Assembly: GCA_965262055.1 (NCBI GenBank) | Contig: CBDHEI010000002.1 | Coordinates: 3,348,347-3,412,346 of the forward strand | Origin: Dehalococcoidia bacterium | Lineage (GTDB): Bacteria; Chloroflexota; Dehalococcoidia; Lucifugimonadales; G958296245 | DNA length: 64,000 nucleotides | Direction: 5' to 3' | Part shown: positions 1 through 64,000 of the stretch, piece by piece | Position numbering within the stretch: position 1 is the stretch's first letter | Layout of the letters: each line of letters opens with the position of its first letter | Made by a program: the position numbers and the translations under genes | The notes under the pieces: model-generated | Database searches by the model: none | The model's input: only the letters and a program-made list of their open reading frames with translations | Told to the model about the DNA's origin: nothing

Positions 1-405
1 TCCTGGCTCCAGCTTCAACAGGGTCTCAGTCTGTTCTTCATGAAAGTGCAGGTGGGTGCTGTCGTGCGCTATTGTGTTCTGATCGGTACTGTATGATTTT
101 GTCGTGTGGGAGCGTCTCCTTACCGCCATGTCGGTGTCGTCGATGAACAGGTGGTGGTGCCCGTATCCTCGCTCTATCTGGAACTCGAGGGGTTTTCTCA
201 CGGTAAGTCCCTCAGTCCCCATCTTGACGAGAACGGGACTTACGACCTCCGCCCCGTCCGCGGGTTCGATGAAGTAGACCCTTTCCTGCACCCCCTCAGG
301 TACTTCCGTGCCCGTGGATGCTTGGTTATCTCCGCCGCACGCCCCGGCTGCCCCCAAGACAAGGATGAGAGAGGCGAGAACAACCGGCGGCGCCCACCAT
401 CGCAT
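1..405 (-). CDS. DUF4399-like secreted lipoprotein, partial (runs off window start)
   Basis: Hand translation of the minus strand from ATG at 405-403 gives MRWWAPPVVLASLILVLGAAGAC(lipobox)GGDNQ...RGYGHHHLFIDD...HLHFHEEQTETLLKLEPG, open to position 1. It is absent from the ORF track because there is no stop in the window. The GHHHLxID and HxHF..QTE motifs are recalled from the DUF4399 family. Confidence 0.55.
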   Translation of the reverse strand, partial: MRWWAPPVVLASLILVLGAAGACGGDNQASTGTEVPEGVQERVYFIEPADGAEVVSPVLVKMGTEGLTVRKPLEFQIERGYGHHHLFIDDTDMAVRRRSHTTKSYSTDQNTIAHDSTHLHFHEEQTETLLKLEPG

Positions 406-434
406 GGCTCAGCCCTCCCCACGCGTCCAGGGAT

Positions 435-1343
435 TCACTCTATCCGGGTCCGCGGGTCGAGAGCGTCCCGGAGGCCGTCGCCAACGAAGTTCACGGCTAT
501 TACCGTAATAGAGATGGCCACCCCTGGGGGGACCCATATCCACGGCAGCTCTTTGAGCACGTACAGCGACTGAGCGCCCGTGATCATGTTTCCCCACGTG
601 GGCGTAGGCATCCGCACGCCCAGCCCCAGGAAGCTCAGGGATGCCTCCGTAATGATGGCTCCGGCCACCGTCAGCATGCCCGCCACCGCGACGTAGCCCA
701 TGACGGTGGGAAGGATATGGACGAACATCAGACGCCCTTGGGTCGCGCCTACAGCGCGCGCGGCGGTCACGTAGTCCATCTGGCGCACGGAGAGCACCTG
801 TCCGCGAACGAGCCGGGCCTTACCGGTCCAGCCTAGGAAGCCTATTACTATCATCAGGTTGTAGATGCTTGGGCCGACCACCGAGACGAGTATGATCAAC
901 GCGAAGAAGGATGGGAAGGTCATGACCAGCTCGGTGAAGCGCTGGAGCAGGTTGTCTACCCATCCGCCTATGTATCCCGATACGAGCCCTATGACGGCGC
1001 CGATGAGCGAGGCGATGAGGGCGGCGACAATGCCCACGCTCATGGAGACGCGGCCGCCGTAGAGGAGCCTCGCGAAGACATCCCGCCCGGCATCGTCATT
1101 GCCGAGGATGTGGTCCCATGTGGGGGCAGCTCTATATAGGTCCAGGTCCGTGTGATAGGGGTGGTGCCAGGCAATCAATGGCGCAAAGATGACCAGGATG
1201 CCGAAGACGGCCAGTATTGCGAGACCCAGGATCGCCATGTGGTGTCGCCGGAAGCGCCGCCAAGCGGTCTGCTGCGATTTTCGCGCGGGGCCCTCTGCCA
1301 GCGGAGCGGCTAGTTCTTGCCTGGCCTCATCGCTAGTCGCCAT
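435..1343 (-). CDS. ABC transporter permease, peptide/nickel type (DppC/OppC-like)
   Basis: 302-aa ORF. It has an N-terminal OppC-type segment, multiple TM helices, and the typical C-terminal motif VNFVGDGLRDALDPR of binding-protein-dependent transport family 5 permeases. Confidence 0.9.
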   Translation of the reverse strand: MATSDEARQELAAPLAEGPARKSQQTAWRRFRRHHMAILGLAILAVFGILVIFAPLIAWHHPYHTDLDLYRAAPTWDHILGNDDAGRDVFARLLYGGRVSMSVGIVAALIASLIGAVIGLVSGYIGGWVDNLLQRFTELVMTFPSFFALIILVSVVGPSIYNLMIVIGFLGWTGKARLVRGQVLSVRQMDYVTAARAVGATQGRLMFVHILPTVMGYVAVAGMLTVAGAIITEASLSFLGLGVRMPTPTWGNMITGAQSLYVLKELPWIWVPPGVAISITVIAVNFVGDGLRDALDPRTRIE

Positions 1344-1372
1344 TGTCCATCCCGTCTTGTTCCTTCATGAGG

Positions 1373-2332
1373 TCACGGCTGCCGGATACGTGGGTCGGCG
1401 TAAGCATACAGTATGTCGGCGATCAGATTTGCGAGGAGAACAAGCGTGGCGCCGATGAACGTCAGCCCCATCAGCACCGGGTAGTCCCTGGCGTGTATGG
1501 CGTCAAGGGACATACGGCCCATCCCGGGCCAGGAGAACATGTACTCGACCAGTATGGCGCCTCCGATCAGCCCTGGCAACCGCAGCATGGTGATAGTGAT
1601 CAACGGAAGAAGGGCGTTTCGGAAAGCGTGCCTGCCGATTACGACGAGTTCCGACAGCCCCTTCGACCGCGCGGTCGTCACATAGTCGGCCTTGAGCACC
1701 TCCAGCATCGCTGTGCGGGCGAAGCGGGTATTGCCCGCCATCGAATCGATGGCAAGCACCGACGCGGGCAATATCAGGTGGTAAAGGTTCGACGTAATAG
1801 TGTATCCATCCATCGCTTTGTACATGCCGAAAGCGGGCAGCAACTCGAACCTGGCGGAGAAGACGTACAGCGCCATGAGCGCGAAGAAGAACGTCGGGAT
1901 CGAAATGCCGAACAGTGAGGCCACCGTAAGTCCGTAGTCATACGCGCTGTACTGCCTCAGGGCCGCGATCACCCCGAACAATGTGCCGAGCAACGTCGCT
2001 ATCACTATGGCCGTCGTGGTCAGCTCCATGGTGGCCCAGAAGCGGGAGTATATGAGACTCAACACCGGCAGGCCGTTGTGATACGAATAGCCGAAGTTGC
2101 CCTGGACGATCTCTCTGAGCCAGATGAGGTACCGGACCGGAATCGGCTTGTCCAGCCCCAGATGTCTCCGCAGGGCCTCCTGGTTCTCGATGGACTCCTG
2201 TCCCCGCTCTGGGTCTATCATTGCGCTGACAGGGTCGCCCGGCGCCACGTTAATGAATATGAACGTTATCAACGAGATGGCCAGCAGCATCGGAATGCTG
2301 ATCAGGGCTCGGCGCGCAATGTATGCTGTCAT
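1373..2332 (-). CDS. ABC transporter permease, peptide/nickel type (DppB/OppB-like)
   Basis: 319-aa ORF. N-terminus MTAYIARRALISIP and C-terminus NLIADILYAYADPRIR are hallmark DppB/OppB-like sequences. Confidence 0.9.
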   Translation of the reverse strand: MTAYIARRALISIPMLLAISLITFIFINVAPGDPVSAMIDPERGQESIENQEALRRHLGLDKPIPVRYLIWLREIVQGNFGYSYHNGLPVLSLIYSRFWATMELTTTAIVIATLLGTLFGVIAALRQYSAYDYGLTVASLFGISIPTFFFALMALYVFSARFELLPAFGMYKAMDGYTITSNLYHLILPASVLAIDSMAGNTRFARTAMLEVLKADYVTTARSKGLSELVVIGRHAFRNALLPLITITMLRLPGLIGGAILVEYMFSWPGMGRMSLDAIHARDYPVLMGLTFIGATLVLLANLIADILYAYADPRIRQP

Positions 2333-2548
2333 GGGCGGATTGGCCTCTGGTATACAGTCCTGAGCATTCGGTCAAGAGGGCCGGACTACCAACGACGCGC
2401 CCAACCTCGCGGGGGTGCGGGCCTTCGCCGTATACTCCCCGCCAGACCGGCCGCGCCGCTGCGTTACTTTCGATTCCGGGGCCCCTGGAAAGCCAGAGGT
2501 CCCGGCCGCCACCGGAGAAATCCCCAGTGACGGCCCAAGCTGCTGACC

Positions 2549-4555
2549 TTATTCCTCCCTGACGTCCCACTGCTCGATGTGGTAGAACCAGTTGGCGTTC
2601 CACATCATGATCGGCATGATGTCGATCTCCCTAAGCGAACTCGGCTGGGGACGGTTGCCGAAGCCCGGTACGAAGACCTTGCTGGCATAGGTAAACAGGC
2701 GGGCCCCCGACCAGAGCGGGGCCACGGGCAGGTCCCTTACCAGCATCTCGTTTATCGCCTTACCGATCTCCTCCATCTCGCTGGTCGACAGCGCCTTCGG
2801 GCCGCGGTCGAATAGCGCGTCCATCTCGGGGGTGGTATAGCCGTGGGGGTCCGGGCCGGTCGAGTCGTAGTAGTACCTGCTGTTCAGCACACTTCCACCC
2901 CAGCCGCCGCCGCGTGTCACTTCGACGCCGCCTTCCTCCTTGGTCCGCGGGTTCGTGTACCACCTCTCTGTGGATACCGCTCCCTCGTACTCTACGTACT
3001 CGGTCTTAAAGCCCGCCTCCGCTAGCATCTGCTGCTCGACGGCATACTGGGCCCTCCGGGCCGGGTCCGAGACGACGCCAATCGACACCTCGACTACACG
3101 GTCGAAGTCCCAGTCGGCCTCCTCCAAGAGCATCCTGGCGGCCTTCGGGTCGAACGGGTAGAGGGCGTCCATCTCCATGGTGTGCGAGCCGGGAGGTAGA
3201 TGAAGAGTCGAGTTGTAGATGTTCCCAAGGCCGTTTGCATACGTGTCCACCAGCTTCCGGCGGTCGATGGCCATCAGCCACGCTTGGCGGACCCGCCTGT
3301 CCTGCAGCCACGGGTTGCGAAGGTTGAATCCGTACCCTGCGTTTGTCATCTGGGCCGCAACCGCGGCCACGACGAACCGCGGGTCCTGGATGAACGCCTT
3401 GTACCCCTCTATCGAGAGGCCTCCACGCCTGCTGACGTCGATCTCGCCTCGTTGCATGGCGATCTGGGTCGAGTCCGGCGAGGGGATGACGTGCATGAAG
3501 ACACGGTCGATTTTCGGCCTTCCGAAGTAGTAGTCGGGGTTTGCTTCGAACTCCAGGAAATTATCGGGCTGGTGCTGTACGAACGTGTACGGCCCCGATC
3601 CCATCATGCCGTCGACGAAGAACTTGTCCTCGTCGATCATGTTCATCGGCAGCTCGCCCAGGACGTGTTTGGGCAGGACAGGCTTGAGGTATAGGGCATT
3701 GAGGAACACGCCCGTGGGAAACTCCATGTCGAACTTGATGGTGTGATCGTCGATCACGGTAATGCCGGTGGCAGCGTCTGCCTCACCGTCTATGACAGCC
3801 CCCGCCCCCTTTACCATCTCGAGGGACTTGGGGACCCTCACTAGGGACTCGGGGTTGATGTACGTCTGGAAGGTGAACTCCACGTCATGGGCGGTTACCG
3901 GTGTTCCGTCGTGCCAGGTGGCGTTCTTCCTCAGGAAGAAGGTGTAGGAATCGCCGCTCGGGCTGATCTCCCACCTCTCCGGCAGGTCCGGAATGTACTC
4001 GTAGTTATGCGGGTCGGCGAATACCATGTGCGAGAACACGTAGTTCCCAACAGCGCTCACAGCCCCGCTGACCGCCGTGTACGGCGCGAACTTGAGGACC
4101 ATGGAGGACATCCTCAGGTTGATGACCTCCTCTTCCGGCCCCTTAGGCACCTCGACTACGATCTCCTTGACCACCTCCACCTCTTTTATGACTTCCTTCT
4201 CCACGACGACCGTCTCGCCGGGGACCATCACTTCCTTGACCACCTCTTTCTCCACCACCACCTCTACCTCAACCTCCTTGACCACCTCCTTCTCCACGAC
4301 GACCGTCTCGCCGGGGACCATTACTTCCTTGACGACCTCTTTCTCCACGACGATCGTCTCACCGGGGATCATTACTTCCTTGACGACCTCCTTCTCCACG
4401 ACGATCGTCTCACCGGGGATCATTACTTCCTTGACGACCTCCTTCTCCACCACCACCTCTACCTGTACTTCCTTCACCACCTCCTTCGTGCACGCCAAGG
4501 AGGCCACCACAACTAGGGCTGCGACCACTGCGAACAGAACTCTCAGGCTATTCAT
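2549..4555 (-). CDS. ABC transporter substrate-binding lipoprotein, family 5 (peptide/nickel), with long repetitive N-terminal tether
   Basis: 668-aa ORF. Signal peptide plus lipobox (VASLAC), then EKEVVKEV repeats, then an SBP_bac_5-like body. It heads a same-strand SBP-permease-permease unit. GGGAGGAG Shine-Dalgarno lies upstream of the ATG. Confidence 0.9.
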   Translation of the reverse strand: MNSLRVLFAVVAALVVVASLACTKEVVKEVQVEVVVEKEVVKEVMIPGETIVVEKEVVKEVMIPGETIVVEKEVVKEVMVPGETVVVEKEVVKEVEVEVVVEKEVVKEVMVPGETVVVEKEVIKEVEVVKEIVVEVPKGPEEEVINLRMSSMVLKFAPYTAVSGAVSAVGNYVFSHMVFADPHNYEYIPDLPERWEISPSGDSYTFFLRKNATWHDGTPVTAHDVEFTFQTYINPESLVRVPKSLEMVKGAGAVIDGEADAATGITVIDDHTIKFDMEFPTGVFLNALYLKPVLPKHVLGELPMNMIDEDKFFVDGMMGSGPYTFVQHQPDNFLEFEANPDYYFGRPKIDRVFMHVIPSPDSTQIAMQRGEIDVSRRGGLSIEGYKAFIQDPRFVVAAVAAQMTNAGYGFNLRNPWLQDRRVRQAWLMAIDRRKLVDTYANGLGNIYNSTLHLPPGSHTMEMDALYPFDPKAARMLLEEADWDFDRVVEVSIGVVSDPARRAQYAVEQQMLAEAGFKTEYVEYEGAVSTERWYTNPRTKEEGGVEVTRGGGWGGSVLNSRYYYDSTGPDPHGYTTPEMDALFDRGPKALSTSEMEEIGKAINEMLVRDLPVAPLWSGARLFTYASKVFVPGFGNRPQPSSLREIDIMPIMMWNANWFYHIEQWDVREE
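4123..4486 (-). repeat. In-frame tandem repeat (51-bp unit, 17 aa EKEVVKEVMIPGETIVV) encoding a Glu/Val/Lys-rich tether
   Basis: Near-identical 51-bp units are visible, e.g. 4321-4371 vs 4372-4422. Protein residues ~24-145 are built of VVEKEVVKEV(M[IV]PGET[IV]) units. Confidence 0.85.
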
Positions 4556-4664
4556 AGATCAATCTCCTCCCTTGATCGAAAACCGCTGCGACAAGAAACA
4601 CGACAACGAAAACCGTTGGTGCCCGAATACCGAGATCCGCAGAACCTCCCCCCCTGCAAGACGT

Positions 4665-4694
4665 TGCTTATCACAACTCCGACCTCTATGTCAA
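4665..4694 (-). promoter_or_regulatory. Candidate sigma70-type promoter of SBP module 1 (TTGACA-N18-TAAGCA)
   Basis: On the minus strand, TTGACA sits at 4694-4689 and TAAGCA at 4670-4665. The ~40-bp block is conserved with the region upstream of the paralogous SBP at 10909-10938. Confidence 0.35.
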
Positions 4695-4917
4695 GATTTC
4701 GTATCTGCCGGTAATCTGCCTCGCGCCACAGTTCGGAGTTAGCGGACCCCCATCTCATTCTTCCCCCGTCGGACGGGGAAGAAGTAAGGGAATCCTCTCC
4801 GCCCCTTGCCAATACCCGCAACATCCCGCGAGGCCTGCACAGCTACGTGTGCCCTCTGCACGCGACTCCCTATGGTATGATGGCGCTGTCTGCAACGTTC
4901 ATCCGGGGCTGACGGGT

Positions 4918-5337
4918 ATGCTGAAACTGGCCCTATGGGGCGTCCTCTCAGTACTATTCGCTGCGGGTATCGGCTGCGGCAATGACTCGACCCTTTCCGT
5001 AGAGCCCGATAACGGGCGGGCGGAGTCAGAAGCTAGCTTGGTTTCGCCCACGGAGCGGGCCAGCGCCGAGGATTCTGCAGCCTCCTACGTTGAGTTCGAT
5101 CCGGCCATGACGGTCCTGCCCGCATCGGTCACATGGCCACTCCCCAGCTCGGACGACGGCTCCGCAGCGGAGTCTGTTGACGATGAACCTATAGCCAAAA
5201 CGATCTACATCGACATAACGTGGGACGAGAACTACAAGTACATCTTCGAGTTCGACGGCCCCTTGACCGTGCCGGCCGGCAAGAAGGTGAGGTTCATCGT
5301 TACGAACACGTTCACCGACCCTGACGAGTGCTGGTGA
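4918..5337 (+). CDS. Cupredoxin-like lipoprotein, ORF terminated by an in-frame TGA (homologous frame continues to 5532)
   Basis: MLKLALWGVLSVLFAAGIGC gives a signal peptide and lipobox. VPAGKKVRFIVTNT is a cupredoxin-like beta-strand pattern. After TGA at 5335-5337 the same frame stays open for 64 more codons and ends ...SLYMYSRTWEDRGMAHTIEVVH, which resembles a degenerate cupredoxin C-terminus. Confidence 0.5.
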   Translation: MLKLALWGVLSVLFAAGIGCGNDSTLSVEPDNGRAESEASLVSPTERASAEDSAASYVEFDPAMTVLPASVTWPLPSSDDGSAAESVDDEPIAKTIYIDITWDENYKYIFEFDGPLTVPAGKKVRFIVTNTFTDPDECW

Positions 5338-5637
5338 ATCGACTTTGGCCTTGCTGTAAGCAGGGAAAGAAGAAGCAGAGTTAAGGGTGAGAGGTTTGCT
5401 GACCTCAAGCTCTGGGCTGGCGACCAAGAGGTGGTCGAATTCACTGTCCCCGCCGACCTCGATTCCCTGTACATGTACAGCCGTACCTGGGAGGACCGCG
5501 GCATGGCGCACACCATAGAGGTCGTGCACTAGCGCCGCAACGCCGTTCTCACCGGGCTTGCGATGTGCCTCTCGGCAGCTCCGGGGGTCACCCTAACCGC
5601 CCTTAGCGGACGTTGGATTGCCCCGTCCCGCGGGGAG

Positions 5638-6540
5638 TCATTCTATCCTTGTGCGTGGGTCGAGCGCGTCTCGCAGGCCGTCGCCCAAAAAGTTTACGGC
5701 GATGACCGTCATGGAGATCGCGATTCCTGGAGGAAGCCAGAGCCAGGGCTGGTTCTCGAGTATGTGGAGGGATTGGCCGGAAGTCATCATGTTTCCCCAA
5801 GTAGGCGTTGGAATCTTGATACCCAGCCCCAGGAAGCTGAGGCCCGCTTCGCTGAGTATGGCCCCCGCCAGTGAAAGCGTGGCTGCTACCGCGACGTAAG
5901 GCACGATACCGGGGAAGATGTGGGTAAACATCAGACGACCGTGGCTGCCGCCGATCGCCCGCGCCGCAGTGACGTAGTCCATCTCGCGCAGGGAAAGCAC
6001 CTGTCCTCGGACGAGCCGTTCCAGCCCTGTCCACCCGAGCGCGCCGATCACCGCCATCAGGTTCCAGACGCTTGCCCCGAGTACCGAGACCAGTAAGATC
6101 AAGGCAAAGAAAGTCGGGATGGTCATCACCAGCTCGGTGAAGCGCTGGAGCAGGTTGTCCACCCACCCCCCAACGTACCCCGAGACTAGCCCGACGATGG
6201 TGCCGATCGCTGAGGAGATCAGAGCGGCGACAATACCCACGCTCAATGAGACACGCCCGGCGTGGACTATCCTTGCAAAGATGTCGCGTCCGGCGGAGTC
6301 GGTGCCCAGGATGTGGTCGCGGCTTGGCGCCGACTTGAGGTTGAACACGTCCGCCCGGATGGGGTCGTTGATGGATACCCACGGGGCGAGGATGGCCATG
6401 ACGCTAAAGACAACTAGAATGCCGAGTCCGATGAGCGCCAGGCGGTGGCGGCGGAACCGCGGCCAAACGCCTCGAGAAGACCTGCGGGGAATGGCCGACG
6501 CTCCGAGAGTTGCGTCTCTGGTGTCATTGACTGTCGACAT
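5638..6540 (-). CDS. ABC transporter permease, peptide/nickel type (DppC/OppC-like), paralog 2
   Basis: 300-aa ORF, colinear and highly similar to 435..1343, with the same VNF[VL]GDGLRDALDPRTRIE terminus. Confidence 0.9.
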   Translation of the reverse strand: MSTVNDTRDATLGASAIPRRSSRGVWPRFRRHRLALIGLGILVVFSVMAILAPWVSINDPIRADVFNLKSAPSRDHILGTDSAGRDIFARIVHAGRVSLSVGIVAALISSAIGTIVGLVSGYVGGWVDNLLQRFTELVMTIPTFFALILLVSVLGASVWNLMAVIGALGWTGLERLVRGQVLSLREMDYVTAARAIGGSHGRLMFTHIFPGIVPYVAVAATLSLAGAILSEAGLSFLGLGIKIPTPTWGNMMTSGQSLHILENQPWLWLPPGIAISMTVIAVNFLGDGLRDALDPRTRIE

Positions 6541-6576
6541 TTCGCTGGGTCCTTTGAGGGCTGTTGTCCGGACGGC

Positions 6577-7530
6577 TCACGTCAGTCGAACGCGCGGGTC
6601 GGCGTAGGCGTACAACACATCGGCCAGCAGGTTCGCCCCAAGCACCAGGACGGCGATGATGACCGCCAGCCCCATCAGGACCGTGTAGTCACGCATGAAG
6701 GTTGCCTGGATTCCCAGCTGGCCCATTCCCGGCCATGCGAACATATACTCGATGAGGAAGGCGCCACCAAATAGGAAAGGAAGCCGCAGAGTAGTGATGG
6801 TGATCAGCGGCAGCAGCGCGTTCTTGAAGGCGTGTCTGCCGATCACCGAAAACTCGGACAGCCCCTTGGCCCTGGCAGTAGTCACGTAGTCCGACTTCAT
6901 CACTTCCAGCATCGCTGTGCGGGCGTAGCGGGTATTACTCGCCATCGAATCGATCGCGAGCACGGTCGCGGGCAGTATGAGGTGGTGAAGATTGTCGAGT
7001 GCCGAGTAGTCGGTACCATAGGTGGTCATGCCGAAGGAGGGAAAGACGGGCAACAGGGCCGCGAAGACGTAGAGCGCCAGCAGCGCGAAGAAGAATGTAG
7101 GGATCGAAAGGCCGACCAGGGCGGCCACGCTAAGCACATAGTCGTAGATGCTGTACTGTCGCAGGGCGGCAATGACTCCGAATACAGTGCCCGACACCAC
7201 GGACAGCACCAGGGCAACAGAAGTCAGCTCCAGCGTCGGCAGCACTCGTGCCCTGATAATCTTTAGCACCGGCTGGCCTGACTGGTACGAATAGCCGAAG
7301 TTGCCCGTTGCAAGCTCTCGGAGCCAAATCACGTACCGGACCGCTACGGGCTTATGGAGCCCCAACCGTTCGAGCTGTTTAGGATTGGCTCTGCCCAGGG
7401 TCAGCTGAGGGTCCGCCATGGCGGATACGGGGTCTCCCGGCGCCAGGTTTATGAACGCATAGGTCATCATGGTGATGCCTATCAGCATAGGAATAGCGAT
7501 AAGCAGGCGCCGCGCAATGTACGTTTGCAT
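6577..7530 (-). CDS. ABC transporter permease, peptide/nickel type (DppB/OppB-like), paralog 2
   Basis: 317-aa ORF, colinear with 1373..2332 (MQTYIARRLLIAIP...YAYADPRVR). Confidence 0.9.
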   Translation of the reverse strand: MQTYIARRLLIAIPMLIGITMMTYAFINLAPGDPVSAMADPQLTLGRANPKQLERLGLHKPVAVRYVIWLRELATGNFGYSYQSGQPVLKIIRARVLPTLELTSVALVLSVVSGTVFGVIAALRQYSIYDYVLSVAALVGLSIPTFFFALLALYVFAALLPVFPSFGMTTYGTDYSALDNLHHLILPATVLAIDSMASNTRYARTAMLEVMKSDYVTTARAKGLSEFSVIGRHAFKNALLPLITITTLRLPFLFGGAFLIEYMFAWPGMGQLGIQATFMRDYTVLMGLAVIIAVLVLGANLLADVLYAYADPRVRLT

Positions 7531-7639
7531 GAAGGAGCTGCTCCGCTACGAGGATATGCCAAATGTGCGCACACCAGGCACAGTCTCGCCTGGGGTAACC
7601 GCACATACCTTCGATCGTCTACGCGATTTCCGACGGTTG

Positions 7640-8704
7640 TCACTCATAGAACCATTGGTACGGGACCCGCGCGAGCTTGAGCGCCGGCAGACTCCTGAAG
7701 GAGGTCTTGGTCCCCCACTTGTCTTCGACGTCGACTTGCCCCAAGGAGTAGATGACAAGCACCAAATCGCCATCGAACGCAAGCGACGCGTACGTGTTGA
7801 TGGTATCCCTGTCAGGCTCGAGGTCTTTGACGTTCTCCCACGTCTTACCTTCGTCCCGTGAGATCGCGGCCGTGAGAGGAGTTCTCGGACCATGGTCATT
7901 CGGCAACGGCCGTGCCCTGTTCCACACTATCAGAATATCTCCCGTGGCGGGTATCCGTCCCACGGCGCATGGGACCCGTGGTGACATGAGTCCTGTGTCA
8001 TAAGCATCCGAGAGGGTCTCCCCACCGTCCGCGGACTCAGCTGCGTAAAGCGTTCCGAGAGCGGTACGGAAGAGAAAGAGCAGCGTCCCGTCTCTCCGTT
8101 CGAAGGCAACGGGCTCGGCAGCCCCGCCTGAAGGATATGCATAGTACGGGCCGGGGCCCTCCACCGTGGTGCCCTGGGAGCTTAGCTCCCAGGATTCGCC
8201 CCTGTCGTCCGAATAGGCGGCCATCACGGCTTGGGGTGCATAGATCGGCGCTACTAGGCGGCCGGTGGACATCTGGAACAGGCTGCCGTTAAGAGCGCCG
8301 CCATACCATGGTGTCATGGTCGCGGGAACCATTGCCTTATCGGGACCGAAGCTCTGCCCTCCGTCCGAGGACTTCTGGAAGAAGGGCCTGCATTCATCGG
8401 TCTCATTCTTCTTGTGGCAGTAGACGAGGCCGATGCTGCCGTCGTCAATCACAGCAAGGCTTGCCGATGCCACGCAGCGCTCGGCATCGTTCTCCTTCAC
8501 TATGAGGGGTTCGCTCCACGTTTCGCCCTTGTCGTGCGACCATTTGCCCATTATGTGTGCGGGGGCGTCGTCCCAGAACCCGCCGTAGAAGGCGCTCCAG
8601 GCCAGCAGCCAGCGCCCATCGGGCAGCACGGCTATCGATCCCTCCGAGTTGCGCGGCCACTCGACACTATACGAACACACGATCTGAATACGTGGTTCGG
8701 TCAC
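7640..8704 (-). CDS. BNR/Asp-box repeat protein (sialidase/exo-alpha-sialidase-like beta-propeller)
   Basis: 354-aa ORF with five Asp-box-like motifs (SHDKGETW, SSDGGQSF, SDDRGESW, SADGGETL, SRDEGKTW). No signal peptide is evident. Confidence 0.8.
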   Translation of the reverse strand: MTEPRIQIVCSYSVEWPRNSEGSIAVLPDGRWLLAWSAFYGGFWDDAPAHIMGKWSHDKGETWSEPLIVKENDAERCVASASLAVIDDGSIGLVYCHKKNETDECRPFFQKSSDGGQSFGPDKAMVPATMTPWYGGALNGSLFQMSTGRLVAPIYAPQAVMAAYSDDRGESWELSSQGTTVEGPGPYYAYPSGGAAEPVAFERRDGTLLFLFRTALGTLYAAESADGGETLSDAYDTGLMSPRVPCAVGRIPATGDILIVWNRARPLPNDHGPRTPLTAAISRDEGKTWENVKDLEPDRDTINTYASLAFDGDLVLVIYSLGQVDVEDKWGTKTSFRSLPALKLARVPYQWFYE

Positions 8705-8965
8705 TGGTCCACATTTTCCTCATTGCCTGGCTTTCCCCATCCCCTCCCTGCGGATCTCTCGCGAGGAGTGGAGCTTGGCCAAGAAGATCTCCCTGCCCGC
8801 ATCCGACTGGCAGTCTATCACTGACCCCCGAGAGTAGGTAGACGCTCTCGAGAAGTTCGATTGCGGCTTACTTGGACGAGAAGAGTGCGCGGCCGGCCCG
8901 GCCAGAAATCTGCTCGAGCCGACCGCGTACATCCCTAGTCTTCCTGAACGAATCCCGGAATTCTG

Positions 8966-10831
8966 CTAGTCCCTTATGTCCCACTGCTCGACGTGGTACT
9001 GCCAGTTGTCGTCGCGTCCCACGTGGACCGGGTAAACCTTGATTTGGGAAAGCTGTAACGGCTTCGGGATCTCTCCGAAATGCGGCATGTAGAAACGCGT
9101 GTTCTTAACCTTGACCCCGGCGCCGGTGTGCAGACCCACCCAGGGAAGGTCCTTGTGGAAGAAATCTTCGACGATCTGCTGCCAGATCATCGCGGCCTCT
9201 TCCCGATCGGTTGCCGAAGCCCCCTTGTTGGTCAGTCCCGCCAAGTCAGCGTTGTAGTAGTAGAACTCACCCTCCTCGATCGGCCTGTTGACGTGTGAGA
9301 GCCACCCGGTCGGGCTGCCGAACGTCCCCCAGCCTGAGTACAGCACCTCAGTCTCGTGGGTGTCGTACCACTTGTTCTGTCCGGCCGCGCCCGGTTCTGT
9401 GTCGTACTCTATCTTGATACCCACGTCCCCAAGCATCTGCTGCATGATCGCAAGACGCGCTCGCCCCTCTTCGTCCCTCGGAGCCCCTGCCTGCACCGTG
9501 ACTACCTGGTTGGGGTCCCAGTTCATCTCCGCGAGCAGCGCTCTCGACTTGTCGGGGTCGTACGGGAACGCATCGTCCCATTCCGACTTCTGGTACCAGC
9601 TGTGTACCAGGGGACTGTTTATTACACTTCCCAGTCCATTCAGGAACTTGTCCAGCAGCAGCTGCCGGTCGAGGGCGTGTACCCAGGCCTGCCGCAGACG
9701 TACGTCCTTCAGATGGTCGTGCCGCTGGTTAAAGCCGAATCCCACCGCGACGGTGCCCGCTGTCGCGTAGACGTCGAACCGGGGGTCCAGGAGCATCGAT
9801 TGCGCGGCGTCGTTCGTGACCCCGCCGCGCACGGTCACGTCAATCTCTCCTCGCTGCATGGCGATCTGGGTCGCGTCTGCCGATGGGATGACGGCCAGGA
9901 TGAGGCGGTCTATCTTCGGCCTCCCGAAGTAGTACTCATCGTTAGCCTCCATCTCCATGTACTGGTCCGGGACCCACTCGACGAACTTGAAAGGTCCACC
10001 GCCCATGAAGCCGCTCGACCAGAAATCGTGCTCGAGGAGCTGGTCGTCCGGTATGTCCTTCAGAATGTGCGCGGGGAGGACCGGCGGCGGCGCCAAGCCA
10101 CAGAGGGCATTGAGCGTGTCCAGGAAGGACACCGTAGGAGTCGACATGTCGAGCGAGAATGTGTTGTCATCTATGACGGTAAAGCCGGATATCTCCTCGG
10201 CAGTGCCTTCGAGGAACTCTTTGGCCCCAGCTACGTCATTGAACATCGCGTGCATCCACCACCCTGCCTCTGGGAGGAGGTACGACTCGAAGGATGCCTT
10301 GACGTCCTCGGCGATAATCGGCATTCCGTCGTTCCACACCGCGTTCTTGCGAAGGTAGAAGGTCCATTTGCTGCCATCGGGGGCGACGTCCCACCTCTCG
10401 GCCAGGTCCGGGACCCACCTCCCGATCGTCGGGTCCGGCTGCGCCAGGCGTGGGAACATGTACCCCATGACCTGCACCACTGCCCCGCTGCCCGTCGTAT
10501 GCGGCGGGAAGCTGGGCGGCATGCTGGACATGCGGATGTTCAAGACCTTCTCCTCGTCGCGCTCAACCTCGACTATCCTCACCACCTCCTTCTCCACCTC
10601 GACTACCTTGACTACCTCTTTCTCCACCACCCTCTCCACCGGCACCTCGACCGTCTTGACCACCTCTTTCTCCACGACGACTGTCTCACCGGGGACCATT
10701 ACTTCCTTGACCACCTCCTTCTCCACCACCACCTCTACCGGTACCTCCTTCACCACCTCTCTGGTACATGCCCAAGAGGCGAGCAGAAGCAGAGCCACAA
10801 CCACTGCGAACAAAGCTCTCATCCTATTCAT
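8966..10831 (-). CDS. ABC transporter substrate-binding lipoprotein, family 5, paralog 2
   Basis: 621-aa ORF. Signal peptide and lipobox (LASWAC), EKEVVKEV-type tether, SBP_bac_5-like body colinear with 2549..4555. Confidence 0.9.
   Translation of the reverse strand: MNRMRALFAVVVALLLLASWACTREVVKEVPVEVVVEKEVVKEVMVPGETVVVEKEVVKTVEVPVERVVEKEVVKVVEVEKEVVRIVEVERDEEKVLNIRMSSMPPSFPPHTTGSGAVVQVMGYMFPRLAQPDPTIGRWVPDLAERWDVAPDGSKWTFYLRKNAVWNDGMPIIAEDVKASFESYLLPEAGWWMHAMFNDVAGAKEFLEGTAEEISGFTVIDDNTFSLDMSTPTVSFLDTLNALCGLAPPPVLPAHILKDIPDDQLLEHDFWSSGFMGGGPFKFVEWVPDQYMEMEANDEYYFGRPKIDRLILAVIPSADATQIAMQRGEIDVTVRGGVTNDAAQSMLLDPRFDVYATAGTVAVGFGFNQRHDHLKDVRLRQAWVHALDRQLLLDKFLNGLGSVINSPLVHSWYQKSEWDDAFPYDPDKSRALLAEMNWDPNQVVTVQAGAPRDEEGRARLAIMQQMLGDVGIKIEYDTEPGAAGQNKWYDTHETEVLYSGWGTFGSPTGWLSHVNRPIEEGEFYYYNADLAGLTNKGASATDREEAAMIWQQIVEDFFHKDLPWVGLHTGAGVKVKNTRFYMPHFGEIPKPLQLSQIKVYPVHVGRDDNWQYHVEQWDIRD
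10549..10762 (-). repeat. In-frame Glu/Val/Lys-rich repeat tether of SBP paralog 2
   Basis: Protein residues ~24-95 read VVKEVPVEVVVEKEVVKEVMVPGETVVVEKEVVKTVEVPVERVVEKEVVKVVEVEKEVVRIVEVE. Confidence 0.8.
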
Positions 10832-10908
10832 AGATCCATCTCCTCCCTATTCTGGAACCAAAGTATCGAAGCCTTCAGGCGCCCCCACGGCTACCTTTCA
10901 TGGCCCGT

Positions 10909-10938
10909 TGAATACCACAACTCGGACCTCGAAGTCAA
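10909..10938 (-). promoter_or_regulatory. Candidate sigma70-type promoter of SBP module 2 (TTGACT-N18-TATTCA)
   Basis: On the minus strand, TTGACT sits at 10938-10933 and TATTCA at 10914-10909. The block cagatac.a.ttcTTGAC.t.gaggtc.gagttgtg is shared with 4665-4700. Confidence 0.35.
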
Positions 10939-11145
10939 GAATTGTATCTGCGCCGCGCCCGAACAAGCAGGGCTTTTGCATTTCGACCTTGACCGGCTCT
11001 GAAACATAGGGCGCCCGTAGGGGAGGAGAGCGCAGGCTGTCCAAAGCTGATTTTGATCATAATGCGATTGCCCTGGACGGGATGACGGAACTGTTCAGAC
11101 TCCGCAAGGTACGAAGGAGGAGTCCAGAGGGGTTCGACCCTTTAG

Positions 11146-12850
11146 CCCGAATCCACCGAAGGACACCGATGGACGGCGTGAGGACAGCGGCAGGGTGGGT
11201 GAGGGAGCTACAGGGGAGATGGCTGGGCTCATTGGGGTAGATTGGAGGTCGGCGAACGGTCTTCAGTCGCCGCCTTGCGCCCCTATGGCCCTCTGCGGGA
11301 GCTGCGATGCGCGGGATGGCGAGAGAATACGCAGCAGGGAACTCTCGCGGGACCGGGGTGGCACGAGTTTTCAGGGAAGTTGGGTCAGTTGCAGGCTGGC
11401 AGTTCAGGCGGGGAGTGGAATGGCTCGCAGCCGGGCCATGGCGCGAGTGAACTGGGTTTCCCAAGTCCAATGCTGGGGAAGATGCAGGGTAAGGCGGCGC
11501 GCCGAGCGGGTGATCCGTCCCACCAGAGCGAAGACCCGCCGCCTGAGGGTCTTGGTGGTCACGGTCCGTTCGGCCAGACCGATGCGCGCTGTCCAGCGGG
11601 CGAGGTTGTGTGCCATCACCTGCACCGCCAGCCAGGCGCCGTTGGCGGCGAAGCGCCCCGAGGGGAGATGGTTGAGTCCGACGCCGTGTTTCAGGTCTCG
11701 AATGGCGTTCTCGATCTCGGCGTGGCGGCGATGATCGGCCTCCAGTTCCAGGGTTTCCCCGTCCCGGTCGGTGATGAAGCCGTGATAGCTGTAGGTGGCG
11801 AAGAGGGCCAACTGGGAACCGGGCGTGGGCTTCACCCGCCGGACGATGAGCCGCACCGGCGCGGCGTCGGGTTCACTCTGGAAGGGGGTATAGGTGGTCT
11901 CGGCCACATCGGCGGCGCCGTCCATCCAGTAGGGAATCGGCGTCCAGTCCTGCTCGGGGATCGCCTCAATCAACTCCCGCAGGCCTTTGTGCTGGCGGAT
12001 GGTGATGGAGAAGCGGACACTCATCTCGCGGCAGACGGCGACGAGAGCGTGGGCGTAGAAGCCGCTGTCGGCGCGCACCGTGAGTTGGCCGCTGGCCCTA
12101 CCGTAGCGCACCCGCCCCACCGTTTCACGCAGGAAGTGGGCAGCGCCGCGAGCGGTGTTGGCACGGCCCTCGCGCAGCCGGGACATCAGCACATCGCCGG
12201 TTCCGGCGGCGATGGCCAGCAGTGGGTGATAGCCCCGCACGCCGGTGTAGTTGTGGTGTCGCGCCCCTTCTTTGTCCAGTCCATAGGTCTCGCAGATGGT
12301 GGAGTCCAGGTCGATGGTAAGGGGCGAGTCGCCGGGTCCGGCCCCAGCGGCCCATGCGCGTGCCAGCAACTGGCGGCTCACCCGGTCGAGTTGACGGACA
12401 TGCCCCCACCGGAAGCTGCGCAGGAAGGTGCCCAGGGTGGATGGCGCCTTGACCACGCAGCCGAGAACACCGACCGTCCCACCAGCACGCAGCGCATCGG
12501 CGTCGTCGATGAAGTCGCCGCCCGCCAGCGCGGAAGCGACCAGCGTCAGCAGTTTGTCCCCCGTGTTCGCCCGCCCCGATGCGCAGCCTAGGTCGAGGTG
12601 ATGGTCGACGAGTTCCCGCAGGCCCAGGTGCTGTGCAAGGGTGGCCGGCAGGAGCAGGCCGGCATTGGCCACCAGGCGGTGGTCGTCAAAGACGACGCCG
12701 ATACGGTCGGGATTGTTCTGTGGCAGCATCTACTGGGTGCTCCTTGTTTCCGGGCGGTTTTCTGTTTCAAAACCATTCTCCCAGATTCAGAGGAGCACCC
12801 TCTGGCTTCTTCAAGGACTGTCCCCAAAGTCGTCTTTCGGTGGATTCGGG
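11146..12850 (-). mobile_element. IS1380-family insertion sequence, apparently intact (1705 bp)
   Basis: Terminal inverted repeats: cccgaatccaccgaaggac (11146-11164) against the reverse complement of gtctttcggtggattcggg (12832-12850), 18/19 match. Flanking 5-bp direct repeat TTTAG at 11141-11145 and 12851-12855. A single transposase ORF lies inside. Confidence 0.85.
11404..12729 (-). CDS. IS1380-family (DDE) transposase
   Basis: 441-aa ORF. The N-terminus ...VVFDDHRLVANAGLLLPATLAQHLGLRELVD and overall length are typical of IS1380-family transposases. The overlapping plus-strand 449-aa ORF is judged spurious. Confidence 0.9.
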   Translation of the reverse strand: MLPQNNPDRIGVVFDDHRLVANAGLLLPATLAQHLGLRELVDHHLDLGCASGRANTGDKLLTLVASALAGGDFIDDADALRAGGTVGVLGCVVKAPSTLGTFLRSFRWGHVRQLDRVSRQLLARAWAAGAGPGDSPLTIDLDSTICETYGLDKEGARHHNYTGVRGYHPLLAIAAGTGDVLMSRLREGRANTARGAAHFLRETVGRVRYGRASGQLTVRADSGFYAHALVAVCREMSVRFSITIRQHKGLRELIEAIPEQDWTPIPYWMDGAADVAETTYTPFQSEPDAAPVRLIVRRVKPTPGSQLALFATYSYHGFITDRDGETLELEADHRRHAEIENAIRDLKHGVGLNHLPSGRFAANGAWLAVQVMAHNLARWTARIGLAERTVTTKTLRRRVFALVGRITRSARRLTLHLPQHWTWETQFTRAMARLRAIPLPA

Positions 12851-12988
12851 TTTAGGCAGGGGCCCTGGGGGCTCTGCCCCAGCTTCCAAAGGGCGGGCGG
12901 GTGGGGATCAAGACATCTGTCTTATAGGGGATTATGCCAGTGGAGAAGACACCAGCAAGTCTGAACAGCTACGGGATGACAGTCGCCA

Positions 12989-13018
12989 TTGACACCTAGG
13001 GAACGTATGTGCTAGCCT
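12989..13018 (+). promoter_or_regulatory. Promoter-like box TTGACA-N18-TAGCCT (start of composite element A)
   Basis: TTGACA at 12989-12994 and TAGCCT at 13013-13018. The block gaa.gt.tgtgcTA...Tctc..tgt resembles the strong promoter at 22803-22831. A second TTGACC-N18-TAGCCT lies at 13440-13469, just upstream of guaA. Confidence 0.3.
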
Positions 13019-13232
13019 CTCCTGTACAGGTGTCCCCTGCTGGACACCCCCAAAGACCGAGGAGACCACATGACGAGAGCGCTGACGACACGGGCCGGCC
13101 CCCGGCGGGCCCTCCCTCCTCCTCATCCCCACGCCGTAGGGGCGGGTTTCAAACCCGCCTTCCCTGTGGCTTGTGGCCTAGAGACGTCCCCGCCCGCCCC
13201 GCGAAGAGCCTGTCCTGAGCTTGCCGAAGGAG

Positions 13233-13356
13233 TGTCTCATTCTGTCTCGTTAATATCTCATTCCGCCTCGCTGGTTTCTCATTCTGCCTCGCTCGTGCCA
13301 CCCACTGTCTCGCATGCCAAAGCTGAATGAGACACAATGTGACAGAATGAGACACA
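13233..13356. repeat. Opposed arrays of helically phased short repeats (element A): 6 x [TC]CTC-type units, then 3 x G[AT]GACA units
   Basis: Left-arm units start at 13233, 13243, 13254, 13264, 13275 and 13285 (10-11 bp spacing). This includes the 15-mer TCTCATTC[TC]G[TC]CTCG three times at a 21-bp period (13235, 13256, 13277). Right arm: GAGACA/GTGACA/GAGACA at 13329, 13339, 13349. tgtctcattc (13233) is the inverted copy of gaatgagaca (13325, 13345). Confidence 0.6.
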
Positions 13357-13488
13357 TTTAGGGGTTTCCCTCTCTCGTTGAACAGGATGCGACTGCCCTG
13401 GGATGACGACATTCCAGGCCCCCGAACAAGTACCCCAACTTGACCATGCAGCCGTGCCGGTGCTAGCCTTGGGAACCCTCCACCGCCA

Positions 13489-15159
13489 ATGACTCAGCCC
13501 CCCTCTACTACTCCCAGCCGCAGGGTAGCCGCCAGCGATGACCTGGAGGTTTCCGCCTACTTGGAAATCGCCCAGCAGAAGCGCGGCCGCGAGTCTGCAC
13601 CCGACCGGCCGGCGGAGCCTCAGCGCGAGGCTATCCTCATCATCGACTTCGGCTCGCAGTACAGCCGCCTGATCGCCAGGCGAGTTAGGGAGTCGAAGGT
13701 ATACTGCGAGATCATCGAGCACGACGCGGCTTGGGAGTCGGTCGAGCACCTCAACCCACGCGGCGTAATACTCTCGGGGGGACCAGCCAGCGTCTACGAG
13801 CCGGGTGCGCCCACTGCCCCGCCTTGGGTCTACGACAAGGGCCTCCCTGTCCTGGGCATCTGCTACGGCATGCAGGTGCTCGTGCATCAGCTCGGAGGCG
13901 AGGTAGCCGCCAGCGCCAAGCGCGAGTACGGACACGCAGTGCTTCACCAGAATCAGGCGGACGACCCGCTGTTCACAGGACTGCCAGCCTCGATGCCGGT
14001 CTGGATGAGCCACGGTGACCGGATCATATCGCCGCCCCCCGGATTTGAGACCCTCGCCTACACGGAGAACTCTCCCGTCGCGGCTATCGGCAACCGCGAG
14101 GGCATCGTCGGCATCCAGTTCCACCCCGAAGTCGTCCACACGCCAGACGGCAAGGCCCTGCTGGACAACTTCGTCCATTCCGTGTGTGGGTGCCGGGCGC
14201 TGTGGACCCCCGCCAACTTCGTGGCCGACGCCGTGGAGGACATCAGGGCCAGGGTGGGAGATGGCAAGGTCATCTGCGCCCTGTCCGGGGGCGTGGACTC
14301 CGCGGTCGCGGCCACCTTGATCCACAAAGCCGTCGGCGACCAGCTCACGTGCATCTTCGTCAACAACGGCCTGCTTCGCCGCGAGGAGCCCGAGCGCGTC
14401 CTCGACACCTTCGAGAAGCACCTTTGCATCCCTCTTGTCTACGCCGACGCCTCCGACCAGTTCCTCGACGCCCTCAGCGAGGTCATAGACCCCGAGGAGA
14501 AGCGCCGTGTCATCGGCGAGGAGTTCATCCGCGTCTTCGAGCGCGAAGCATCCCGCCTCGGGGCCGTCGACTTCCTGGCGCAGGGCACCCTCTACCCCGA
14601 CATCATCGAGAGCAAGACCCCTGAGAACAAGGTCTCCGCCAAGATCAAGACACACCACAACGTGGGTGGCCTGCCCAGCAGGATGAGGCTGAAGCTGATA
14701 GAGCCCCTACGGTACCTCTTCAAAGACGAGGTGCGCGAGGTCGGGCTTGAGCTCGGACTTGCCGAAGAGGTCGTCTACCGGCAGCCCTTCCCAGGCCCGG
14801 GCCTGGCGATCCGGGTCATGGGTGAAGTGACAAGAGACAAGTTGGAGATGCTGCGGGCCGCGGACTGGGTCGTAATGGACGAGATCAAGGGCAACGACCT
14901 ATACCGCCACCTGTGGCAGAGCTTCGCCGTCCTGACCAACACGCAGACCGTGGGCGTAACGGGCGACTACCGTACATATGGACACGTCGTCGCCGTCCGG
15001 GCCGTCACGAGCACCGAGGCAATGACCGCCGACTGGGCCAGACTCCCCTACCAGGTGCTCGCCCGGATCTCAAACCGCATCGCCAACGAGGTCCCCGGCG
15101 TCAACAGGGTCGTTTTCGACATAACGAGCAAGCCGCCCGGCACCATAGAATGGGAGTAG
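13489..15159 (+). CDS. guaA: GMP synthase (glutamine-hydrolysing)
   Basis: 556-aa ORF. GATase domain ([27 protein letters not shown]), ATP-PPase motif SGGVDS, and canonical C-terminus KPPGTIEWE. The ~45-aa N-terminal extension may mean the true start is an alternative codon downstream. Confidence 0.95.
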
Positions 15160-15256
15160 GTGCCCGCGCGCGGGCACCATCGCTGGTCCTCTTACTAGGA
15201 CACTGTCAGGGATCGGGGCGAAGGAAGACGGACATTATTCAAGATATTGGCGTTAG

Positions 15257-16570
15257 ATGAGAGTGCTCGTGGTTGGCGGCGGGGGCAGGGAGCACGCCGT
15301 CGCGTGGAAGCTCAGCCAGAGCCCGCGCGTGACGGAGCTGCTTGTCGCGCCCGGTAACGCGGGTACGGCGCAAGTCGCCGAGAACGTCGCCGTCGCCGCT
15401 GAGGACGTTGACGCCCTTCTGCGTCTAGCCCGAGAACGGGCCGTCGACCTTACAGTGGTGGGCCCCGAAGTGTCCCTTGCCGCCGGCATCGCTGACAGGT
15501 TCGCGGAGGCCGGTCTGTTGCTGTTTGGCCCCACGCAGGCTGCGGCGCGCATCGAGACCAGCAAGGCATTCGCCAAGGAGCTGATGCTCCGCCACGGTGT
15601 ACCCACTGCCGGCGCGGCCGTTTTCGACGACTACAACAAAGCGCGGAGATATGTGGAAGGCTCACCCCTGCCCGTCGTGATCAAGGCCGACGGTCTGGCG
15701 GCCGGCAAGGGCGTCGTGGTAGCGAGGACGAAAGAGGACGCCCTTGAAGCCCTGCGCCTGCAGATGGTGGAGAGGCAGTTCGGGGCCTCTGGGGAGCGGG
15801 TACTCGTCGAGGAGTGTCTCGAGGGTGAAGAGATCAGTGTCTTCGCGTTCGTGGATGGGCGCAGCGTATCTTCGCTAGTTGCTGCCTGCGACTACAAGCG
15901 CCAGGGGGACGGCAACACCGGTCCCAACACCGGCGGAGTCGGGGCCTACTCCCCCCCCCCGTGCCACCTGTGGAACGACGACATCGACCGCCAAGTGCGC
16001 GACCGGATCATCGAGCCGGTCGTCCACGCCCTCTCGGAGGAAGAGACGCCTTACGTCGGCGCCCTCTACGCCGGCCTCATGCATACCGCCACGGGGCCCC
16101 AGGTGATCGAGTTCAACTGCCGGTTGGGCGACCCTGAGACCCAGGTGCTGCTCCCCAGATTGAAAACCGACTTGGCCGACGTTATGATTGCTGCGGCTCG
16201 TGGCGACCTGTCCGCTGTGAAGCTGGACTGGGAACCTCAACCTTGCGTGGGTGTGGTGTTGACCTCTGAAGGGTACCCAGGCACATACGAGACTGGCTTC
16301 GAGATCGACGGCCTTGACGTGGAGCAGCCGGACACGGTGCTGTTCCACGCCGGGACGCGCCTTGACGGCCCCAGCGGGCGGGTTGTGACGGACGGAGGAC
16401 GCGTCCTTATGGCTGTGGGACAGGCCCCAACCTTGGGCGAGGCCAGGAAAGTTGCATATGACCGCGTGGCTACCGTCAGCTATGAAGGTGCTTTCTGGAG
16501 AACGGACATAGCGTCGCCCCCAAAACGCGGGGCCCCGCTACGAGAATACGGAGGCGTATCCCTTAGATGA
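15257..16570 (+). CDS. purD: Phosphoribosylamine-glycine ligase
   Basis: 437-aa ORF. MRVLVVGGGGREHAVAWKL N-terminus and ATP-grasp body typical of PurD. Confidence 0.95.
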   Translation: MRVLVVGGGGREHAVAWKLSQSPRVTELLVAPGNAGTAQVAENVAVAAEDVDALLRLARERAVDLTVVGPEVSLAAGIADRFAEAGLLLFGPTQAAARIETSKAFAKELMLRHGVPTAGAAVFDDYNKARRYVEGSPLPVVIKADGLAAGKGVVVARTKEDALEALRLQMVERQFGASGERVLVEECLEGEEISVFAFVDGRSVSSLVAACDYKRQGDGNTGPNTGGVGAYSPPPCHLWNDDIDRQVRDRIIEPVVHALSEEETPYVGALYAGLMHTATGPQVIEFNCRLGDPETQVLLPRLKTDLADVMIAAARGDLSAVKLDWEPQPCVGVVLTSEGYPGTYETGFEIDGLDVEQPDTVLFHAGTRLDGPSGRVVTDGGRVLMAVGQAPTLGEARKVAYDRVATVSYEGAFWRTDIASPPKRGAPLREYGGVSLR

Positions 16571-17304
16571 CCACCTACCGTCCGGTACGTATCCTCGTTG
16601 CGCTCGCCGCCGTGGCTGCCGTACTTGCGGCGCTGGCCGCCTGCGGAGGAGGGACCGAGCCCGCCCCGGAGAGCATTCCCACCCCCGCCGACACCGGCCC
16701 AGCACCGACCACAACGCCCCCGGTGCCCGCAACCGTCTCGCCCCCTCCCTCCACAGGGGAGACCATAATCCAGATCGCTGAAGGCTCTCTCGCCCGCTAC
16801 CGCGTGAACGAGACCCTTGCGCGAATGAATACTCCTCAGGACGCCGTCGGCGAGACCGCGGACGTAAGCGGCGTCATCCATTTCGGCGCCGACGGCGTGG
16901 TGTTCGCCGACCAGTCGCGCATCACCGTCGATCTGCGCACGCTCGAGAGCGATTCCGACCGCCGCGACAACTACGTTCGAACCAACACCTTCGAGACGAG
17001 CCAGCACCCTAACGCCGACTTCGTGCCCAAGGAGACGGAGGGGCTGCCATGGCCCCTGCCCAGCTCCGGCGAGGTTACCTTCAAGCTAAAGGGCGACATG
17101 ACCCTCCACGGTGTGACCTCCCCACTGACTTGGGACGTGACCGCCCAGTTCGGCGAGGAAAAAGCCACCTGCCAGGCATCCACCTCCTTCACCTTCGATA
17201 CCTTCGATCTCGACGTACCCAAGCTCGCATTCATCCTGAGCGTAGAGGACAATATCCGCGTGGAGCTCGACTTCACGGCGTCGGTCTCGACCGGGGGCCG
17301 GTAG
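16567..17304 (+). CDS. YceI-like domain lipoprotein
   Basis: 245-aa ORF. Lipobox LAAC, a Pro/Thr-rich linker, then a YceI-like pattern (RDNYVRTNTFETSQHPNADF...MTLHGVTSPL). ATGA start/stop overlap with purD. Confidence 0.8.
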   Translation: MTTYRPVRILVALAAVAAVLAALAACGGGTEPAPESIPTPADTGPAPTTTPPVPATVSPPPSTGETIIQIAEGSLARYRVNETLARMNTPQDAVGETADVSGVIHFGADGVVFADQSRITVDLRTLESDSDRRDNYVRTNTFETSQHPNADFVPKETEGLPWPLPSSGEVTFKLKGDMTLHGVTSPLTWDVTAQFGEEKATCQASTSFTFDTFDLDVPKLAFILSVEDNIRVELDFTASVSTGGR

Positions 17305-17321
17305 GCAACGGAGACTTAGCG

Positions 17322-18314
17322 ATGGCGAAAATGAAGCGAGTGGTCAAGCTGGAGGGCTTCGGCAACGTCCGGATGATGGACGACGATATACCGGAGCCGG
17401 ACGACCAAAAGGCGCAGGTCAAGGTCAGGAGGAGTCTGATCAGCCGGGGCTCTGAGCTGTTCAGGCGGTACGTCCTGGAGGAGGCTGTGCCCGCCGAGAT
17501 GATGGGCTACTCCGCCACCGGCGACGTCACCAAGCTGGGCGTCGGCGTCGAGGGCGTAGCCGTGGGCCAGAAGGTCAAAGCGGTCGGCCCCCACGCCCAG
17601 TACGTCACGGCGTCGCCTACCGCCGATGTCAAGGACGTGGCCCCGCTGCCCGAGGGAATGAGCTACGAGAATGGCACATTCCTCCACCTGGCGACCAGCG
17701 CGGTCATGTGGGCGCGCACCACCCCGGTCGAGCCGGGAGACACCGTCGTGGTCGTGGGACAGGGCATCATAGGCCTGCTCTACTCGCAGGCCGTGCGGGA
17801 GCGCCGGCCCGGCAGGGTGATCACCATAGACGCCGAGGACTTCAGGTGCGGGGTGTCCTGCCAAGTTGGGGCTGACGAGACGATTAACGCCGCCAAGGAG
17901 GACCCGGTCGCGGCCGTAATGGACAGGACCGGCGGCGAGGGCGCGGACGTCGTCGTCGATTGCGTAGGCGGACCGGCTGGCGTTAAGTCCTTCGAGCAGT
18001 CCCTCGCCATGACCCGCCGCGACGGCGTAATACACCTCATCGCCAAGTACCAGCCCGGCCCTCTGGAGGGCTACGGTTCGGTCCCTATGGGCTCGAGTGA
18101 CCTCCAAAGGAAGATGCTCGTATCAGGCATCCGCATAGAAGGAAGCCGGTCGGAGCACCAGAAGGAGGCCGGGGAGATGATGATGTCCGGCCGCATCGAC
18201 GTCGAGCCACTGATAACGCACAGAATGCCGTGGCGGCAGACGCCAGAGGCCTACCACCTGCTCTACAACAGCCCCGAGAGCGCCCTAGCCGTCATAATCG
18301 ACTGGGATCGCTAG
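17322..18314 (+). CDS. Zinc-type medium-chain alcohol/polyol dehydrogenase-like oxidoreductase
   Basis: I chose the internal start MAKMKRVVKLEG at 17322, because the 17049 ORF start would overlap the YceI gene. Rossmann motif VVVVGQGIIG and MDR-like length (330 aa). Confidence 0.8.
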   Translation: MAKMKRVVKLEGFGNVRMMDDDIPEPDDQKAQVKVRRSLISRGSELFRRYVLEEAVPAEMMGYSATGDVTKLGVGVEGVAVGQKVKAVGPHAQYVTASPTADVKDVAPLPEGMSYENGTFLHLATSAVMWARTTPVEPGDTVVVVGQGIIGLLYSQAVRERRPGRVITIDAEDFRCGVSCQVGADETINAAKEDPVAAVMDRTGGEGADVVVDCVGGPAGVKSFEQSLAMTRRDGVIHLIAKYQPGPLEGYGSVPMGSSDLQRKMLVSGIRIEGSRSEHQKEAGEMMMSGRIDVEPLITHRMPWRQTPEAYHLLYNSPESALAVIIDWDR

Positions 18315-18379
18315 ACTGAGGGACTCGTTTAGGCGTCGCTTGTGGGCGCCTACGCCAAACCCAATATAAGGAGACCACA

Positions 18380-19366
18380 ATGCTTGACAGAAAGCCGCTG
18401 GGACGCACGGGACGCACCATTAGCTCCATAGGGCTGGGATGCGTGACCTTCGGAAGGGAGATCGACGAGGACACGTGCTACCAGGTGATGGATCACGCCC
18501 TCGAGAACGGCATCGACTTCTTCGATACGGCCGAGGGCTACGGTGGCGGTCAGTCTTACGCGGGCCGCAAGGAGGCCGAGGGCGGCGAGGTCCAGAAAGA
18601 GGTAACGACCGAGATGTACTCCTCCGAGAAGATCATCGGTCGCTGGATGAAGCTGCGAGGCAACCGGGACGACGTGACCGTCTGCACCAAGTTCAGCTAC
18701 GGTGGCAGCCCGGAGCAGGTCGTCAAGTCCTTGAACGGCAGCCTGGAGCACCTCGGCGTCGACAGCGTGGACGTCTACAAAATGCACTCCCCCGACGACA
18801 CCGTGCCCATAGCAGAAACCCTCGACGCGCTGAATGAGCAGGTGAACGCCGGACTCATAGGCGCGATCGGATGCAGCAACTTCTCCTATGAGCAGATGCG
18901 AGAGGCCCTGGACGTAAGCGACTCCAGGGGCTACGCCCGCTTCCAGATAACCCAGCCCATCTACAATCTAGCCGTGCCCGACGCCGACCGGGACCTCCTC
19001 CCCCTGTGCACCAGGGAGGGCGTCGCAGTCACCCCATACAGCCCCCTGGGCGCCGGCTTCCTCGCCGGAAAGTACACTCCAGACCGCTCCAAGTTCCCCA
19101 AGGGCACGCGCTACGACATCATGCCCGGCCACGCCGACGTCTACTTTTCGGACAGGAACTTCCGGGTCGTCGAACAGCTCAGGGCCAAGTCGGAGGAGCT
19201 TGGCGTGCCCATGGTCCGTCTTGCCATGGCCTGGGTGATGACCAACCCAGACGTCTCCGCAGCCCTCATAGGCGCAAGGTCCACCAGCCACGTCGACAAC
19301 GCCCTGCTGTCTTACAACGAAGGCCTCGGTCCCGACCTCAGAAGCGAGATGACAGCCTGGAACTAG
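18380..19366 (+). CDS. Aldo/keto reductase
   Basis: 328-aa ORF. GLGCVTFG, DTAEGYG and the later AKR signature regions. AGGAGA lies upstream of the ATG. Confidence 0.85.
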   Translation: MLDRKPLGRTGRTISSIGLGCVTFGREIDEDTCYQVMDHALENGIDFFDTAEGYGGGQSYAGRKEAEGGEVQKEVTTEMYSSEKIIGRWMKLRGNRDDVTVCTKFSYGGSPEQVVKSLNGSLEHLGVDSVDVYKMHSPDDTVPIAETLDALNEQVNAGLIGAIGCSNFSYEQMREALDVSDSRGYARFQITQPIYNLAVPDADRDLLPLCTREGVAVTPYSPLGAGFLAGKYTPDRSKFPKGTRYDIMPGHADVYFSDRNFRVVEQLRAKSEELGVPMVRLAMAWVMTNPDVSAALIGARSTSHVDNALLSYNEGLGPDLRSEMTAWN

Positions 19367-19408
19367 CTAGGATGCGGCTGTGCTGCCACGCATGGCTGTC
19401 ATCTGAGC

Positions 19409-20617
19409 TTGCCAATTATGAGTCAATCGCCGCCGCGCAGCCGCTCCCTCAAGCCGGTCGCCCAGAGCGGCCCAGCGACCCGCATTGAACGGGCCATAAA
19501 GACGCTGGCCCGCGAGATGGGCTTCGACCTCGTCGGCATCGCCTCCGCGGGGCCTTTCCTGCGTGACGAGGAGGCCGCCGTGCAACGCGTGCGCGACGGG
19601 CTGATGGACGGCCTGCCCTGGTACACCGAAGAGCGCGTCCGCAAGGCAACGCACCCGGAGAAGCTGCTGCCTGGGGCCAAGTCCATAGTCTCCCTCGCCA
19701 TGAGCTACTTCACAGGCGACCCCATGCCCGGGCAGACTGCCCCACGCGGCAAGATAGCGCGTTACGCTTGGGGCGACGACTACCATGACGTCATGAAGAA
19801 GCGCCTCCGCCGGTTCGTCGAGGCGCTCCCGGAGGCGGCCGGCAGGCCGGTCAGGACGAGGATATTCGTAGACGACGGGCCAATGAACGACCGAGCCGCC
19901 GCCGAACGCGCCGGGGTAGGATGGTTCGGCAAGAACACCAACATCCTAACGCCCAGCCACGGCTCGTGGGTCCTGCTGGGCCAGGTCATAACCGACCTCG
20001 ACCTGGGGCCTGACCCTCCCCTGCTGAAGAACTGCGGAGAGTGCGTCAGGTGTATCGACGCCTGCCCCACCGGCGCGATCGTCGCCCCCTACGTCATAGA
20101 CAACAGGAAGTGTATCTCCTTCCTCACCATCGAGCTGCGCGGTCCCATCCCCCGCGAGCTCCGTCCCCTGGTAGCCGACTGGGTGTTTGGGTGCGACATC
20201 TGCCAGGACGTATGCCCAGTCAACCGCGACGCGGAGCGCGGGATCGAGCCGGCATTCGAGCAACGCCACGACTTCGGCGCTCCTGCACTGCTGCCTCTGC
20301 TGGAGCTAGACGACGATGCCTTTCGCGAACGCTTCCGCAACAGCCCCATCAAGAGGGCAAAGAGAATCGGCCTTCAGCGCAACGTCTGCGTCGCCCTCGG
20401 CAACATTGGCGACCGCTCAGCCGTGCCCAGCCTCGCGCGCAGCATGACCCGGGGAGAGCCGCTGGTCAGGTCGCACGCCGCGTGGGCGCTTGGGCGCATC
20501 GGAGGGCGCCCGGCCATCACCGCCCTCGAAGCGGCCCTTGCCCGCGAACCGGAAGCTGAGACGCGCGAGGAGATCGAGTCGGCACTAGCGGAGGCGCGAG
20601 ACCCGGCAGCGCCCTGA
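19409..20617 (+). CDS. queG: tRNA epoxyqueuosine(34) reductase
   Basis: 402-aa ORF. Two 4Fe-4S ferredoxin motifs (CGECVRCIDACPTGAI, CDICQDVCPVN) and C-terminal HEAT-like repeats (SHAAWALGRIG), matching QueG architecture. The start may be the ATG at 19418 rather than TTG at 19409. Confidence 0.85.
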   Translation: MPIMSQSPPRSRSLKPVAQSGPATRIERAIKTLAREMGFDLVGIASAGPFLRDEEAAVQRVRDGLMDGLPWYTEERVRKATHPEKLLPGAKSIVSLAMSYFTGDPMPGQTAPRGKIARYAWGDDYHDVMKKRLRRFVEALPEAAGRPVRTRIFVDDGPMNDRAAAERAGVGWFGKNTNILTPSHGSWVLLGQVITDLDLGPDPPLLKNCGECVRCIDACPTGAIVAPYVIDNRKCISFLTIELRGPIPRELRPLVADWVFGCDICQDVCPVNRDAERGIEPAFEQRHDFGAPALLPLLELDDDAFRERFRNSPIKRAKRIGLQRNVCVALGNIGDRSAVPSLARSMTRGEPLVRSHAAWALGRIGGRPAITALEAALAREPEAETREEIESALAEARDPAAP

Positions 20618-20697
20618 CCAACTAGCCTCGGGATCCTACCCTAGCAGGCTGCTGAAATACGGGGTGTGCAGAAGGGCGGAGCCCCTTTGCCGGGAGT

Positions 20698-20724
20698 CTG
20701 AGGGTGCCCCTCAGATATAATTTT
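20698..20724 (+). terminator. Candidate intrinsic terminator downstream of queG
   Basis: Perfect hairpin CTGAGGG-tgc-CCCTCAG (20698-20714), followed by atataatttt. Confidence 0.4.
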
Positions 20725-20955
20725 CCCTCTTTCCTGTATTAGGAAGGAGTCTGAAGAAGGTCAGGAAGAGGTTTTTCCGAAGCCTGCTAGTCCAGTAGGT
20801 GTCAGTTTGTGACCCTTCGTGCCCTTGGTGGATAGCTTAAACAGGGGTTGCCCAACCGCCCAAATGGGATATAGAGTACGGGCCGCCTGACTTGTATGTA
20901 CCGTGGCCGGAGCGGCTGACAGCACGGCCCCATGATGAGGAGAAAGGACAGCGCC

Positions 20956-21915
20956 ATGAAGATTCTGCTCGCCGGAGTGCCGGAAAACGAGACCGAGAGG
21001 CGGACCGCCGTCTTGAGAAACGCCTACCCTGACGCCGAGTTCGTTGTCGCCTCCACAGACGAGGAGCAGATGGAGAAGATACGGGACGCCGACGCATACT
21101 ACGGCTGGCCCTCCCGGGAAGTATACCTCGCCGCCGAGAAGCTTCGATGGGTGCACTGCCCCGGCACCGGCATCGACCAGATCACCAAGATACCGGAGCT
21201 CGTCGAGAGCGACGTAGTGGTCACCAACACGAAGGGCCCCCACGTGGCGCCTATGGCCGACCACGTGATGGGGATGATCGTAATGCTCGCCCACAGGTGG
21301 CGGGAGCTTATGGAAGACCAGCGTCTCCACCGCTGGGAGACCGGCAAGTACCACAATACCTACGTTCAGCTCGAAGAGTCCACCATGGGAATCCTGGCCG
21401 TGGGCGACATCGGCGCCGCCGTCGCACGCAGGGCCAACGGGTTCGGCATGAATATCTACGCCGTCGACGTCCAGCCGCACAACCTCCCCGAGGTCAGGGA
21501 AGTCTGGGGCCCGGAGCGCCTCGACGATCTGCTCGCAATGTCGGACTGGTTCGTCGTCACCGCTCCGCTGACGCCAGCGACCCGCAACCTTATCGACGCT
21601 CGCAGGCTCGGCCTGATGAAGGAGAGCTCCCGCCTCATCGTCATCTCCCGGGGAGGCATCGTCAACGAGGACGCATTGGTCGACGCCCTGCAGTCGGGCA
21701 GTATCGCCGGCGCAGCCCTGGATGCCTTCGAGCCCGAGCCCCTGACCAGTGACAGCCCCCTCTGGGACATGCACAACGTCATCATAACGCCGCATGCCTC
21801 CGCCTACACCACGGACCTGCTTACGGGGCGCTGGCAGGTGTACGTGGACTACCTCGAGTGCTTCATGACCGGCAAGCCCTTCCCCTACGTATGCGACAAG
21901 CGCGGCGGCTACTAG
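20956..21915 (+). CDS. D-isomer-specific 2-hydroxyacid dehydrogenase family protein
   Basis: NAD-binding motif GILAVGDIGAAVARRA and conserved ...VIITPHAS near the C-terminus. I chose the start at MKILLAG (20956), preceded by AAGGA; the ORF track starts at 20932. Confidence 0.85.
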   Translation: MKILLAGVPENETERRTAVLRNAYPDAEFVVASTDEEQMEKIRDADAYYGWPSREVYLAAEKLRWVHCPGTGIDQITKIPELVESDVVVTNTKGPHVAPMADHVMGMIVMLAHRWRELMEDQRLHRWETGKYHNTYVQLEESTMGILAVGDIGAAVARRANGFGMNIYAVDVQPHNLPEVREVWGPERLDDLLAMSDWFVVTAPLTPATRNLIDARRLGLMKESSRLIVISRGGIVNEDALVDALQSGSIAGAALDAFEPEPLTSDSPLWDMHNVIITPHASAYTTDLLTGRWQVYVDYLECFMTGKPFPYVCDKRGGY

Positions 21916-22117
21916 CTTGGTGGAGCATGTAGGGCCCTGCGAGCGATTACGCCGACGCCCAAGCTGGTATGACCATCTAGAGGCATCGCGAGCTGAATAC
22001 GGAATCGTGGGCGCTGTAAGCAGCACCAGCGCCATGCCGACTTATGGTTTCCCCTATGTCGGCTCGTCTAGCTGGACCTACATCCCGGCGAGAAACCACG
22101 AATATCTGAGGTAGACC

Positions 22118-22513
22118 ATGAAAATCACTCGGAACAACCACGAGGACATATACCCCGCCGGCCCAACCTACGTCCGCGCGGTCCGAGCCGGAGGCACACT
22201 CTACGTTTCCGGCTGTACGGCGCGCCACTCGGAGGCGGAGGGAGGGCCGGAGCTCGATCAGCTCCGTGTCACGTTGGACCGCATCGTGCGCATAGTCGAG
22301 GCAGAAGGTGGGACCGCCTCCAATATCGTGTCTATGACGACCTACGCCACCGATATTACTGAGATGTGGCCCATCGAGGGCGAGCAGGTAGAGATATGGG
22401 ACCACTTCTTCAAAGGCGTGTGGCCCGCCAACGCCTACATCGAGGTCTCAGCGCTCGCCGATCCGCGCCTCAACGTTGAGGTCACGGCCATTGCGGTGCT
22501 CGGCGAGGCTTGA
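22118..22513 (+). CDS. RidA/YjgF/TdcF family reactive-intermediate deaminase
   Basis: 131-aa ORF. Length and motifs (LYVSGCTA..., NAYIEVSALADPRLNVEV) are typical of the RidA family. Confidence 0.85.
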   Translation: MKITRNNHEDIYPAGPTYVRAVRAGGTLYVSGCTARHSEAEGGPELDQLRVTLDRIVRIVEAEGGTASNIVSMTTYATDITEMWPIEGEQVEIWDHFFKGVWPANAYIEVSALADPRLNVEVTAIAVLGEA

Positions 22514-22542
22514 TTCCTCATTGCAAGGCGAAGCGGCGCGGG

Positions 22543-22689
22543 CTACTCTTCCTCCTCCCGCCGCTTCCGCTTCCTCCTGATCACCTCGACCTCGGGGGAG
22601 ACGAACTCGGACGACGGCGCGAGAACGTGGCTCTCCACCTTCTTCTTGACCTTCTTGGTTTCTCTCTTGGGGGCGTGACCCTTGGGCAT
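22543..22689 (-). CDS. Small highly basic protein (48 aa), hypothetical
   Basis: Hand translation gives MPKGHAPKRETKKVKKKVESHVLAPSSEFVSPEVEVIRRKRKRREEEE. GGAGG lies 6 nt upstream of the ATG. It falls below the ORF-track length cutoff. Confidence 0.4.
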   Translation of the reverse strand: MPKGHAPKRETKKVKKKVESHVLAPSSEFVSPEVEVIRRKRKRREEEE

Positions 22690-22802
22690 GTCCGACCTCC
22701 GTCCCTTATACGCCGCTCGCCGGCACAGTCGCTACCCACAGAGTTTAGAGCAGCAGCCGAGCCCCTGTAAACCCTGGTTTGGTCGAGGGCTCCTGCGCAC
22801 GG

Positions 22803-22831
22803 TTGACCATTGCGAATGTTTGTGCTATGAT
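22803..22831 (+). promoter_or_regulatory. Strong sigma70-type promoter with extended -10 (TTGACC-N17-TGcTATGAT), start of composite element B
   Basis: TTGACC at 22803-22808, a 17-nt spacer, TG at 22823-22824, and TATGAT at 22826-22831. No ORF follows for ~340 nt. Confidence 0.5.
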
Positions 22832-22953
22832 CTCTCTGTGGCAGAGGGATGGCCCGCGCGGCGGTCCCGTCTTCTCCCTTAGCGACTTCCCATCGAACGG
22901 GAGAGGATGGGGAGATGCCCCCGTACTCGATACGGGTGAGGTCCCCAGCCAGC

Positions 22954-23063
22954 GTGTCACTTTCTATCACATTCGGTCACTTTCGAGTCCCGTTCCGCCA
23001 CATCGGCGTCACCTCACTGTAACGTGGCCCATAGCTAAAGGTGACAGAACGTGACAAAACGTT
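22954..23063. repeat. Opposed arrays of phased TGTCAC/GTGACA-type units (element B)
   Basis: gTGTCACtttc, TATCACattc and GGTCACtttc have TCAC at 22957, 22967 and 22977 (10-bp period). cGTCAC and cTCAC lie at 23008-23017. Then GTGACAgaac and GTGACAaaac at 23041 and 23051. Confidence 0.6.
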
Positions 23064-23110
23064 GCGGGCACGCGAAATCCACACCCTCCTCCTTGCCAAT
23101 CCGAACCGTG

Positions 23111-23139
23111 TTGTCTCGCCGAAGGCCATTGATTATAAT
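23111..23139 (+). promoter_or_regulatory. Candidate proximal promoter of ilvE (TTGTCT-N17-TATAAT)
   Basis: TTGTCT at 23111-23116, a 17-nt spacer, and consensus TATAAT at 23134-23139. The ilvE ATG is at 23176, with AGGAGG at 23165-23170. Confidence 0.5.
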
Positions 23140-23175
23140 GTGCCGCAGCTTCGGACCCCCACTCAGGAGGACGAG

Positions 23176-24105
23176 ATGCCCCAGGCGATGGCTTACTTTC
23201 GCGGCGAGATAGTCCCTATCGCCGACGCGAAAGTAAGCATCATGACCCACGCCCTGCACTACGGCACGGCCGTGTTCGAGGGCGTTCGGGGCAACTGGAA
23301 CGAGGATAAGCAGACCCTCTTCGCCTTCAGGCTGCGCGAGCACTACGAGCGGCTGCTCCAAGGCTGCCGCATCATGATGATCGACATCCCCTACGGCGTG
23401 GACGACCTCTGCGACATCACCTCCACCCTCCTACAGACCTGCGGCTACACCGAGGACGTCTACATCAGGCCGATAGCCTACAAGAGCGAGGAGCTCGTCG
23501 CGAACCTCATGCTCCAGCGCCTGAGCAGCGACTTCGCCCTGGTGGTGGTTCCGTTCGGCTCGTACATAGAGACCGAAGGCGCCATACACTGCTGCACCTC
23601 CTCCTGGCGCCGCCTGGAGGACACCAACATACCGCCGAGATTGAAGGTGTCCGGCGCCTACGTCAACATGATCCTCGCCAAGACCGAGGCAACCCTGGCA
23701 GGCTTCGACGAGGCCATACTGCTCAACCAGAACAGTACCGTCTCCGAGGGCGCGGGCGAGAGCCTGTTCCTCGTCTCCGGCGGCACCATCCATACTCCGA
23801 TGCTGGGCGACAACAACCTGACCGGCATAACCCGGGACTCCGTTTTTCAGCTTGCCAAGAACGAGTTAGGGTTGGAGATAGTCGAGAGGCACATCTCCCG
23901 TAGCGAGCTCTATCTTGCCGACGAGGTCTTCCTCACCGGGACCGCGGCCCACATCACCCCGGTCGGAAAGCTGGACTACCGAACAATCGGGACCGGAGAG
24001 ATAGGCCCGGTAACCCAATCGCTCAGCGAGATCTACGCCTCGGTCGTCCGGGGAGACGCCCCCCGCTACATGCATTGGTGTATGGCGGTGCCGCTGGAGC
24101 GTTGA
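23176..24105 (+). CDS. ilvE: Branched-chain amino acid aminotransferase (class IV PLP enzyme)
   Basis: The start MPQAMAYFRGEIVPIADAKVSIMTHALHYGTAVFEGVRG matches IlvE N-termini, and AGGAGG lies 5 nt upstream. The 23041 ORF start would translate the repeat array. Confidence 0.9.
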   Translation: MPQAMAYFRGEIVPIADAKVSIMTHALHYGTAVFEGVRGNWNEDKQTLFAFRLREHYERLLQGCRIMMIDIPYGVDDLCDITSTLLQTCGYTEDVYIRPIAYKSEELVANLMLQRLSSDFALVVVPFGSYIETEGAIHCCTSSWRRLEDTNIPPRLKVSGAYVNMILAKTEATLAGFDEAILLNQNSTVSEGAGESLFLVSGGTIHTPMLGDNNLTGITRDSVFQLAKNELGLEIVERHISRSELYLADEVFLTGTAAHITPVGKLDYRTIGTGEIGPVTQSLSEIYASVVRGDAPRYMHWCMAVPLER

Positions 24106-24124
24106 CGACGCCCCAGCGCCGGAT

Positions 24125-25258
24125 ATGTTCAGCTTCGCGACCGACTACTACCTCTTCACGTTCGCGGCAACAGTAGGCGTAATCCAGATAGCCGCTTCCA
24201 TCGGGCGTCTCTACGGACTCCTCTTCGTACCCTCCCTCACCGCGGCGCGGCTGCTTGGGACTGCACTCACACTGGGTTCGATCCTCTGGTTCTTCGGTTC
24301 CGCCGACCGCAACATCAACGACACCGCCGGCGGGCTGGACGCCAACGCTCAGGCCGTCCTCTTCCTCCTAGGCGCGCTCCCCGCGCTTGCGCTCACGCTC
24401 ATAGCCTCGTCGCTCGCCAACTTCAGGATGGCTCCGGCGCCCGGCCCGGCAACGGACGGACTCGACGCGCTGCGCTCTTCGGGCTACTTCCGCGCGCTTG
24501 CGGCGAGCCTGCGCGCCGGGCGTAGCTGGAGCCGAGACTGGAACCTGGGGCGACTGGGACTCACTTTCGCCGCCGGAGGCGTGGCCCTGGCCGGACTCGC
24601 GTTCGTGTGGACCACCGGCAGCTCCGGCGCCCTGCCCTCCCTCAACTGGCTGACCGGCTCTGCCCCGGTGACCGGTCTGTTGGACATCGACGAAAGCATC
24701 CTGCTCTGGGTGAACAGGTGGACCGGCACGGCTGTTTGGCTCGACAGCGTGATAGAGTTGCTCGTGAGCGACTACATGGTTGCGGTCAGCATGGCTCTGG
24801 TGCTCGTCGGCCTCTGGTTCACCGGGAAGGACGCCGGAGAGAGGAATAGGCACCAGGAAGGGATTCTGGCAGCCCTTGCAGCGATGGCCCTTTCGAGTTG
24901 GTCCGTCTACGCGATCAACGGCGTGTACCAGCGTCCTAGGCCGTTTGTGGACAACGACATCGCGGTCCTGTTCTACTACCCGACGGACCCATCCTTCCCC
25001 TCCAATTCGGCGGCGGCCACCTTCGCCCTGGCAGCCGCGGTATGGGTCGTCAACCGGAAAGTTGGCACCGTCATGCTGGCGGCGGCCGTGGCGCTCGGTT
25101 TCTCGCGCGTTTACGCTGGGGTACACTACCCCCTCGACGTACTCGCCGGGTGCGGTATAGGCGTGGTGATAGCGCTTCTCGTACATAGGCTGCGGGCGCT
25201 GCTCGAGCCACTGCCTTCGCTGGCGCTCAGGGCTGCCCGGGTGCTATGTCTTGCATGA
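24125..25258 (+). CDS. Polytopic membrane protein with C-terminal PAP2 (type 2 phosphatidic acid / undecaprenyl-PP phosphatase-like) domain
   Basis: 377-aa ORF. PAP2 motifs RPRPF, SFPSNSA and SRVYAGVHYPLDVLAG. The N-terminal ~200 aa is an extra multi-TM region. Confidence 0.8.
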   Translation: MFSFATDYYLFTFAATVGVIQIAASIGRLYGLLFVPSLTAARLLGTALTLGSILWFFGSADRNINDTAGGLDANAQAVLFLLGALPALALTLIASSLANFRMAPAPGPATDGLDALRSSGYFRALAASLRAGRSWSRDWNLGRLGLTFAAGGVALAGLAFVWTTGSSGALPSLNWLTGSAPVTGLLDIDESILLWVNRWTGTAVWLDSVIELLVSDYMVAVSMALVLVGLWFTGKDAGERNRHQEGILAALAAMALSSWSVYAINGVYQRPRPFVDNDIAVLFYYPTDPSFPSNSAAATFALAAAVWVVNRKVGTVMLAAAVALGFSRVYAGVHYPLDVLAGCGIGVVIALLVHRLRALLEPLPSLALRAARVLCLA

Positions 25259-25324
25259 CGTGAGCGGCGCGACCGCAGTGAGTACCGTAGGAATCTGTAA
25301 GTAAGGCCCAACTGGAGGACTGCC

Positions 25325-28300
25325 TTGTACTTCAACCTCCGCCTCTTCGGGATGACCAAGGGGCTGCGACTCCGCATACTGGTCGCGGCGGTGGCCGGCC
25401 TGCTGACTGTCGCAGCCAGCATAGCCCGGCTTGCCCTGACAGGCATCGTCCTCGCTAAGGTCTTCCAGGGTGACAGCTTCTCGACACTCGTCCTACCCTT
25501 GGGCATCCTGGTAGTGCTCATTCTCGTCAGAGGCGCCCTCCAGCACTTCAGGGACAACGTTAGCTACAAGACCGCTGCGGAGACCAAGGTCGCCCTCAGG
25601 CAGAGGCTCTACCAGCACGCGCTCGCCCTAGGCCCCGGCCACTTCGACCGACGCCGCACGGGGGAGGTGACGACGTTCCTTGTAGATGGCGTGGAAAACC
25701 TGGAGACTTTCTTCGGCCAGTACCTGCCACAGTTCATAGTGGCGGCAGTGGCCCCTCTGCTGATCTTCGGATTCATGGCCTTCCTGGACGTGCGAATCGG
25801 GCTCATCTTCGTGGTGTTCGCGCTCTTCACCCTCCTGGCCCCATCCTTCATACAGAAGGCCAACCGGCCGCGTACGATCGCGCGCCGGGACGCTTGGGGG
25901 ACCATGGGCGCCGACATGCTGGACTCCATACAGGGCCTGGGCACTCTGAAGGCGTTTGGGCAGAGCAAGGCCCGCGGCGAGCTGCTGGCCAAACGGGCGC
26001 GGGACGTGTTCCGCACTACGATGTGGATGCTCGCGGCAGACGGAGCTTCGGGAGCGGCTACGGTGCTCGGCATCTCCGCCGGCGCGGCGGTTGCCCTCGT
26101 ATGGGGCGGCGTCAAGGTGAGCAACGGCGAGCTGGAGCTGTCGGCGCTCCTGATCATCCTGATGCTGGGAGCCGAGGTGTTCAGGCCTATGCGCGAGCTG
26201 GCCCAGCTATACCACCTTGGTATGACGGCCATGTCGTCTGCCGAGGGGGTGTTTGCCCTGCTGGACACACCTGTAGAAATCAAGTCGCCGGCCACGCCCT
26301 CGGGGGCGCCGGAGGGCCGCCTGGAGCCGCAGATCACCTTCGAAGGTGTGACCTTCGGATACGAGAAAGGCAGGCGCGAAGCGCTCCACGACGTTTCCTT
26401 CACGCTACGCAAAGGTGAGCGTCTTGGCGTCGTGGGTCCCAGCGGCGCGGGCAAGTCGACGCTGGTCTGGCTTATGCTACGGCTCTACGACCCCCAACAG
26501 GGCCGCGTGCTGCTCGGAGGCCATGACCTCCGGGAGCTTCCCCTGGACGTGCTCAGGGAGCAGGTCTCCGTCGTGACCCAAGACACCTATCTGTTTCAAG
26601 GAACGGTGGCTGAGAACCTGCGCCTCGGCAGGCCCGACGCTTCCCGCGAGGACCTGGAGAAGGCCGCTGTCGCTGCCAACGCCCACGAGTTCATAACCGC
26701 CCTGCCGAACGGCTACGACAGCGAGATAGGCGAACGCGGGGTGAGGCTCTCCGGTGGCGAGAGACAGCGTATCGCGATAGCTCGCGCGCTACTGAAGTCG
26801 GCCCCGATCCTGCTTTTGGACGAGGCCCTGTCCAACGTCGACGCCGAGAACGAATCGGTGATCCAAGAGGCGCTCGATCGGCTCATGGAGGGCAGGACCA
26901 CTCTGGTCATTGCGCATCGCCTGTCCAGCGTGGTCGGCGCGGACCGGATCATCGTGCTCGACCAAGGCCGCGTGATGGAGTCCGGCACCCACGCCGAGCT
27001 TGCGGCCTCCGGCGGCATATACTCCCGGCTGATGGCCGACCAGCAGGTCGGCGAGATCCCGGACCTGATCGCGGCGGCGATAGTGGATGACCCCCGCGCC
27101 TCAGATGCCGACGAACGCGGGCAGCCCTCCGGCGACTCGCCGGCGTGGCAGCCTGTCAGGTCAGTGGGCCGTTGGGAGAACTGGACACGCCTCACGGCCC
27201 TCGTGCGCCGGTGGTGGGTACAGGTGGCCGTCACGCTGGCCTTGGGCCTGCTATACCACGGGTCTACGATCGCCCTCGGGGCCGTTAGCGCCCTACTCGT
27301 AGCCGCCGTCTTCAACGAGGAGCCCTTCTGGTTCCTGGTCGCCTTGCTGGCCGTGCTGACGCCGCTGTCCGCGATGACCCGGTGGGGCGAGTCCTGGATC
27401 TCCCACCACGTGGCCTTCAAGCTACTGGCCGAGATGAGGATCGAGATGTACCGGAGGCTCGAGCCGTTGGCCCCCGCGTACCTGGTAAAGCGCCGCTCGG
27501 GTGACCTGGTCAGCATCGCCGGTGACGACATCGAGAAGATCGAGTACTTCTTCGCCCACACCATCACACCCGCGATGATAGCGGTCCTTGCACCTGGTGC
27601 CGTTCTGGCAGTACTGGCGTTTCTGGCTTGGCCGTTGGCGCTGGTCCTCCTGCCCTTCCTGGCTGTTGGCGCGTTGAGCCCCTTCATAGCCCAGGTCCGG
27701 ACGGAGCGGGTGGCAATGGAGATGCGTAGGCACCTCGGTAGGCTGAACGCATACCTCGTCGACGGCATCCAGGGTATGCGCGAGATCGTAGCATTCGGTG
27801 CCGGACGGCGCCGCTTACAGGAGACGACGCGGCGAGGCCAGGACCTCGCGGACCACCGCATGCGGTTCCTCAAGTCACAGTCGGCGCATTCGGCGACCAT
27901 CGAAGTGCTGACGGCGCTGGCCGGACTGTCGGTGTTGTCCCTCGGCGCGTGGCTGGTAGCGCAGGGCCAGATGGAGCCCACCGACCTGCCCCTGGCCACA
28001 CTGCTAGCCCTGTCGTCCTTCAGCCCGGTGACGGAGCTAGCGGTCACGTTGAAGCAGCTAATCGAGACCCTGGCGTCGTCCCGCCGCGTCTTCGAGGTGT
28101 ACGACGAACCGGTCGCCGTACACGACGGGCCGGGGTTAGGCCCTGACGCTAGCCGGGAGGACGACGGCGCCCCTTCCATAGACTTCCAAGACGTGGGCTT
28201 CTCGTACGACCCGGACCTCAGGCGCGCGCTGGACAACGTCAGCTTCGAGACGGGGTCAGGCGCCACGGTAGCGCTCGTGGGGCGCTCGGGCGCGGGCAAG

Positions 28301-28921
28301 TCCACCACGGCGAACTTGATCATGAGGTTCTGGGACCCGGACGAGGGGCGCGTCACCCTGGACGACGACGACCTGAAACAATTCGAGCTGGACGAGCTCC
28401 GAAGCCGTATTGCGCTGGTCACGCAGGACACTTACCTGTTCAACACATCCATCATGGAGAACCTGCGTATTGCGCGGCCCGATGCCACCGACACGGAGAT
28501 TAGAAGAGCGGCCCGGCTCGCGAGCGCGGAGGAGTTCATCGACGCCCTACCGGACGGCTACGACACGCTCGCCGGTGAGCGCGGCATGCAACTCTCAGGG
28601 GGCCAGCGGCAGCGCATCTCCATCGCCAGGGCGGTCCTGAAGGACGCGCCGGTGCTCATATTGGACGAGGCCACGTCCCATCTCGACGCGGTCAACGAGA
28701 AGCAGATACGCGACGCGCTGCGCCACCTGATGAGTGGCCGCACGACCGTCGTAATAGCCCACCGGCTGTCGACCGTGCGTGACGCCGACCGGATTGTGGT
28801 AATGAGCTCCGGCAAGGTGGTCGAGCAGGGCACGCACGACGACCTTCTTCGGAAGAAGGGGCTGTACGCTCAGCTCGTATCCACGCAGCTCGTCGGTGCC
28901 GCCGGCCCTAGGCGCGGCTGA
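25325..28921 (+). CDS. Fused two-half ABC exporter (TMD-NBD-TMD-NBD), CydD/CydC-like
   Basis: 1198-aa ORF. Two Walker A motifs (GPSGAGKST, GRSGAGKST), two ABC signatures (LSGGERQR, LSGGQRQR) and two 6-TM regions. The start may be MTKGLRL at 25352. Confidence 0.85.
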   Translation: MYFNLRLFGMTKGLRLRILVAAVAGLLTVAASIARLALTGIVLAKVFQGDSFSTLVLPLGILVVLILVRGALQHFRDNVSYKTAAETKVALRQRLYQHALALGPGHFDRRRTGEVTTFLVDGVENLETFFGQYLPQFIVAAVAPLLIFGFMAFLDVRIGLIFVVFALFTLLAPSFIQKANRPRTIARRDAWGTMGADMLDSIQGLGTLKAFGQSKARGELLAKRARDVFRTTMWMLAADGASGAATVLGISAGAAVALVWGGVKVSNGELELSALLIILMLGAEVFRPMRELAQLYHLGMTAMSSAEGVFALLDTPVEIKSPATPSGAPEGRLEPQITFEGVTFGYEKGRREALHDVSFTLRKGERLGVVGPSGAGKSTLVWLMLRLYDPQQGRVLLGGHDLRELPLDVLREQVSVVTQDTYLFQGTVAENLRLGRPDASREDLEKAAVAANAHEFITALPNGYDSEIGERGVRLSGGERQRIAIARALLKSAPILLLDEALSNVDAENESVIQEALDRLMEGRTTLVIAHRLSSVVGADRIIVLDQGRVMESGTHAELAASGGIYSRLMADQQVGEIPDLIAAAIVDDPRASDADERGQPSGDSPAWQPVRSVGRWENWTRLTALVRRWWVQVAVTLALGLLYHGSTIALGAVSALLVAAVFNEEPFWFLVALLAVLTPLSAMTRWGESWISHHVAFKLLAEMRIEMYRRLEPLAPAYLVKRRSGDLVSIAGDDIEKIEYFFAHTITPAMIAVLAPGAVLAVLAFLAWPLALVLLPFLAVGALSPFIAQVRTERVAMEMRRHLGRLNAYLVDGIQGMREIVAFGAGRRRLQETTRRGQDLADHRMRFLKSQSAHSATIEVLTALAGLSVLSLGAWLVAQGQMEPTDLPLATLLALSSFSPVTELAVTLKQLIETLASSRRVFEVYDEPVAVHDGPGLGPDASREDDGAPSIDFQDVGFSYDPDLRRALDNVSFETGSGATVALVGRSGAGKSTTANLIMRFWDPDEGRVTLDDDDLKQFELDELRSRIALVTQDTYLFNTSIMENLRIARPDATDTEIRRAARLASAEEFIDALPDGYDTLAGERGMQLSGGQRQRISIARAVLKDAPVLILDEATSHLDAVNEKQIRDALRHLMSGRTTVVIAHRLSTVRDADRIVVMSSGKVVEQGTHDDLLRKKGLYAQLVSTQLVGAAGPRRG

Positions 28922-28933
28922 CGTCCCGCGCGT

Positions 28934-29998
28934 CTAGCCGAGGACGTCCACGAGCCGGCTTCCCTCCTGCTGCGACTTGAGGAACCCCAGCATTATCCGA
29001 AGGGTCTTGCGGGCCTCGACGGCTGTAGAGACGCCCTCGCCGCCGTTCTCGATAACGCCGATAAGCTCGGTGTAGGCCGCCGGAAGCGCCTGGAGCTGGT
29101 ACTGGGCCGGATGGAGCGCACGGGACACCGGCTCCGCCGAGCCTTCTTGCTCCGTGATCGCGGTGGCGCCGAGCCCGTTCATTGCTACACGTACCTCCCC
29201 CGCCGGGCCCAGCAGGTGGATCATGTGAGAGACTGCGGACGTCTCCTTCGAACTGTTGTAGAGCGCTCTTATCCCGTTGCGGAAGAGGACCATGCCGGTT
29301 GCGCCGGGGTCGTTCTCTGGCAGCTTTCCGCCGTCCCCCTTGTACCGGTCCCAGTGCTCGTAGCCGTCCTGTAGCCTGGCGAAGACCTGCGCGGGCTCGG
29401 ATTCCGCGAAGAAGCAGACCGCATCCATGATGTGGGTGCCGTTGCGGAACATCATGGCCCGCGGGCCGCCGTGGTAGGCCAAGATCGTGCTCAGCGGCCC
29501 TATCAGGCCGGCTCGCACCTCCTCACGGACCTTGTGCATCAGAGGGTTCCACCGCCGGGTGTGGTTGACGTGGATCGGGACCCCGCGCTCGGCGCACACC
29601 CGTATCATCCTGTCGGCGTCCTCCAGGCTGGTGGCCAGCGGCTTCTCGCACATGACGCCCTTGACGCCTGAGGTAGCGGCGTCGACCACTATGTCGGCGT
29701 GCCTGTGGTCCGACGTCACGACCCCTATGATGTCGAGCCGCTCGCGGGCGAGCATCTCCTTGTAGTCGGTGTAGGTTGCCGTTTCGGGCCATTCGCGCGC
29801 CCAGACCGCTTTGAAGTCTTCCAGCAGCTCCGGTACGAGGTCGCAAACGGCGACCAGCTCGGTGTCGGGAAGCAGAGCCAAGGCCGCCGCATGGGACATC
29901 GTGATCTCGTTCTTGAACGGAGGAGGCGGAGGGCCGGGATGCTTCACCGCTATCCCGGTCGCGCCGACCACTCCCACACGGTACGTATTCTTCACCAT
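28934..29998 (-). CDS. Gfo/Idh/MocA family oxidoreductase
   Basis: Start MVKNTYRVGVVGATG at 29998 is preceded by GAGGAGG. The Rossmann N-terminus and EKPLA motif are typical of the family. The longer 30157 start would overlap the upstream gene. Confidence 0.85.
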   Translation of the reverse strand: MVKNTYRVGVVGATGIAVKHPGPPPPPFKNEITMSHAAALALLPDTELVAVCDLVPELLEDFKAVWAREWPETATYTDYKEMLARERLDIIGVVTSDHRHADIVVDAATSGVKGVMCEKPLATSLEDADRMIRVCAERGVPIHVNHTRRWNPLMHKVREEVRAGLIGPLSTILAYHGGPRAMMFRNGTHIMDAVCFFAESEPAQVFARLQDGYEHWDRYKGDGGKLPENDPGATGMVLFRNGIRALYNSSKETSAVSHMIHLLGPAGEVRVAMNGLGATAITEQEGSAEPVSRALHPAQYQLQALPAAYTELIGVIENGGEGVSTAVEARKTLRIMLGFLKSQQEGSRLVDVLG

Positions 29999-30036
29999 CG
30001 CAACGTCCTCCTCGTACCGGCAATCATTCGTCTGTC

Positions 30037-31182
30037 CTATCCCTGCCCAGAGAGAATTCCGCTGAGCCTCTCGACGATAACGTGCTCCTCCCCTTCGTTC
30101 AGAGTATGGACGTTGATGCCTAGAGTATCGTCCCCATCGACGTTCACTAAGATGCACGGGTCGCCCTCATCGAGCTTGGCTGCCACACCGTTCGCGTCCA
30201 TGCCCAGCCCCTCGATGTCTATCTCGACGTGGAGGGTCACACCCCAGAAATTGCTGTTGCGCACCATCGCGGCCGACTTCAGATTGGGAGCGCCCTCGAG
30301 CCCCCGTTGCAGAACCTCTATCCTCTCCTCGTTCGCGAGCAGCCTGTCCTCGTGGTTCATGGTCAGCCACAGCTCCAGGGCGGTGACCACGCCCACGATC
30401 TCCTGTCGGTCCAGCTTCATGGGCCGCCCAAAGGCCCTGGCGCCCTTGTGCTGGAAGGCCATGAACCCGTGGTCGGCGGCCGCCTCCACGAGGTCCTTCT
30501 TCCCGCAAAGAAAGCCGGCGGAATGCGGGGCCCCGAAATACTTGGCGCCGAAGCAGGCGAGGTCGGGTGTCTGAGCGTTGCGCCTGAAGTAGTCGAGTGG
30601 GTATAGCTGCGCCGCTGCGTCGCCTATCACCGGCACGCCCCGTGCCCTAGCGACCTCAACCGACTGCTCCAAAGAGACGGTGGAGCCGTCTTCCTCCGGC
30701 CTGACCAGGAAGGCGACAGCCGCCGTTTTGGGACCGATGGCCGCGTCGAGCTGCTCGGCTGAACAGGCGTCGTCGATCCCGACCTCGACGAGTTTCGCGC
30801 CTGGCACAGTAAAGCTGCGGTCGTAGCTGTACCGATGTGCCTTCTGTATGAGTATCTCGCTCTTGAGTCCTGTGGTGTCCGGGAGCTGAGATATCTTGCA
30901 GGGGTCGTCCCCCGTCATACAGGCCGCCGCGCTCAGGGCGAGCGCCGCAGCGCACCCCGATGTGACATAGGCGGCCTCGACATCAAGCAGGTCCGCTATG
31001 AACTCGCCAGTCCTGTCGAGCAGGTCCTGCATCTTGACGTAGCTTCCGTCGGCCTGGTCCATGGCCGCCTTGACCTCCGGGCCCGGCGTCGAGCCGCCCA
31101 GGACGGTCCTGTTCCCTTGGGCGTTTATCACGGGACGCACGCCCAATCTCCTGTAGACTGCGAGCTCTGCCATCTGTGTCAT
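30037..31182 (-). CDS. SelA-like/DgaE-like fold-type I PLP-dependent enzyme
   Basis: 381-aa ORF. The N-terminus YRRLGVRPVINAQGNRTVLGGS and overall pattern are recalled from the 'L-seryl-tRNA selenium transferase-related' (DgaE-like) family. It lacks the SelA N-terminal domain. Confidence 0.65.
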   Translation of the reverse strand: MTQMAELAVYRRLGVRPVINAQGNRTVLGGSTPGPEVKAAMDQADGSYVKMQDLLDRTGEFIADLLDVEAAYVTSGCAAALALSAAACMTGDDPCKISQLPDTTGLKSEILIQKAHRYSYDRSFTVPGAKLVEVGIDDACSAEQLDAAIGPKTAAVAFLVRPEEDGSTVSLEQSVEVARARGVPVIGDAAAQLYPLDYFRRNAQTPDLACFGAKYFGAPHSAGFLCGKKDLVEAAADHGFMAFQHKGARAFGRPMKLDRQEIVGVVTALELWLTMNHEDRLLANEERIEVLQRGLEGAPNLKSAAMVRNSNFWGVTLHVEIDIEGLGMDANGVAAKLDEGDPCILVNVDGDDTLGINVHTLNEGEEHVIVERLSGILSGQG

Positions 31183-31210
31183 AGGTCGGCTCCTTTGTCC
31201 CCTAACGGTC

Positions 31211-31972
31211 TCATACCATGAGGTCGCCGCCGTTGATGTCCAGGGCCGCGCCGGTGATGTAGGCGGCCCTGTCCGATGCCAGGAAGGCGACCAGCTCGGC
31301 GACCTCGCCTGGTCGACCCAGCCTCGGAACCGGGAAGCTGGCCCCGTAGGAGGCAGCCTGCTCGGGAGTTATTGTCGAGCGCACCATCTCGGTGTCTATT
31401 AGTCCTGGGCACACCGAGTTGACCGTGATGCCGTTCGCCGCCTCTTCTTTCGCCAGATGGCGCGTGAAGCCCAGAATTCCCGCCTTTGCTGCGGAGTAGT
31501 GCGCGCCGCCGATGGTGCTGTACTTCTTGCCTGCAGTGGAGGAGAAGTTGACGATGCGTCCCCAGCCCGCCTCTCGCATGGCCGGGAGCACAGCCCTAGA
31601 GCACAGGTACGTCCCCTTCAGGTTGACGCCCACGACGAAGTCCCACTCGTCTTCCTCAATGTCTATCACAGGGGTGGGCCGCAGCACTCCGGCGTTGTTG
31701 ACCAGGATATGGACGCTGCCGAAGCGCGCCAGTGCTCCCTGCACCACTCTGTGCACGTCCTCGGCGGACGTCACGTTACCAGACTGCACAACGGCCTCGC
31801 CGCCTCTTCCTGAGATGAGCTGCACCGTACGCGCCGCAGCCTCGCCATCGAGGTCGTTCACGACCAATCTGGCGCCGGCGGCAGAGAGCCGTTCGGCCAC
31901 AGCACGGCCCATGCCCTGGCCCGCGCCTGTTACGATGGCGACCTTGCCGTCCAACTCGTGTGGATCGATCAT
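31211..31972 (-). CDS. SDR family oxidoreductase (FabG-like)
   Basis: 253-aa ORF. TGAGQGMG, NNAG and YSAAK catalytic motifs. Confidence 0.9.
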   Translation of the reverse strand: MIDPHELDGKVAIVTGAGQGMGRAVAERLSAAGARLVVNDLDGEAAARTVQLISGRGGEAVVQSGNVTSAEDVHRVVQGALARFGSVHILVNNAGVLRPTPVIDIEEDEWDFVVGVNLKGTYLCSRAVLPAMREAGWGRIVNFSSTAGKKYSTIGGAHYSAAKAGILGFTRHLAKEEAANGITVNSVCPGLIDTEMVRSTITPEQAASYGASFPVPRLGRPGEVAELVAFLASDRAAYITGAALDINGGDLMV

Positions 31973-31981
31973 CTCACTGGA

Positions 31982-33169
31982 TCAGATGACGCCGGTCTCT
32001 TTGCCGACCTCTTCGAAGACATTCAGGGCACGGTCGAGCTGCTCCCGCGTATGGGCGGCCGATATCTGGACGCGTATTCTCGCCTCGCCCCTGGGCACAA
32101 CCGGGAAGGTAAACCCAACGACAAATATGCCTCTCTCGTTCATGGCCCTGGCCATCTCAACCGTCTTGAGCTCGTCCCTGAGCATAATCGGGACGATGGG
32201 GTGAACTCCCGGGATCACGTCGAGGCCGATGGCGGTTATGGCGCCTCTGAAATAGCGCGTGTTCTCCCAGAGGCGCTCCCGGAGCTCTGGGCGCTCCTCG
32301 AGGAGGTCCAGCGCCTTGAGGGCCCCGGACACGATGGGCGGCGCCAGCGTGTTGGAGAACAGGTATGGGCGCGAGCGCTGCCTGAGAAGATCGATGATTT
32401 CCTTGCGCCCTGTTGTAAACCCGCCCGACGCGCCGCCCAGGGCCTTGCCCATCGTGCTCGTCAGCACGTCGATGCGGCCGTCCGCGCCCAGCTCCTCGGC
32501 CGTCCCCTTCCCATTTGCGCCCAGGAATCCCGTGGAGTGAGAATCATCCACCATGACCAGCGCGTCGTACCGTTCGGCTAGGTCGCATATCTCAGGCAGC
32601 CAGGCCAGGTCGCCTTGCATGCTGAAGACTCCGTCGGTGGCGATCATGCGGAAGCGCGCCGATTCGGTCTCCTTAAGACAGGCCTCCAGGTCGCCCATGT
32701 CGCTATGTTTGTACACTTTGCGCTGCGCCTTGCAGAGCCTGACTCCGTCGATAATGCTCGCGTGGTTCAGCGCGTCGCTGATGATGGCGTCCTCGGCGCT
32801 GAGCAGGGTCTCGAACAGCCCCGTGTTCGCGTCGAAGCATGACGTGTAGAGGATCGTGTCCTCGGTGCCCATGAAATCGGAGATTCGCTGCTCCAGGTCC
32901 TTATGGATGTTCTGGGTGCCGCAGATAAACCGGACGGACGCCATCCCGAAGCCGTATCTGTCGAGGCCGTCCTTGACCGCCTGGATGATCTCCGGGTCGT
33001 CGGCGAGCCCCAGGTAGTTGTTGGCGCAGAAGTTGATGACCTCCCCCTGGAGGGTGCTGACCCGCGAGTCCTGTGGACCGGTCATCACCTTCTCGGCCTT
33101 GTGCATCCCGCTGTCGCGGATCCCCTGTAGCTCCTCGTCGAGCCAGGACTTGATCGACGTGTATGTCAC
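31982..33169 (-). CDS. kbl: Glycine C-acetyltransferase (2-amino-3-ketobutyrate CoA ligase)
   Basis: 395-aa ORF. Class II aminotransferase pattern ([33 protein letters not shown]), located next to tdh. Confidence 0.9.
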
Positions 33170-33337
33170 TTGGCGCCTCCTCGAATCTTCATTTTCGCCG
33201 TCCCCGATTCCTTCCCCATTCCGGTTCCTTCCGGAGGGAGGGGGCGGCTTGGGTGTGTTTGCCGACCCTGTAGTGCGTTCAGGCTCGGAGATTATCGGCG
33301 CTGCGTATTCGTGTCAACAGGTGGGACGCCACAAAGT

Positions 33338-34465
33338 CTAGCGATGGACCACCTCGCCCAGGATATTGCGGTCTGCTTCGTCGCGCGCGGCCCCGGGCAG
33401 CATTGCCGCTTCTCCTCCCTCTCCTACGCGCAGCACGATCTTGGATGCTTGCCCCGAGGAGAGGAGCTCCAACGCTTCGCCAAAGTCCTCCAGGCCGATT
33501 TCTCGAGTTATGAGTGGCCTCACGTCCACCAGTCCGCTTTCGAGGATCCATCTGGTCTTGTACCACGTGTCGAATATCCGGCGCCCGCTGAGGGCTAGCA
33601 CGGTCAGGTTCTTGAAGATCATACTCTCCGCCACGTCGATGGTGACCGGCTTGGATGGTATTCCGAAAAGGGTCACCCGACCGCCGTCACGTACTCCCTT
33701 CAGCGCCGCGTTCACCGCGGACGCGGCGCCACTCATCTCCAGCAAGATATCGACCCCGAACCCCTCGTTGGCTTCCACGAGCCAGTCTGCTACCGCGTCC
33801 CCTTCCCCGGCATCCGAGGCGTTGAGCACGGCGTCGGCTCCCATCGTCTTCCCCAGGGACAGCCGAAAGTCGTTGAGGTCTACAGCAAGCACCTTCGACG
33901 CCCCGGAGGCGCGGGCTATGCCAATGGAGAACAGTCCAATGGGGCCGCAGCCCAGGACGGCGACGCTCTGTCCCGCGAGATTGTGCGCGAGAGCGGCTAA
34001 GACCGCGTTGCCGAACGGCTCCTGCAGAGTCGCGATCTCTGGGGGCATCTTCTCCCGATCGTTCTGCCAGATGACCTTCTCCGGCAGGGTCACGTACTCA
34101 GCGAAGGCCCCATCGAGGTCCACTCCCAGTATCCGGGTACTTGGGCACATGTGCGCCTGGCCGGTCCGGCACTGGAAGCACATCCCGCAAGTGACGTGAC
34201 TCTCGGCGGATACGTAGTCGCCGACCCTGACGTGTTCGACACGAGATCCCACTTCGACCACGGTCCCGGCAAACTCGTGACCTATGGTAAGCGGCGGATC
34301 TACCCGCTGCGCGCTCCACTCGTCCCAGTTTAAGATGTGGAGGTCAGTGCCACATATGCTGGCCGCCTCTACCTGTACCAGCACCTCCCCGGAGGCGGCC
34401 TCAGGGACGGGAATATCCTGTATCTCGAACCCCGGCCCGGCCGCCACCTTTCGCACAGCCTTCAT
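33338..34465 (-). CDS. tdh: L-threonine 3-dehydrogenase
   Basis: Start MKAVRKVAAGPGFEIQDIPVP at 34465, since the ORF-track start at 34735 would overlap the upstream gene. Zn-ADH motifs (ICGTDLHI, GHEFAGTVVEVG, LGCGPIG). The ~30-aa C-terminal extension is unusual. Confidence 0.9.
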   Translation of the reverse strand: MKAVRKVAAGPGFEIQDIPVPEAASGEVLVQVEAASICGTDLHILNWDEWSAQRVDPPLTIGHEFAGTVVEVGSRVEHVRVGDYVSAESHVTCGMCFQCRTGQAHMCPSTRILGVDLDGAFAEYVTLPEKVIWQNDREKMPPEIATLQEPFGNAVLAALAHNLAGQSVAVLGCGPIGLFSIGIARASGASKVLAVDLNDFRLSLGKTMGADAVLNASDAGEGDAVADWLVEANEGFGVDILLEMSGAASAVNAALKGVRDGGRVTLFGIPSKPVTIDVAESMIFKNLTVLALSGRRIFDTWYKTRWILESGLVDVRPLITREIGLEDFGEALELLSSGQASKIVLRVGEGGEAAMLPGAARDEADRNILGEVVHR

Positions 34466-34479
34466 CTGTCCCAGCCCGC

Positions 34480-35670
34480 TCAGTGCAGCGCCGCGGCGAT
34501 CGCGGCAGCGCGCTCGTTCACTAGCCGGTCGTCTGCGAAGCGGGACAGCCCGAACGGCTCTATCAACGCGGGAGTCTCCCCCGTGGCCACCAGTTCCGCG
34601 ATGCACTTCCCCGCTATCGGCGCCGCCTTGAAGCCCCAAGTGCCCCAACCGGCGTTGAGCACGAACCCCTCCAGGCCCTCTACTGCTCCCATTACGGGCG
34701 CGTAGTCGGGCGTCATGTCGCATATCCCCGTCCACTGCCGCATGACCTTGACGTCGCGCAGCGACGGCACTAGCTCTACGGCGAAGCGGGCCAGCTCCTC
34801 CAGCATGTTCAGCGTGGAGCGATGGCTGTAGGTCGGGTATGGGTCCACTGGCCCGCCTATGACGATCTCGCCCCGGTCGGTCTGATAGATGTATACGTGA
34901 AGGTTGCCCGACGAGATGACCCTGTCCATGAAGGGCTTCAATGGCTCGGTGACGAACGCCTGCAAGGGATAGGTGACGATCGGCAGCTCCACTCCCGCCA
35001 TGCCTGAGATGATCGAGGTCCAGCCGGCAGTCGCGCTAACCACCGTACCGGCGTTCACGGTGCCCTTAGGAGTCTCCACGCCGGTGATCCGGTCACCGCT
35101 GCGGAGAAGGCCCGTGACCTCGGTGAACTGGTGTATCTCCACTCCCAGCCTGTCGGAGCCGCGGCCGTAACCCCACACCACCGCGTCGTGGCGGACGGTC
35201 CCCGCGGGGGGATGGTACAGTGCGGCCATAACGGGCAGGTGCTTGCCCTCGCGCAGGTCTATTACGGGGACGAGCTCCTTGATCTCCTCGGGGCCTATCA
35301 GCCGGCTGTCCACCCCCAGAAGCTTGTTGAGCTCCACCCGCTGCCTCAGGGCGTAAACGGTGGACTCGGCGTGCCCGATGTCGAGGCGGCCGGTCTGGTT
35401 GAACATGAGGTTGAAGTCGAGCTCGAGGGCGAGACCCTCGTAGAGCTTCAGGCTCTCCCTGAAGAAGGGGATTCCCTCGACCGTCAGGTAGTTCGCGCGT
35501 ACGATTGCCGTACTGCGCGCGCTGGCGCCGCCGCCGACGTATCCCTTGTCTAGGACGGCAATGTCCGTAACTCCCTGCTTGGCGAGGTAGTAGGCGGTCG
35601 ACAGGCCGTGTACGCCAGCCCCGACTATGACGACATCGTAGCTGTCCCCTAGCGGGTGTTGGCGCCACAT
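34480..35670 (-). CDS. FAD-dependent oxidoreductase, sarcosine oxidase beta-subunit-like (DAO family)
   Basis: 396-aa ORF. YDVVIVGAGVHGLSTAYYLAK dinucleotide-binding motif and the DAO-like GGGASARSTAIVRANY segment. Confidence 0.8.
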   Translation of the reverse strand: MWRQHPLGDSYDVVIVGAGVHGLSTAYYLAKQGVTDIAVLDKGYVGGGASARSTAIVRANYLTVEGIPFFRESLKLYEGLALELDFNLMFNQTGRLDIGHAESTVYALRQRVELNKLLGVDSRLIGPEEIKELVPVIDLREGKHLPVMAALYHPPAGTVRHDAVVWGYGRGSDRLGVEIHQFTEVTGLLRSGDRITGVETPKGTVNAGTVVSATAGWTSIISGMAGVELPIVTYPLQAFVTEPLKPFMDRVISSGNLHVYIYQTDRGEIVIGGPVDPYPTYSHRSTLNMLEELARFAVELVPSLRDVKVMRQWTGICDMTPDYAPVMGAVEGLEGFVLNAGWGTWGFKAAPIAGKCIAELVATGETPALIEPFGLSRFADDRLVNERAAAIAAALH

Positions 35671-35672
35671 CG

Positions 35673-36455
35673 CTATCGGGACGAACTCAGGCAGGTATTG
35701 ATGGGGAGAAGCGTATCGGTGAGCATCTTCCGCTTCATGGAGACGTCGACGCCCAGAAAGAATATGCGGACGCCCATCTTCCGGTACCTGAGCGCCGCCT
35801 CCGTGGTGGAGACGCTCATAGTCGCGATCTTGCCAGCGTCGCGGATGTCGGCAAGCAGGTTGTCGATCTTGGGCGCGAGGTAAGATTCGGCTTCCTGGCC
35901 GAACAGTCCTAGTCCAGTGCCCCAGTCCATGGGGCCCACGGTGACGATGTCTATGCCGTCCACAGCCAGAATCGACTCCCTGTTCTCGTATGCGTGGTCG
36001 CCTTCGAACATGACCATGAGATGCGTAGCTTCATTGGCTCGCTGCAGGGTCACGCGCGCATCGGCACCCAGACTGAATCCCGTGCCTGCGCTCGTGCTGG
36101 AGACGCCGCGCTGGCCCATGGGCGGGTACTTGCCGAGGCGTACCAGTTCAGCGGCCTCCTCAGCGTCGGAGACGTCGGGCAGGTTGAGTACCTGGATGCC
36201 GCCGTCGAGGAGGCGCTGCACGTGGGTGCGGGAGAGCTCCAGGATACGGACCAGGGGGACCATGCCCAGGTGGGCCGCGGTGCGCCCCAGGGCGATGGCC
36301 TCGGCGGCGGACTGCGGGCCATGCTCCAGATCGATCCAGACGATGTGGTAGCCGACCTGCGCCATCAACTCGATGTCGGTGACCGTGGCGTCCCTGCACG
36401 TGAGTCCGTAGAGAACGTCGTTCTCACTGAGCAGTTCGCCTAGTCGGTCTTGCAT
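35673..36455 (-). CDS. HpcH/HpaI family aldolase/citrate-lyase-like
   Basis: 260-aa ORF. The pattern IWIDLEHGP...VRI...LDGG...V.P resembles HpcH/HpaI aldolases. Confidence 0.75.
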   Translation of the reverse strand: MQDRLGELLSENDVLYGLTCRDATVTDIELMAQVGYHIVWIDLEHGPQSAAEAIALGRTAAHLGMVPLVRILELSRTHVQRLLDGGIQVLNLPDVSDAEEAAELVRLGKYPPMGQRGVSSTSAGTGFSLGADARVTLQRANEATHLMVMFEGDHAYENRESILAVDGIDIVTVGPMDWGTGLGLFGQEAESYLAPKIDNLLADIRDAGKIATMSVSTTEAALRYRKMGVRIFFLGVDVSMKRKMLTDTLLPINTCLSSSR

Positions 36456-36490
36456 GTAACGGGCCTCCCTGTTTGGGACGGTGCCCCGGC

Positions 36491-37321
36491 TCAGGAGCTG
36501 CGGGCTGCGCGAATTTTAAACGCCGCGGACTCTACCTCTGCCACCTTCTGGGCGATGGTTGCAGGGTTGAGCCGGGCCGCGTGGTCGTGGTACCCCGCCC
36601 TTTCGAGCATCGACCCTAGCTTGCCTCCCTTGAACAGGTCGAGCGTCCATCGCAGTGGGTCCGGCACAGCGGCCGGGTCCAGGTAGAGGCGTTCGTTCTT
36701 CGCTCGCGGACCGTAGTGGTAGTGAGGGTCCTTGTCGAAGCAGTCAAACGCCAGCATCTCCCTCTCTTCCCCGTCCACGTCCCCCAAGACGTGAATCGCT
36801 ATGCCGGGCTCGCGGTCTTCGACGCCGAACCGTACGGGGCCTGCCTCCACCATCAAGTCCCCGCGGTTGTGCACCACTGTGCTGCGCTGCTCTTTAGCCA
36901 TCCTGAGGGCCGTATCTCCCATCTCCGCCAGCACGGGCTCCAGGTCCCGCATGTCTATCGCGCACGCGACCTGTTCGAACCCCGACCGCGCGACGAGCTC
37001 GGCGAGCCTGTTGCGGAGCAGCCAGAGGGACCAGTCCAGCGGGTCGCCTTCGGTGGTGGTGTCTATGCTGATGCGGAAGCCGCGCTCGTCCGGGCCGTAG
37101 AAGTAGTGAGGCAGCTGGTCGAGGCAGTAGAAGCGCAGTACCTGCTGCTCCTCGCCGTCGACCTCTGCGAGGACCTGAATGGAGAGACCCTGGTCCTTGA
37201 GCAGGTCGAGGTACTGTAGACTGAACTTCACAGGCGGGCCGCAGACGACCTCCGGCTCTCCGTACTTGATCTGTCCGAGCAGACCTTCGCTAATGTGCTC
37301 AGGGTTGCCGTAGTGCATCAT
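36491..37321 (-). CDS. Hypothetical protein with internal tandem domain duplication
   Basis: 276-aa ORF. The two halves share [LF]xFxC[LF]DxxPHYx YGP...DPLxW[ST]L (LRFYCLDQLPHYFYGP...DPLDWSL and LAFDCFDKDPHYHYGP...DPLRWTL). I recognise no family. Confidence 0.6.
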   Translation of the reverse strand: MMHYGNPEHISEGLLGQIKYGEPEVVCGPPVKFSLQYLDLLKDQGLSIQVLAEVDGEEQQVLRFYCLDQLPHYFYGPDERGFRISIDTTTEGDPLDWSLWLLRNRLAELVARSGFEQVACAIDMRDLEPVLAEMGDTALRMAKEQRSTVVHNRGDLMVEAGPVRFGVEDREPGIAIHVLGDVDGEEREMLAFDCFDKDPHYHYGPRAKNERLYLDPAAVPDPLRWTLDLFKGGKLGSMLERAGYHDHAARLNPATIAQKVAEVESAAFKIRAARSS

Positions 37322-37640
37322 GGTGGATACCCTTCTTCCCGCCCCTAGACATGGGGCCGTGTTTTAGGCTGCAAGGCGGCCCAAGCGCCTCCGGCAAGAG
37401 GCGTACATTATATCCCAGATTGGCTGCGGGGATGCTCTACGAAGGCGGAGCTGCGGGCAATCGCGCAAAGCAGTGTCGAATTGAGGGGCGGTCGCGGAAT
37501 TGTGGAGCTACCTTGTAGGCTACAGGCAATTGGCCCGGCTGATGGGACGGTCAGAGATGCTCGATCCGGGCGCCGCTCGGCTCGATGGCTGCCTACGGTG
37601 CGACCCTGGCTTGTCGATCGGGATGAATTTCCCGATATCC

Positions 37641-37765
37641 GTAACGTTTTGTCACATTTTGTCACATTCAGCTATGGGTCATGCGACAGTGGGGCGACAC
37701 GAATACGACAATACCGTGACTAATTGAGACACCGATGCGACACAATGAGACAGGATGTGACACGC
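37641..37765. repeat. Opposed arrays of phased TGTCAC / [GC]GACA units (element C, best example)
   Basis: ttTGTCACatt occurs twice (37650, 37660). Eight units containing GACA/GACT follow at 37685, 37696, 37707, 37718, 37728, 37739, 37749 and 37759 (spacings 11,11,11,10,11,10,10). Hairpin ATCGGGA-tgaatt-TCCCGAT at 37617-37636 lies immediately upstream. Confidence 0.65.
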
Positions 37766-37840
37766 CCCTCAGCAAGTTGAAGGCTAGCATTCCGAGTCTC
37801 CCACCCAGCAGGGCGGTAACCGAAGCGGGCCAGACGTGAG

Positions 37841-37869
37841 TTGATCCTTCCATGGGAAAAGCATAGTAC
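37841..37869 (+). promoter_or_regulatory. Candidate promoter of hydrolase gene (TTGATC-N17-TAGTAC)
   Basis: TTGATC at 37841-37846, a 17-nt spacer, and TAGTAC at 37864-37869. Confidence 0.3.
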
Positions 37870-37944
37870 ACGTGTTCGCTTCTTGTCAAGCAACTACTGA
37901 GATCCAGGTGAATGGCTGTAACAGGCCGTAAATGGAGGTATTCG

Positions 37945-38919
37945 ATGGACATGGCAATTCCCAAACACGTACGCCCGGCGTATCCCGCGCCGGTTGAGCG
38001 AGGTCAGGTGCGCGAGAAGATGATGGAGCTCCTGGGGCTGGAAGAGGTCCCAGAGACGGCTGACTTCACCGTGGCGTCCGTGAAGACCGAAGACGGGCTG
38101 GTGGTGACGCGAGGGTCGTTCCGCACCTACCTGGGCGAGGATGTCCCCACCATCATGATGACGCCCACAGGGGCATCCGGGCGCCCGAGGGCCGGCGTGG
38201 TCTGCGTGCCCGGCACCGGAGGGAGCGCAGAGATGCTGGCGCACGAGAGGCTGCACGTGCGCGAGGAGGGACGCCTGTTCGGATGGGGCCGCGAGCTGGC
38301 CAGACGCGGGTTCGCGACCATAGCCATCACGCCGAAGGGCACCGAGGCGCGCAGAGGATCGGAGGAGGCGTGGGCGCACGAGATGAAGCTGCTGGCCCCC
38401 TACGGACGCTCGCAGATGGGCGTTCTGGTCGAGGAGACGCTGCTCGCCGCCCGTATCCTGGCGGACGCCGAGGGAGTGGACGCGGGTAGGATCGCTCTCA
38501 CCGGCATGTCGCTGGGCGGCAATGCGTCCTGGTACGCGATTGCATGCGCGCCGTGGATAGCCGCCGCCGCGCCCGTCTGCGGCGGGTTGGGCCGCATGGA
38601 GCGGGTAATCCACGAAGGCCAGAACGAACGGCACAGCGCCTACTACTTCGTCCCGCACATGCTGCGCCACTTCGACCATCCAGAGGTCGTAGCGGCGTGC
38701 ATCGCCCCGCGCCCGCTCTTCATGGTCGCGCCCACCGAAGACGAGGACATGCCGCGCTCGGGGGTGGACGACCTGATTCCAGTGGTGCGCGCCGCCTACG
38801 AGGAGATGCACAAACCTGAGAACTTCACGGTGTACCAGCCGGAGGGACGCCACGTCTATCGGGTCGGGTATCTGGAGCGGGTGGCAGCCTGGCTCCGATG
38901 GGCCCTGGGAGAGAAATAG
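37945..38919 (+). CDS. Alpha/beta hydrolase (dienelactone hydrolase / acetyl-esterase-like)
   Basis: Nucleophile elbow GMSLGG. I chose the start MDMAIPKH at 37945 because GGAGG lies 6 nt upstream; the ORF track starts at 37912. Confidence 0.75.
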   Translation: MDMAIPKHVRPAYPAPVERGQVREKMMELLGLEEVPETADFTVASVKTEDGLVVTRGSFRTYLGEDVPTIMMTPTGASGRPRAGVVCVPGTGGSAEMLAHERLHVREEGRLFGWGRELARRGFATIAITPKGTEARRGSEEAWAHEMKLLAPYGRSQMGVLVEETLLAARILADAEGVDAGRIALTGMSLGGNASWYAIACAPWIAAAAPVCGGLGRMERVIHEGQNERHSAYYFVPHMLRHFDHPEVVAACIAPRPLFMVAPTEDEDMPRSGVDDLIPVVRAAYEEMHKPENFTVYQPEGRHVYRVGYLERVAAWLRWALGEK

Positions 38920-38946
38920 GCTCCGCCCAGACAACCCGTCCGGGTA

Positions 38947-39999
38947 TCAGCTAGACGGGGTGCTCGTCGCCGTTTCGTCCTGGGTAGGAGCGGGAGTGTT
39001 GGCCTGCGGAACGATCGGCCCCTCGTACACGGGCTCTGTGGTGAAGCGCTCGCGGTCGCTGAGCAGGTCGAAGACTGGGTCGGACTCCGCGACGTAGGCG
39101 TAGCTCTTGGAGGCGTCCTTGACGTAGTAGCTAAAGTCGTCCTTCTCGGTGAACAGGAGTTGGATCGACGGGGTCTCAGAGTCCGGCCTGGTTATTACGC
39201 CGATCTTGAGGAGCGGGTCGTCGAAGCTCATCTGCTCCATCTCCTCGTCGGTCGGCACATTGGAGGCGATGAACCGCTGAAGGACACTCAGTATCCCATT
39301 CATGACAGGCTCTCTGGCGGCCTCGGCGCCGAACTCCGAAACGACGGCCCAGCCGCCACCCTCGATTGGGCGGACCTCAAAGGTCTCACCATCCCGGAAC
39401 TCGTAGGTGAAGTAGTGAATTTCTTCAGGCGGGATCTGAGCGACCACCGGAGACTTCCACTCCCTGTCCGTGGGGGCGAAGTTGTCGGCGAACAGGCAGG
39501 TTATCCCGTAGACATCGTCCTCGCCGGGCTTCCGGATGTAGCACATGCGCACCGCCTGCGACCAGGCTGATAGCTGCCTCATGCCTATGGAGCCCGAGAA
39601 GTGGTCTCCTATCAGCAGCTCTTCCCTCATCTCGTCCCCGCTGTAGAACTTGACGGTCGTCCCATGCTCCGGCGTGACACCCATGAGCCAGTGGTTCTCG
39701 GGATTGGTAGATACGAGGTCGGCGCCTTCGAACTTGGAGGCGGTGTCCCACATGATGAACAGCTTGGCGTCGAACACAGGGTACTCGTCAAGGAACCAGC
39801 CATCCTCCCGCTTGACGATGGCGATCTCGCTATCGGTCCCCGTCATGACGACCCTGTCTATGACCTCCTCGTCGAGCTGGCTCAGGCCCGTGAGCTCATT
39901 CTCCTCCAGGAAGTCGGTCGACAGCAGCCTGAAGAGTAGGCCTACAAGACCTATGACGACGATGACGGCGAGCAGGAGGCCTACCTGTCTACTCTTCAC
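38947..39999 (-). CDS. DUF4340-like protein, N-terminally membrane-anchored (accessory to GldG-type ABC systems)
   Basis: 350-aa ORF with one N-terminal TM helix. Position downstream of a GldG-like gene and a 4-codon overlap (39989-39999) with it. The family call rests mainly on gene context. Confidence 0.6.
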   Translation of the reverse strand: MKSRQVGLLLAVIVVIGLVGLLFRLLSTDFLEENELTGLSQLDEEVIDRVVMTGTDSEIAIVKREDGWFLDEYPVFDAKLFIMWDTASKFEGADLVSTNPENHWLMGVTPEHGTTVKFYSGDEMREELLIGDHFSGSIGMRQLSAWSQAVRMCYIRKPGEDDVYGITCLFADNFAPTDREWKSPVVAQIPPEEIHYFTYEFRDGETFEVRPIEGGGWAVVSEFGAEAAREPVMNGILSVLQRFIASNVPTDEEMEQMSFDDPLLKIGVITRPDSETPSIQLLFTEKDDFSYYVKDASKSYAYVAESDPVFDLLSDRERFTTEPVYEGPIVPQANTPAPTQDETATSTPSS

Positions 40000-42283
40000 T
40001 TGTGTACGTCTTCCTTTTCATGTTGCGCCTCAGGAAGAAGCGGACCAGTCCGAGCAGGACGAAGAGGGCGGGCACTCCCGCCATGCTGCCGTACCGGACC
40101 AGCAGGCGCTGGGACTCCGAGTCGTACAGGAGTGTTCGGACGGTGCGCCCCTTGGCGCGTATCGCGGCCAGCGCGTCGTCCTGGGTCAGCCAGTCGACCC
40201 AGTTGCTCATCATCTCGATGTGGCCCGGGCCCTGTGCCGCCCAGCCTTCGTTGATCCAGTCGGAGTCCCCGGCTACGATTATGCGGAATCGCTTGTCCGG
40301 GTCTCGCTCGCACTCAGACTCGCCGGGCAGGCACCTGGTGCCGGTGATAGCAACGGCCAAGGTCCTGGCTTCTAGCTGATCCTCGGGCACGTCTTCGAGG
40401 TGCGGGGCCTGGGGAAACAGGTTCTGGTAGTCCGTGTCCAATCCCGCGAACTCGGTGGTCTCGATCAGGGTGACGACGTCCTCGATCTGCACGGACGGCT
40501 CGGTTGGGTCGATCAGGTCCACGGAACTGGCCCACGGGAAGACGACGGACGTCACTCCGCCCGACACCCTGGCGTCCGCCTGTGGAATCCGTACCCAATA
40601 CGGGTATGGAACGATTATGGGGGCGAAGACGTCGGGCACCGTCAACGACTCGTGCGACCTGGTGTCGAACACCATGTCCCTGTTGACCCTGACGCCGTAC
40701 TGCGAGAGGAACCAGTCAAGGTTGAACGGGTTGGGTATGCCCCTGAAGTTTTGGGTTTCTGGGACAACCGGGTCCATCAGGAACACGGCCTCTCCGCCCT
40801 CGGCGAAATAGGTGTCCCACTCGGTGAAGAGGATGCTCGGCAGGTCCCTCATAGGTCCGGTCACCACGAGGGCGTCGATGCCGCCCATCTGCATCTGACC
40901 TTCCCTGCCTTCTCTGCTTTCTTCAACCTGGGTCTGCGCCCTCAGGGCGGTCCGAACCGTCCTGAAGTCAGGCTCCCCGCCCTCCTCGAACCTCAACGCG
41001 GGGTCCTCAGAGTTGGTATGGAAAGCTACGGTCTGAGGGTCCCTCTGGAGCATCCTGAACACCGCCGAGGTGATGGCGAACTCCATCCCATCGGTCGTGC
41101 GCACGACCGATATGATCTCTCTCTGGTTGATGTAGGTCATACCAAGGCCCAGGTAGCCTACATCAATCTGGATCTTGCCCTCCGACTGCCTATTGAACTG
41201 GATGGGCCGGATAAGGTTCTCTTGGGCCTCGCGCACCGAGTCCTCGTCCTCGGGGTTCGTCTTCCGGCGGAGAAGCCTGATCTTACCCTTGCCCTGCTCC
41301 TCCACGGCATCCAGGAAGTCGTCCAGATCGCGCCGCACCAGGGCGGCCTGTGGCGGCAGGTCATCGGTGTAGAAGAACTTGATGGTAAGCAGGTCGTCCA
41401 GGCTCCCCAGGATCTCCTTTGTAGCGGGGCTGAAGGTGTACAGCCGCTTCTCGGTCAGGTCGAGCCGTCCCTCGATGATGCCGCCGAACCAGCCCACCAA
41501 GAGGCTGATGACGACCAAGCCGGCCACGCCAAGCTGGAGGTTGCGGTAGAGGGGAGACAGGTGGCTGATGCTCTTGCTGCGGATGAGCAGGTACGAACCG
41601 CTCAGGAATGCTGACACCAGCGCGATGAAGTAGAGCACGTCCCTGAGGTCGATGATGCCCCGGAGCATCGAGGTGTAGTGGGTCGCCGGGCTAAGGTCCT
41701 GGATAAGGACCGCTATGCCAGGCGGCACCGCCAGCGTGATCACGGGCGAGCCCGCCAGCATTAGCGCGACCATCAACGCCAGCGCCACCATGAACGAGAC
41801 GATCTGGTTCTGCGTGAGGCTGGAGCTGAATACCCCGATGGCCACGAAAGAGGCCATCAGGAAGAGGGTCCCGATGTACTGCGCAACTATGGCGCCGGTG
41901 TCCAGGTCCCCAGCCGTCGATAAGGCTATGGGAATTACGGCAGTGAAGATTATGCCTACGCCCACGAACAGGAAGCCGGAGACGAACTTGGCCAGCAACA
42001 CCGACCAGCCCCTCAATGGCTGGGTGAGCAGGATCTCCAGCGTGCCGTCACGCTGCTCCTCCGCTACCAGCCTCATGGTGGCCGCCGCCACGAATACCGG
42101 GAGTATCCAGGGCAGCGCCATCACCTCGAACAGGGGACGCAGTGACGCCTCTCTCGACGTATCGAGCCCCCTGAAGAACAGGAAGGAGATTACGCCGATG
42201 AATACTACGAGGAGGATGTATCCTGTCGGCTGGTCGAAGTAACCCTTGAGGTCCTTCTTGACTAGGGCGGTGAAGATTTTCAT
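39989..42283 (-). CDS. Fused ABC-2 type permease (GldF-like) and GldG-like auxiliary domain protein
   Basis: 764-aa ORF. The N-terminal ~240 aa has six TM helices of ABC-2 type, followed by a large extracytoplasmic region and a C-terminal TM anchor, as in GldG-family proteins. Confidence 0.7.
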   Translation of the reverse strand: MKIFTALVKKDLKGYFDQPTGYILLVVFIGVISFLFFRGLDTSREASLRPLFEVMALPWILPVFVAAATMRLVAEEQRDGTLEILLTQPLRGWSVLLAKFVSGFLFVGVGIIFTAVIPIALSTAGDLDTGAIVAQYIGTLFLMASFVAIGVFSSSLTQNQIVSFMVALALMVALMLAGSPVITLAVPPGIAVLIQDLSPATHYTSMLRGIIDLRDVLYFIALVSAFLSGSYLLIRSKSISHLSPLYRNLQLGVAGLVVISLLVGWFGGIIEGRLDLTEKRLYTFSPATKEILGSLDDLLTIKFFYTDDLPPQAALVRRDLDDFLDAVEEQGKGKIRLLRRKTNPEDEDSVREAQENLIRPIQFNRQSEGKIQIDVGYLGLGMTYINQREIISVVRTTDGMEFAITSAVFRMLQRDPQTVAFHTNSEDPALRFEEGGEPDFRTVRTALRAQTQVEESREGREGQMQMGGIDALVVTGPMRDLPSILFTEWDTYFAEGGEAVFLMDPVVPETQNFRGIPNPFNLDWFLSQYGVRVNRDMVFDTRSHESLTVPDVFAPIIVPYPYWVRIPQADARVSGGVTSVVFPWASSVDLIDPTEPSVQIEDVVTLIETTEFAGLDTDYQNLFPQAPHLEDVPEDQLEARTLAVAITGTRCLPGESECERDPDKRFRIIVAGDSDWINEGWAAQGPGHIEMMSNWVDWLTQDDALAAIRAKGRTVRTLLYDSESQRLLVRYGSMAGVPALFVLLGLVRFFLRRNMKRKTYTSEE

Positions 42284-42290
42284 TGTCGTC

Positions 42291-43328
42291 TTATGCTCGG
42301 AAGGGAGGCCAGCGCCACCCGAAGCGCCCGCCCTCGGAGGGTTCGGCGCTCTCCGCCGTGTAGTCCTCGTCCTCGCCTAGCGCCGTCAGGGAGTGGAAGA
42401 GGTCCGCGAGGCTGGCCCCCTCTTCGTGGAGGTCCCATAGCACCCAGTTGCGCCGCTTGGCCATGTCGAAGACCTGGGGTCTTACGTCGCCCTCGCCCGA
42501 AACTAGGAGCGAATAGCGCCGCCGCCCGTCTACAGCCCCCACATCCTCGACCTCGTCTACGCTCGGGATCTCGCGGAGCCCGGCCTCAACTTCCTTACCC
42601 TTCATTTCCACGTTGACCTGTCGCCTGCTTCTCGCCTGGGCCCTCAGCTCGTCCAGTGTGCCCTGGGCGGCTATCCTGCCGCGCCTGATTACCAAGAGCC
42701 GGTCACAGGTCTGCTCGACCTCGCTCAGGACATGAGTGCTGAGCAGCACCGTCCTCTGGGCGCCTATCTTCTTGATGAGCTCCCTGATGGGCACCCGCTG
42801 GTTCGGGTCGAGCCCTTCGGTGGGCTCGTCCATAATCAGGATGTCGGGCCTGTGCAGAAGGGCTTGCGCAAGCCCCGTCCGCTGCCTGTAGCCCTTGGAG
42901 CACTCGCTGATTGGCTTGTAGTAGATCTCCGCGATGTGCGTCTCATCGACGGCCTGCTCGATGTTTCCCTTCTTTTCGGAACCCGACAGACCGCGGAGGT
43001 CGGCCACGAAGCTCAGGTACTCGTGGACGAGCATGTCGCCGTAGAGCGGGTTATTCTCGGGCAGGTAGCCGATCTTCTGCCTGGTGACGAGGTCGTTGTC
43101 CTGGTTGTCGTCGCCCTCGATGAGGATCTCGCCTCTGTCCGGCGTGTAGTAGGAGGTGAGCAAACGCATTGTGGTCGTCTTGCCTGAGCCGTTGGGGCCG
43201 AGAAAGCCCACCACCTCGCCCTTTCGCACGTCGAAAGAAACGTCATCTACGGCCACGGTCGGGCCGAAGGTCTTTGTGACTCCGCTGACCTGGATGGTCA
43301 GCTCGGCTGTGTTTTTCTTTTCAGGCAT
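42291..43328 (-). CDS. ABC transporter ATP-binding protein (GldA-like) with C-terminal extension
   Basis: 345-aa ORF. Walker A GPNGSGKTT, signature CSKGYRQR, Walker B ILIMDEPTEGLD. Confidence 0.9.
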   Translation of the reverse strand: MPEKKNTAELTIQVSGVTKTFGPTVAVDDVSFDVRKGEVVGFLGPNGSGKTTTMRLLTSYYTPDRGEILIEGDDNQDNDLVTRQKIGYLPENNPLYGDMLVHEYLSFVADLRGLSGSEKKGNIEQAVDETHIAEIYYKPISECSKGYRQRTGLAQALLHRPDILIMDEPTEGLDPNQRVPIRELIKKIGAQRTVLLSTHVLSEVEQTCDRLLVIRRGRIAAQGTLDELRAQARSRRQVNVEMKGKEVEAGLREIPSVDEVEDVGAVDGRRRYSLLVSGEGDVRPQVFDMAKRRNWVLWDLHEEGASLADLFHSLTALGEDEDYTAESAEPSEGGRFGWRWPPFRA

Positions 43329-43494
43329 GCACTCGGCTCTCTACCGGACTATTTACGTCCCCGCGCCCGGCCCGGATTCTTCGGGCGGGAGGCAGGACGT
43401 CTCCATTGCGAACGAACAGCAGCCCCGGATGAGACTGCTGAAACGACATTCTAAGACTCATTGGAATATAGTGTCAACCCGAATGTGAGGATTG

Positions 43495-45780
43495 CTACGC
43501 CTTTCCGTCCTGTCCCAGCGTGGCCACGATGGCTGCGGGGGACATCGGGAGCTCGGTCATCCTGGCCCCTACGGCGTCGTGGATGGCGTTGGCGAACGCG
43601 GCCAGCGGGGGGACGATGTTCGCCTCCCCTACCCCTCTGACGCCAAACGGGTGCCCCGGGTTCGGGACCTCTACTATGACGGTGTCGATCATCGGCAGGT
43701 CCAACGAGGTCGGCATCCTGTAGTCGAGGAGCGTGGAGTTGAGGAGCCCCCCATCGTCGCTCATGAAGTACTCCTCGTTCAGCGCCCAGCCCGCGCCCTG
43801 CGCGGCGCCGCCCTGCATCTGCCCCTCCACGTAGGACGGGTGTATGGCGGTGCCTACGTCCTGTATGGCGGTGTACCTGAGTACGTCCACCTTGCCGGTC
43901 TCGGGGTCGACGCGGAGATCGACAATGTTGGCCGCGAACGAGCCTCCCACCCCGGTGGGGTTGACGTTTCCACGCCCGACCACCGGGCCTCCGGTGTCGT
44001 TTAGCTGCGCCGCCAAGTCCTTGAACGTCATGCTCAGCTCAGGGTCGCGCCTGTGCCGGACGGCGCCGTCCGCGTACTCGACCTCATCGCCGGGCACCTC
44101 CCACAGAAGCGCGGCGCGCTCCGCCATCTGCCGCTTCACGTCGTCCGCGGCCTGCAGCGCCGCCATGCCCGACTTGAAGACGACTCCGCTGCCGCCGGTG
44201 ATGGAGGTGTAGCCTATCGTGTCCGTGTCTGCGACCTGGGGCGAGACGTCCTCCACCGGAATGTCCAGGGACTCTGCAAGCTGCTGGGCTATCGCCGTCC
44301 GCGTGCCGCCGATGTCCACAGACCCCTCCACGAGGCTGACGCGCCCGTCCGGCAGCACGTTCGCTACGACAGCCGCCGGCCCGGTGTTGTTACGCCAGAA
44401 GCCGACGGCGACGCCGCGACCCTCGTTGGGGCCCGACAGCGGCGCCGAGTAGTTGGGATGGTCCCTCACGGCCTCCATGACCTCCAGCGCCCCGATGGGC
44501 GGGTTCAGGGTGCCGTCTGCGCGCCTCGTGCCCTCTTTGGCGGCGTTGAGGATCCGGAACTCCATGGGCTCGATGTCCAGCCGACGGCAGAGCTCGTCCA
44601 CCACGGACTCGACGGCATAGGTGACGATCGGCGAGCCCGGCGCCCGGTAGGCGGATGTGGCCGGCTTGTTGGTCAGCACCTCCACGCCGTCGAGCATGAC
44701 GTTCTCTATATGGTAGGGAGTGAGTATGCAGGCCGCCGCGCCGCCCACTGGCGCCCCCGGGTAGGCCCCCGCCTCCAAGGCGAAGTAGGCGTAGGCTGCC
44801 GTTATGCGTCCCTCGTTCGTGGCGCCCATCTTCACCTTGACGTAGCTGCCCGACGTGGGACCGGTCGCCTCCAGCACTTCGGCGCGGGTCATGACCATCT
44901 TCACCGGGGCGCCGCTCTTCCTTGAGAGCAAAGCCGCGATAGGCTCAAGGTAGACGCGCAGCTTTCCTCCGAAGCCGCCGCCTATCTCCATGGGTACCAC
45001 CTTGATCTGGGACACCGGAATGTCGAGGATGCTCGCCACCTGGTCACGGATGCCGAAGTGTCCCTGGCTACTGCACCACACTGTCAGCCTGCCATCCTCG
45101 CCCCATAGGGCGGTGGCGTTCTGAGGCTCGATATAGCCCTGGTGTACAGTCCGGGTGCGGAACTCGCGCTCTATGACGACGTCAGCCTCGGCGAACCCCT
45201 TTTCCACGTCGCCGAGACGGTGCTGCACGTGGCCCGTCGCGTTCGTCCCGGTGCTCTGCTCGTCGCCGAACCCCTCCGGCGCGGTGATATGCTCGTGGAG
45301 TATGGGCGCGTCGGGCTTCAGCGCGTCCTCCACGTTGGTGGCCGATGGGAGAACGTCATAGCAGACGTCGATCAGGCCCAGGGCTTCCTCGGCGGCGTGG
45401 GGGCTGGATGCAGCCACGCCCGCGATCGCGTGTCCCTTGTAAAGCGCCTTGTCCTCGGCGATTACGTTGTTGCTCAAGTACTTCTGGCTCATGACCTGAT
45501 CTTCGCCGACCTCCGCCAGCGTGTCCTCGGGCCGCGGCAGGTCCTCGAAAGTGACCACTGCGGCGACTCCCGGGTGCGCCTGGGCCCGGCTCGCGTCTAT
45601 CGACACGATCCGCGCGTGGGCGTGAGGACTGCGCATCACCTTGCCCCATAACAGCCCCGGGGGCCGAATATCTGCTCCATAGAGCGCCCTCCCGGTCACC
45701 TTCTCCACACCATCGTGTCTGACGGGACGGGTCCCCACCACCTTGTAGCCGGTCTTCGCTGCCGTCGTGTCAGCTACCAT
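43495..45780 (-). CDS. Xanthine dehydrogenase/aldehyde oxidase/CO dehydrogenase family molybdopterin-binding large subunit
   Basis: Start MVADTTAAKTGYKVVGTRPVRHDGVEKVTGRALYGADI at 45780 is preceded by AGGAG. Family-typical motifs run throughout (GGGFGGK, EPQNA). No FAD or 2Fe-2S subunit genes are adjacent. Confidence 0.85.
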   Translation of the reverse strand: MVADTTAAKTGYKVVGTRPVRHDGVEKVTGRALYGADIRPPGLLWGKVMRSPHAHARIVSIDASRAQAHPGVAAVVTFEDLPRPEDTLAEVGEDQVMSQKYLSNNVIAEDKALYKGHAIAGVAASSPHAAEEALGLIDVCYDVLPSATNVEDALKPDAPILHEHITAPEGFGDEQSTGTNATGHVQHRLGDVEKGFAEADVVIEREFRTRTVHQGYIEPQNATALWGEDGRLTVWCSSQGHFGIRDQVASILDIPVSQIKVVPMEIGGGFGGKLRVYLEPIAALLSRKSGAPVKMVMTRAEVLEATGPTSGSYVKVKMGATNEGRITAAYAYFALEAGAYPGAPVGGAAACILTPYHIENVMLDGVEVLTNKPATSAYRAPGSPIVTYAVESVVDELCRRLDIEPMEFRILNAAKEGTRRADGTLNPPIGALEVMEAVRDHPNYSAPLSGPNEGRGVAVGFWRNNTGPAAVVANVLPDGRVSLVEGSVDIGGTRTAIAQQLAESLDIPVEDVSPQVADTDTIGYTSITGGSGVVFKSGMAALQAADDVKRQMAERAALLWEVPGDEVEYADGAVRHRRDPELSMTFKDLAAQLNDTGGPVVGRGNVNPTGVGGSFAANIVDLRVDPETGKVDVLRYTAIQDVGTAIHPSYVEGQMQGGAAQGAGWALNEEYFMSDDGGLLNSTLLDYRMPTSLDLPMIDTVIVEVPNPGHPFGVRGVGEANIVPPLAAFANAIHDAVGARMTELPMSPAAIVATLGQDGKA

Positions 45781-45946
45781 CACGGTCTCCTGGTTTCTGT
45801 ATGTTGGCCAGCTCGGTGGCTCACAACTCGTTCCCAAATCATCAGCGCCACTACGTTGGCCGACGATGCCAATGCAAGCCGTATTCTAACATAGGGGGTA
45901 GCTGCGACCTGCGGAGAAAGCCGGCACCGCCTGTCCGTGATGTAGA

Positions 45947-46774
45947 ATGGCCCACGGCATGTACAAGCTGGTCGCACTGGACGTCGACGGCACCATACGA
46001 ACGATTGAGCGCTCGCCCTCCGAGCGTACGCGGCGGGCAGTAGACGCCGTCCGGGCCGCCGGCGCAGCGGTCACTCTGGCCACCGGCAGGATATTCGCGT
46101 CCGCCGCCTCTGCGGCGGCCGAGCTTGGCATCGCGACTCCCATCGTCACTTTCCAGGGCGCCGTCGTCGCAGAGCCTGAGAGCGGTGACGTGCTATGGCG
46201 CCGCACCCTGACGGCCGAAATGGCGAATGCGGCGCTCGACGCCCTGAGCGAGTGGCCGACCGAGGTGGCCGCCTACCTCGGTAACAATGTCTACGTGAAC
46301 ATGAACACCCCTTGGGCCGATGGCTACGCCGAGCGGAATCCGGGGCTCGTGCACGTCGTCGACGACCTCAGGGAGATGGCCGAGATGTCCCTCTGCAGGC
46401 TGGTCGCCGTTGGAGACGAGGACGACGTGGCAAGGCTCCACTCGGACCTGATGGCGATATTCGACTCGACGCTGCACATTACCCGCTCCCTGCCCCGGTT
46501 CTGCGAGATACTCCACCCGGAGGGAGGCAAGCATAAGGCCCTAGGCTGGCTGAGCAGCCACCTTGGAATCGAGCGAGAGGAGACCATCGCCTTCGGGAAC
46601 GGCTACAACGACGTGCACATGCTGGAGTGGGCAGGCCTTGGGGTAGCCGTGGACGGGGCCGTAGACGAGGTGCTGGAGGTGGCCGACCGCGTCGCCCCCA
46701 CCTTCGAAGAGGACGGCGTCGCGCAGGTGCTGGAGGAGTTGCTGGCCGCCGGCCAGATCGGAGGTGTCGGCTAG
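45947..46774 (+). CDS. Cof-type HAD-IIB family hydrolase
   Basis: 275-aa ORF. LVALDVDGT motif I, TLATGR motif II, GNGYNDVHM motif IV. Confidence 0.85.
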   Translation: MAHGMYKLVALDVDGTIRTIERSPSERTRRAVDAVRAAGAAVTLATGRIFASAASAAAELGIATPIVTFQGAVVAEPESGDVLWRRTLTAEMANAALDALSEWPTEVAAYLGNNVYVNMNTPWADGYAERNPGLVHVVDDLREMAEMSLCRLVAVGDEDDVARLHSDLMAIFDSTLHITRSLPRFCEILHPEGGKHKALGWLSSHLGIEREETIAFGNGYNDVHMLEWAGLGVAVDGAVDEVLEVADRVAPTFEEDGVAQVLEELLAAGQIGGVG

Positions 46775-47066
46775 GGCGCTCGGCCCGGCCTTCGTCAGAA
46801 TCACGAATGAGTATCTGTGCGAGATCCAAGCGACCGAAGCCAAGGCGCGCCTCGCCGAGCTCCTGAGGAACGTGGAGCACGGCGAGACCATCGCCATCAC
46901 TCGCCATGGAAAGATCGTCGCCCACCTAGTCCCCGCCAGCGCACACGACCGAGCCCAACGAAGAGAGGCTATAGAGCAGTTCCGCCAGCGTCGCGCAGGC
47001 TGGAAGCGCGTTGAGGTCTCCACCGACGAGATACTGGCCTGGCGCCATAAGGGGCACCGCCTGTGA
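46764..47066 (+). CDS. Type II antitoxin, Phd/YefM family
   Basis: IQATEAKARLAELLRNVEHGETIAITRHGKIVAHLVP is a classic Phd/YefM N-terminal domain. The stop TGA overlaps the GTG of the downstream PIN gene (GTGA). The true start within 46764-46830 is uncertain, as there is no in-frame ATG. Confidence 0.75.
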   Translation: MSARALGPAFVRITNEYLCEIQATEAKARLAELLRNVEHGETIAITRHGKIVAHLVPASAHDRAQRREAIEQFRQRRAGWKRVEVSTDEILAWRHKGHRL

Positions 47067-47502
47067 GCGGATGTGTTATCGATGCCTCGGTCGTCATTGC
47101 GTGCCTCTTCGATGACGAGGACGAGCCACGCGCAGGTATAGGGTGCTAGAGCACATCGAAGAGACCGGGGCGTTCGTCCCACCGCTTTGGCATCTGGAGA
47201 CACGCAACTCGTTGCTCACGGCCGAGAGGCGTGGCCGTCTCTCCAGAGCCCAGGTCGACGAGCACCTAGATGCCCTAAAGGGCTTACCCATCCAAACCGA
47301 TGAAGCCCCAGACCTCCAGGCGGCCTTCGATCTGGCAAGGGCCCATGGACTATCCTTCTACGACGCTCTCTACCTGGAACTGGCCAAGAGGCGCAATGCG
47401 CCTCTGGCCACGCTAGACGGAGGGCTGACCAAGGCCGCCATCACGGAGGGTCTAGGGGTCCCGGCCGCATATGGGGGCGACGCTAGCAGTACTGGGGAAT
47501 GA
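47063..47502 (+). pseudogene. vapC: VapC-type PIN-domain toxin, disrupted by a frameshift
   Basis: Frame A from GTG 47063 reads VSGCVIDASVVIACLFDDEDEPRAGIGC* (stop at 47147-47149). The rest of the PIN domain (LEHIEETGAFVPPLWHLETRNSLL...SFYDALYLELA...LATLD) lies in a different frame (47143-47502). A 1-nt indel near 47130-47142 would restore one ORF. Confidence 0.7.
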
Positions 47503-47756
47503 CGATGAGCCCGAGCACCCATGACGAGGTCCGGCTTGTGGTTGGCGGAACCTCATATGAGTTTGTGCTCGTGCCCGCCGGCACGTTCTTGAGGGGTACC
47601 AATGCGGAGCGGAGGCGTACCCTGACGGCCGAGATGTCAAACGCCGTGCTCGACGCCCTGAGCGAGAGGCCTACGGAGGTGGCCGCCTAGCTCGGCAATC
47701 ACGTGTACATGAACACCCCCTGGGCCGATGGCTACGCCGAGCGGAACCCGGGACTC
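47499..47756 (+). pseudogene. Mosaic of gene fragments: FGE/SUMF1-like N-terminal fragment fused to a degraded duplicate of the Cof-HAD gene segment
   Basis: EFVLVPAGTFLRGTN resembles formylglycine-generating-enzyme N-termini. 47612-47756 is a diverged copy of 46197-46348 (RRTLTAEM.NA.LDALSE.PTEVAAYLGN.VY.NTPWADGYAERNPGL), with TAC changed to a TAG stop and a 6-nt deletion. Confidence 0.6.
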
Positions 47757-47792
47757 CAATCCAACCATATGCCTGCAGCATGATCCAAGTGA

Positions 47793-49697
47793 ATGGTACA
47801 ATGCGAGTATGCGTCAGAATTGAAAAGCGAAGTTCTTATTGACACCCATGTGACTGTAATGACGAATTCGAAAATTGAGCCAGGGACAATCGTTAGGCAC
47901 GCCAGCTTCGGCGTCGGTAGAGTAACAGCACGGGACAATTCCGGCGGAATAACGGTTGACTTTAGGACCGGAGATAGTCGTCAGATGAGCGCCTCCGTGG
48001 CAGCCAACCTGATGGTCCTCCCTCACAACGGACTTGAAGCGCTGATTTGGAACGGACCGGAAAAAGTACGGTCTTGGGTCAATGGTGCGCCCCTCAAACT
48101 TCTTAGCGCAACTCTGATAGATACCGGCAATACGGCTAAGAATAGCGTAATCAAGGAGAAGTTTGAGGGTATAATCCTCGAGAATAATGTCAAATGGCTC
48201 CCCTGGTGGGAACGTGTAAGAACGGCGGCTGATGGTTCTATCCATTTCAAGACCGTCAAGAACAAGCGCAATGCAATCACCGGAATCACCCTTGCGCCCG
48301 GTGTAGACATCGACGATGTCCCCGAAGAACCCTTGCCAGAGAAACCGAAGGCGATCAGGTTCCCCCCAAAAAAATCAGCTTCAAAACGCGAGTGGAAGAA
48401 TTGGTTCCTGAGTGAGACGGAGGAACCAGCGCCGGGGCGTTGGCCGAATAGTAAGGTGTTCAGCGATCTCGGCAAATGGTCCGCCATGGAGGTCGAGCGG
48501 ACTCTGGTGCGAACGATACAGGCCGCTCGTGAGTTCCTAGCCTCAGGAAGCACACCTAAGAAGGCAGGCACGGCCTGGCTGAATGCGATGAGCCAAGTGT
48601 CCTTGACATGGCGCGAATTCATGGATCCCGATTGTAGTAACGATCTGGCTGTGCAGACCGGTGAACTACTTCCGAGGTTGGCTAAGACTTCTGAAGACAT
48701 GGATGGGTCAGCTCTTATATCAGGAGCCTTGGCAGGGCAACCGGACCAGTGGCGAATAGGATTCATGGCAGGGATATGGTCGTCCTTCCAAGACTCCAGC
48801 GAAACTGTCCGTGACCTCCTCAGGGCAGCACATTGGCAATTGGGACGACGGAAGCAGGCAGCCCTGATAGAAGAAGTCGCCATGGCCGCTTTAGGCGCAG
48901 TTGGTTCGGCCTACCAGATTGCCCAACTGGACAACCTGCTCGGCGTGTTACCTGACGACGAGCGAATTCGGGTCATGCACAGCCTGATCCTTCGCTCGGA
49001 GGCCGGGGATGTATCCAAAGAAAGAGTCATGGACTACGTTGTCGAGAGCCGCCACGCTGCCAAGTCCAACGATCAGAATGTTCGGTTATGCCTGTTGGTC
49101 CTGTCGGCTCTGTTGATTGCAGATGGCCCAAATCAGGTTGTCGACCAAGCCTCTACGGAATTAACGAATGTTCTCGCATCGCCGGAGCGGGACAAGACCT
49201 CGACTCACGCTCTCTTCCAGAAAATTCGGGTCCTCAACGAGAAACGGCTGAATGAGGTGCTCAGCTGCGAACGTCGGAAATACGAGGACCTGTCTAAGCG
49301 GGTACGTCTGGAGAAAGAACGCCTACATAGGCAAGCGGCAGACTTTAGCGCCCAAATGGCATCAGGACGTGAGGAATCCAGACTTGAGGTGCGCCAGGAT
49401 ATGCTTCTGGCTTTAGGTGATATTCTCCAGCGGGCTTACCGTCCTGGGAGGAGCTCGAAGGACAGGCTGCAAGATGTGATAGCGACTCTCCCTACTGCGT
49501 TGCAAGCCGGAGGGGCGGAGGCTTTGGGTACAGTCGGCGAAACCGTGCGATACGACCCGAGGTTGCACCATTCTACGGTGGTGATTCCCAGGGGAACCCA
49601 AGTGCTTTTGTCGGCGCCGGGCGTGGTAGTTCGCGGCAGAACGCTAGGTGACCGAGTGATCCTCAAGGCTAGCGTAATTCATGAGTCGGAGGTTTAG
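47793..49697 (+). CDS. Large hypothetical protein: SH3/Tudor (CarD-like) N-terminus, helical middle, coiled coil and GrpE-like C-terminal domain
   Basis: 634-aa ORF in the low-GC island. N-terminus IEPGTIVRHASFGVGRVTARD...VDF...MVLP. C-terminus has a coiled coil (NEKRLNEV...RLEKERLHRQ), then MLLALGDILQRA, then ALGTVGETVRYDPRLHHSTVV...PGVVVRGRTLGDRVILKASV, which parallels GrpE (LLPV.D.L.RA ... G..FDP..H.A ... GY.L.GR.LRPA.V.V). The start could instead be ATG 47859. Confidence 0.6.
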   Translation: MVQCEYASELKSEVLIDTHVTVMTNSKIEPGTIVRHASFGVGRVTARDNSGGITVDFRTGDSRQMSASVAANLMVLPHNGLEALIWNGPEKVRSWVNGAPLKLLSATLIDTGNTAKNSVIKEKFEGIILENNVKWLPWWERVRTAADGSIHFKTVKNKRNAITGITLAPGVDIDDVPEEPLPEKPKAIRFPPKKSASKREWKNWFLSETEEPAPGRWPNSKVFSDLGKWSAMEVERTLVRTIQAAREFLASGSTPKKAGTAWLNAMSQVSLTWREFMDPDCSNDLAVQTGELLPRLAKTSEDMDGSALISGALAGQPDQWRIGFMAGIWSSFQDSSETVRDLLRAAHWQLGRRKQAALIEEVAMAALGAVGSAYQIAQLDNLLGVLPDDERIRVMHSLILRSEAGDVSKERVMDYVVESRHAAKSNDQNVRLCLLVLSALLIADGPNQVVDQASTELTNVLASPERDKTSTHALFQKIRVLNEKRLNEVLSCERRKYEDLSKRVRLEKERLHRQAADFSAQMASGREESRLEVRQDMLLALGDILQRAYRPGRSSKDRLQDVIATLPTALQAGGAEALGTVGETVRYDPRLHHSTVVIPRGTQVLLSAPGVVVRGRTLGDRVILKASVIHESEV

Positions 49698-49700
49698 CTG

Positions 49701-51452
49701 ATGGAAATCGTCGGCATAGACTTTGGCACAACCAATGTTCGCGTTTCCACTTGGGATTCTGACGGAGGCCCTCCACCCGAGCCACAAGTCGTAGGCTCCG
49801 GAGGCACAACCACAATGCCCGCGGTAGTCGCCTTGCGACGCCAGCCAGGCGGCGAAGTCTCGGTTATTGTGGGTGAGGAAGCGGATTCCGAAATAGACGA
49901 TCCCAATGAAACCTTGGTAATTCGGAATATCAAACGATATGCTCTATCTGACGACGCCTACGTCAATTGGCATCTGGAGGCTAGGAATGCTCAGATGGAA
50001 TCCCCTAGGTGGCCGCCGACCTGGTGGGATCCCCAAAAGCGCTGTGTCCAGGCCTGGGGGCGAGAATTTCCTGTTTGGGATCTGATAGGTAGCATCCTGA
50101 AAGAGGCGCTTGATCGAGCCGATGTAGGCGAGGTATCCGAGTGGCGAGCAGGTTGTCCCGTGCATGCGAGTTTTGGCTACCGTGCAGAATTGACGCGGGT
50201 GCTGCATCAAATAACGGGCACAGGCAACGTCAATTGGGTTGTTGAGGAACCGATTCTGTTCTTGCTTCTTGTCGATCGTCTTGGCAGTCTGGGTGACTCA
50301 CCGCTTGAGGGTTCGTATCTCGTCTATGACCTCGGGGGTGGATCTTTCGACTGTGCGCTCGTAGAGTTTCGAGAAGGCAATTACCATATGAATGTCTACG
50401 GAGCTGAGGGCCATCCCTTGCTAGGAGGCTCTGACATTGACACCACCCTCATCGAAAAACTGGGTTATAATGGACAACCGGATTTGATACGGAAGGCCAA
50501 AGAGAGGCTCAACTCTGAGAATCCATCCGAGACTTTGGCCGACGGTACCGTTGTTACTCTTGACGATCTAGATTCCACATTGACGAGTGGCAGGTTCGTT
50601 GAGGAGTCTCTCAATAGTATGCGCGACGCGTACATTGGCGCGAAGCAGCTGTGGAAACGCAGCGATGGCAAAGATGACCCTCCCATTGGCGAGGTGATCA
50701 CCCGAGACAGCGAAACCAGTGCAGTGCGGTTCGTTTGGCAGTTAACCTGGGATGACTTGGCTAGAGATGTCGATGGAATCATTCTATTCGGTGGTCCCAC
50801 CAAGTCACAGCACTTCTCCCAACATCTGTCGAGGCAATTCGGAGCGCATAAGATAATGAACGCCTCAGAACTGCTTCCCCCGTTGACCGGGTTGGCCGAC
50901 TTGGAATTAGTCGGGATTAGCATGGGTGCCTGCTATAGCTATCAAACCTCCTTTTCGCCCATGTTTATCAATCGGCTGCCGGCACGGGTAACGTTGGCGA
51001 ACCTTCAATCGGGCGACTATGTAGAGTACGAGCCATTCGAGAATTTCGCTCCCACCTTCAATCCATTCTGTGACTTTGTTTCAGAAGAACTGCCACCACA
51101 ACCGCCTTTATACCGGTGCAGTACGTATGGCCAAACAATTCAGTTAACGATAACTCTTCCCAATGGTGAGGTCAAGTGTAGAACTTTTCTCGACAAGCAG
51201 ATAAACTCTGGTTTGATGGGATACACCTTGAAGCTAGTAATTGACCGATTCGGGAGGGTTGGTGTAGAACAGGCATCGGAAAAGATGGCCCCAAAGAGAT
51301 TTATGATCTTCAACAACCCACCATGGCAGACGGAAGGACAACTCAAGGCCCTTCAACGTCTGTTTAGCCAACAACAGAAATACGAAGAGCGCCAACGGGC
51401 CCAAGGAGCTTTCTACATCAACAAGCCTCCATGGGAATACCCGACCGCTTAG
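49701..51452 (+). CDS. Non-canonical Hsp70-like ATPase (actin/Hsp70 fold NBD with short lidless C-terminal beta region)
   Basis: 583-aa ORF. Motifs: GIDFGTTN (phosphate 1), DLGGGSFDCALV (phosphate 2), ILFGGPTKSQHFSQHL..FG (adenosine). GGAGG lies 8 nt upstream and the start is 3 nt after the upstream stop. The C-terminal ~180 aa is only weakly SBD-beta-like, and there is no helical lid or EEVD. Confidence 0.8.
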   Translation: MEIVGIDFGTTNVRVSTWDSDGGPPPEPQVVGSGGTTTMPAVVALRRQPGGEVSVIVGEEADSEIDDPNETLVIRNIKRYALSDDAYVNWHLEARNAQMESPRWPPTWWDPQKRCVQAWGREFPVWDLIGSILKEALDRADVGEVSEWRAGCPVHASFGYRAELTRVLHQITGTGNVNWVVEEPILFLLLVDRLGSLGDSPLEGSYLVYDLGGGSFDCALVEFREGNYHMNVYGAEGHPLLGGSDIDTTLIEKLGYNGQPDLIRKAKERLNSENPSETLADGTVVTLDDLDSTLTSGRFVEESLNSMRDAYIGAKQLWKRSDGKDDPPIGEVITRDSETSAVRFVWQLTWDDLARDVDGIILFGGPTKSQHFSQHLSRQFGAHKIMNASELLPPLTGLADLELVGISMGACYSYQTSFSPMFINRLPARVTLANLQSGDYVEYEPFENFAPTFNPFCDFVSEELPPQPPLYRCSTYGQTIQLTITLPNGEVKCRTFLDKQINSGLMGYTLKLVIDRFGRVGVEQASEKMAPKRFMIFNNPPWQTEGQLKALQRLFSQQQKYEERQRAQGAFYINKPPWEYPTA

Positions 51453-51599
51453 CTTATCTGCTTCACTGGAACCATCTGCCCGCACTCACGGCAGGGCTTA
51501 ACGCCACTGCAGTTCTCCTTGACCGTCAACCGCCACGCGCCACAGTCTTTGATGTTGGTTCATGTTGGCAATGGCCCTTCCATCGCCTCGAAGCAGCCC

Positions 51600-52571
51600 T
51601 CAGGACAGCGCTCGTTTTACCGCCGCTATGACGTCGTTCTCGTCCGGGAGAACGGCGCGATTAAGTCTCTTGGCGTGGGGTACAGGGACTCCCGGGTTGG
51701 CGACCCGCTGTATGGGCGCCTTGAGGTGCGCGACCGCGTCGCTGCCGGCAACGATCGCCGCTATCTCGCCGCCGAACCCGCCGCGCCTGACGGCCTCGTG
51801 GACTATGACCAGCCGCCCCGTCTTGCGGACGGACTGTAGCAAGCAGTCTGAGTCGAACGGCACTAAGGTCCGCGGGTCTATGACTTCGACCGATATTCCT
51901 TCGTGGGCGAGCTTCGCGGCCGCCGCCTCCGCGACCGGGACCATGGCCAGCCACGCGACGACCGTCACATCCGTCCCCTCCCGCAGGACCGAGGCTTGGC
52001 CCAAGGGTATTCCCTCATGCCCCTCAGGAACGGGGCCGGTGACGCCGTACAGGTCTTCGTGCTCGACGTAGAGCACCGGGTCCGGGTCGCGTATCGACGT
52101 TATCATCAGCGCCTTGGCGTCCGCCGGTGTGGATGGCGTGACGACCTTGAACCCGGGTATGTGCGTGAACCAAGCCTCCAGCGCCTGGCTCATGTATGCG
52201 TTGCCGTGCATCATGTGAGGAGACCGCACCACCATGGGGACCGACATCGCGCCATCGTGTACATAGCGTGCCTTGGCCCCCGTGTTGACTAGCTGGTCCA
52301 TCGCAACCGTGATGAGGCCGGTGAACTGCATCTCGACTACGGGGCGAAGGCCCATCAGCGCTGCGCCCACGGCCATGCCGGCGAAACCCGACTCCGATAT
52401 TGGGGTGTCCATCACCCGGTCCGGGCCGAACTCCTCCAGCATCCCCTTCGTTACTCCAAGGATGCCGCCGTAGTAGGCGACGTCCTCTCCGAAGAGGTGC
52501 ACCGTCTCATCGCGGCGCATCTCCTGCACCAGCGCCTCCCGAATCGCTTCTCTGAGCTCCAGCTTCCTCAC
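51600..52571 (-). CDS. 2-oxoacid (pyruvate/acetoin/branched-chain) dehydrogenase E1 component beta subunit
   Basis: 323-aa ORF with typical transketolase-like pyrimidine-binding and C-terminal domains (FGEDV..YGG, VVRSP). Confidence 0.9.
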   Translation of the reverse strand: MRKLELREAIREALVQEMRRDETVHLFGEDVAYYGGILGVTKGMLEEFGPDRVMDTPISESGFAGMAVGAALMGLRPVVEMQFTGLITVAMDQLVNTGAKARYVHDGAMSVPMVVRSPHMMHGNAYMSQALEAWFTHIPGFKVVTPSTPADAKALMITSIRDPDPVLYVEHEDLYGVTGPVPEGHEGIPLGQASVLREGTDVTVVAWLAMVPVAEAAAAKLAHEGISVEVIDPRTLVPFDSDCLLQSVRKTGRLVIVHEAVRRGGFGGEIAAIVAGSDAVAHLKAPIQRVANPGVPVPHAKRLNRAVLPDENDVIAAVKRALS

Positions 52572-53569
52572 GTTCCCATGGCCTCAATCGGCTCCGCATA
52601 GACATTGGCGAATGCCGTCCTTGCGTCGGCGAACGGGGTGGCGACGCACTTCTCGAAGGAGCTCTCTATCTCCTCCAGGATAGAGTCCTCTACCGCCTTG
52701 GCCGTTGCAGCGTCCTGGTAGTCCATCTCTTCGAGACGGCGCCCCAATATGGTGATCGGGTCCCGACTCTTCCAGTGGGCAACTTCGTCGGGCGGCCGGG
52801 AATCTTCGAGCATCAGGGGGTAGTGGCTCAGGAAGCGGTATGTCTTGCACTCCAGCAGGGTCGGCCCCTCGCCAGCACGGGCCCTGTCGACGGCCTTCTG
52901 CGTGGCGTCGTAGACTGCCAGCACGTCCTGTCCGTCGACGACCTCGCCGGGCATCGAGTACGCGGCGGCGCGGGATGCGATGTCATCTATCGGCTGCCCC
53001 ACGGTGCCGGGGACCGTCTGGAAATAGAGGTTGTTCTCGCAGACGAATACGACCGGCACCTTCAGCAACGCGGCGAGATTGAGCCCTTCGTGGAAATCGC
53101 CGCGAGCAGCCGCGCCGTCGCCGAAGAAGCAGACCATCACGTCGTCGGTCTTCTTCATCTTCATGGCCCAGGCCACGCCCACCGACTCCGGTATCTGTGC
53201 GCCCACCATGGCGGTGCCCGCCAAGATGCCCAGCTCCGGGTAGCCGCTATGGTGGAACGACTCCTTCCCGGAGTTGATGCTCCCTGAGTTGCCCATGATG
53301 GCGTTGAACATCTGCAGGACAGTCACCCCACGGGTCCAGAAAGCCTCGGTGGTCCTCAGCGAAGGTAGTACCCAGTCGCTGGGCCCCAATCCGTAGCAGG
53401 CCCCTACCCCGACGGCCTCCTGGCCGGCGCTCGGGTGCAGGCCCACGGGCAGCCGCTTCTCCCAGGCGAGCTCAAGTGCCCGCTCCGTGAATCTGCGGCC
53501 TAGGAGCATGATGCGGTACATCTCCCGCAGGTCCTCTACGGTCAAGCTGTCGAGCGGCGCCTTCGTCAT
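52568..53569 (-). CDS. 2-oxoacid dehydrogenase E1 component alpha subunit (ThDP-dependent)
   Basis: ThDP motif region GDGAAARGDFHEGLNLAA...NN. 4-nt overlap with the beta subunit gene. I chose the start MTKAPLD at 53569 to avoid overlap with the upstream SDR gene; the alternative is 53617. Confidence 0.85.
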   Translation of the reverse strand: MTKAPLDSLTVEDLREMYRIMLLGRRFTERALELAWEKRLPVGLHPSAGQEAVGVGACYGLGPSDWVLPSLRTTEAFWTRGVTVLQMFNAIMGNSGSINSGKESFHHSGYPELGILAGTAMVGAQIPESVGVAWAMKMKKTDDVMVCFFGDGAAARGDFHEGLNLAALLKVPVVFVCENNLYFQTVPGTVGQPIDDIASRAAAYSMPGEVVDGQDVLAVYDATQKAVDRARAGEGPTLLECKTYRFLSHYPLMLEDSRPPDEVAHWKSRDPITILGRRLEEMDYQDAATAKAVEDSILEEIESSFEKCVATPFADARTAFANVYAEPIEAMGT

Positions 53570-53588
53570 AGCTGATCCCTTCTTCGAT

Positions 53589-54344
53589 TCAGTATGTCGC
53601 TCGGCCGCCGCTGACATCGAAGACGGCGCCGGTCGTGAACGAGCACTCCTTCGATGCGAGCCAGGCGATCATCGCGGCCATCTCCTCCACAGTCCCCGTC
53701 CGCCCCATGGGGATCTTCTCGATCATGTAGTCGAGCTCCCGTTGCTCCAGCTCCCGGTTAGGTCGTGTCATGACGACGGCCGGGGTGATGCAGTTTACCC
53801 GTATGCCGGTGAGCGCAAGCTCCTTGCCTACGGACTTGGTCAGCCCGATCACCGCCGCCTTCGAGGCGGAGTACGGAACGCGCTGCGGGTTCCCCTCCTT
53901 GCCGGCAACGGACGCGGTGTTGACGATGCGGCCGTAGTCCCGCTCCATCATGTGCGGAGCCACAGCCCGCGTGAAGTGAAAGGCCCCCATGAAGTTGTTA
54001 CGGAAGGAGACGTCCAGAGCGTCAGCCGGCAACTCCCATATGTTGCCGTAGTCGTAGACTCCCCCGCCTCCCGCGTTGTTGACGAGGATGTCGATGCGGC
54101 CACTGGCGTCCATGGTCGCCTCAACAGCCGCCTCTGCAGTCGCAGGGTCGCCAACGTCCCCAACCGACAGCCTGGCGTCCACGCCTGCCTCGCAGAGGCG
54201 AGCAAGCGCGGCGTCTCCCCGCTCCTGGTGAAAATCGACGACAGTGACCGCAGCGCCTTCGCAGCCGAGACGGATGGCAGTAGCGAACCCTATCTCCCCG
54301 CCGGCACCCGTGATTATCACAGCCTGGCCGTCGAATCGACCCAC
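53589..54344 (-). CDS. SDR family oxidoreductase
   Basis: I chose the GTG start at 54344 (VGRFDGQAVIITGAGGEIG), with GGGAGGAG 4 nt upstream. NNAG and YSASK motifs are present. The ORF-track start at 54446 adds an unlikely 34-aa Arg/Gly-rich extension. Confidence 0.85.
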   Translation of the reverse strand: MGRFDGQAVIITGAGGEIGFATAIRLGCEGAAVTVVDFHQERGDAALARLCEAGVDARLSVGDVGDPATAEAAVEATMDASGRIDILVNNAGGGGVYDYGNIWELPADALDVSFRNNFMGAFHFTRAVAPHMMERDYGRIVNTASVAGKEGNPQRVPYSASKAAVIGLTKSVGKELALTGIRVNCITPAVVMTRPNRELEQRELDYMIEKIPMGRTGTVEEMAAMIAWLASKECSFTTGAVFDVSGGRATY

Positions 54345-54735
54345 GGCTCCTCCCCATTCAGGTCTGGTGAACAGCCGCAATCCTAGCACTTCCCTCACAC
54401 CCTGTACACGGCGGCGGCCTTGCCCCCCGGCTGACCCCGCGGGCAAGGGCTATCCGAATCACCGCCCTCTCCGGGGCACGGCGTGCAAGCGCTCCGCGCG
54501 GGTAACTGTTCAGACTTCGAGGGAATGCAGGTAATACGCGGGGAGAAGGGAGGAGACTCTTACCCCTTCCCCGTCGCGGGAAGACTGAGATGGGATCCCC
54601 TGACTGAACGGTTACACCGTAGGGGCTGCCCCTATGGCTGCCCTCCTAGGCTCTGAACAGGGTACCCACGCGAATCCTGCTTGACGGAGCCCAGGCCAGA
54701 CTCATGGGGGCGTTAACCGACCCCTAAACGCGGCG

Positions 54736-54942
54736 TTAAACCGCTGATAACCGTCCGCCCATGCTGCGCGCATACAGTCCTGCCCAGAGGGAAGCGCGTC
54801 GGCTGCATTGTCGGGTCGCGCGGCCGCGCCCGCCTCCACCACCAGAGGAGACGGCCACCGCCGACGAGGAGTCCGTTGGGACTCGCTCCTCCAAGTCCAC
54901 GAACGCCAGCATCGTCGCCTGTAGGTCACGTCTGCCACCCAT
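54736..54942 (-). mobile_element. Possible degraded remnant of an IS5/IS1182-type transposase N-terminus
   Basis: A minus-strand frame reads ...LQATMLAFVDLEERVPTD..., resembling the conserved SLEE.[VI]P.DHP.R start of DUF772-type transposases. Similarity is lost immediately after, and no IRs were found. Confidence 0.25.
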
Positions 54943-55060
54943 GAGTCGGACTCCCCCATTGCTTCATGGTGGTATCCTTCTCCCTCCCAGACTCTTTCCT
55001 TAGCCTGCTAGGCCAGTATAATTCTCATCTTGTCTTGACCGGAGAAAGGACACATACCCT

Positions 55061-56326
55061 TTGGCAGGCGAACCGCAAGGCTTGGCCCCTCCGCGTAGGC
55101 CGGAAGGGCATGACCTCGTTTGGCTCCTCCTCCTTTCGCTCTCGCTGTTCATCGTCCTGCTGCCGATCTCCAGCTACGTGGCGGCGCTCTCTTTTATCAA
55201 GTCCGAGCTTGGCCTCAACAACGCCGGTGCCGGGGCGCTCTTTTCGGCATATCTTGCAGGGTACGCCGCGTCCGCGCTCTACCTCGTACCGCTGACCGAC
55301 CGGCTCGGCCCAAAGCGGATCATCTACATGTCGGCTGCGCTCTCGGTTGCGGCACACCTGCTCTTTCCTTTGACGACCTACAACATCGTGGCGGGCGTTG
55401 CGCTCCGTGCGATTGCGGGAGTCGGATTCCTCGGTATATACATCCCCGGCCTTCGACTGGTGGCGCGACGATTCGAACAAAGAGGACGGGGTTCGGCGAT
55501 GGGCCTGTTCGTGACGGCGCAGTACGCCGCTCACAGCGGCTCGCTGGCGCTCACCGGCTGGCTCATGGCCACGATGGAGTGGCGCGACGCCTACGCCCTG
55601 GTCGCGGCAGTATCGGCAGTAAGCCTTCCGCTGATGTTCTTCCTCGTGCGCTCCGCTCCCGATACGCGCCGACCGCTCACGGGTGGAAGGCTCGACCCGA
55701 CCGTTCTCAAGAACCGCCCCGTTCAATTCGTTATCCTGGGCTACACTGTGCACGCGCTGAACCTCTACGCCCTTCGAGTCTGGCTGCCGATCTTCCTCGC
55801 GTCCGTCCTGATCGCCAAGGGCGTTGCGGAAGGGAAGGCCGTGGTCACGGCGGCGGAGGTGGGCGGCCTGGCCCTCGCGTTCGGCGCTATGGGTCCCGTC
55901 ATGGGCGGATTAATCTCCGACCGGCTCGGACGGACGACGGCGGCCTCGCTTATCCTGGGACTATCCGCCCTGTGCGCGATCGGTTTCGCGTGGATAGGAC
56001 ATTGGCCCTGGGGGCTGATCGTCGCTGCGAGCGTCGTCTTCGGATGGGCGGCATCGGCAGACTCCGCGATCTACCAGACGGGCATCACGGAGTTGGCCGA
56101 TCCTAGACGCCTTGGCTCGACGATGGCGCTCCAGGCCTCGCTGGGTCTTCTCGGCGGCGTCATCGGCCCTGTCCTCTTCGGCGGCATCCTCGACGCGTCG
56201 GTGGGCGAGTACCGCTGGGTGTTCGCTTTCTCCACCCTCGGCATCCTCGCCGCGATTGCGATAGTCGGCCTTCGCAGAGTCGGGTCGCCGACGGACTCCC
56301 GCCTGCTCGAAAGGGGCGGAGCGTAG
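55061..56326 (+). CDS. MFS transporter
   Basis: 421-aa ORF with ~12 predicted TM helices and a D-R-x-G-P-K-R loop motif (LTDRLGPKR) between TM2 and TM3. The TTG start is uncertain. TATAAT at 55017-55022 lies upstream. Confidence 0.8.
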   Translation: MAGEPQGLAPPRRPEGHDLVWLLLLSLSLFIVLLPISSYVAALSFIKSELGLNNAGAGALFSAYLAGYAASALYLVPLTDRLGPKRIIYMSAALSVAAHLLFPLTTYNIVAGVALRAIAGVGFLGIYIPGLRLVARRFEQRGRGSAMGLFVTAQYAAHSGSLALTGWLMATMEWRDAYALVAAVSAVSLPLMFFLVRSAPDTRRPLTGGRLDPTVLKNRPVQFVILGYTVHALNLYALRVWLPIFLASVLIAKGVAEGKAVVTAAEVGGLALAFGAMGPVMGGLISDRLGRTTAASLILGLSALCAIGFAWIGHWPWGLIVAASVVFGWAASADSAIYQTGITELADPRRLGSTMALQASLGLLGGVIGPVLFGGILDASVGEYRWVFAFSTLGILAAIAIVGLRRVGSPTDSRLLERGGA

Positions 56327-56480
56327 GCATGTCTCGGCTGCCCGCTCCTCCTCCCAAGGAGGCGCAGAGCGACGCCTATTTTGACGCTCACGGGCTATTT
56401 GCTCCTATTTAGGTCTACCCTGCCCCGGCTGGACTACTCCCTGCCTTCTGCTCGGAGTAGAGACATACCCGTGCTGCGCA

Positions 56481-56726
56481 GAATCTCGCCGGGTGCTCCG
56501 ACTCGGCGGCAGGCTGATGGTGTCCGACATCGTTCTGACGCGTCCGGCCACGCCTGCCGAGAAGTAAGACATGGTCTTGCTGACTGGGTGCGTCTCGGGG
56601 TCCCTGCCGGTCGAGTACTGCGCTGCCAAGGTGCGCGCCGCCGGCTTTGAGGATGTAGAGACCCAGGTCGAAACTCCAGCGGCGGACGGCGAGTTCTGGT
56701 TCAGCGCGGCCCTACCGCCTCTGTAG
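56481..56726 (+). pseudogene. C-terminal remnant of a class I SAM-dependent methyltransferase (ArsM/UbiE-like) with in-frame stop
   Basis: Hand translation gives ESRRVLRLGGRLMVSDIVLTRPATPAEK*DMVLLTGCVSGSLPVEYCAAKVRAAGFEDVETQVE... (TAA at 56565-56567). The N-terminal SAM-binding motifs are absent upstream. Confidence 0.45.
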
Positions 56727-56741
56727 TTCTGCGGCCGGTGC

Positions 56742-59068
56742 TCACGGGGCACGGTCAACTGACCAGACCGTAAAATTCTCGAATCTGGTGGATTTGCCTG
56801 CAATGCCGTGGCCTCTGAAGTAGCTGCCCACGGCGTCCACACTCCCGGATTTGAGCCAGCCGCTCAAGTCAAGCCTGCCCACGTAGGTCCCGTTTACGAA
56901 CAGCCTGCCATCACCGCCTAAAGCGATGATCCTCAAGTGGTTACTGCCGCCCGGGCCGGTGGCCAGCAGGTGCCTGGAATCCCGCTCCGCCAACTGCTCT
57001 TCGGACCCGGAACCGGTGCGCAGACGGTGGAACCACCTGCCGGATTCGTCTATGCCGAGGGCGTGAAAGTCGCCGCTACCGCTCCTTCTAATGAGGAGCC
57101 ACTGGTCCAGTCGCCCTCCGACGCGGAGAACGGGTTGTGGAAGGTAGCTTCGACAATTCCGTCCGCCATAGAAGTGAAGGTCTCTTCCACCTCGATGAGG
57201 CCATTGTCGGGGTTGTGCTCAATGGCTCCGCTACTTGGGCCGTGGATTTTGCTCAGCGATCGTACGGTGAAGCCGGAGAAGCGAATTGACCGGGCGCCCG
57301 TCTGGCCTCCCCTGAACAAAGCTCCTATCAATGCAACCGAGCCTGACTCTACTAGGCCACTCAATTCCAGGCTGCTTTCGTAGGCGCCGTTGACGAATAG
57401 CCATCCTATGTCGTCCACAGCGACCACTCGGAGGTGGTTCTGTGCGCCGATGCCTGTCCTGATGTTGGATGATGAGGCCGCTTCAATCAGCTGATATTCT
57501 CCAGATTCACCGCTTCTCAGGTAGTGGCGCCAGACTCCTGATCTATGTATGAGCAGTACGTGGAGGCTGTCGTGGTCGCCAATCCGAAGCAGGAACCCTG
57601 TACTCCAGGCGCTTCCGGTCAAGTCATGAGGGACGGTGAAGGTCGCCTCGACCACGAAGTCGGAGGCGCTCGTGCGGCTATCGAAGGTCGATGCGAACCC
57701 GTCTTCTGGACCATGGTCTATGACGCCTTTGAGTGGGCCGAAGGCATCCGATGTCGTAGCTGGCATCTCCGAGGGCATGCTGTCGGACGCTGACGTTGGA
57801 GTCGAAGTGGCGGACGCACCCGCCCACATGGTCAAGGAGCTGAACGCCAGCGAATCTGACCTTATTGCGAAGCCGATTCCTTGAGCGTCGAAGCTCCTGC
57901 CCGGTATCGTTCGCAACGCTGACGTATTCATGCCGACGACTTCGCCAGCGAGATTCAAGAGCGGGCCGCCGCTATTGCCCGGATTGATCGCCGCGTCAGT
58001 CTGGACATAGGTGACCACCCGAGACACCCGGAAGGCTGAGATTATGCCCGTCGTCACGGTGATTCCGTCCCGCAAGTGGAGCGGATATCCCAACGCCACC
58101 ACCCCCTCCCCCTCGCGCATCCGCGTAGCGAGGGGGAGCGCGGTCAGGGGCAGTTCCGCCTCAACTTTCAACAGCGCAATGTCCCGCTTGGAATCGAACC
58201 CGATCACTCGCGGCGTCGATGTGGCGCCATCGTCGAATATAACGGTCAGCTCATCCTCGCCGGCGATTACATGCGCGTTCGTCAGGATGTGGCCAGCAGG
58301 ATCTATGACGAACCCCGATCCGGCGCCGGTCTTGCCCTGGATACGCACTATGCCCTCCCTAACCTTCTCCACTATGTCTGCGAGGGATGGGGGCGGCACG
58401 GGCGTGGGCGAAGGGGTATTCGTAGGCGTAGGCGTGCTGGTGGGTGTTGGCGTAGGCGTGGGCGTGCTGATGGGTGTTGGCGTAGGCGTGGGCGTGGGCG
58501 TGGGTGTGCTGGTGGGTGTTGGCGTAGGCGTGGGCGTGGGCGTGGGTGTGCTGGTGGGTGTGGGCGTAGGTGTGGGCGTGGGTGTGCTGGTAGGCGTAGG
58601 CGTGGGCGTGGGCGTGCTCGCCGGAATGGGAGTAGGCGTACTGGTGGGCGTGGGCATAGGTGTGCTGGTAGGCGTAGGCGTGGGCGTGCTCGCCGGAATG
58701 GGAGTAGGCGTACTGGTGGGCGTGGGCATAGGTGTGTTGGTCGGTGTGGGTGTAGGTGTGACGGTCGGGGTTGGTGTCGGTGTGCTAGTACGCGTGGCTG
58801 TTGGTGTGGCTGTGGGTGTGGGCGTAGGTGTGGACGTCACGGTCGGGGTTAGAGCCAACGCCTCCAAAGTCGCCTGCACCCCGGCCACAATTGCTGCCTC
58901 TACGTCAATGGCCGAAACCCGCTCAGCGACCGCCTTATCGACGGCCGCCTGCACGAGCGATTCCACGTCGGGAGTGGGCTCAGGCCCTGAGCCTCCGGAG
59001 CAAGAGACCGTGAAGAGCAGCACAACGACAGCCACTATGAGGCGCACAGTGGAGTTGAGCCTACGCAT
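56742..59068 (-). pseudogene. Secreted S1C (HtrA/DegP-like, PDZ-less) serine protease lipoprotein with PT linker and two LamG/jelly-roll-like C-terminal repeats; the second repeat is split by a frameshift
   Basis: ORF 57050..59068 has lipobox TVSC, a PT-rich linker, and a trypsin-like core (TNAHV, DIALLKV, GNSGGPL). Repeat 2 begins ...EGDWTSG and then stops. The continuation ([26 protein letters not shown]...NHLRIIALGGDGRLFVNGTY...FENFTVWS) lies in another frame down to 56742, and parallels repeat 1 ([11 protein letters not shown]...[20 protein letters not shown]...FSGFTVRS). A 1-nt loss near 57094-57100 explains the split. Confidence 0.75.
58385..58849 (-). repeat. Low-complexity Pro/Thr-rich linker-coding repeat (~155 aa of TPTP/STPTP units)
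   Basis: The plus strand shows ggcgtgggcgt(a/g)ggtgtg-type periodic sequence, with longer duplicated blocks such as ctcgccggaatgggagtaggcgtactggtgggcgtgggcataggtgtg occurring twice. Confidence 0.85.
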
Positions 59069-59139
59069 TCAACGAGACGGGAGAGGAGGACAATCTATTG
59101 TCGATTGTAACGCCTTGGGACAACGGCTTCCACAGAGCG

Positions 59140-62100
59140 CTAGTGCTCCGGGGAGCCCTCTCCGCGAAGCCGGGCTGGCGTCCGGAGCGTCCGGAGCCTT
59201 CGCGGCCCGGCTCCAATCGCCGCTGTCAGCAGGTCGACGCCACGCGTGCGGACGGCCTCGTCGGGCTCTGTGTGCCATCTGACATGCCCGCTCTCCAGGG
59301 AGGCCACGGGCACGCCGTCCCTGAGCAGCACCCTGTTGCCCAGCACGGCTGGGACCTTCGGACCGGGGGTTGTCACACCCGCTAAGTTGAGGGGGTCGCA
59401 TGCCGATAGCGCCAGCAGCTCGCCGTCCGGCTGGAGCTTGCGGACGGCGCGCAGCACCTCCACCGCTTCCGGCAGCGCGAACTGCTCGCCTACGAAGCCA
59501 GAGACGAACCGTCCGCCGCGTATCTCACCCCTGGCCTCCGCCCGCCTGTAGGCGTAGAGGAGGTCCCGCCAGCGCGGGGCGTTGGACTCTCGGGCGAGTA
59601 CCTCCGGGAAGACGACCCCGTACCTGCGAAGGAGCTGCGCCGCCCGGTCCTCAACGGGATCCTCCTCGGCAGCGGGGGCCTCCAGGAGTGACCATCGGCT
59701 AGTCGGCTTCCGCCTCCTGGGCCCACGGCGGTAGCGAGACGACTGTTGAAGCTTCCTGGTCGTACCGTCGACCAGCCCCCTGAGGGCTGCGAAGCCGTCG
59801 GACGTGGTCAGGCCGGCGGCCGCCAACTGCCACAACGCCTCGTCAACCTCAGACGGCAGCCGGCCTCCACCGGTTACGATGTCGGGCTGGAAAGATGCGC
59901 CCCGCTCCCTCAGGTATTCGAGCACCTGCCCGGCCGCGCCCAGGGGGGAGCACGTCTCGCCGATGGGCTCAAGGAGCCAGGGCAGGTCCTCGCGTAGGCC
60001 CAGCGATATGGGGATGACCCGGTTCAGGGGGGTGCGCCCACTTCGAGGGTCGCCGTTGTTTCTGCGCCGGCTGAAGCGGCCCCAGACCACCTCTCCCGAC
60101 AGGCAGAGGTCGTCGAGTGCCCTGGAAGAGTAGCCGTCTATTCGGGCCGGCAACAGATCGGACTCCCACGCACCCGACGCGGCCTCGAACCCTTGAAGCT
60201 GCTCGATCACGTCCAGCAGGCCTCCCCCGTGCGCCAGCCGGTGGCGAGGCGAGGCGTGCTGCCACTGGAGGAGGAATCGCATAAAGGCCGATGGCGCCAC
60301 GGGCTCGACCTCCTTCCGCAGCCTGCCGACCGTGTCCCGGTGTATACGCGCCAGTATTCGCCTATCGCAGAACTCCTCTTCCTCGCGACCCGGTGTGAAG
60401 TGACCTCGCAGGACCCCGCCGGTGGCCTCCATATGAACCAGGGCGATGTCCACGGCTCCCTGCCCCATACCCAGCGTCATCGCCATCTCTTCGGGTGAGA
60501 ACGGCCCGCTGCACTCGACACGGCTGCGTACCAGAGCAAGCTCAGCCTCGTCCTCGTTCGCCACGTCGAAGAACTGGGAGACTTCAGGCGGCTGAGGTTC
60601 GAAGCGGACTCCGGGGAACGCCAGCGACATGAGGTTCACGCATTCGGAAGCGACCCAGGCCGTGCGGCCGTCGCCGTAGAAGGCCTGGACGACACGGCCA
60701 TCCTCGGCGAGGGTCCGAAGCCAGCGGGCGCGTTGGTCCGCCTCCAACGGCCCCTGCCCGCGTGAGAAGTCGGTCTCGGTGAGGATGCCCAGGGTCAGGA
60801 GGGCGTCGTGGAGCTCGTCCGCGTCGCGCATCGGTGGCCAGGCGTGTGCGGAGGCTGCCGCAATGGCAATCGGGTCCAGCGACGCCAGGTCGCGGGCGTC
60901 CTCCGGGAGCGCGCGCCGGAGCGCAACAGCCCTGGAGCGCCGCTCCTCCAATGGCGCGTCGTCGAGGAAGGCGTATGGCATGGCGTTCAGCACCTGGTGG
61001 CTGAACACCGAGGGCTGGGTCGTATCCCTGGCGAAGACCTCTACCTGGCCGCTCTCGATGTCCGCGAGCAGCCGTTGGAACCCCTCCACGTCCATGGCCT
61101 CAGTAAGGCAGTCGCGCATCGTCTCGAATACGAGCGGGTGGTCCGGGACCTCGACGTCGCCGGGGGGCGTGTTGTCCTGGCAGGCCACCTGCTCCGGGAA
61201 GACCGCCGCCAACAGGTCCTCGGAACGCATTCGCTGTATGGGAGCGGGCACCTTCTTTCCTCCGGAGAACCTGAGGAGGGCGAGGTACCTGGAGGCCGAC
61301 CACCGCCAGCGTATTCCGAACAGAGGCGCCTGCAGTATGGCCTGTGTCAGCACCTTCAAGGCCTTGTCCGATTTGATGTACCGGAATACCTCCTGCAACT
61401 GGAAGGTCATCCCGGGTCCGAGTGACAGGTTGATCCCGTCTTCGGTGGCGGCGGCCTGAAGCTCGAAATCGAAGGCGCGGCAGATTTCCTTGCGCAGCGC
61501 CATACCCCACGCCTTATTGATCCGCGAGCCGAAAGGGGAATGGATGACTAGCTGCAGTCCACCCGCCTCGTCGAAGAAGCGTTCGGCTACGATGCGCTTC
61601 TTCGTTGGCACCGTGCCGAGCACTCTGACCCCTTCGGCAATGTAGGCTGCCGCCTGCTCGGCAGCGTCCTTCCCAAACCCCTGCCCCAAGAGCCACTCAA
61701 CCCCTTCTTCGGCTTCCATCCTCGAGTGAAGCTCCTGGCGCAGGTCGGAGAGCTCGTCAGAAAGCTCGATTGTGCGGCCGGGCGCCTCCCCGAGCCAGAA
61801 CGGTATGGTCGGACTGGTACCGTTGGCGTCCTCCACCCGCACCCGGCCGGCCTCTATGCGCCGAATCCGCCACGGGGTGTTGCCCAGCAGGAAGATGTCG
61901 CCCCGCATGCTCTCAATGGCGAAGTCCTCGTTCACGGTGCCGACGAAGGTATTGTCAGGCTCGGCGATGACGTCGTAGTCGGCGTTGTCCGGGATGGCGC
62001 CTCCGCTGGTCAGGGCGGCAAGGCGGGCCCCACGGCGCGCCCTCAGCTTGCCGTTGACGGCGTCACGGTGCACATAGGCCCCTCGGCGCCCTTCGCGGGG

Positions 62101-63504
62101 GGCGACTCCCCGCGACAGTGTTTCCAGCACCTCATAGTACTTCTCTCGGGGGAGGTGCCTGTAAGGGTATGCGCCCCGGTACAACTCGAACAGGCCGTCC
62201 TCGGTACATTCCCTTGCGGCGGTCTCAGCCACGATCTGCTGAGAGAGCACGTCAAGGGGCCATGGCGGAATGATCAGCCTGTCGAGATTGCGGTTCGTGA
62301 AGCCCCTGATCAGGGCCATGCACTCCAGCAGCTCGTCCCGCGTTAGGGGGAAGAGCCGGCCCTTGGGTGTCGCGGCCAGGTGGTGCCCCGACCGCCCTAC
62401 TCTCTGAAGGAGCAGGCCGATGGAGCGCGGCGACCCGATCTGGCAGACGAGGTCCACGGTGCCGACATCGATGCCCAGCTCGAGAGACGCGGTTGCGACG
62501 CAGAGGCGCACCCGTCCTTCCTTGAACCGCCGCTCCGCGTCGTGCCGGCGCTTCTGGGACAGGCTGCCATGGTGGGCCACGACGTGCTCTTCTCCCAGGC
62601 GCTCCGACATAAGGTGCGCTACGCGCTCTACGAGGCGCCGGGTGTTGACGAATACCAGGGTGGTGCGATGCTCTCCGACCAAGCCGGCGATACGGTCCAG
62701 CACGTGCTCCCACTGCTCGTGGGTCGTTATGGGGCCGATCTCGTCGCCGGGCGGCAGCTCTATGGCAATGTCCATCTCCCTGGCGTGCCCGGTGTCGACC
62801 ACGGCGCAGCGGGCCTTTCCGTCGCCGTCAATGGAGCGCGTTCCTACCAGGAACCGGGCGACCTCGTCGATGGGCCGCTGCGTGGCGGACAGTCCGACTC
62901 GGGTCACAGGTCCATCTGCGAGTGCGCACAGCCTTTCCACGGAGAGGCTCAGGTGGGAACCCCGCTTGTTGCCCACTACGGCATGCAGCTCGTCAAGGAT
63001 AAGGGTCGTAGAGCCCTTCAGGCTCTGGCGACCGCTCTCGGAGGTGAGCAGTATGTACAGCGACTCCGGCGTCGTTATGAGAACGTGGGGCGGGCGCTTG
63101 GCCATGGCCTGGCGCTCCGCCGGGGGCGTGTCGCCCGTCCTGACGGCGGTCCTTATCTCCGGTAGGGGCTCTCCTCGCTCGGCGGCCAGCTTCCTGATGC
63201 CCTCCAGCGGCACGGAGAGGTTGCGGTGGATGTCGTTGGACAGAGCCTTCAGCGGCGAGACGTAGACGACCTGCGTCCCGTCGCTCAGCCCGCCATTCAG
63301 GCCCTGCCGCACCAGACTGTCGATGCACGTCAAGAACGCGGCGAGGGTCTTGCCGGAGCCGGTGGGCGCCGCGATTAGTGTGTGCTGTCCGCGGGCGATG
63401 GCGGGCCAACCCAGCGCCTGCGGATCCGTGGGCTCACCGAACTCATCGGCGAACCAGTCGCGCACGAGGGGATGAAACAGGGACAAAGCTTCGGAGCTGG
63501 ACAT
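59140..63504 (-). CDS. lhr: Lhr-type large ATP-dependent DEAD/DEAH-box helicase
   Basis: Start MSSSEALSLFHPLVRDWFADEFGEPT at 63504 (GGAGAC upstream). Motifs I (APTGSGKT), II (DELH) and VI (QRVGRSGH). The ~1450-aa length with a long C-terminal region is typical of the Lhr family. Confidence 0.9.
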   Translation of the reverse strand: MSSSEALSLFHPLVRDWFADEFGEPTDPQALGWPAIARGQHTLIAAPTGSGKTLAAFLTCIDSLVRQGLNGGLSDGTQVVYVSPLKALSNDIHRNLSVPLEGIRKLAAERGEPLPEIRTAVRTGDTPPAERQAMAKRPPHVLITTPESLYILLTSESGRQSLKGSTTLILDELHAVVGNKRGSHLSLSVERLCALADGPVTRVGLSATQRPIDEVARFLVGTRSIDGDGKARCAVVDTGHAREMDIAIELPPGDEIGPITTHEQWEHVLDRIAGLVGEHRTTLVFVNTRRLVERVAHLMSERLGEEHVVAHHGSLSQKRRHDAERRFKEGRVRLCVATASLELGIDVGTVDLVCQIGSPRSIGLLLQRVGRSGHHLAATPKGRLFPLTRDELLECMALIRGFTNRNLDRLIIPPWPLDVLSQQIVAETAARECTEDGLFELYRGAYPYRHLPREKYYEVLETLSRGVAPREGRRGAYVHRDAVNGKLRARRGARLAALTSGGAIPDNADYDVIAEPDNTFVGTVNEDFAIESMRGDIFLLGNTPWRIRRIEAGRVRVEDANGTSPTIPFWLGEAPGRTIELSDELSDLRQELHSRMEAEEGVEWLLGQGFGKDAAEQAAAYIAEGVRVLGTVPTKKRIVAERFFDEAGGLQLVIHSPFGSRINKAWGMALRKEICRAFDFELQAAATEDGINLSLGPGMTFQLQEVFRYIKSDKALKVLTQAILQAPLFGIRWRWSASRYLALLRFSGGKKVPAPIQRMRSEDLLAAVFPEQVACQDNTPPGDVEVPDHPLVFETMRDCLTEAMDVEGFQRLLADIESGQVEVFARDTTQPSVFSHQVLNAMPYAFLDDAPLEERRSRAVALRRALPEDARDLASLDPIAIAAASAHAWPPMRDADELHDALLTLGILTETDFSRGQGPLEADQRARWLRTLAEDGRVVQAFYGDGRTAWVASECVNLMSLAFPGVRFEPQPPEVSQFFDVANEDEAELALVRSRVECSGPFSPEEMAMTLGMGQGAVDIALVHMEATGGVLRGHFTPGREEEEFCDRRILARIHRDTVGRLRKEVEPVAPSAFMRFLLQWQHASPRHRLAHGGGLLDVIEQLQGFEAASGAWESDLLPARIDGYSSRALDDLCLSGEVVWGRFSRRRNNGDPRSGRTPLNRVIPISLGLREDLPWLLEPIGETCSPLGAAGQVLEYLRERGASFQPDIVTGGGRLPSEVDEALWQLAAAGLTTSDGFAALRGLVDGTTRKLQQSSRYRRGPRRRKPTSRWSLLEAPAAEEDPVEDRAAQLLRRYGVVFPEVLARESNAPRWRDLLYAYRRAEARGEIRGGRFVSGFVGEQFALPEAVEVLRAVRKLQPDGELLALSACDPLNLAGVTTPGPKVPAVLGNRVLLRDGVPVASLESGHVRWHTEPDEAVRTRGVDLLTAAIGAGPRRLRTLRTPARLRGEGSPEH

Positions 63505-63920
63505 CTGGTCTCCACTCTTGCGCGGTATCTGTTGCCCGTAGGGGCATCCCTCGTGGGCGCCCCTTCGCCACACAATGAAAGCACATCTGTTCCCACCCTG
63601 TCAATCGTACTCACGACGCCCTGGTGGTCTCAGACTCGCCTCGCCATTGAGGTTGAGGGTGAAAGGATCGTGTGGCCGCCAGAGCGTCGGGAACACAAGG
63701 AACTTCTACAGTTTCTGGTGAATAATCGTTACGCCGGTGCGCTTTCTGGGACAATCTATGTTCTCGAAGGCCGATCCAGTAGCGGTTGGGTCGAGGGCAG
63801 AGTGTGCACCGGCAGCAGAGAGGTGCGCCGCACCATGGCTAGTTACCCCAAGCTGGCTTGATGGACCAACCTGGGTTGGAATAGAATACTGGCGTCGAAC
63901 CCATCTGTCGGAGCAGGGCT

Positions 63921-64000
63921 ATGGCAGCGTTCACCGTTAGACGTATCGTATGCTTGGCTAATTCACGTATGCCAGGGGGAAGCTGTATTGCAGGCAGAGT
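63921..64000 (+). CDS. Start of an unidentified ORF running off the window end (partial)
   Basis: ATG at 63921 is preceded by GGAG (63910-63913). It reads MAAFTVRRIVCLANSRMPGGSCIAGR... Only 26 codons are visible. Confidence 0.3.
   Translation, partial: MAAFTVRRIVCLANSRMPGGSCIAGR

Follow-up and report, generated by a model that had tools for sequence, protein, structure and literature searches.

Dispersed promoter and repeat cassettes in a Dehalococcoidia genome and their apparent origin at the start of a small-terminase-like helix-turn-helix gene

Three related intergenic elements and their surroundings

The window analysed here is a 64,000-nucleotide stretch of a Dehalococcoidia genome; part of a 1.49-Mb ENA metagenome contig matches it at 98.7% identity. 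It carries three intergenic elements, A (~12989-13355), B (~22803-23056) and C, which precede guaA, ilvE and a minus-strand DUF7700/HpcH-aldolase/oxidase operon, respectively (Table 1). The three are homologous cassettes of ~250 bp that comprise a promoter, a leader and a repeat array. Read in the element's own orientation, a sigma-70-type promoter is followed by a variable leader, seven or eight reverse units, a centre with the sequence CCCATAGCTGAAT, and two or three forward units; the long arm is thus built of 7-8 units of the TGTC(A/T)C type and the short arm of 2-3 G(A/T)GACA units, most units in the window being GTGACA. The centre conserved in all three reads CACTGTCnCG...CCCATAGCTGAAT. 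An alignment of A, B and C (alignment A1) spans ~125 bp at ~65% mutual identity, and is obtained only when C is reverse-complemented. The promoter lies on the same strand as, and upstream of, the array in each element, and reads TTGAC(A/C)-N5-G(C)GAAC-N4-GT(G/A)C-TAT(G/A)(C/A)T across the three, with TTGACA-N5-GAACAnnnGTRC-TATnnT as the conserved motif; the arrays are found 96-210 bp downstream of it.

Table 1. Positions of the parts of elements A, B and C and of adjacent features within the window
Feature	Position	Strand	Description
Promoter of C	37860..37889	-	TTGACA, 18-nt spacer with GCGAACACGTGTAC, TATGCT; 10/12 matches
Leader of C	37767..37859	-	Apparent degenerate remnant of the native 5' hairpin GGGACAGACC..GGTCTGTCTC
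Long arm of C	37685..37766	-	Eight units at 10-11 bp; minus-strand reading TGTC(A/T/G)C, plus-strand reading GACA
Conserved centre of C	37666..37684	-	...GCATGACCCATAGCTGAAT; invariant in the A/B/C alignment
Short arm of C	37647..37665	-	Two forward units AATGTGACAAAATGTGACAAAAC
Hairpin	37617..37636	.	ATCGGGA-N6-TCCCGAT, just past the short arm of C
Promoter-like box of A	12989..13024	+	TTGACA..GGAACGTATGTGC TAGCCT; motif match
Array of A	13233..13355	+	Eight reverse units, centre AAAGCTGAAT, three forward units
Promoter of B	22803..22831	+	TTGACC-17-TATGAT, TG in front (extended -10)
Array of B	22955..23056	+	~7 reverse units (22955-23023), centre CCCATAGCTAAAG, two forward GTGACA units (23041, 23051)
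Second, gene-proximal ilvE promoter	23111..23139	+	TTGTCT-17-TATAAT; -35 within a further TGTCTC unit

The repeats of element C were originally noticed as a run of phased GACA units, and the positions then given are correct: eight units, one of them with GACT in place of GACA, begin at 37685, 37696, 37707, 37718, 37728, 37739, 37749 and 37759, and they are accompanied by two TGTCAC units (37650, 37660) and by a hairpin with a 7-bp stem that is likewise present in the sequence. On average, the units of the long arm are spaced 10.6 bp apart, and those of the short arm 10 bp. That the repeats are not random is confirmed by the observation that a chain of eight GAC[AT] units in steps of 10-11 bp occurs once in the window, the maximum in 60 first-order Markov simulations of 64 kb each being two to three. 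Tandem Repeats Finder reports arrays with periods of 10 and 20/21 at A, B and C alike. The reverse units of A (13233-13316) form a 21-bp dimer present in four copies at exactly 21 bp, its forward units read GAGACA/GTGACA/GAGACA (13329-13354), and its arms are 90% complementary over 20 nt.

The orientation of element C required revision. The preliminary description had placed a promoter-like box near 37481, followed by the hairpin and then the repeats, and had all three elements facing a plus-strand gene. The recurrence of the architecture at two sibling sites stands, as A and B are homologous to C, but C is inverted relative to both; by homology it lies on the minus strand and faces the minus-strand DUF7700 operon, not the plus-strand hydrolase gene, and the order of parts that had been given is wrong for an element on the opposite strand. 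No promoter-like box was found around 37481, the sole sigma-70-like site in 37322-37945 being on the minus strand (37889->37860). The true span of the element is ~37889 to 37640 (-), which extends past the end originally set at 37765 and excludes 37481-37616. The hairpin beyond the short arm lacks a U/T run, nothing comparable is present in A or B, and whether it belongs to element C is uncertain. A search for intrinsic terminators (arms plus T-run) found the window copies to be without a T-run, and a tRNA scan of the window was empty. The promoter type of C recurs in A and B, as well as in the copies and native genes described below; the -10 box of A is weak, and a strict promoter scan does not call the box.

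The distance from array to gene varies from 115 to 327 bp, and the downstream genes have promoter-like sites of their own, such as the gene-proximal site of ilvE. The additional TGTCTC unit at the -35 box of that site may be bound by the same protein as the arrays, if indeed the arrays are protein-binding sites.

Dispersed copies in other genomes

A degenerate 24-nt pattern composed of the centre and the short arm, for which the chance expectation is ~1 in 596 Gb, was found at six places in the metagenome-assembled genome (MAG) CBDEFX01 and at one in CBDCXW01, both Dehalococcoidia, which supports the earlier suggestion of a lineage-specific dispersed family. The single CBDCXW01 copy belongs to the window type. 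In CBDEFX01, five copies (L004, L005, L007, L008, L009) are compact, ~180 bp in length and very similar to one another, more so than the ~65%-identical window copies. They are composed of the same promoter, the 5' inverted repeat GGGACAGACC..GGTCTGTCTC, two reverse units, AGCTGAA, three to four AATGAGACA units, and CTTTTT. The sixth copy (L006) has the promoter type and the forward units in common with these; its leader differs, with no 5' hairpin and a single reverse unit. The genes downstream of the CBDEFX01 copies are unrelated, including a MutS2-like ORF, a 2-hydroxyacid dehydrogenase, glycyl-tRNA synthetase and PrmA, among others, and nine of ten dispersed copies are co-oriented with the next gene.

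Searches of metagenomes with a first pattern (AGCTRAAN...) returned 0 matches. A looser three-unit pattern retrieved 120 stretches, most of which are unrelated tandem repeats, so that the pattern alone is not diagnostic; similar GAGACA...CTTTT arrays are present in other GC-rich contigs. A viral collection contained one distant relative of the small terminase subunit (TerS) without arrays, and three array matches in unrelated contexts.

A helix-turn-helix gene that begins inside the array

In several of the GC-rich matches to the looser pattern the array is situated directly at the start of a small ORF, and this ORF matches Pfam PF13022 and several PHROG families named 'terminase small subunit'. 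Homologue searches yielded >220 clusters of proteins of 129-147 aa (typically ~135 aa), almost all of them unnamed or 'hypothetical', and the family is unannotated in the databases searched; many of the cluster contigs are 1-5 Mb in length, and one is labelled Chloroflexi. The start codon is located within the array, ATGAGACAgAATGAGACA encoding MRQNET, as in the native start GAGACAgaATGAGACAaaatGAGACA, which reads M-R-Q-N-E-T. Binding-site-like repeats at the factor's own start, as one would look for in an autoregulated factor, are present at the ten loci read as DNA; in all but one the ATG falls within an array whose three units recur exactly every 10 nt, the exception being L151, where the array is degenerate. 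In the native genes the ribosome-binding region, the ATG and codons 2-6 all fall within the three forward units, and one or two reverse units and the 5' inverted repeat are placed between the promoter and the forward array, compared with a reverse arm of 7-8 units (~84 bp) in the window. Members L141 and L153, of the GGCACA class, have three forward units and neither reverse units nor a 5' hairpin.

The gene, which is conserved in Chloroflexota, is stand-alone and chromosomal, and is found among housekeeping genes such as rsfS, ndk, tsaD/E, recJ and dapA, with no large terminase, portal or capsid genes nearby in 11 look-ups that covered 9 different family proteins. The one constant neighbour is a partner ORF of ~95 aa (R-x-L-E-R-K-L...N-Y-L-E-x-C), which always follows the gene, often with overlapping stop/start codons, and which gave no Pfam or PHROG match.

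The upstream regions of P0007, P0028 and P0022 have the structure of the compact cassette from the -35 box to about codon 8 (alignment A4), and the X-type CBDEFX01 copies align base for base with those of P0007 and P0028 over this same interval. The CTTTTT that terminates the CBDEFX01 copies represents codons 7-8 (L-F) of the source gene, and the locus of P0022 (L155) has even the CCATAGCTGA of the centre upstream of the native gene. Moreover, a hidden Markov model built only from native gene regions and CBDEFX01 copies, and hence free of window sequence, recovers all three window elements, A with E = 1.9e-10, B with E = 0.009 and C, on the minus strand, with E = 8e-8. At the level of sequence, the homology seen with this model and in the alignments therefore identifies the window elements as copies of the promoter, leader and first codons of the helix-turn-helix (HTH) gene. 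The leader of C can be followed through a weak nhmmer alignment to positions 19-78 of model A4, and its short arm corresponds by homology to the sequence around the start codon of the HTH gene, with the ATG here followed directly by TGA. The coding capacity of the window copies is gone, as the start reads ATG-TGA in A and C and ACG in B, and remnants of the HTH coding sequence or of the partner ORF were found neither in the window nor at L001 or the CBDEFX01 loci. A leader peptide was considered and rejected; mini-ORFs of the MRHNETE type are not retained in the window copies, and homology to the start of the HTH gene explains the conservation. A search for the HTH gene of the window genome itself found none of the clusters on the 1.49-Mb ENA contig that matches the window.

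With regard to the protein, PHROG small-terminase families are matched at 1e-6 to 1e-10, and a PDB sequence search returned only HEAT-repeat-like similarity. The AlphaFold (AF2) model, which is of a monomer, has a pLDDT of 83.8 and places a three-helix HTH at residues 17-50 ahead of two long helices. Its best match among PDB structures is 2AO9, the phBC6A51 phage protein (probability 0.99, TM 0.35-0.46), the matching chains being lettered B to I in an entry of at least nine chains. Among the top matches in BFVD are proteins named as small terminases and others described as 'homeodomain phBC6A51-type' (best E = 3e-5, TM 0.54). Structural similarity scores are modest overall (TM 0.35-0.54). Taken as a prediction, a small-terminase-like fold is reasonably supported, and by analogy with small terminases the protein would be expected to assemble into a ring.

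Co-variation of repeat units and recognition helix

The N-terminus of the family has the form M-x-Q-N-x-T, in which Q (CAR), N (AAY) and T (ACN) encode the conserved positions of the array, and the bases that vary within the unit fall in the variable codons 2 and 5. Three classes can be distinguished by the residue x of the predicted recognition helix R-x-T-L-Y-R-W. GAGACA units, with the N-terminus MRQNET or MKQNET, occur with x = A; GGAACA or GGGACA units (MEQNGT) with x = T (or S); and GGCACA or GTCACA units (MAQNGT or MSQNV) with x = R or K. Unit 1, which is non-coding, belongs to the same class as the coding units in every locus examined. Among 92 proteins the pairs E-A (24) and G-T (35) far outnumber E-T (4) and G-A (4), and when the changes are placed on a neighbour-joining tree derived from the remainder of the protein, noisy for so short a sequence, G->E and T->A coincide on eight separate branches. 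This is a crude tree-based count; by a rough estimate, about three co-occurrences of any kind would be expected by chance. Since codons 2 and 5 and the helix residue switch together with no reason at the protein level, this pattern suggests that the HTH protein may bind the array at the 5' end of its own gene. It is the principal argument for autoregulation at the DNA level, albeit an indirect one. The GTGACA class, to which most window units belong, had no matched regulator among the loci analysed.

A proposed explanation and its alternatives

The explanation we favour, to which we would assign a probability of roughly 55%, is that the window elements are dispersed promoter-operator copies placed before guaA, ilvE and the DUF7700 operon, and that the TerS-like protein binds such arrays and autoregulates its own gene. 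This retains the general idea of the preliminary description, in that the arrays have the appearance of helically phased protein-binding sites, and makes them probable binding sites for the TerS-like protein. An oligomer, as in the case of small terminases, could display one HTH per helical turn and so bind successive units on one face of the DNA. Binding to double-stranded DNA at its own gene would result in autoregulation, and with the native array extending over the ribosome-binding region and the start codon, repression might be achieved by a roadblock or by promoter-proximal wrapping. Through the copies, this promoter and operator would be shared by guaA, ilvE, the DUF7700 operon and further genes; alternatively, the copies might serve as additional binding sites or sinks for the protein. 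The reverse arm of the window copies may have grown to 7-8 units by 21-bp duplications, and the eight-unit long arm (~84 bp) would correspond to about one wrap of a TerS-like ring. The regulatory effect on the downstream genes is uncertain, given their own promoter-like sites and the variable distance between array and gene. It should also be noted that the cyclic symmetry of a ring would account for direct repeats, whereas the 2-3 inverted units would be left without an explanation.

An RNA-based mechanism would fit much of the same data, since the AUG region has its complement in the reverse units. Such a scenario holds that, once transcribed, the reverse units UGUCUCAUU base-pair with the AUG-containing forward units AAUGAGACA, thereby blocking translation, that the 5' hairpin GGGACAGACC/GGUCUGUCUC competes for the same strand as a switch, and that the dispersed copies are structured 5' leaders or small RNAs. 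The arms are indeed 84-90% complementary over 19-20 nt, the predicted folds of A, B and one X-type copy are better than those of shuffled sequences (z = -2.8 to -3.6), and every copy has the element in the same orientation with respect to its promoter; in addition, the U/C of the anti-unit matches the A/G of the forward unit in classes A and T and can still pair with G in the 5' hairpin. However, the fold of element C is no better than its shuffles (z = -0.4), and L141 and L153 have their three forward units without any reverse units or hairpin with which to pair. The strict 10-nt (21-nt dimer) period is needless for RNA pairing and is instead the signature of a DNA helix face, and the apparent co-variation of the arms is what inverted copies of a single protein site would yield. 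With Rfam 15 at the gathering score there were 0 matches in the window, and 15 related loci gave only a tRNA. An RNA leader appears unlikely.

The copies might also be relics, that is, a cassette spread by duplication or a mobile process whose window copies are decaying and have no useful role in binding or regulation. This would be in line with their lost coding capacity, the poor -10 box of A, a mutual identity of merely ~65% and the presence of separate promoters at the downstream genes, and the reuse of promoters as repeated sequences is common in prokaryotes (PMC3575422). On the other hand, the unit cores, the 10-11 bp phase, the centre and the promoter motif have been kept in all three despite ~35% divergence, the reverse arm has been expanded in an ordered 21-bp register rather than eroded, and the copies have a strong tendency (9/10) to share the orientation of the gene downstream. 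Decay without function is therefore viewed as distinctly improbable.

The TerS-like sequence and fold, and the fact that arrays over the promoter and start of a terS-like gene mirror the layout of the pac site of phage SPP1, raise the prospect that the protein is the recognition subunit of a packaging machine, of a prophage, gene transfer agent (GTA) or satellite, and that the arrays start the packaging of host DNA. This is hard to reconcile with the housekeeping context of the gene, in which the look-ups described above met with no packaging or structural phage genes and the constant neighbour is the 95-aa protein without a phage-family match, and it is considered very unlikely.

The preliminary description had proposed a response regulator of the OmpR/PhoB type, and the TGTCAC-ATTT-TGTCAC of the arrays, with its period of 10-11 bp, does resemble the pho box of E. 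coli, CTGTCATA(A/T)A(A/T)CTGTCA. The arrays are nevertheless located downstream of the conserved promoter and do not replace a -35 box, only one stray TGTCTC unit overlapping the ilvE-proximal -35, and their arms are opposed; the neighbouring genes (guaA, ilvE, the DUF7700 operon, glyQS, prmA, mutS2) do not constitute a phosphate or envelope regulon, and the array coincides with the coding start of another DNA-binding protein with which it co-varies. A binder of this type can hardly be credited.

Two further suggestions, a MITE-like element and an array of integrase arm-type sites, were abandoned. The 19-20-nt arms (84-90% complementary, TGT...ACA) could be taken for MITE-type terminal repeats, but the conserved unit reaches beyond them to the promoter 100-330 bp away; the repeated unit starts exactly at the -35 box and includes the promoter, no direct repeat that would represent a target-site duplication was found at the ends of array or cassette, and the candidate flank CCAACCCCG is identical in several CBDEFX01 copies and hence is not such a duplication. 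As for arm-type sites, no tyrosine integrase or att/tRNA junction was found near A, B or C, the window has no tRNA genes, and a context of that kind was encountered only in the unrelated viral contig L133.

Relation to known systems and significance

The pac site of SPP1 consists of direct repeats that span promoters and the start of terS, and in small-terminase rings adjacent HTHs are one turn of B-DNA apart, with ~100 bp thought to wrap around the ring (PMC4737164). The native genes resemble pac and G1P of SPP1/SF6 in the combination of an N-terminal HTH with oligomerisation helices and in repeats that span the promoter and the gene start; for the window copies, the terS-like gene is missing from the window. 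The gene considered here is, unlike those of SPP1/SF6, chromosomal and, in the contexts read, without a large terminase or phage genes nearby; its repeats are sharp 6-mers that recur strictly every 10 bp and change together with the protein, and the cassette has been copied to other loci.

P2 Cox, 186 Apl and lambda Xis are small HTH or winged-helix proteins that occupy 5-8 direct repeats at ~10.5 bp. They form a bent nucleoprotein filament, often over promoters, and act at phage switch regions and at attP beside the integrase. No integrase or att site is present near the window elements, and the fold matches TerS rather than Xis. Arrays of about ten repeats of 10-11 bp (or 20-bp dimers) beside or across the promoter of the binder's own operon are also known from parC/ParR of plasmid R1, the pSK41 centromeres and the MraZ boxes; these are bound cooperatively by an oligomer, and the binders are ribbon-helix-helix or AbrB-like proteins. 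In the present case there is neither a partition ATPase nor a dcw cluster. The pho boxes of PhoB share with the arrays the TGTCA-type core, a 4-bp spacer rich in A/T and a head-to-tail arrangement with a step of about one turn, and PhoB/OmpR sites differ from them in promoter position, opposed arms, unit number, gene context and likely binder. Finally, putative mobile promoters have been described as highly similar promoter-bearing upstream sequences before unrelated genes in one genome (PMC3575422); in contrast to such promoter reuse, the source gene is here identifiable, and the copy brings with it the initial codons of that gene as well as a long operator-like array.

Phased operator arrays of autoregulated factors, TerS proteins that recognise repeats at their own gene and the reuse of promoters are already known. 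Our literature search found no account of a chromosomal TerS-like HTH family with a start-codon operator, co-variation and dispersal of the cassette; literature on GAGACA repeats in Dehalococcoidia and on the LexA motif of Dehalococcoides yielded nothing useful. If the proposed explanation is correct, the family would represent a large unannotated group (>220 clusters) of terminase-derived DNA-binding proteins, together with their recognition sites, in a phylum rich in uncultured members. It would also be a rare case in which the co-evolution of operator and recognition helix is visible from sequence alone, as the operator is embedded in the coding start of its own regulator, and it would supply a concrete route of regulon expansion, by duplication of the promoter-operator cassette of the regulator itself. 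It would, moreover, yield directly testable predictions (A44/T44 versus GAGACA/GGAACA) on how ring-shaped HTH assemblies, such as those of small terminases, read phased DNA.

A more ambitious proposal, which we hold to be doubtful, is that a domesticated small-terminase fold has become a chromosomal DNA-wrapping regulator, in which a ring would read ~10 phased 6-mers, specificity would co-evolve with the array in the first codons of its own gene, and the regulon would grow by copying of the cassette. A bolder variant would have the dispersed arrays act as chromosomal packaging-initiation sites.

The promoter of the cassette has one other feature that may bear on its control. The spacer always carries GAACA-N3-GT(A/G/T)C, and SOS-type control of the cassette promoter is possible; in the more ambitious proposal, such a LexA-box-like spacer may bring the regulator under control of this type. 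In L006 and L035 the spacers contain a perfect Cheo/LexA-type GAAC-N4-GTTC, and one family member is divergent from a LexA_DNA_bind gene.

Promoter and start codon of the cassette copies

Within the promoter spacer of all copies of the cassette, represented in the window by elements A, B and C, lies the motif GAACA-N3-GT(A/G/T)C (for example, window 37877-37866 on the minus strand and 13001-13012), which is similar to the Gram-positive LexA (Cheo) box and perfect in the copies at L006 and L035. At a further locus, L151, the HTH gene, a member of the small-terminase-like helix-turn-helix family from whose 5' region the cassette derives, is divergent from a LexA_DNA_bind gene. In elements A (13337-13342) and C (37661-37656, minus strand) the source-gene ATG is followed immediately by TGA, forming a start-stop minimal ORF, and in element B the inherited ATG has been changed to ACG. 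Past element B, ilvE has a second predicted promoter, whose -35 hexamer is part of a further TGTCTC unit 55 bp beyond the element.

Genes and repeats associated with the HTH family

Downstream of the HTH gene there is always a conserved ORF, some 95 aa long (LRALERKLV.ERAE...NYLE.C), which in many cases overlaps the stop codon of that gene. It has no match in Pfam or PHROG and is thus an uncharacterised, predicted operon partner. At L150 (~2080-2260) the 5' hairpin module (GGACAGACCCcacGGTCGGTCCATTTCTGT...) is present in three tandem copies upstream of the family member P0096, in which the start-codon array is degenerate.

Element A is directly preceded by an insertion sequence that encodes a DDE_Tnp_1_4 transposase. 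In another assembly (L143) a copy with 86% identity lies within a few kb of a gene of the HTH family, and at L146 such a gene is adjoined by a transposase of the same family. The perfect REP-like hairpin inserted into element A has a similar counterpart upstream of a cassette copy in L005, which suggests that these genomes harbour a second small repeat family.

Features located in the window and at the HTH loci
Feature	Locus	Position	Details
Second ilvE promoter (predicted)	window	23111-23139	gene-proximal; TTGTCT-17-TATAAT
Insertion sequence	window	11164-12900	
Transposase ORF	window	11404-12729	minus strand; 441 aa; DDE_Tnp_1_4
REP-like perfect hairpin	window	13141-13159	GGCGGGTTT-C-AAACCCGCC; between promoter and array of A
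Long tandem repeat, coding	window	4173-4487	period 51/93 nt
Long tandem repeat, coding	window	10562-10757	period 30/48 nt
Long tandem repeat, coding	window	58421-58833	period 6/24/78 nt
~95-aa partner ORF	L143	5447-5722	
~95-aa partner ORF	L146	3068-3373	
~95-aa partner ORF	L153	2897-3310	
~95-aa partner ORF	L154	458-751	
~95-aa partner ORF	L155	512-793	
~95-aa partner ORF	L156	1014-1361	

Similar arrays elsewhere

Near-identical arrays of the form GAGACAnaayGAGACAgaatGAGACACTTTT occur in L012, L015/L131, L055, L056, L072, L102, L103, L118 and L121, all GC-rich metagenome contigs. The sequences flanking these arrays are unrelated and contain no HTH ORF; one array adjoins a PEP-CTERM gene, and L015 carries two array copies 185 bp apart. 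In the IMG/VR contig L133 (~6900-7060), three GTGACA/GAGACA units and two inverted TGTC units come directly after the gene for a tyrosine integrase and the 3' fragment of a tRNA. The setting resembles that of arm-type sites and employs the same 10-bp unit as the cassette, to which the L133 array is apparently unrelated.

The long tandem repeats within coding regions of the window indicate that the predicted products are repeat-rich proteins.

Follow-up and report, generated by a model that had tools for sequence, protein, structure and literature searches.

A low-GC two-gene cassette

The window, by which we mean the whole 64-kb stretch of DNA analysed, contains a plus-strand cassette in which a gene for a multi-domain protein (ORF1) is followed by one for a divergent Hsp70 (ORF2; Table 1). 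Direct reading agrees with the layout given in the first-pass annotation: the ORFs encode 634 and 583 aa, the ORF1 stop codon (TAG, 49695–49697) is followed by a 3-nt spacer, and GGAGG lies 8 nt upstream of the ORF2 ATG. Most related loci likewise have a GAGG-type motif and a stop codon that abuts or overlaps the next start codon. The two genes are translationally coupled. The probable ORF1 start is at 47859, since the annotated product (P0001, 100% identity to ORF1) is 612 aa long and alignments with relatives begin at M23, which corresponds to this position.

Table 1. Features of the cassette and its left-hand neighbourhood, in window coordinates; ORF1 residues follow the 634-aa numbering.
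Feature	Coordinates	Strand	Evidence
Phd/YefM antitoxin (46764–47066) and PIN/VapC toxin (47143–47502)	46764..47502	+	Pfam, 4.5e-12 and 1.3e-9
Degenerate copy of upstream HAD-hydrolase gene segment, at left edge of island	47611..47756	+	Direct repeats
Low-GC, low-GC3 island with two-gene cassette	47754..51446	+	Composition; blastn block shared with L003
ORF1, longest ORF, 634 aa (probable form 47859..49697, 612 aa)	47793..49697	+	ORF listing
ORF1 Tudor/SH3-like β-barrel of PcrA/UvrD/CarD-RID type, residues 30–66	47880..47990	+	Model, Foldseek, Pfam
ORF1 winged helix-turn-helix, residues 78–168	48024..48296	+	Model; PF27167 in relatives
ORF1 α-helical repeat, HEAT/VPS35-like, residues 198–462	48384..49178	+	Model
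ORF1 long coiled-coil helix, residues 464–523	49182..49361	+	Model
ORF1 GrpE-like core, residues 520–634	49350..49694	+	hhalign, model
GGAGG ribosome-binding site within ORF1 3′-end	49688..49692	+	Direct sequence reading
ORF2, divergent Hsp70, 583 aa	49701..51452	+	ORF listing, Pfam, NCBIfam, AF2 model
ORF2 nucleotide-binding domain (NBD), residues 1–415	49701..50945	+	Profile, motif conservation
ORF2 linker and SBDβ-like β-sandwich, residues 416–540	50946..51320	+	Model, Foldseek
ORF2 single C-terminal helix (545–573) and conserved PPW..P tail	51321..51449	+	Model, family consensus

The cassette lies in an island with a GC content of 0.53, compared with 0.64–0.65 in the flanks. The abrupt fall at ~47757 and recovery at ~51470 reported earlier are confirmed by a sliding-window profile, in which GC (300-nt windows) changes from 0.62–0.70 to 0.46–0.59 across ~47700 to 51500; at 1-kb resolution, the island is the lowest-GC stretch of the entire window. 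Codon usage follows the same pattern, with a GC3 of 0.60 in ORF1 and 0.55 in ORF2 versus 0.78–0.85 in four flanking metabolic genes. The composition and codon usage of the cassette are thus foreign to its host. The island edges were set by homology to a syntenic Dehalococcoidia MAG (L003; blastn block, 81.4% identity). In L003 the island occupies the same site and has equally low GC, and at the nucleotide level it is 81% identical to the copy in the window, little less than the flanks (84–87%), so the acquisition is not recent. The proposal of horizontal acquisition therefore stands as regards foreign composition and codon usage, but not as a recent event.

As had been noted, the island abuts gene fragments and a Phd/VapC module. 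The HAD segment copy forms a pair of direct repeats with its source (D1/D2, 46197–46348 and 47611–47756, 82–93% identity), and the repeated segment also matches the HAD gene of L003. The stretch 46763–47753 has no counterpart in L003. The Phd/VapC module is a neighbour rather than a part of the cassette, and is a later, lineage-specific insertion absent from L003. The other flanks of the cassette in the window are metabolic genes.

ORF2 is a divergent Hsp70

ORF2 gives the expected match to the Pfam HSP70 model (8.8e-11) and also matches an NCBIfam DnaK model (1.7e-14). It has more than 403 full-length relatives at 42–80% identity. Its AF2 model (pLDDT 87.5, pTM 0.89) retrieves two-domain DnaK chains as top Foldseek matches (3e-20), with alignments of 620–650 columns and with chains comprising NBD and substrate-binding domain (SBD) ranked above NBD-only chains. 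A profile comparison with the DnaK NBD matches positions 2–378 (E 3.6e-16). The three Hsp70/actin-fold nucleotide-binding motifs recognised in the first pass (DFGTTN, YDLGGGSFD, and LFGGPTKS) are invariant in 75 relatives, as are residues D7, G9, T10, N12, K78, E183, P184, D210, G212–G214, S215, D217, G364, and G365. With its ATPase motifs intact, ORF2 is predicted to be a catalytically competent Hsp70.

The profile search of ORF2 against DnaK found no sequence-level match for the SBD, and the resemblance to SBDβ, seen in the model as strands between residues 429 and 537, is structural only. A helix (545–573) and a low-confidence tail follow. W542 and Q543 are near-invariant among relatives, and a PW motif lies near the C-terminus of the family consensus. 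ORF2 had been described as lidless; in the model, however, the SBDβ-like β-sandwich is kept along with a single helix of the lid, so that the lid is a one-helix stub.

ORF1 joins putative targeting modules to a GrpE-like C-terminus

ORF1 belongs to a family that forms at least 346 clusters when grouped at 50% identity (E ≤ 1e-3). It comprises, in order, a PcrA/UvrD-type Tudor barrel, a winged helix-turn-helix, a HEAT-like repeat, a coiled coil, and a GrpE-like C-terminus. The large N-terminal region to which the GrpE-like domain had been said to be fused is indeed multi-domain in the AF2 model (pLDDT 74). The barrel (strands 33–65) resembles the C-terminal Tudor domain of UvrD (6yi2; Foldseek prob 1.00, TMt 0.60, E 0.065), and Pfam detects PcrA_UvrD_tudor in 8/75 relatives and CarD_TRCF_RID in 2/75 (best 4.2e-5). 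The winged helix-turn-helix (helices 81–148, hairpin 152–167) is a region found in 74/75 relatives; it probably corresponds to the segment covered by Pfam PF27167 (“HTH_GRAD”), which is precomputed on P0003–P0006 and on the upstream partners in loci L004, L005, L056, L059, and L061. The helical repeat has ~14 helices in the model. Its best Foldseek matches in the PDB, VPS35 and designed helical repeats, are not significant (E ~0.02–0.1), and a PDB profile search returned designed helical repeats (E 0.007–0.04).

The coiled coil is modelled as one 60-residue helix, on which coiled-coil Pfam noise matches fall in relatives, and is likely to correspond to the N-terminal dimerisation helix of GrpE. 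The core that follows has two bundle helices (527–548 and 555–572) and a C-terminal β-domain (strands 584–630), with the motifs YDPRLHH and GDRVILKA; the modelled topology of long helix, two helices, and β-domain is that of GrpE. Profile–profile comparison upholds the GrpE pattern proposed earlier for this region. An alignment of 75 ORF1 C-termini matches GrpE over 93 columns (hhalign Prob 95.9%, E 6.1e-9), spanning residues 78–182 of E. coli GrpE with the FDPxxH motif aligned, compared with 0.1–0.5% for reversed and mid-region controls; a 13-member version gives 88.9% (E 2.4e-6). In single-sequence searches, Pfam GrpE matches 2/75 relatives (best 3.2e-5), but ORF1 itself falls below the Pfam threshold and scores E 0.02–0.09 in profile-against-sequence searches, including 0.02–0.03 for NCBIfam GrpE models. 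The top PDB sequence match is M. tuberculosis GrpE (8gb3_E, E 0.05). At ~14–19% identity over aligned columns, the ORF1 C-terminus is homologous to GrpE but lies at the edge of what sequence searches can detect. FDPxxH and the terminal β-strands rank with the most conserved positions in the family.

Conservation of the pair

The co-conservation anticipated by the first-pass annotation is complete among the loci examined: ORF1-like and ORF2-like genes are adjacent in 19/19, with a partner bearing a GrpE-like C-terminus directly upstream of every ORF2-like gene, even where the Hsp70 is only 26% identical. The two families are of comparable size (346 clusters at 50% identity for ORF1; more than 403 at 90% for ORF2). 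The neighbourhoods of these loci contain no J-protein, GTPase, or effector linked to the pair, nor does any other gene accompany it consistently. The pair is therefore self-contained and lies outside any dnaK-dnaJ-grpE locus, as had been supposed; true grpE–dnaK loci from the same searches (e.g., L027, L041) are entirely different from the cassette.

Comparison with known systems

No description of a conserved Hsp70/GrpE-fusion pair was found in the searchable literature. As in DnaK–GrpE(–DnaJ), an Hsp70 whose phosphate-1, phosphate-2, and adenosine motifs are intact accompanies a GrpE-fold partner, the genes lie side by side and are co-translated, and ORF1 has the long helix, bundle helices, and C-terminal β-domain with FDPxxH of canonical GrpE. 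Canonical GrpE, however, has ~200 aa, whereas the GrpE-like domain forms the last ~115 residues of the 612-aa ORF1. Unlike DnaK, to which its sequence is 15–18% identical, ORF2 has a one-helix lid and an SBD recognisable by structure only, and the cassette lacks a linked J-protein.

PcrA, UvrD, Mfd, and CarD hold RNA polymerase via a barrel of the type found in ORF1. Like the PcrA/UvrD Tudor domain and the CarD/Mfd RNA-polymerase-interacting domain, the ORF1 N-terminus is a small β-barrel with a G-x-V-x-H-x-x-F-G-x-G-x-V pattern, but it is apparently carried by a GrpE-like co-chaperone rather than by a helicase, translocase, or transcription factor. Eukaryotic BAG-domain proteins are modular exchange factors that link Hsp70 to specific targets. 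ORF1 would resemble them in combining an exchange domain with domains for targeting or sorting, which would let the co-chaperone determine where its Hsp70 acts; the BAG domain is a three-helix bundle whereas the cassette's exchange domain would have the GrpE fold, and the likeness would be functional only, with no homology.

GAP1-N2 GTPase-centric systems, for which a role in biological conflict is predicted, also contain HSP70 and GrpE modules outside the housekeeping operon, and some of their Hsp70s have no peptide-binding domain (Kaur, Burroughs, Iyer, Aravind 2020, PMC7159879). Their defining components are the GAP1-N2 GTPase and an FNIII-repeat protein that carries a DnaJ or TPR fusion; neither occurs in the Pfam-annotated neighbourhoods or among the identified flanking genes of the window. 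The GrpE of these systems is presented as an exchange factor in its own right, and a fusion such as ORF1 is not mentioned (PMC7159879). The CoCoNuT proteins CnuD/CnuCD likewise combine an Hsp70-like NBD/SBD with HEAT-like repeats in a setting other than a chaperone operon (Bell et al. 2024, PMC11090510). They are linked to McrB-type GTPases and to McrC, with degenerate ATPase motifs (PMC11090510), whereas the ORF2 motifs are invariant, McrBC is absent, and the helical repeat resides on the GrpE-like partner rather than on the Hsp70.

Proposed function

The cassette is probably, though by no means securely, a self-contained and specialised module for Hsp70-driven remodelling, in which the exchange factor also serves as targeting adaptor, with RNA polymerase as a possible target. 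ORF1 would be the dedicated nucleotide-exchange factor and targeting adaptor of ORF2. It may dimerise through its long coiled coil, as GrpE does, while its bundle helices and β-domain would contact the NBD of ORF2 and release ADP. The Tudor barrel, winged helix-turn-helix, and HEAT-like repeat would recognise a particular target, either cellular or invading, and deliver the ATPase there. Because the barrel is of the type that holds RNA polymerase, this enzyme or a nucleic-acid-bound complex is the leading candidate target; the barrel is present in 42/75 relatives and missing from 33/75 (44%), so RNA polymerase targeting would not be the universal mode. Cycles of ATP hydrolysis and ORF1-driven exchange could then remodel or dislodge the target. 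Since no J-protein is linked, J-domain stimulation may be supplied by the DnaJ of the host, or delivery by ORF1 may take its place.

It is possible, if doubtful, that the pair is instead a housekeeping paralogue maintained within lineages, along the lines of HscA/HscB or HscC/DjlC, with no conflict role. It would be a chaperone dedicated to a single endogenous client or process, for example the maintenance of transcription complexes, and its odd composition a relic of an old transfer. Three syntenic contexts, largely metabolic, recur and together account for at least 11 loci: GFO_IDH-Peptidase_S26 / FAS1_DH-DUF192-PfkB in five loci, TPP-enzyme-MerR / DLH in four, and HAD / E1-beta in the window and L003. 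Despite its odd GC, the pair is syntenic within several lineages and has therefore been kept vertically there. These stable positions agree with a housekeeping role, as do the near-flank divergence from L003 and the strictly conserved catalytic residues. Many bacteria carry additional DnaK-derived paralogues of unknown role (PMC13580251). Against such a role, GC3 has not ameliorated despite long residence, and integration debris and defence genes accumulate beside the pair. Moreover, the GC of the pair (0.44–0.59) is discordant in both directions with that of very different hosts (0.40–0.68), and this decoupling favours repeated transfer.

That same discordance would suit an anti-phage or other conflict system, which we regard as rather unlikely; here ORF1 would sense either the invader itself or a host complex that the invader has modified, such as hijacked RNA polymerase, and the Hsp70 ATPase would act as effector or switch, with the target sequestered or dismantled, or the cell arrested. 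Known defence systems lie 0.5–5 kb from the pair in 4/19 loci (raw count): HEC-09 (9e-87), dCTPase (1.6e-89), and a type II MTase in L010, a type IIG RM system (6e-207) in L006, NsnA/NsnB in L004, and RE_XcyI with an MTase in L061. Toxin–antitoxin or transposase genes occur near several other loci, and Hsp70/GrpE components have precedent in predicted conflict systems (PMC7159879; PMC11090510). The remaining annotated neighbours are mostly metabolic genes, PADLOC models match neither protein, neither these nor their longer relatives carry a recognisable toxic effector domain, and homologues were not found on plasmids, phages, or viral contigs. In at least three lineages the pair has stayed at fixed syntenic sites amid metabolic genes over deep divergence, which is untypical of fast-turnover defence genes. 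The defence-island context first proposed is thus weakly supported by these four loci; against it stand the largely metabolic settings, the PADLOC result, and the window's own VapBC as a later insertion.

It is improbable that the ORF1 C-terminus has the GrpE fold but no exchange activity and instead serves as an inhibitor or scaffold that tethers ORF2 or locks it in a single nucleotide state, the ATPase firing only once a signal displaces ORF1, for although the great divergence from canonical GrpE favours this reading and the regulatory-looking N-terminal region would suit a gated switch, the conservation of FDPxxH and the terminal β-strands speaks against it and 1:1 translational coupling fits a constitutive co-chaperone equally well.

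If the remodelling module with its built-in targeting adaptor is the correct reading, the pair would be a bacterial counterpart of the modular Hsp70 co-chaperones of eukaryotes.

A two-gene cassette conserved as a unit

The low-GC island is occupied by two plus-strand genes, ORF1 and ORF2, at the places claimed for them in the first-pass annotation (Table), the second encoding a divergent Hsp70 of 583 aa. They are indeed separated by a 3-nt spacer after the ORF1 stop codon, and a GGAGG motif stands 8 nt before the ATG of ORF2. The protein in the database that matches ORF1 exactly has 612 residues, and the alignment of its relatives begins at M23, so position 47859 is, on this sequence comparison, the likelier start; residue numbers below follow the 634-aa version. 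A pseudogene or artefact was rejected: neither ORF is broken, and each is conserved and gives a confident model. Scanned for promoters and terminators, the island had counts no higher than those expected from shuffling.

In all 19 loci compared (the window, L001–L011, L056–L061 and L012), the ORF2-family gene is immediately preceded, on its own strand, by an ORF whose C-terminus is GrpE-like. An HMM of this C-terminus matches the partners at E 4e-28 or better in all but L012. The divergent L012 pair has the same layout: a 684-aa partner with a PcrA/UvrD-type Tudor match (5e-4), a coiled coil and a GrpE-like C-terminus (C-terminal HMM 1e-7) precedes an Hsp70 with 26% identity to ORF2 and a closer likeness to DnaK (Pfam 1.2e-23). 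This pair is possibly an evolutionary intermediate. In nearly every locus the stop codon of the first gene touches or overlaps the start codon of the second, and a GAGG often falls within the 3' end of the former. The close spacing from which probable co-translation was proposed on the single sequence recurs in other genomes. As also anticipated, the pair is separate from dnaK-dnaJ-grpE loci: an ordinary dnaK operon was rejected because the true grpE-dnaK loci recovered by the same searches are distinct. No third gene (J-protein, GTPase, nuclease or protease) travels with the pair in the Pfam-annotated neighbourhoods, and no fused effector domain was found in longer relatives of either protein.

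Exhaustive HMMER searching returned 346 clusters at 50% identity for ORF1 (E<=1e-3), 125 of them at E<=1e-30, and the family size is taken as at least 346; the ORF2 family comprises more than 403 clusters at 90% identity. The full size emerged only from the exhaustive search, since a word-indexed ORF1 search gave six relatives and a 15-sequence profile the same six. A scan of genome contigs with the single ORF2 protein gave one locus, that of a Dehalococcoidia metagenome-assembled genome (MAG).

One syntenic lineage (L001, L057, L058 and L060) always has a Peptidase_S26 (signal-peptidase-like) gene immediately upstream of the partner, on the same strand. The partner in L058 is split into ORFs of 232 and 497 aa, and that in L001 is without the Tudor and HTH regions (442-460 aa).

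Table. Positions of the cassette, its neighbours and predicted protein domains, with domain occupancy among ORF1 relatives
Feature	Sequence	Position	Relatives (of 75)	Basis or remark
Internal HAD-gene segment	window	46197-46348		source of degenerate duplicate
Phd/YefM-PIN(VapC) and fragments	window	46763-47753		~1 kb, absent from L003
Short ORF	window	47499-47690		region 47499-47610 noted
Degenerate HAD-hydrolase copy	window	47611-47756		146 nt
ORF1	window (+)	47793-49697		TAG at 49695-49697
GGAGG motif	window (+)	49688-49692
ORF2	window (+)	49701-51452
Small β-barrel (Tudor-like)	ORF1	residues 33-65	42	model
Winged helix-turn-helix	ORF1	residues 81-167	74	model
Low-confidence linker	ORF1	residues 184-192		model, pLDDT below 50
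α-Helical repeat	ORF1	residues 198-462	75	model
Single 60-residue helix	ORF1	residues 464-523		model
Two helices, then β-domain	ORF1	residues 527-572, 584-630		model
Coiled coil	ORF1		74
GrpE-like domain	ORF1		74
β-Sandwich	ORF2	residues 429-537		model
Single C-terminal helix	ORF2	residues 545-573		model
Divergent partner	L012	368-2419		684 aa
Divergent Hsp70	L012	2437-3858
Defence genes	L010	934-1566, 7394-8698, 9510-10517		clear defence island around pair
RE_XcyI, methylase, AHJR-like, RusA	L061	12789-16230		slot cargo
DDE transposase	L056	15590-16850		slot cargo
Nucleotidyltransferase-type small gene pair	L059	13555-13957		slot cargo

ORF2 is a divergent Hsp70 with a reduced lid

ORF2 matches the Pfam HSP70 family, as expected (PF00012, 8.8e-11, over the gathering score), and its family profile matches the DnaK nucleotide-binding domain (NBD) over positions 2-378 (3.6e-16). 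The nucleotide-binding motifs of the Hsp70/actin fold, three of which had been recognised by eye, proved invariant across 75 relatives of 46-80% identity: DxGTTN (D7/T10/N12), the catalytic lysine (K78), Glu-Pro (E183/P184), DxGGGSFD (D210/G212-214/D217) and GGxT (G364/G365). By sequence, ORF2 is an Hsp70 with all the residues that define an active ATPase in place.

The AlphaFold2 model of ORF2 (pLDDT 87.5, pTM 0.89) places the NBD first, followed by a β-sandwich and a single helix. The substrate-binding domain (SBD) gave no sequence-level match in the DnaK profile search. Because this β-sandwich is present in the model, and because the top PDB matches in Foldseek are two-domain DnaK chains (3e-20, 620-650 aligned columns) that outrank NBD-only chains, ORF2 is predicted to retain an SBDβ-like clamp, with only the lid reduced. 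The full SBD-alpha lid of about 100 residues is missing from the model. The description of ORF2 as lidless was thus nearly right, one helix being kept, but the loss of the SBD had been overstated. No DnaJ Pfam match was found in any annotated neighbourhood of the pair, and a host DnaJ may act on ORF2 in trans.

The C-terminus of ORF1 as a GrpE homologue

Direct sequence support for GrpE in ORF1 is weak, though all in one direction. ORF1 has no match to PF01025 (GrpE), which matches only 2 of 75 relatives (best 3.2e-5). Three NCBIfam GrpE models reach E 0.02-0.03 over the right part of the profile, with 14 bits against cut-offs of 167-233, and the best PDB sequence match is the GrpE of M. tuberculosis (E 0.05). 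A PDB profile search with full-length ORF1 left GrpE at E 0.088 because noise from the helical repeat and coiled coil dominated the profile.

The assignment was settled by comparing two profiles. One was built from the C-terminal 170 residues of 75 ORF1-family members. The other came from authentic GrpE proteins of the true grpE-dnaK loci together with E. coli GrpE, a sequence validated by full-length tblastn matches of 31-39% to those grpE genes. In hhalign the two align with 95.9% probability (E 6.1e-9) over 93 columns that correspond to residues 78-182 of E. coli GrpE, and the FDPxxH motifs coincide; with a family alignment of 13 sequences the value was 88.9% (E 2.4e-6). Three controls stayed at 0.1-0.5%: one reversed the template, one reversed the query, and one used the 170 family residues that come before the C-terminal segment. 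The ORF1 model (pLDDT 74, from a six-sequence alignment) ends in elements with GrpE topology, and in this monomer model the 60-residue helix precedes the GrpE-like core as the GrpE dimerisation helix would. On the profile evidence, the C-terminus is accordingly assigned as a homologue of the GrpE core, comprising bundle helices, β-domain and FDPxxH. The GrpE domain anticipated here was therefore recovered, although not by PF01025 itself, and the proposed architecture of an Hsp70 with a large GrpE-fusion partner was largely right.

Domains in the N-terminal half of ORF1

The three further domains of ORF1 belong to classes known for binding proteins or nucleic acids. With Foldseek, the barrel matches the C-terminal Tudor domain of UvrD (6yi2) with a probability of 1.00 and a TMt of 0.60, but at E 0.065. 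Among 75 relatives, PF21196 (PcrA_UvrD_tudor) matches eight of the more distant ones (best 23.8 bits, cut-off 23.9) and PF02559 (CarD_TRCF_RID) matches two, while ORF1 itself falls beneath the Pfam reporting level for both. The whole ORF1 model gave nothing significant in Foldseek, and GrpE was not among the top 50. Since 44% of the sampled relatives are without the barrel, the common function must rest on the winged HTH and the helical repeat.

PF27167 ('HTH_GRAD') is precomputed on four ORF1-family database proteins (P0003-P0006) and on the partners in L004, L005, L056, L059 and L061, and the winged HTH segment of ORF1 is taken to be the region that it covers in these relatives. The literature searched holds no explanation of 'GRAD' or 'HTH_GRAD'. 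PF27167 is a recent Pfam family that may hold prior knowledge about the ORF1 family; one domain is already catalogued, and this unexplained name is the sole prior trace of the family met in the literature and databases searched.

Origin and genomic context

In 300-nt windows, GC content is 0.46-0.59 between about 47700 and 51500, down from 0.62-0.70, and the island is the minimum-GC stretch of the whole 64-kb window at 1-kb resolution. GC3 is 0.60 in ORF1 and 0.55 in ORF2, against 0.78-0.85 in four flanking metabolic genes, and GC2 is similar in all of these; the drop reflects codon usage, and amino-acid content is no explanation for it. Both profiles uphold the abrupt discontinuity first described from hand counts. 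Across 11 loci the GC of the pair spans 0.44-0.59 and that of the host flanks 0.38-0.69, the pair lying beneath the host in high-GC genomes and over it in low-GC genomes. Such decoupling from the hosts is the signature of a gene set moving between hosts and, with the GC3 gap, leaves the earlier proposal of a foreign origin largely right.

The closest relative is found in the syntenic Dehalococcoidia MAG OY760867.2 (L003), with an ORF2 80% identical. Its island lies at the same site, between HAD and E1-β genes, with a GC of 0.53 vs 0.68. At the nucleotide level the two islands are 81% identical and their flanks 84-87%. Because site, low GC and near-flank identity are shared, the island is older than the split of the two genomes. 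The stretch between the HAD-hydrolase gene and the island holds the Phd/YefM and PIN/VapC genes and the gene fragments that had been noted upstream; it is missing as a whole from L003 and is therefore a later, lineage-specific insertion. The fragment abutting the left edge of the island is a degenerate duplicate of an internal HAD-gene segment (82-93% identity). A short ORF beside it, without a Pfam match, opens with the peptide VLVPAGTFLRGTN, which presumably resembles the start of formylglycine-generating-enzyme/sulfatase-modifying domains.

The pair recurs in three syntenic contexts (five loci, four loci, and the window with L003), and the Hsp70s of the five-locus context are only 46-61% identical to ORF2. 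Known defence systems lie close to it in four loci. In the metagenomic locus L010, the pair is flanked upstream, at 0.5 kb, by a HEC-09 candidate (NYN domain, 9e-87) and downstream by a kinase-deaminase dCTP-depleting defence protein (dCTP deaminase, 1.6e-89) and a type II methyltransferase. The others are L006 (a type IIG restriction-modification enzyme), L004 (NsnAB) and L061 (RE_XcyI and a methylase). Several further loci have toxin-antitoxin or transposase genes nearby. PADLOC-DB 2.0 returned no family for ORF1 or ORF2 at E<=1, and searches of plasmids, phages and IMG/VR found no homologue on a plasmid, phage or viral contig. A typical defence-island context had thus been overstated, and a defence role is no more than suggested.

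In the TPP-enzyme/DLH context, a slot bounded by the DLH and Peptidase_C1 genes follows the pair directly. Its mobile cargo differs from genome to genome (Table), and it looks like an integration hotspot.

Relation to known systems

HSP70/GrpE-containing GAP1-N2 GTPase systems have been described (PMC7159879), but membership was rejected as no GTPase, fn3-DnaJ or TPR gene adjoins the pair in the window or the annotated loci; an fn3 gene in L057 is 9 kb off on the opposite strand. CoCoNuT systems include Hsp70-like and HEAT proteins (PMC11090510), and were likewise rejected, there being no McrB-type GTPase or McrC (DUF2357) in any neighbourhood examined. A 2026 review notes DnaK-derived paralogues of unknown function in many bacteria, and the passages of it that a term search brought up make no mention of the pair (PMC13580251). 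Nor is the pair described in the literature searched on Hsp70/GrpE in conflict, GRAD and Tudor/PcrA/CarD.

DnaK-GrpE is the system to which the pair is likened in its working, yet both proteins depart from the norm of their families: ORF1 scores under the curated GrpE cut-offs and is three times as large as usual, and ORF2 differs from DnaK in having its lid cut to one helix and no linked J-partner. Eukaryotic BAG-type exchange factors are closest in logic, although their fold is unrelated.

A putative targeting exchange factor

ORF1 would dimerise in the manner of GrpE and open the nucleotide cleft of ORF2, releasing ADP; the strict adjacency and translational coupling with the Hsp70 gene (19/19 loci) indirectly support such an exchange partnership. 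Its N-terminal half would pick the target and deliver the ATPase there, and cycles of ATP hydrolysis and exchange would then remodel or displace it. The conserved PPW..P tail of ORF2 might, speculatively, dock on the helical repeat of ORF1, by analogy with EEVD-TPR docking.

Barrels of the Tudor/RID type, which that of ORF1 resembles, are how PcrA, UvrD, Mfd and CarD hold RNA polymerase, and DnaK is able to reactivate RNA polymerase. On these grounds, and by analogy, RNA polymerase is the leading candidate for the putative target of ORF1. It is conceivable, though improbable, that the pair is a surveillance system for the transcription machinery, in which a Tudor and winged HTH exchange factor brings a minimal Hsp70 to evict or disable stalled or phage-hijacked polymerase. 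If so, the Hsp70 would drive a mobile module for defence or quality control directed at transcription, and ORF1 would be the first bacterial exchange factor to double as a targeting adaptor.

Bacterial Hsp70 is usually taught as DnaK with a small, single-purpose GrpE, client choice being left to J-proteins. The cassette would add a different scheme, associated until now with the BAG-type co-chaperones of eukaryotes: here the targeting domains are borne by the exchange factor. The Tudor-like domain gives it a concrete candidate target in RNA polymerase. The family is no one-off, with its hundreds of clusters, hosts that range in GC from 0.40 to 0.68 and a gene pairing invariant in all loci examined. 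Its foreign composition, defence neighbours and long synteny make it a useful case for the recruitment of chaperones to conflict or surveillance, in a family that is widespread, cleanly defined and experimentally accessible.
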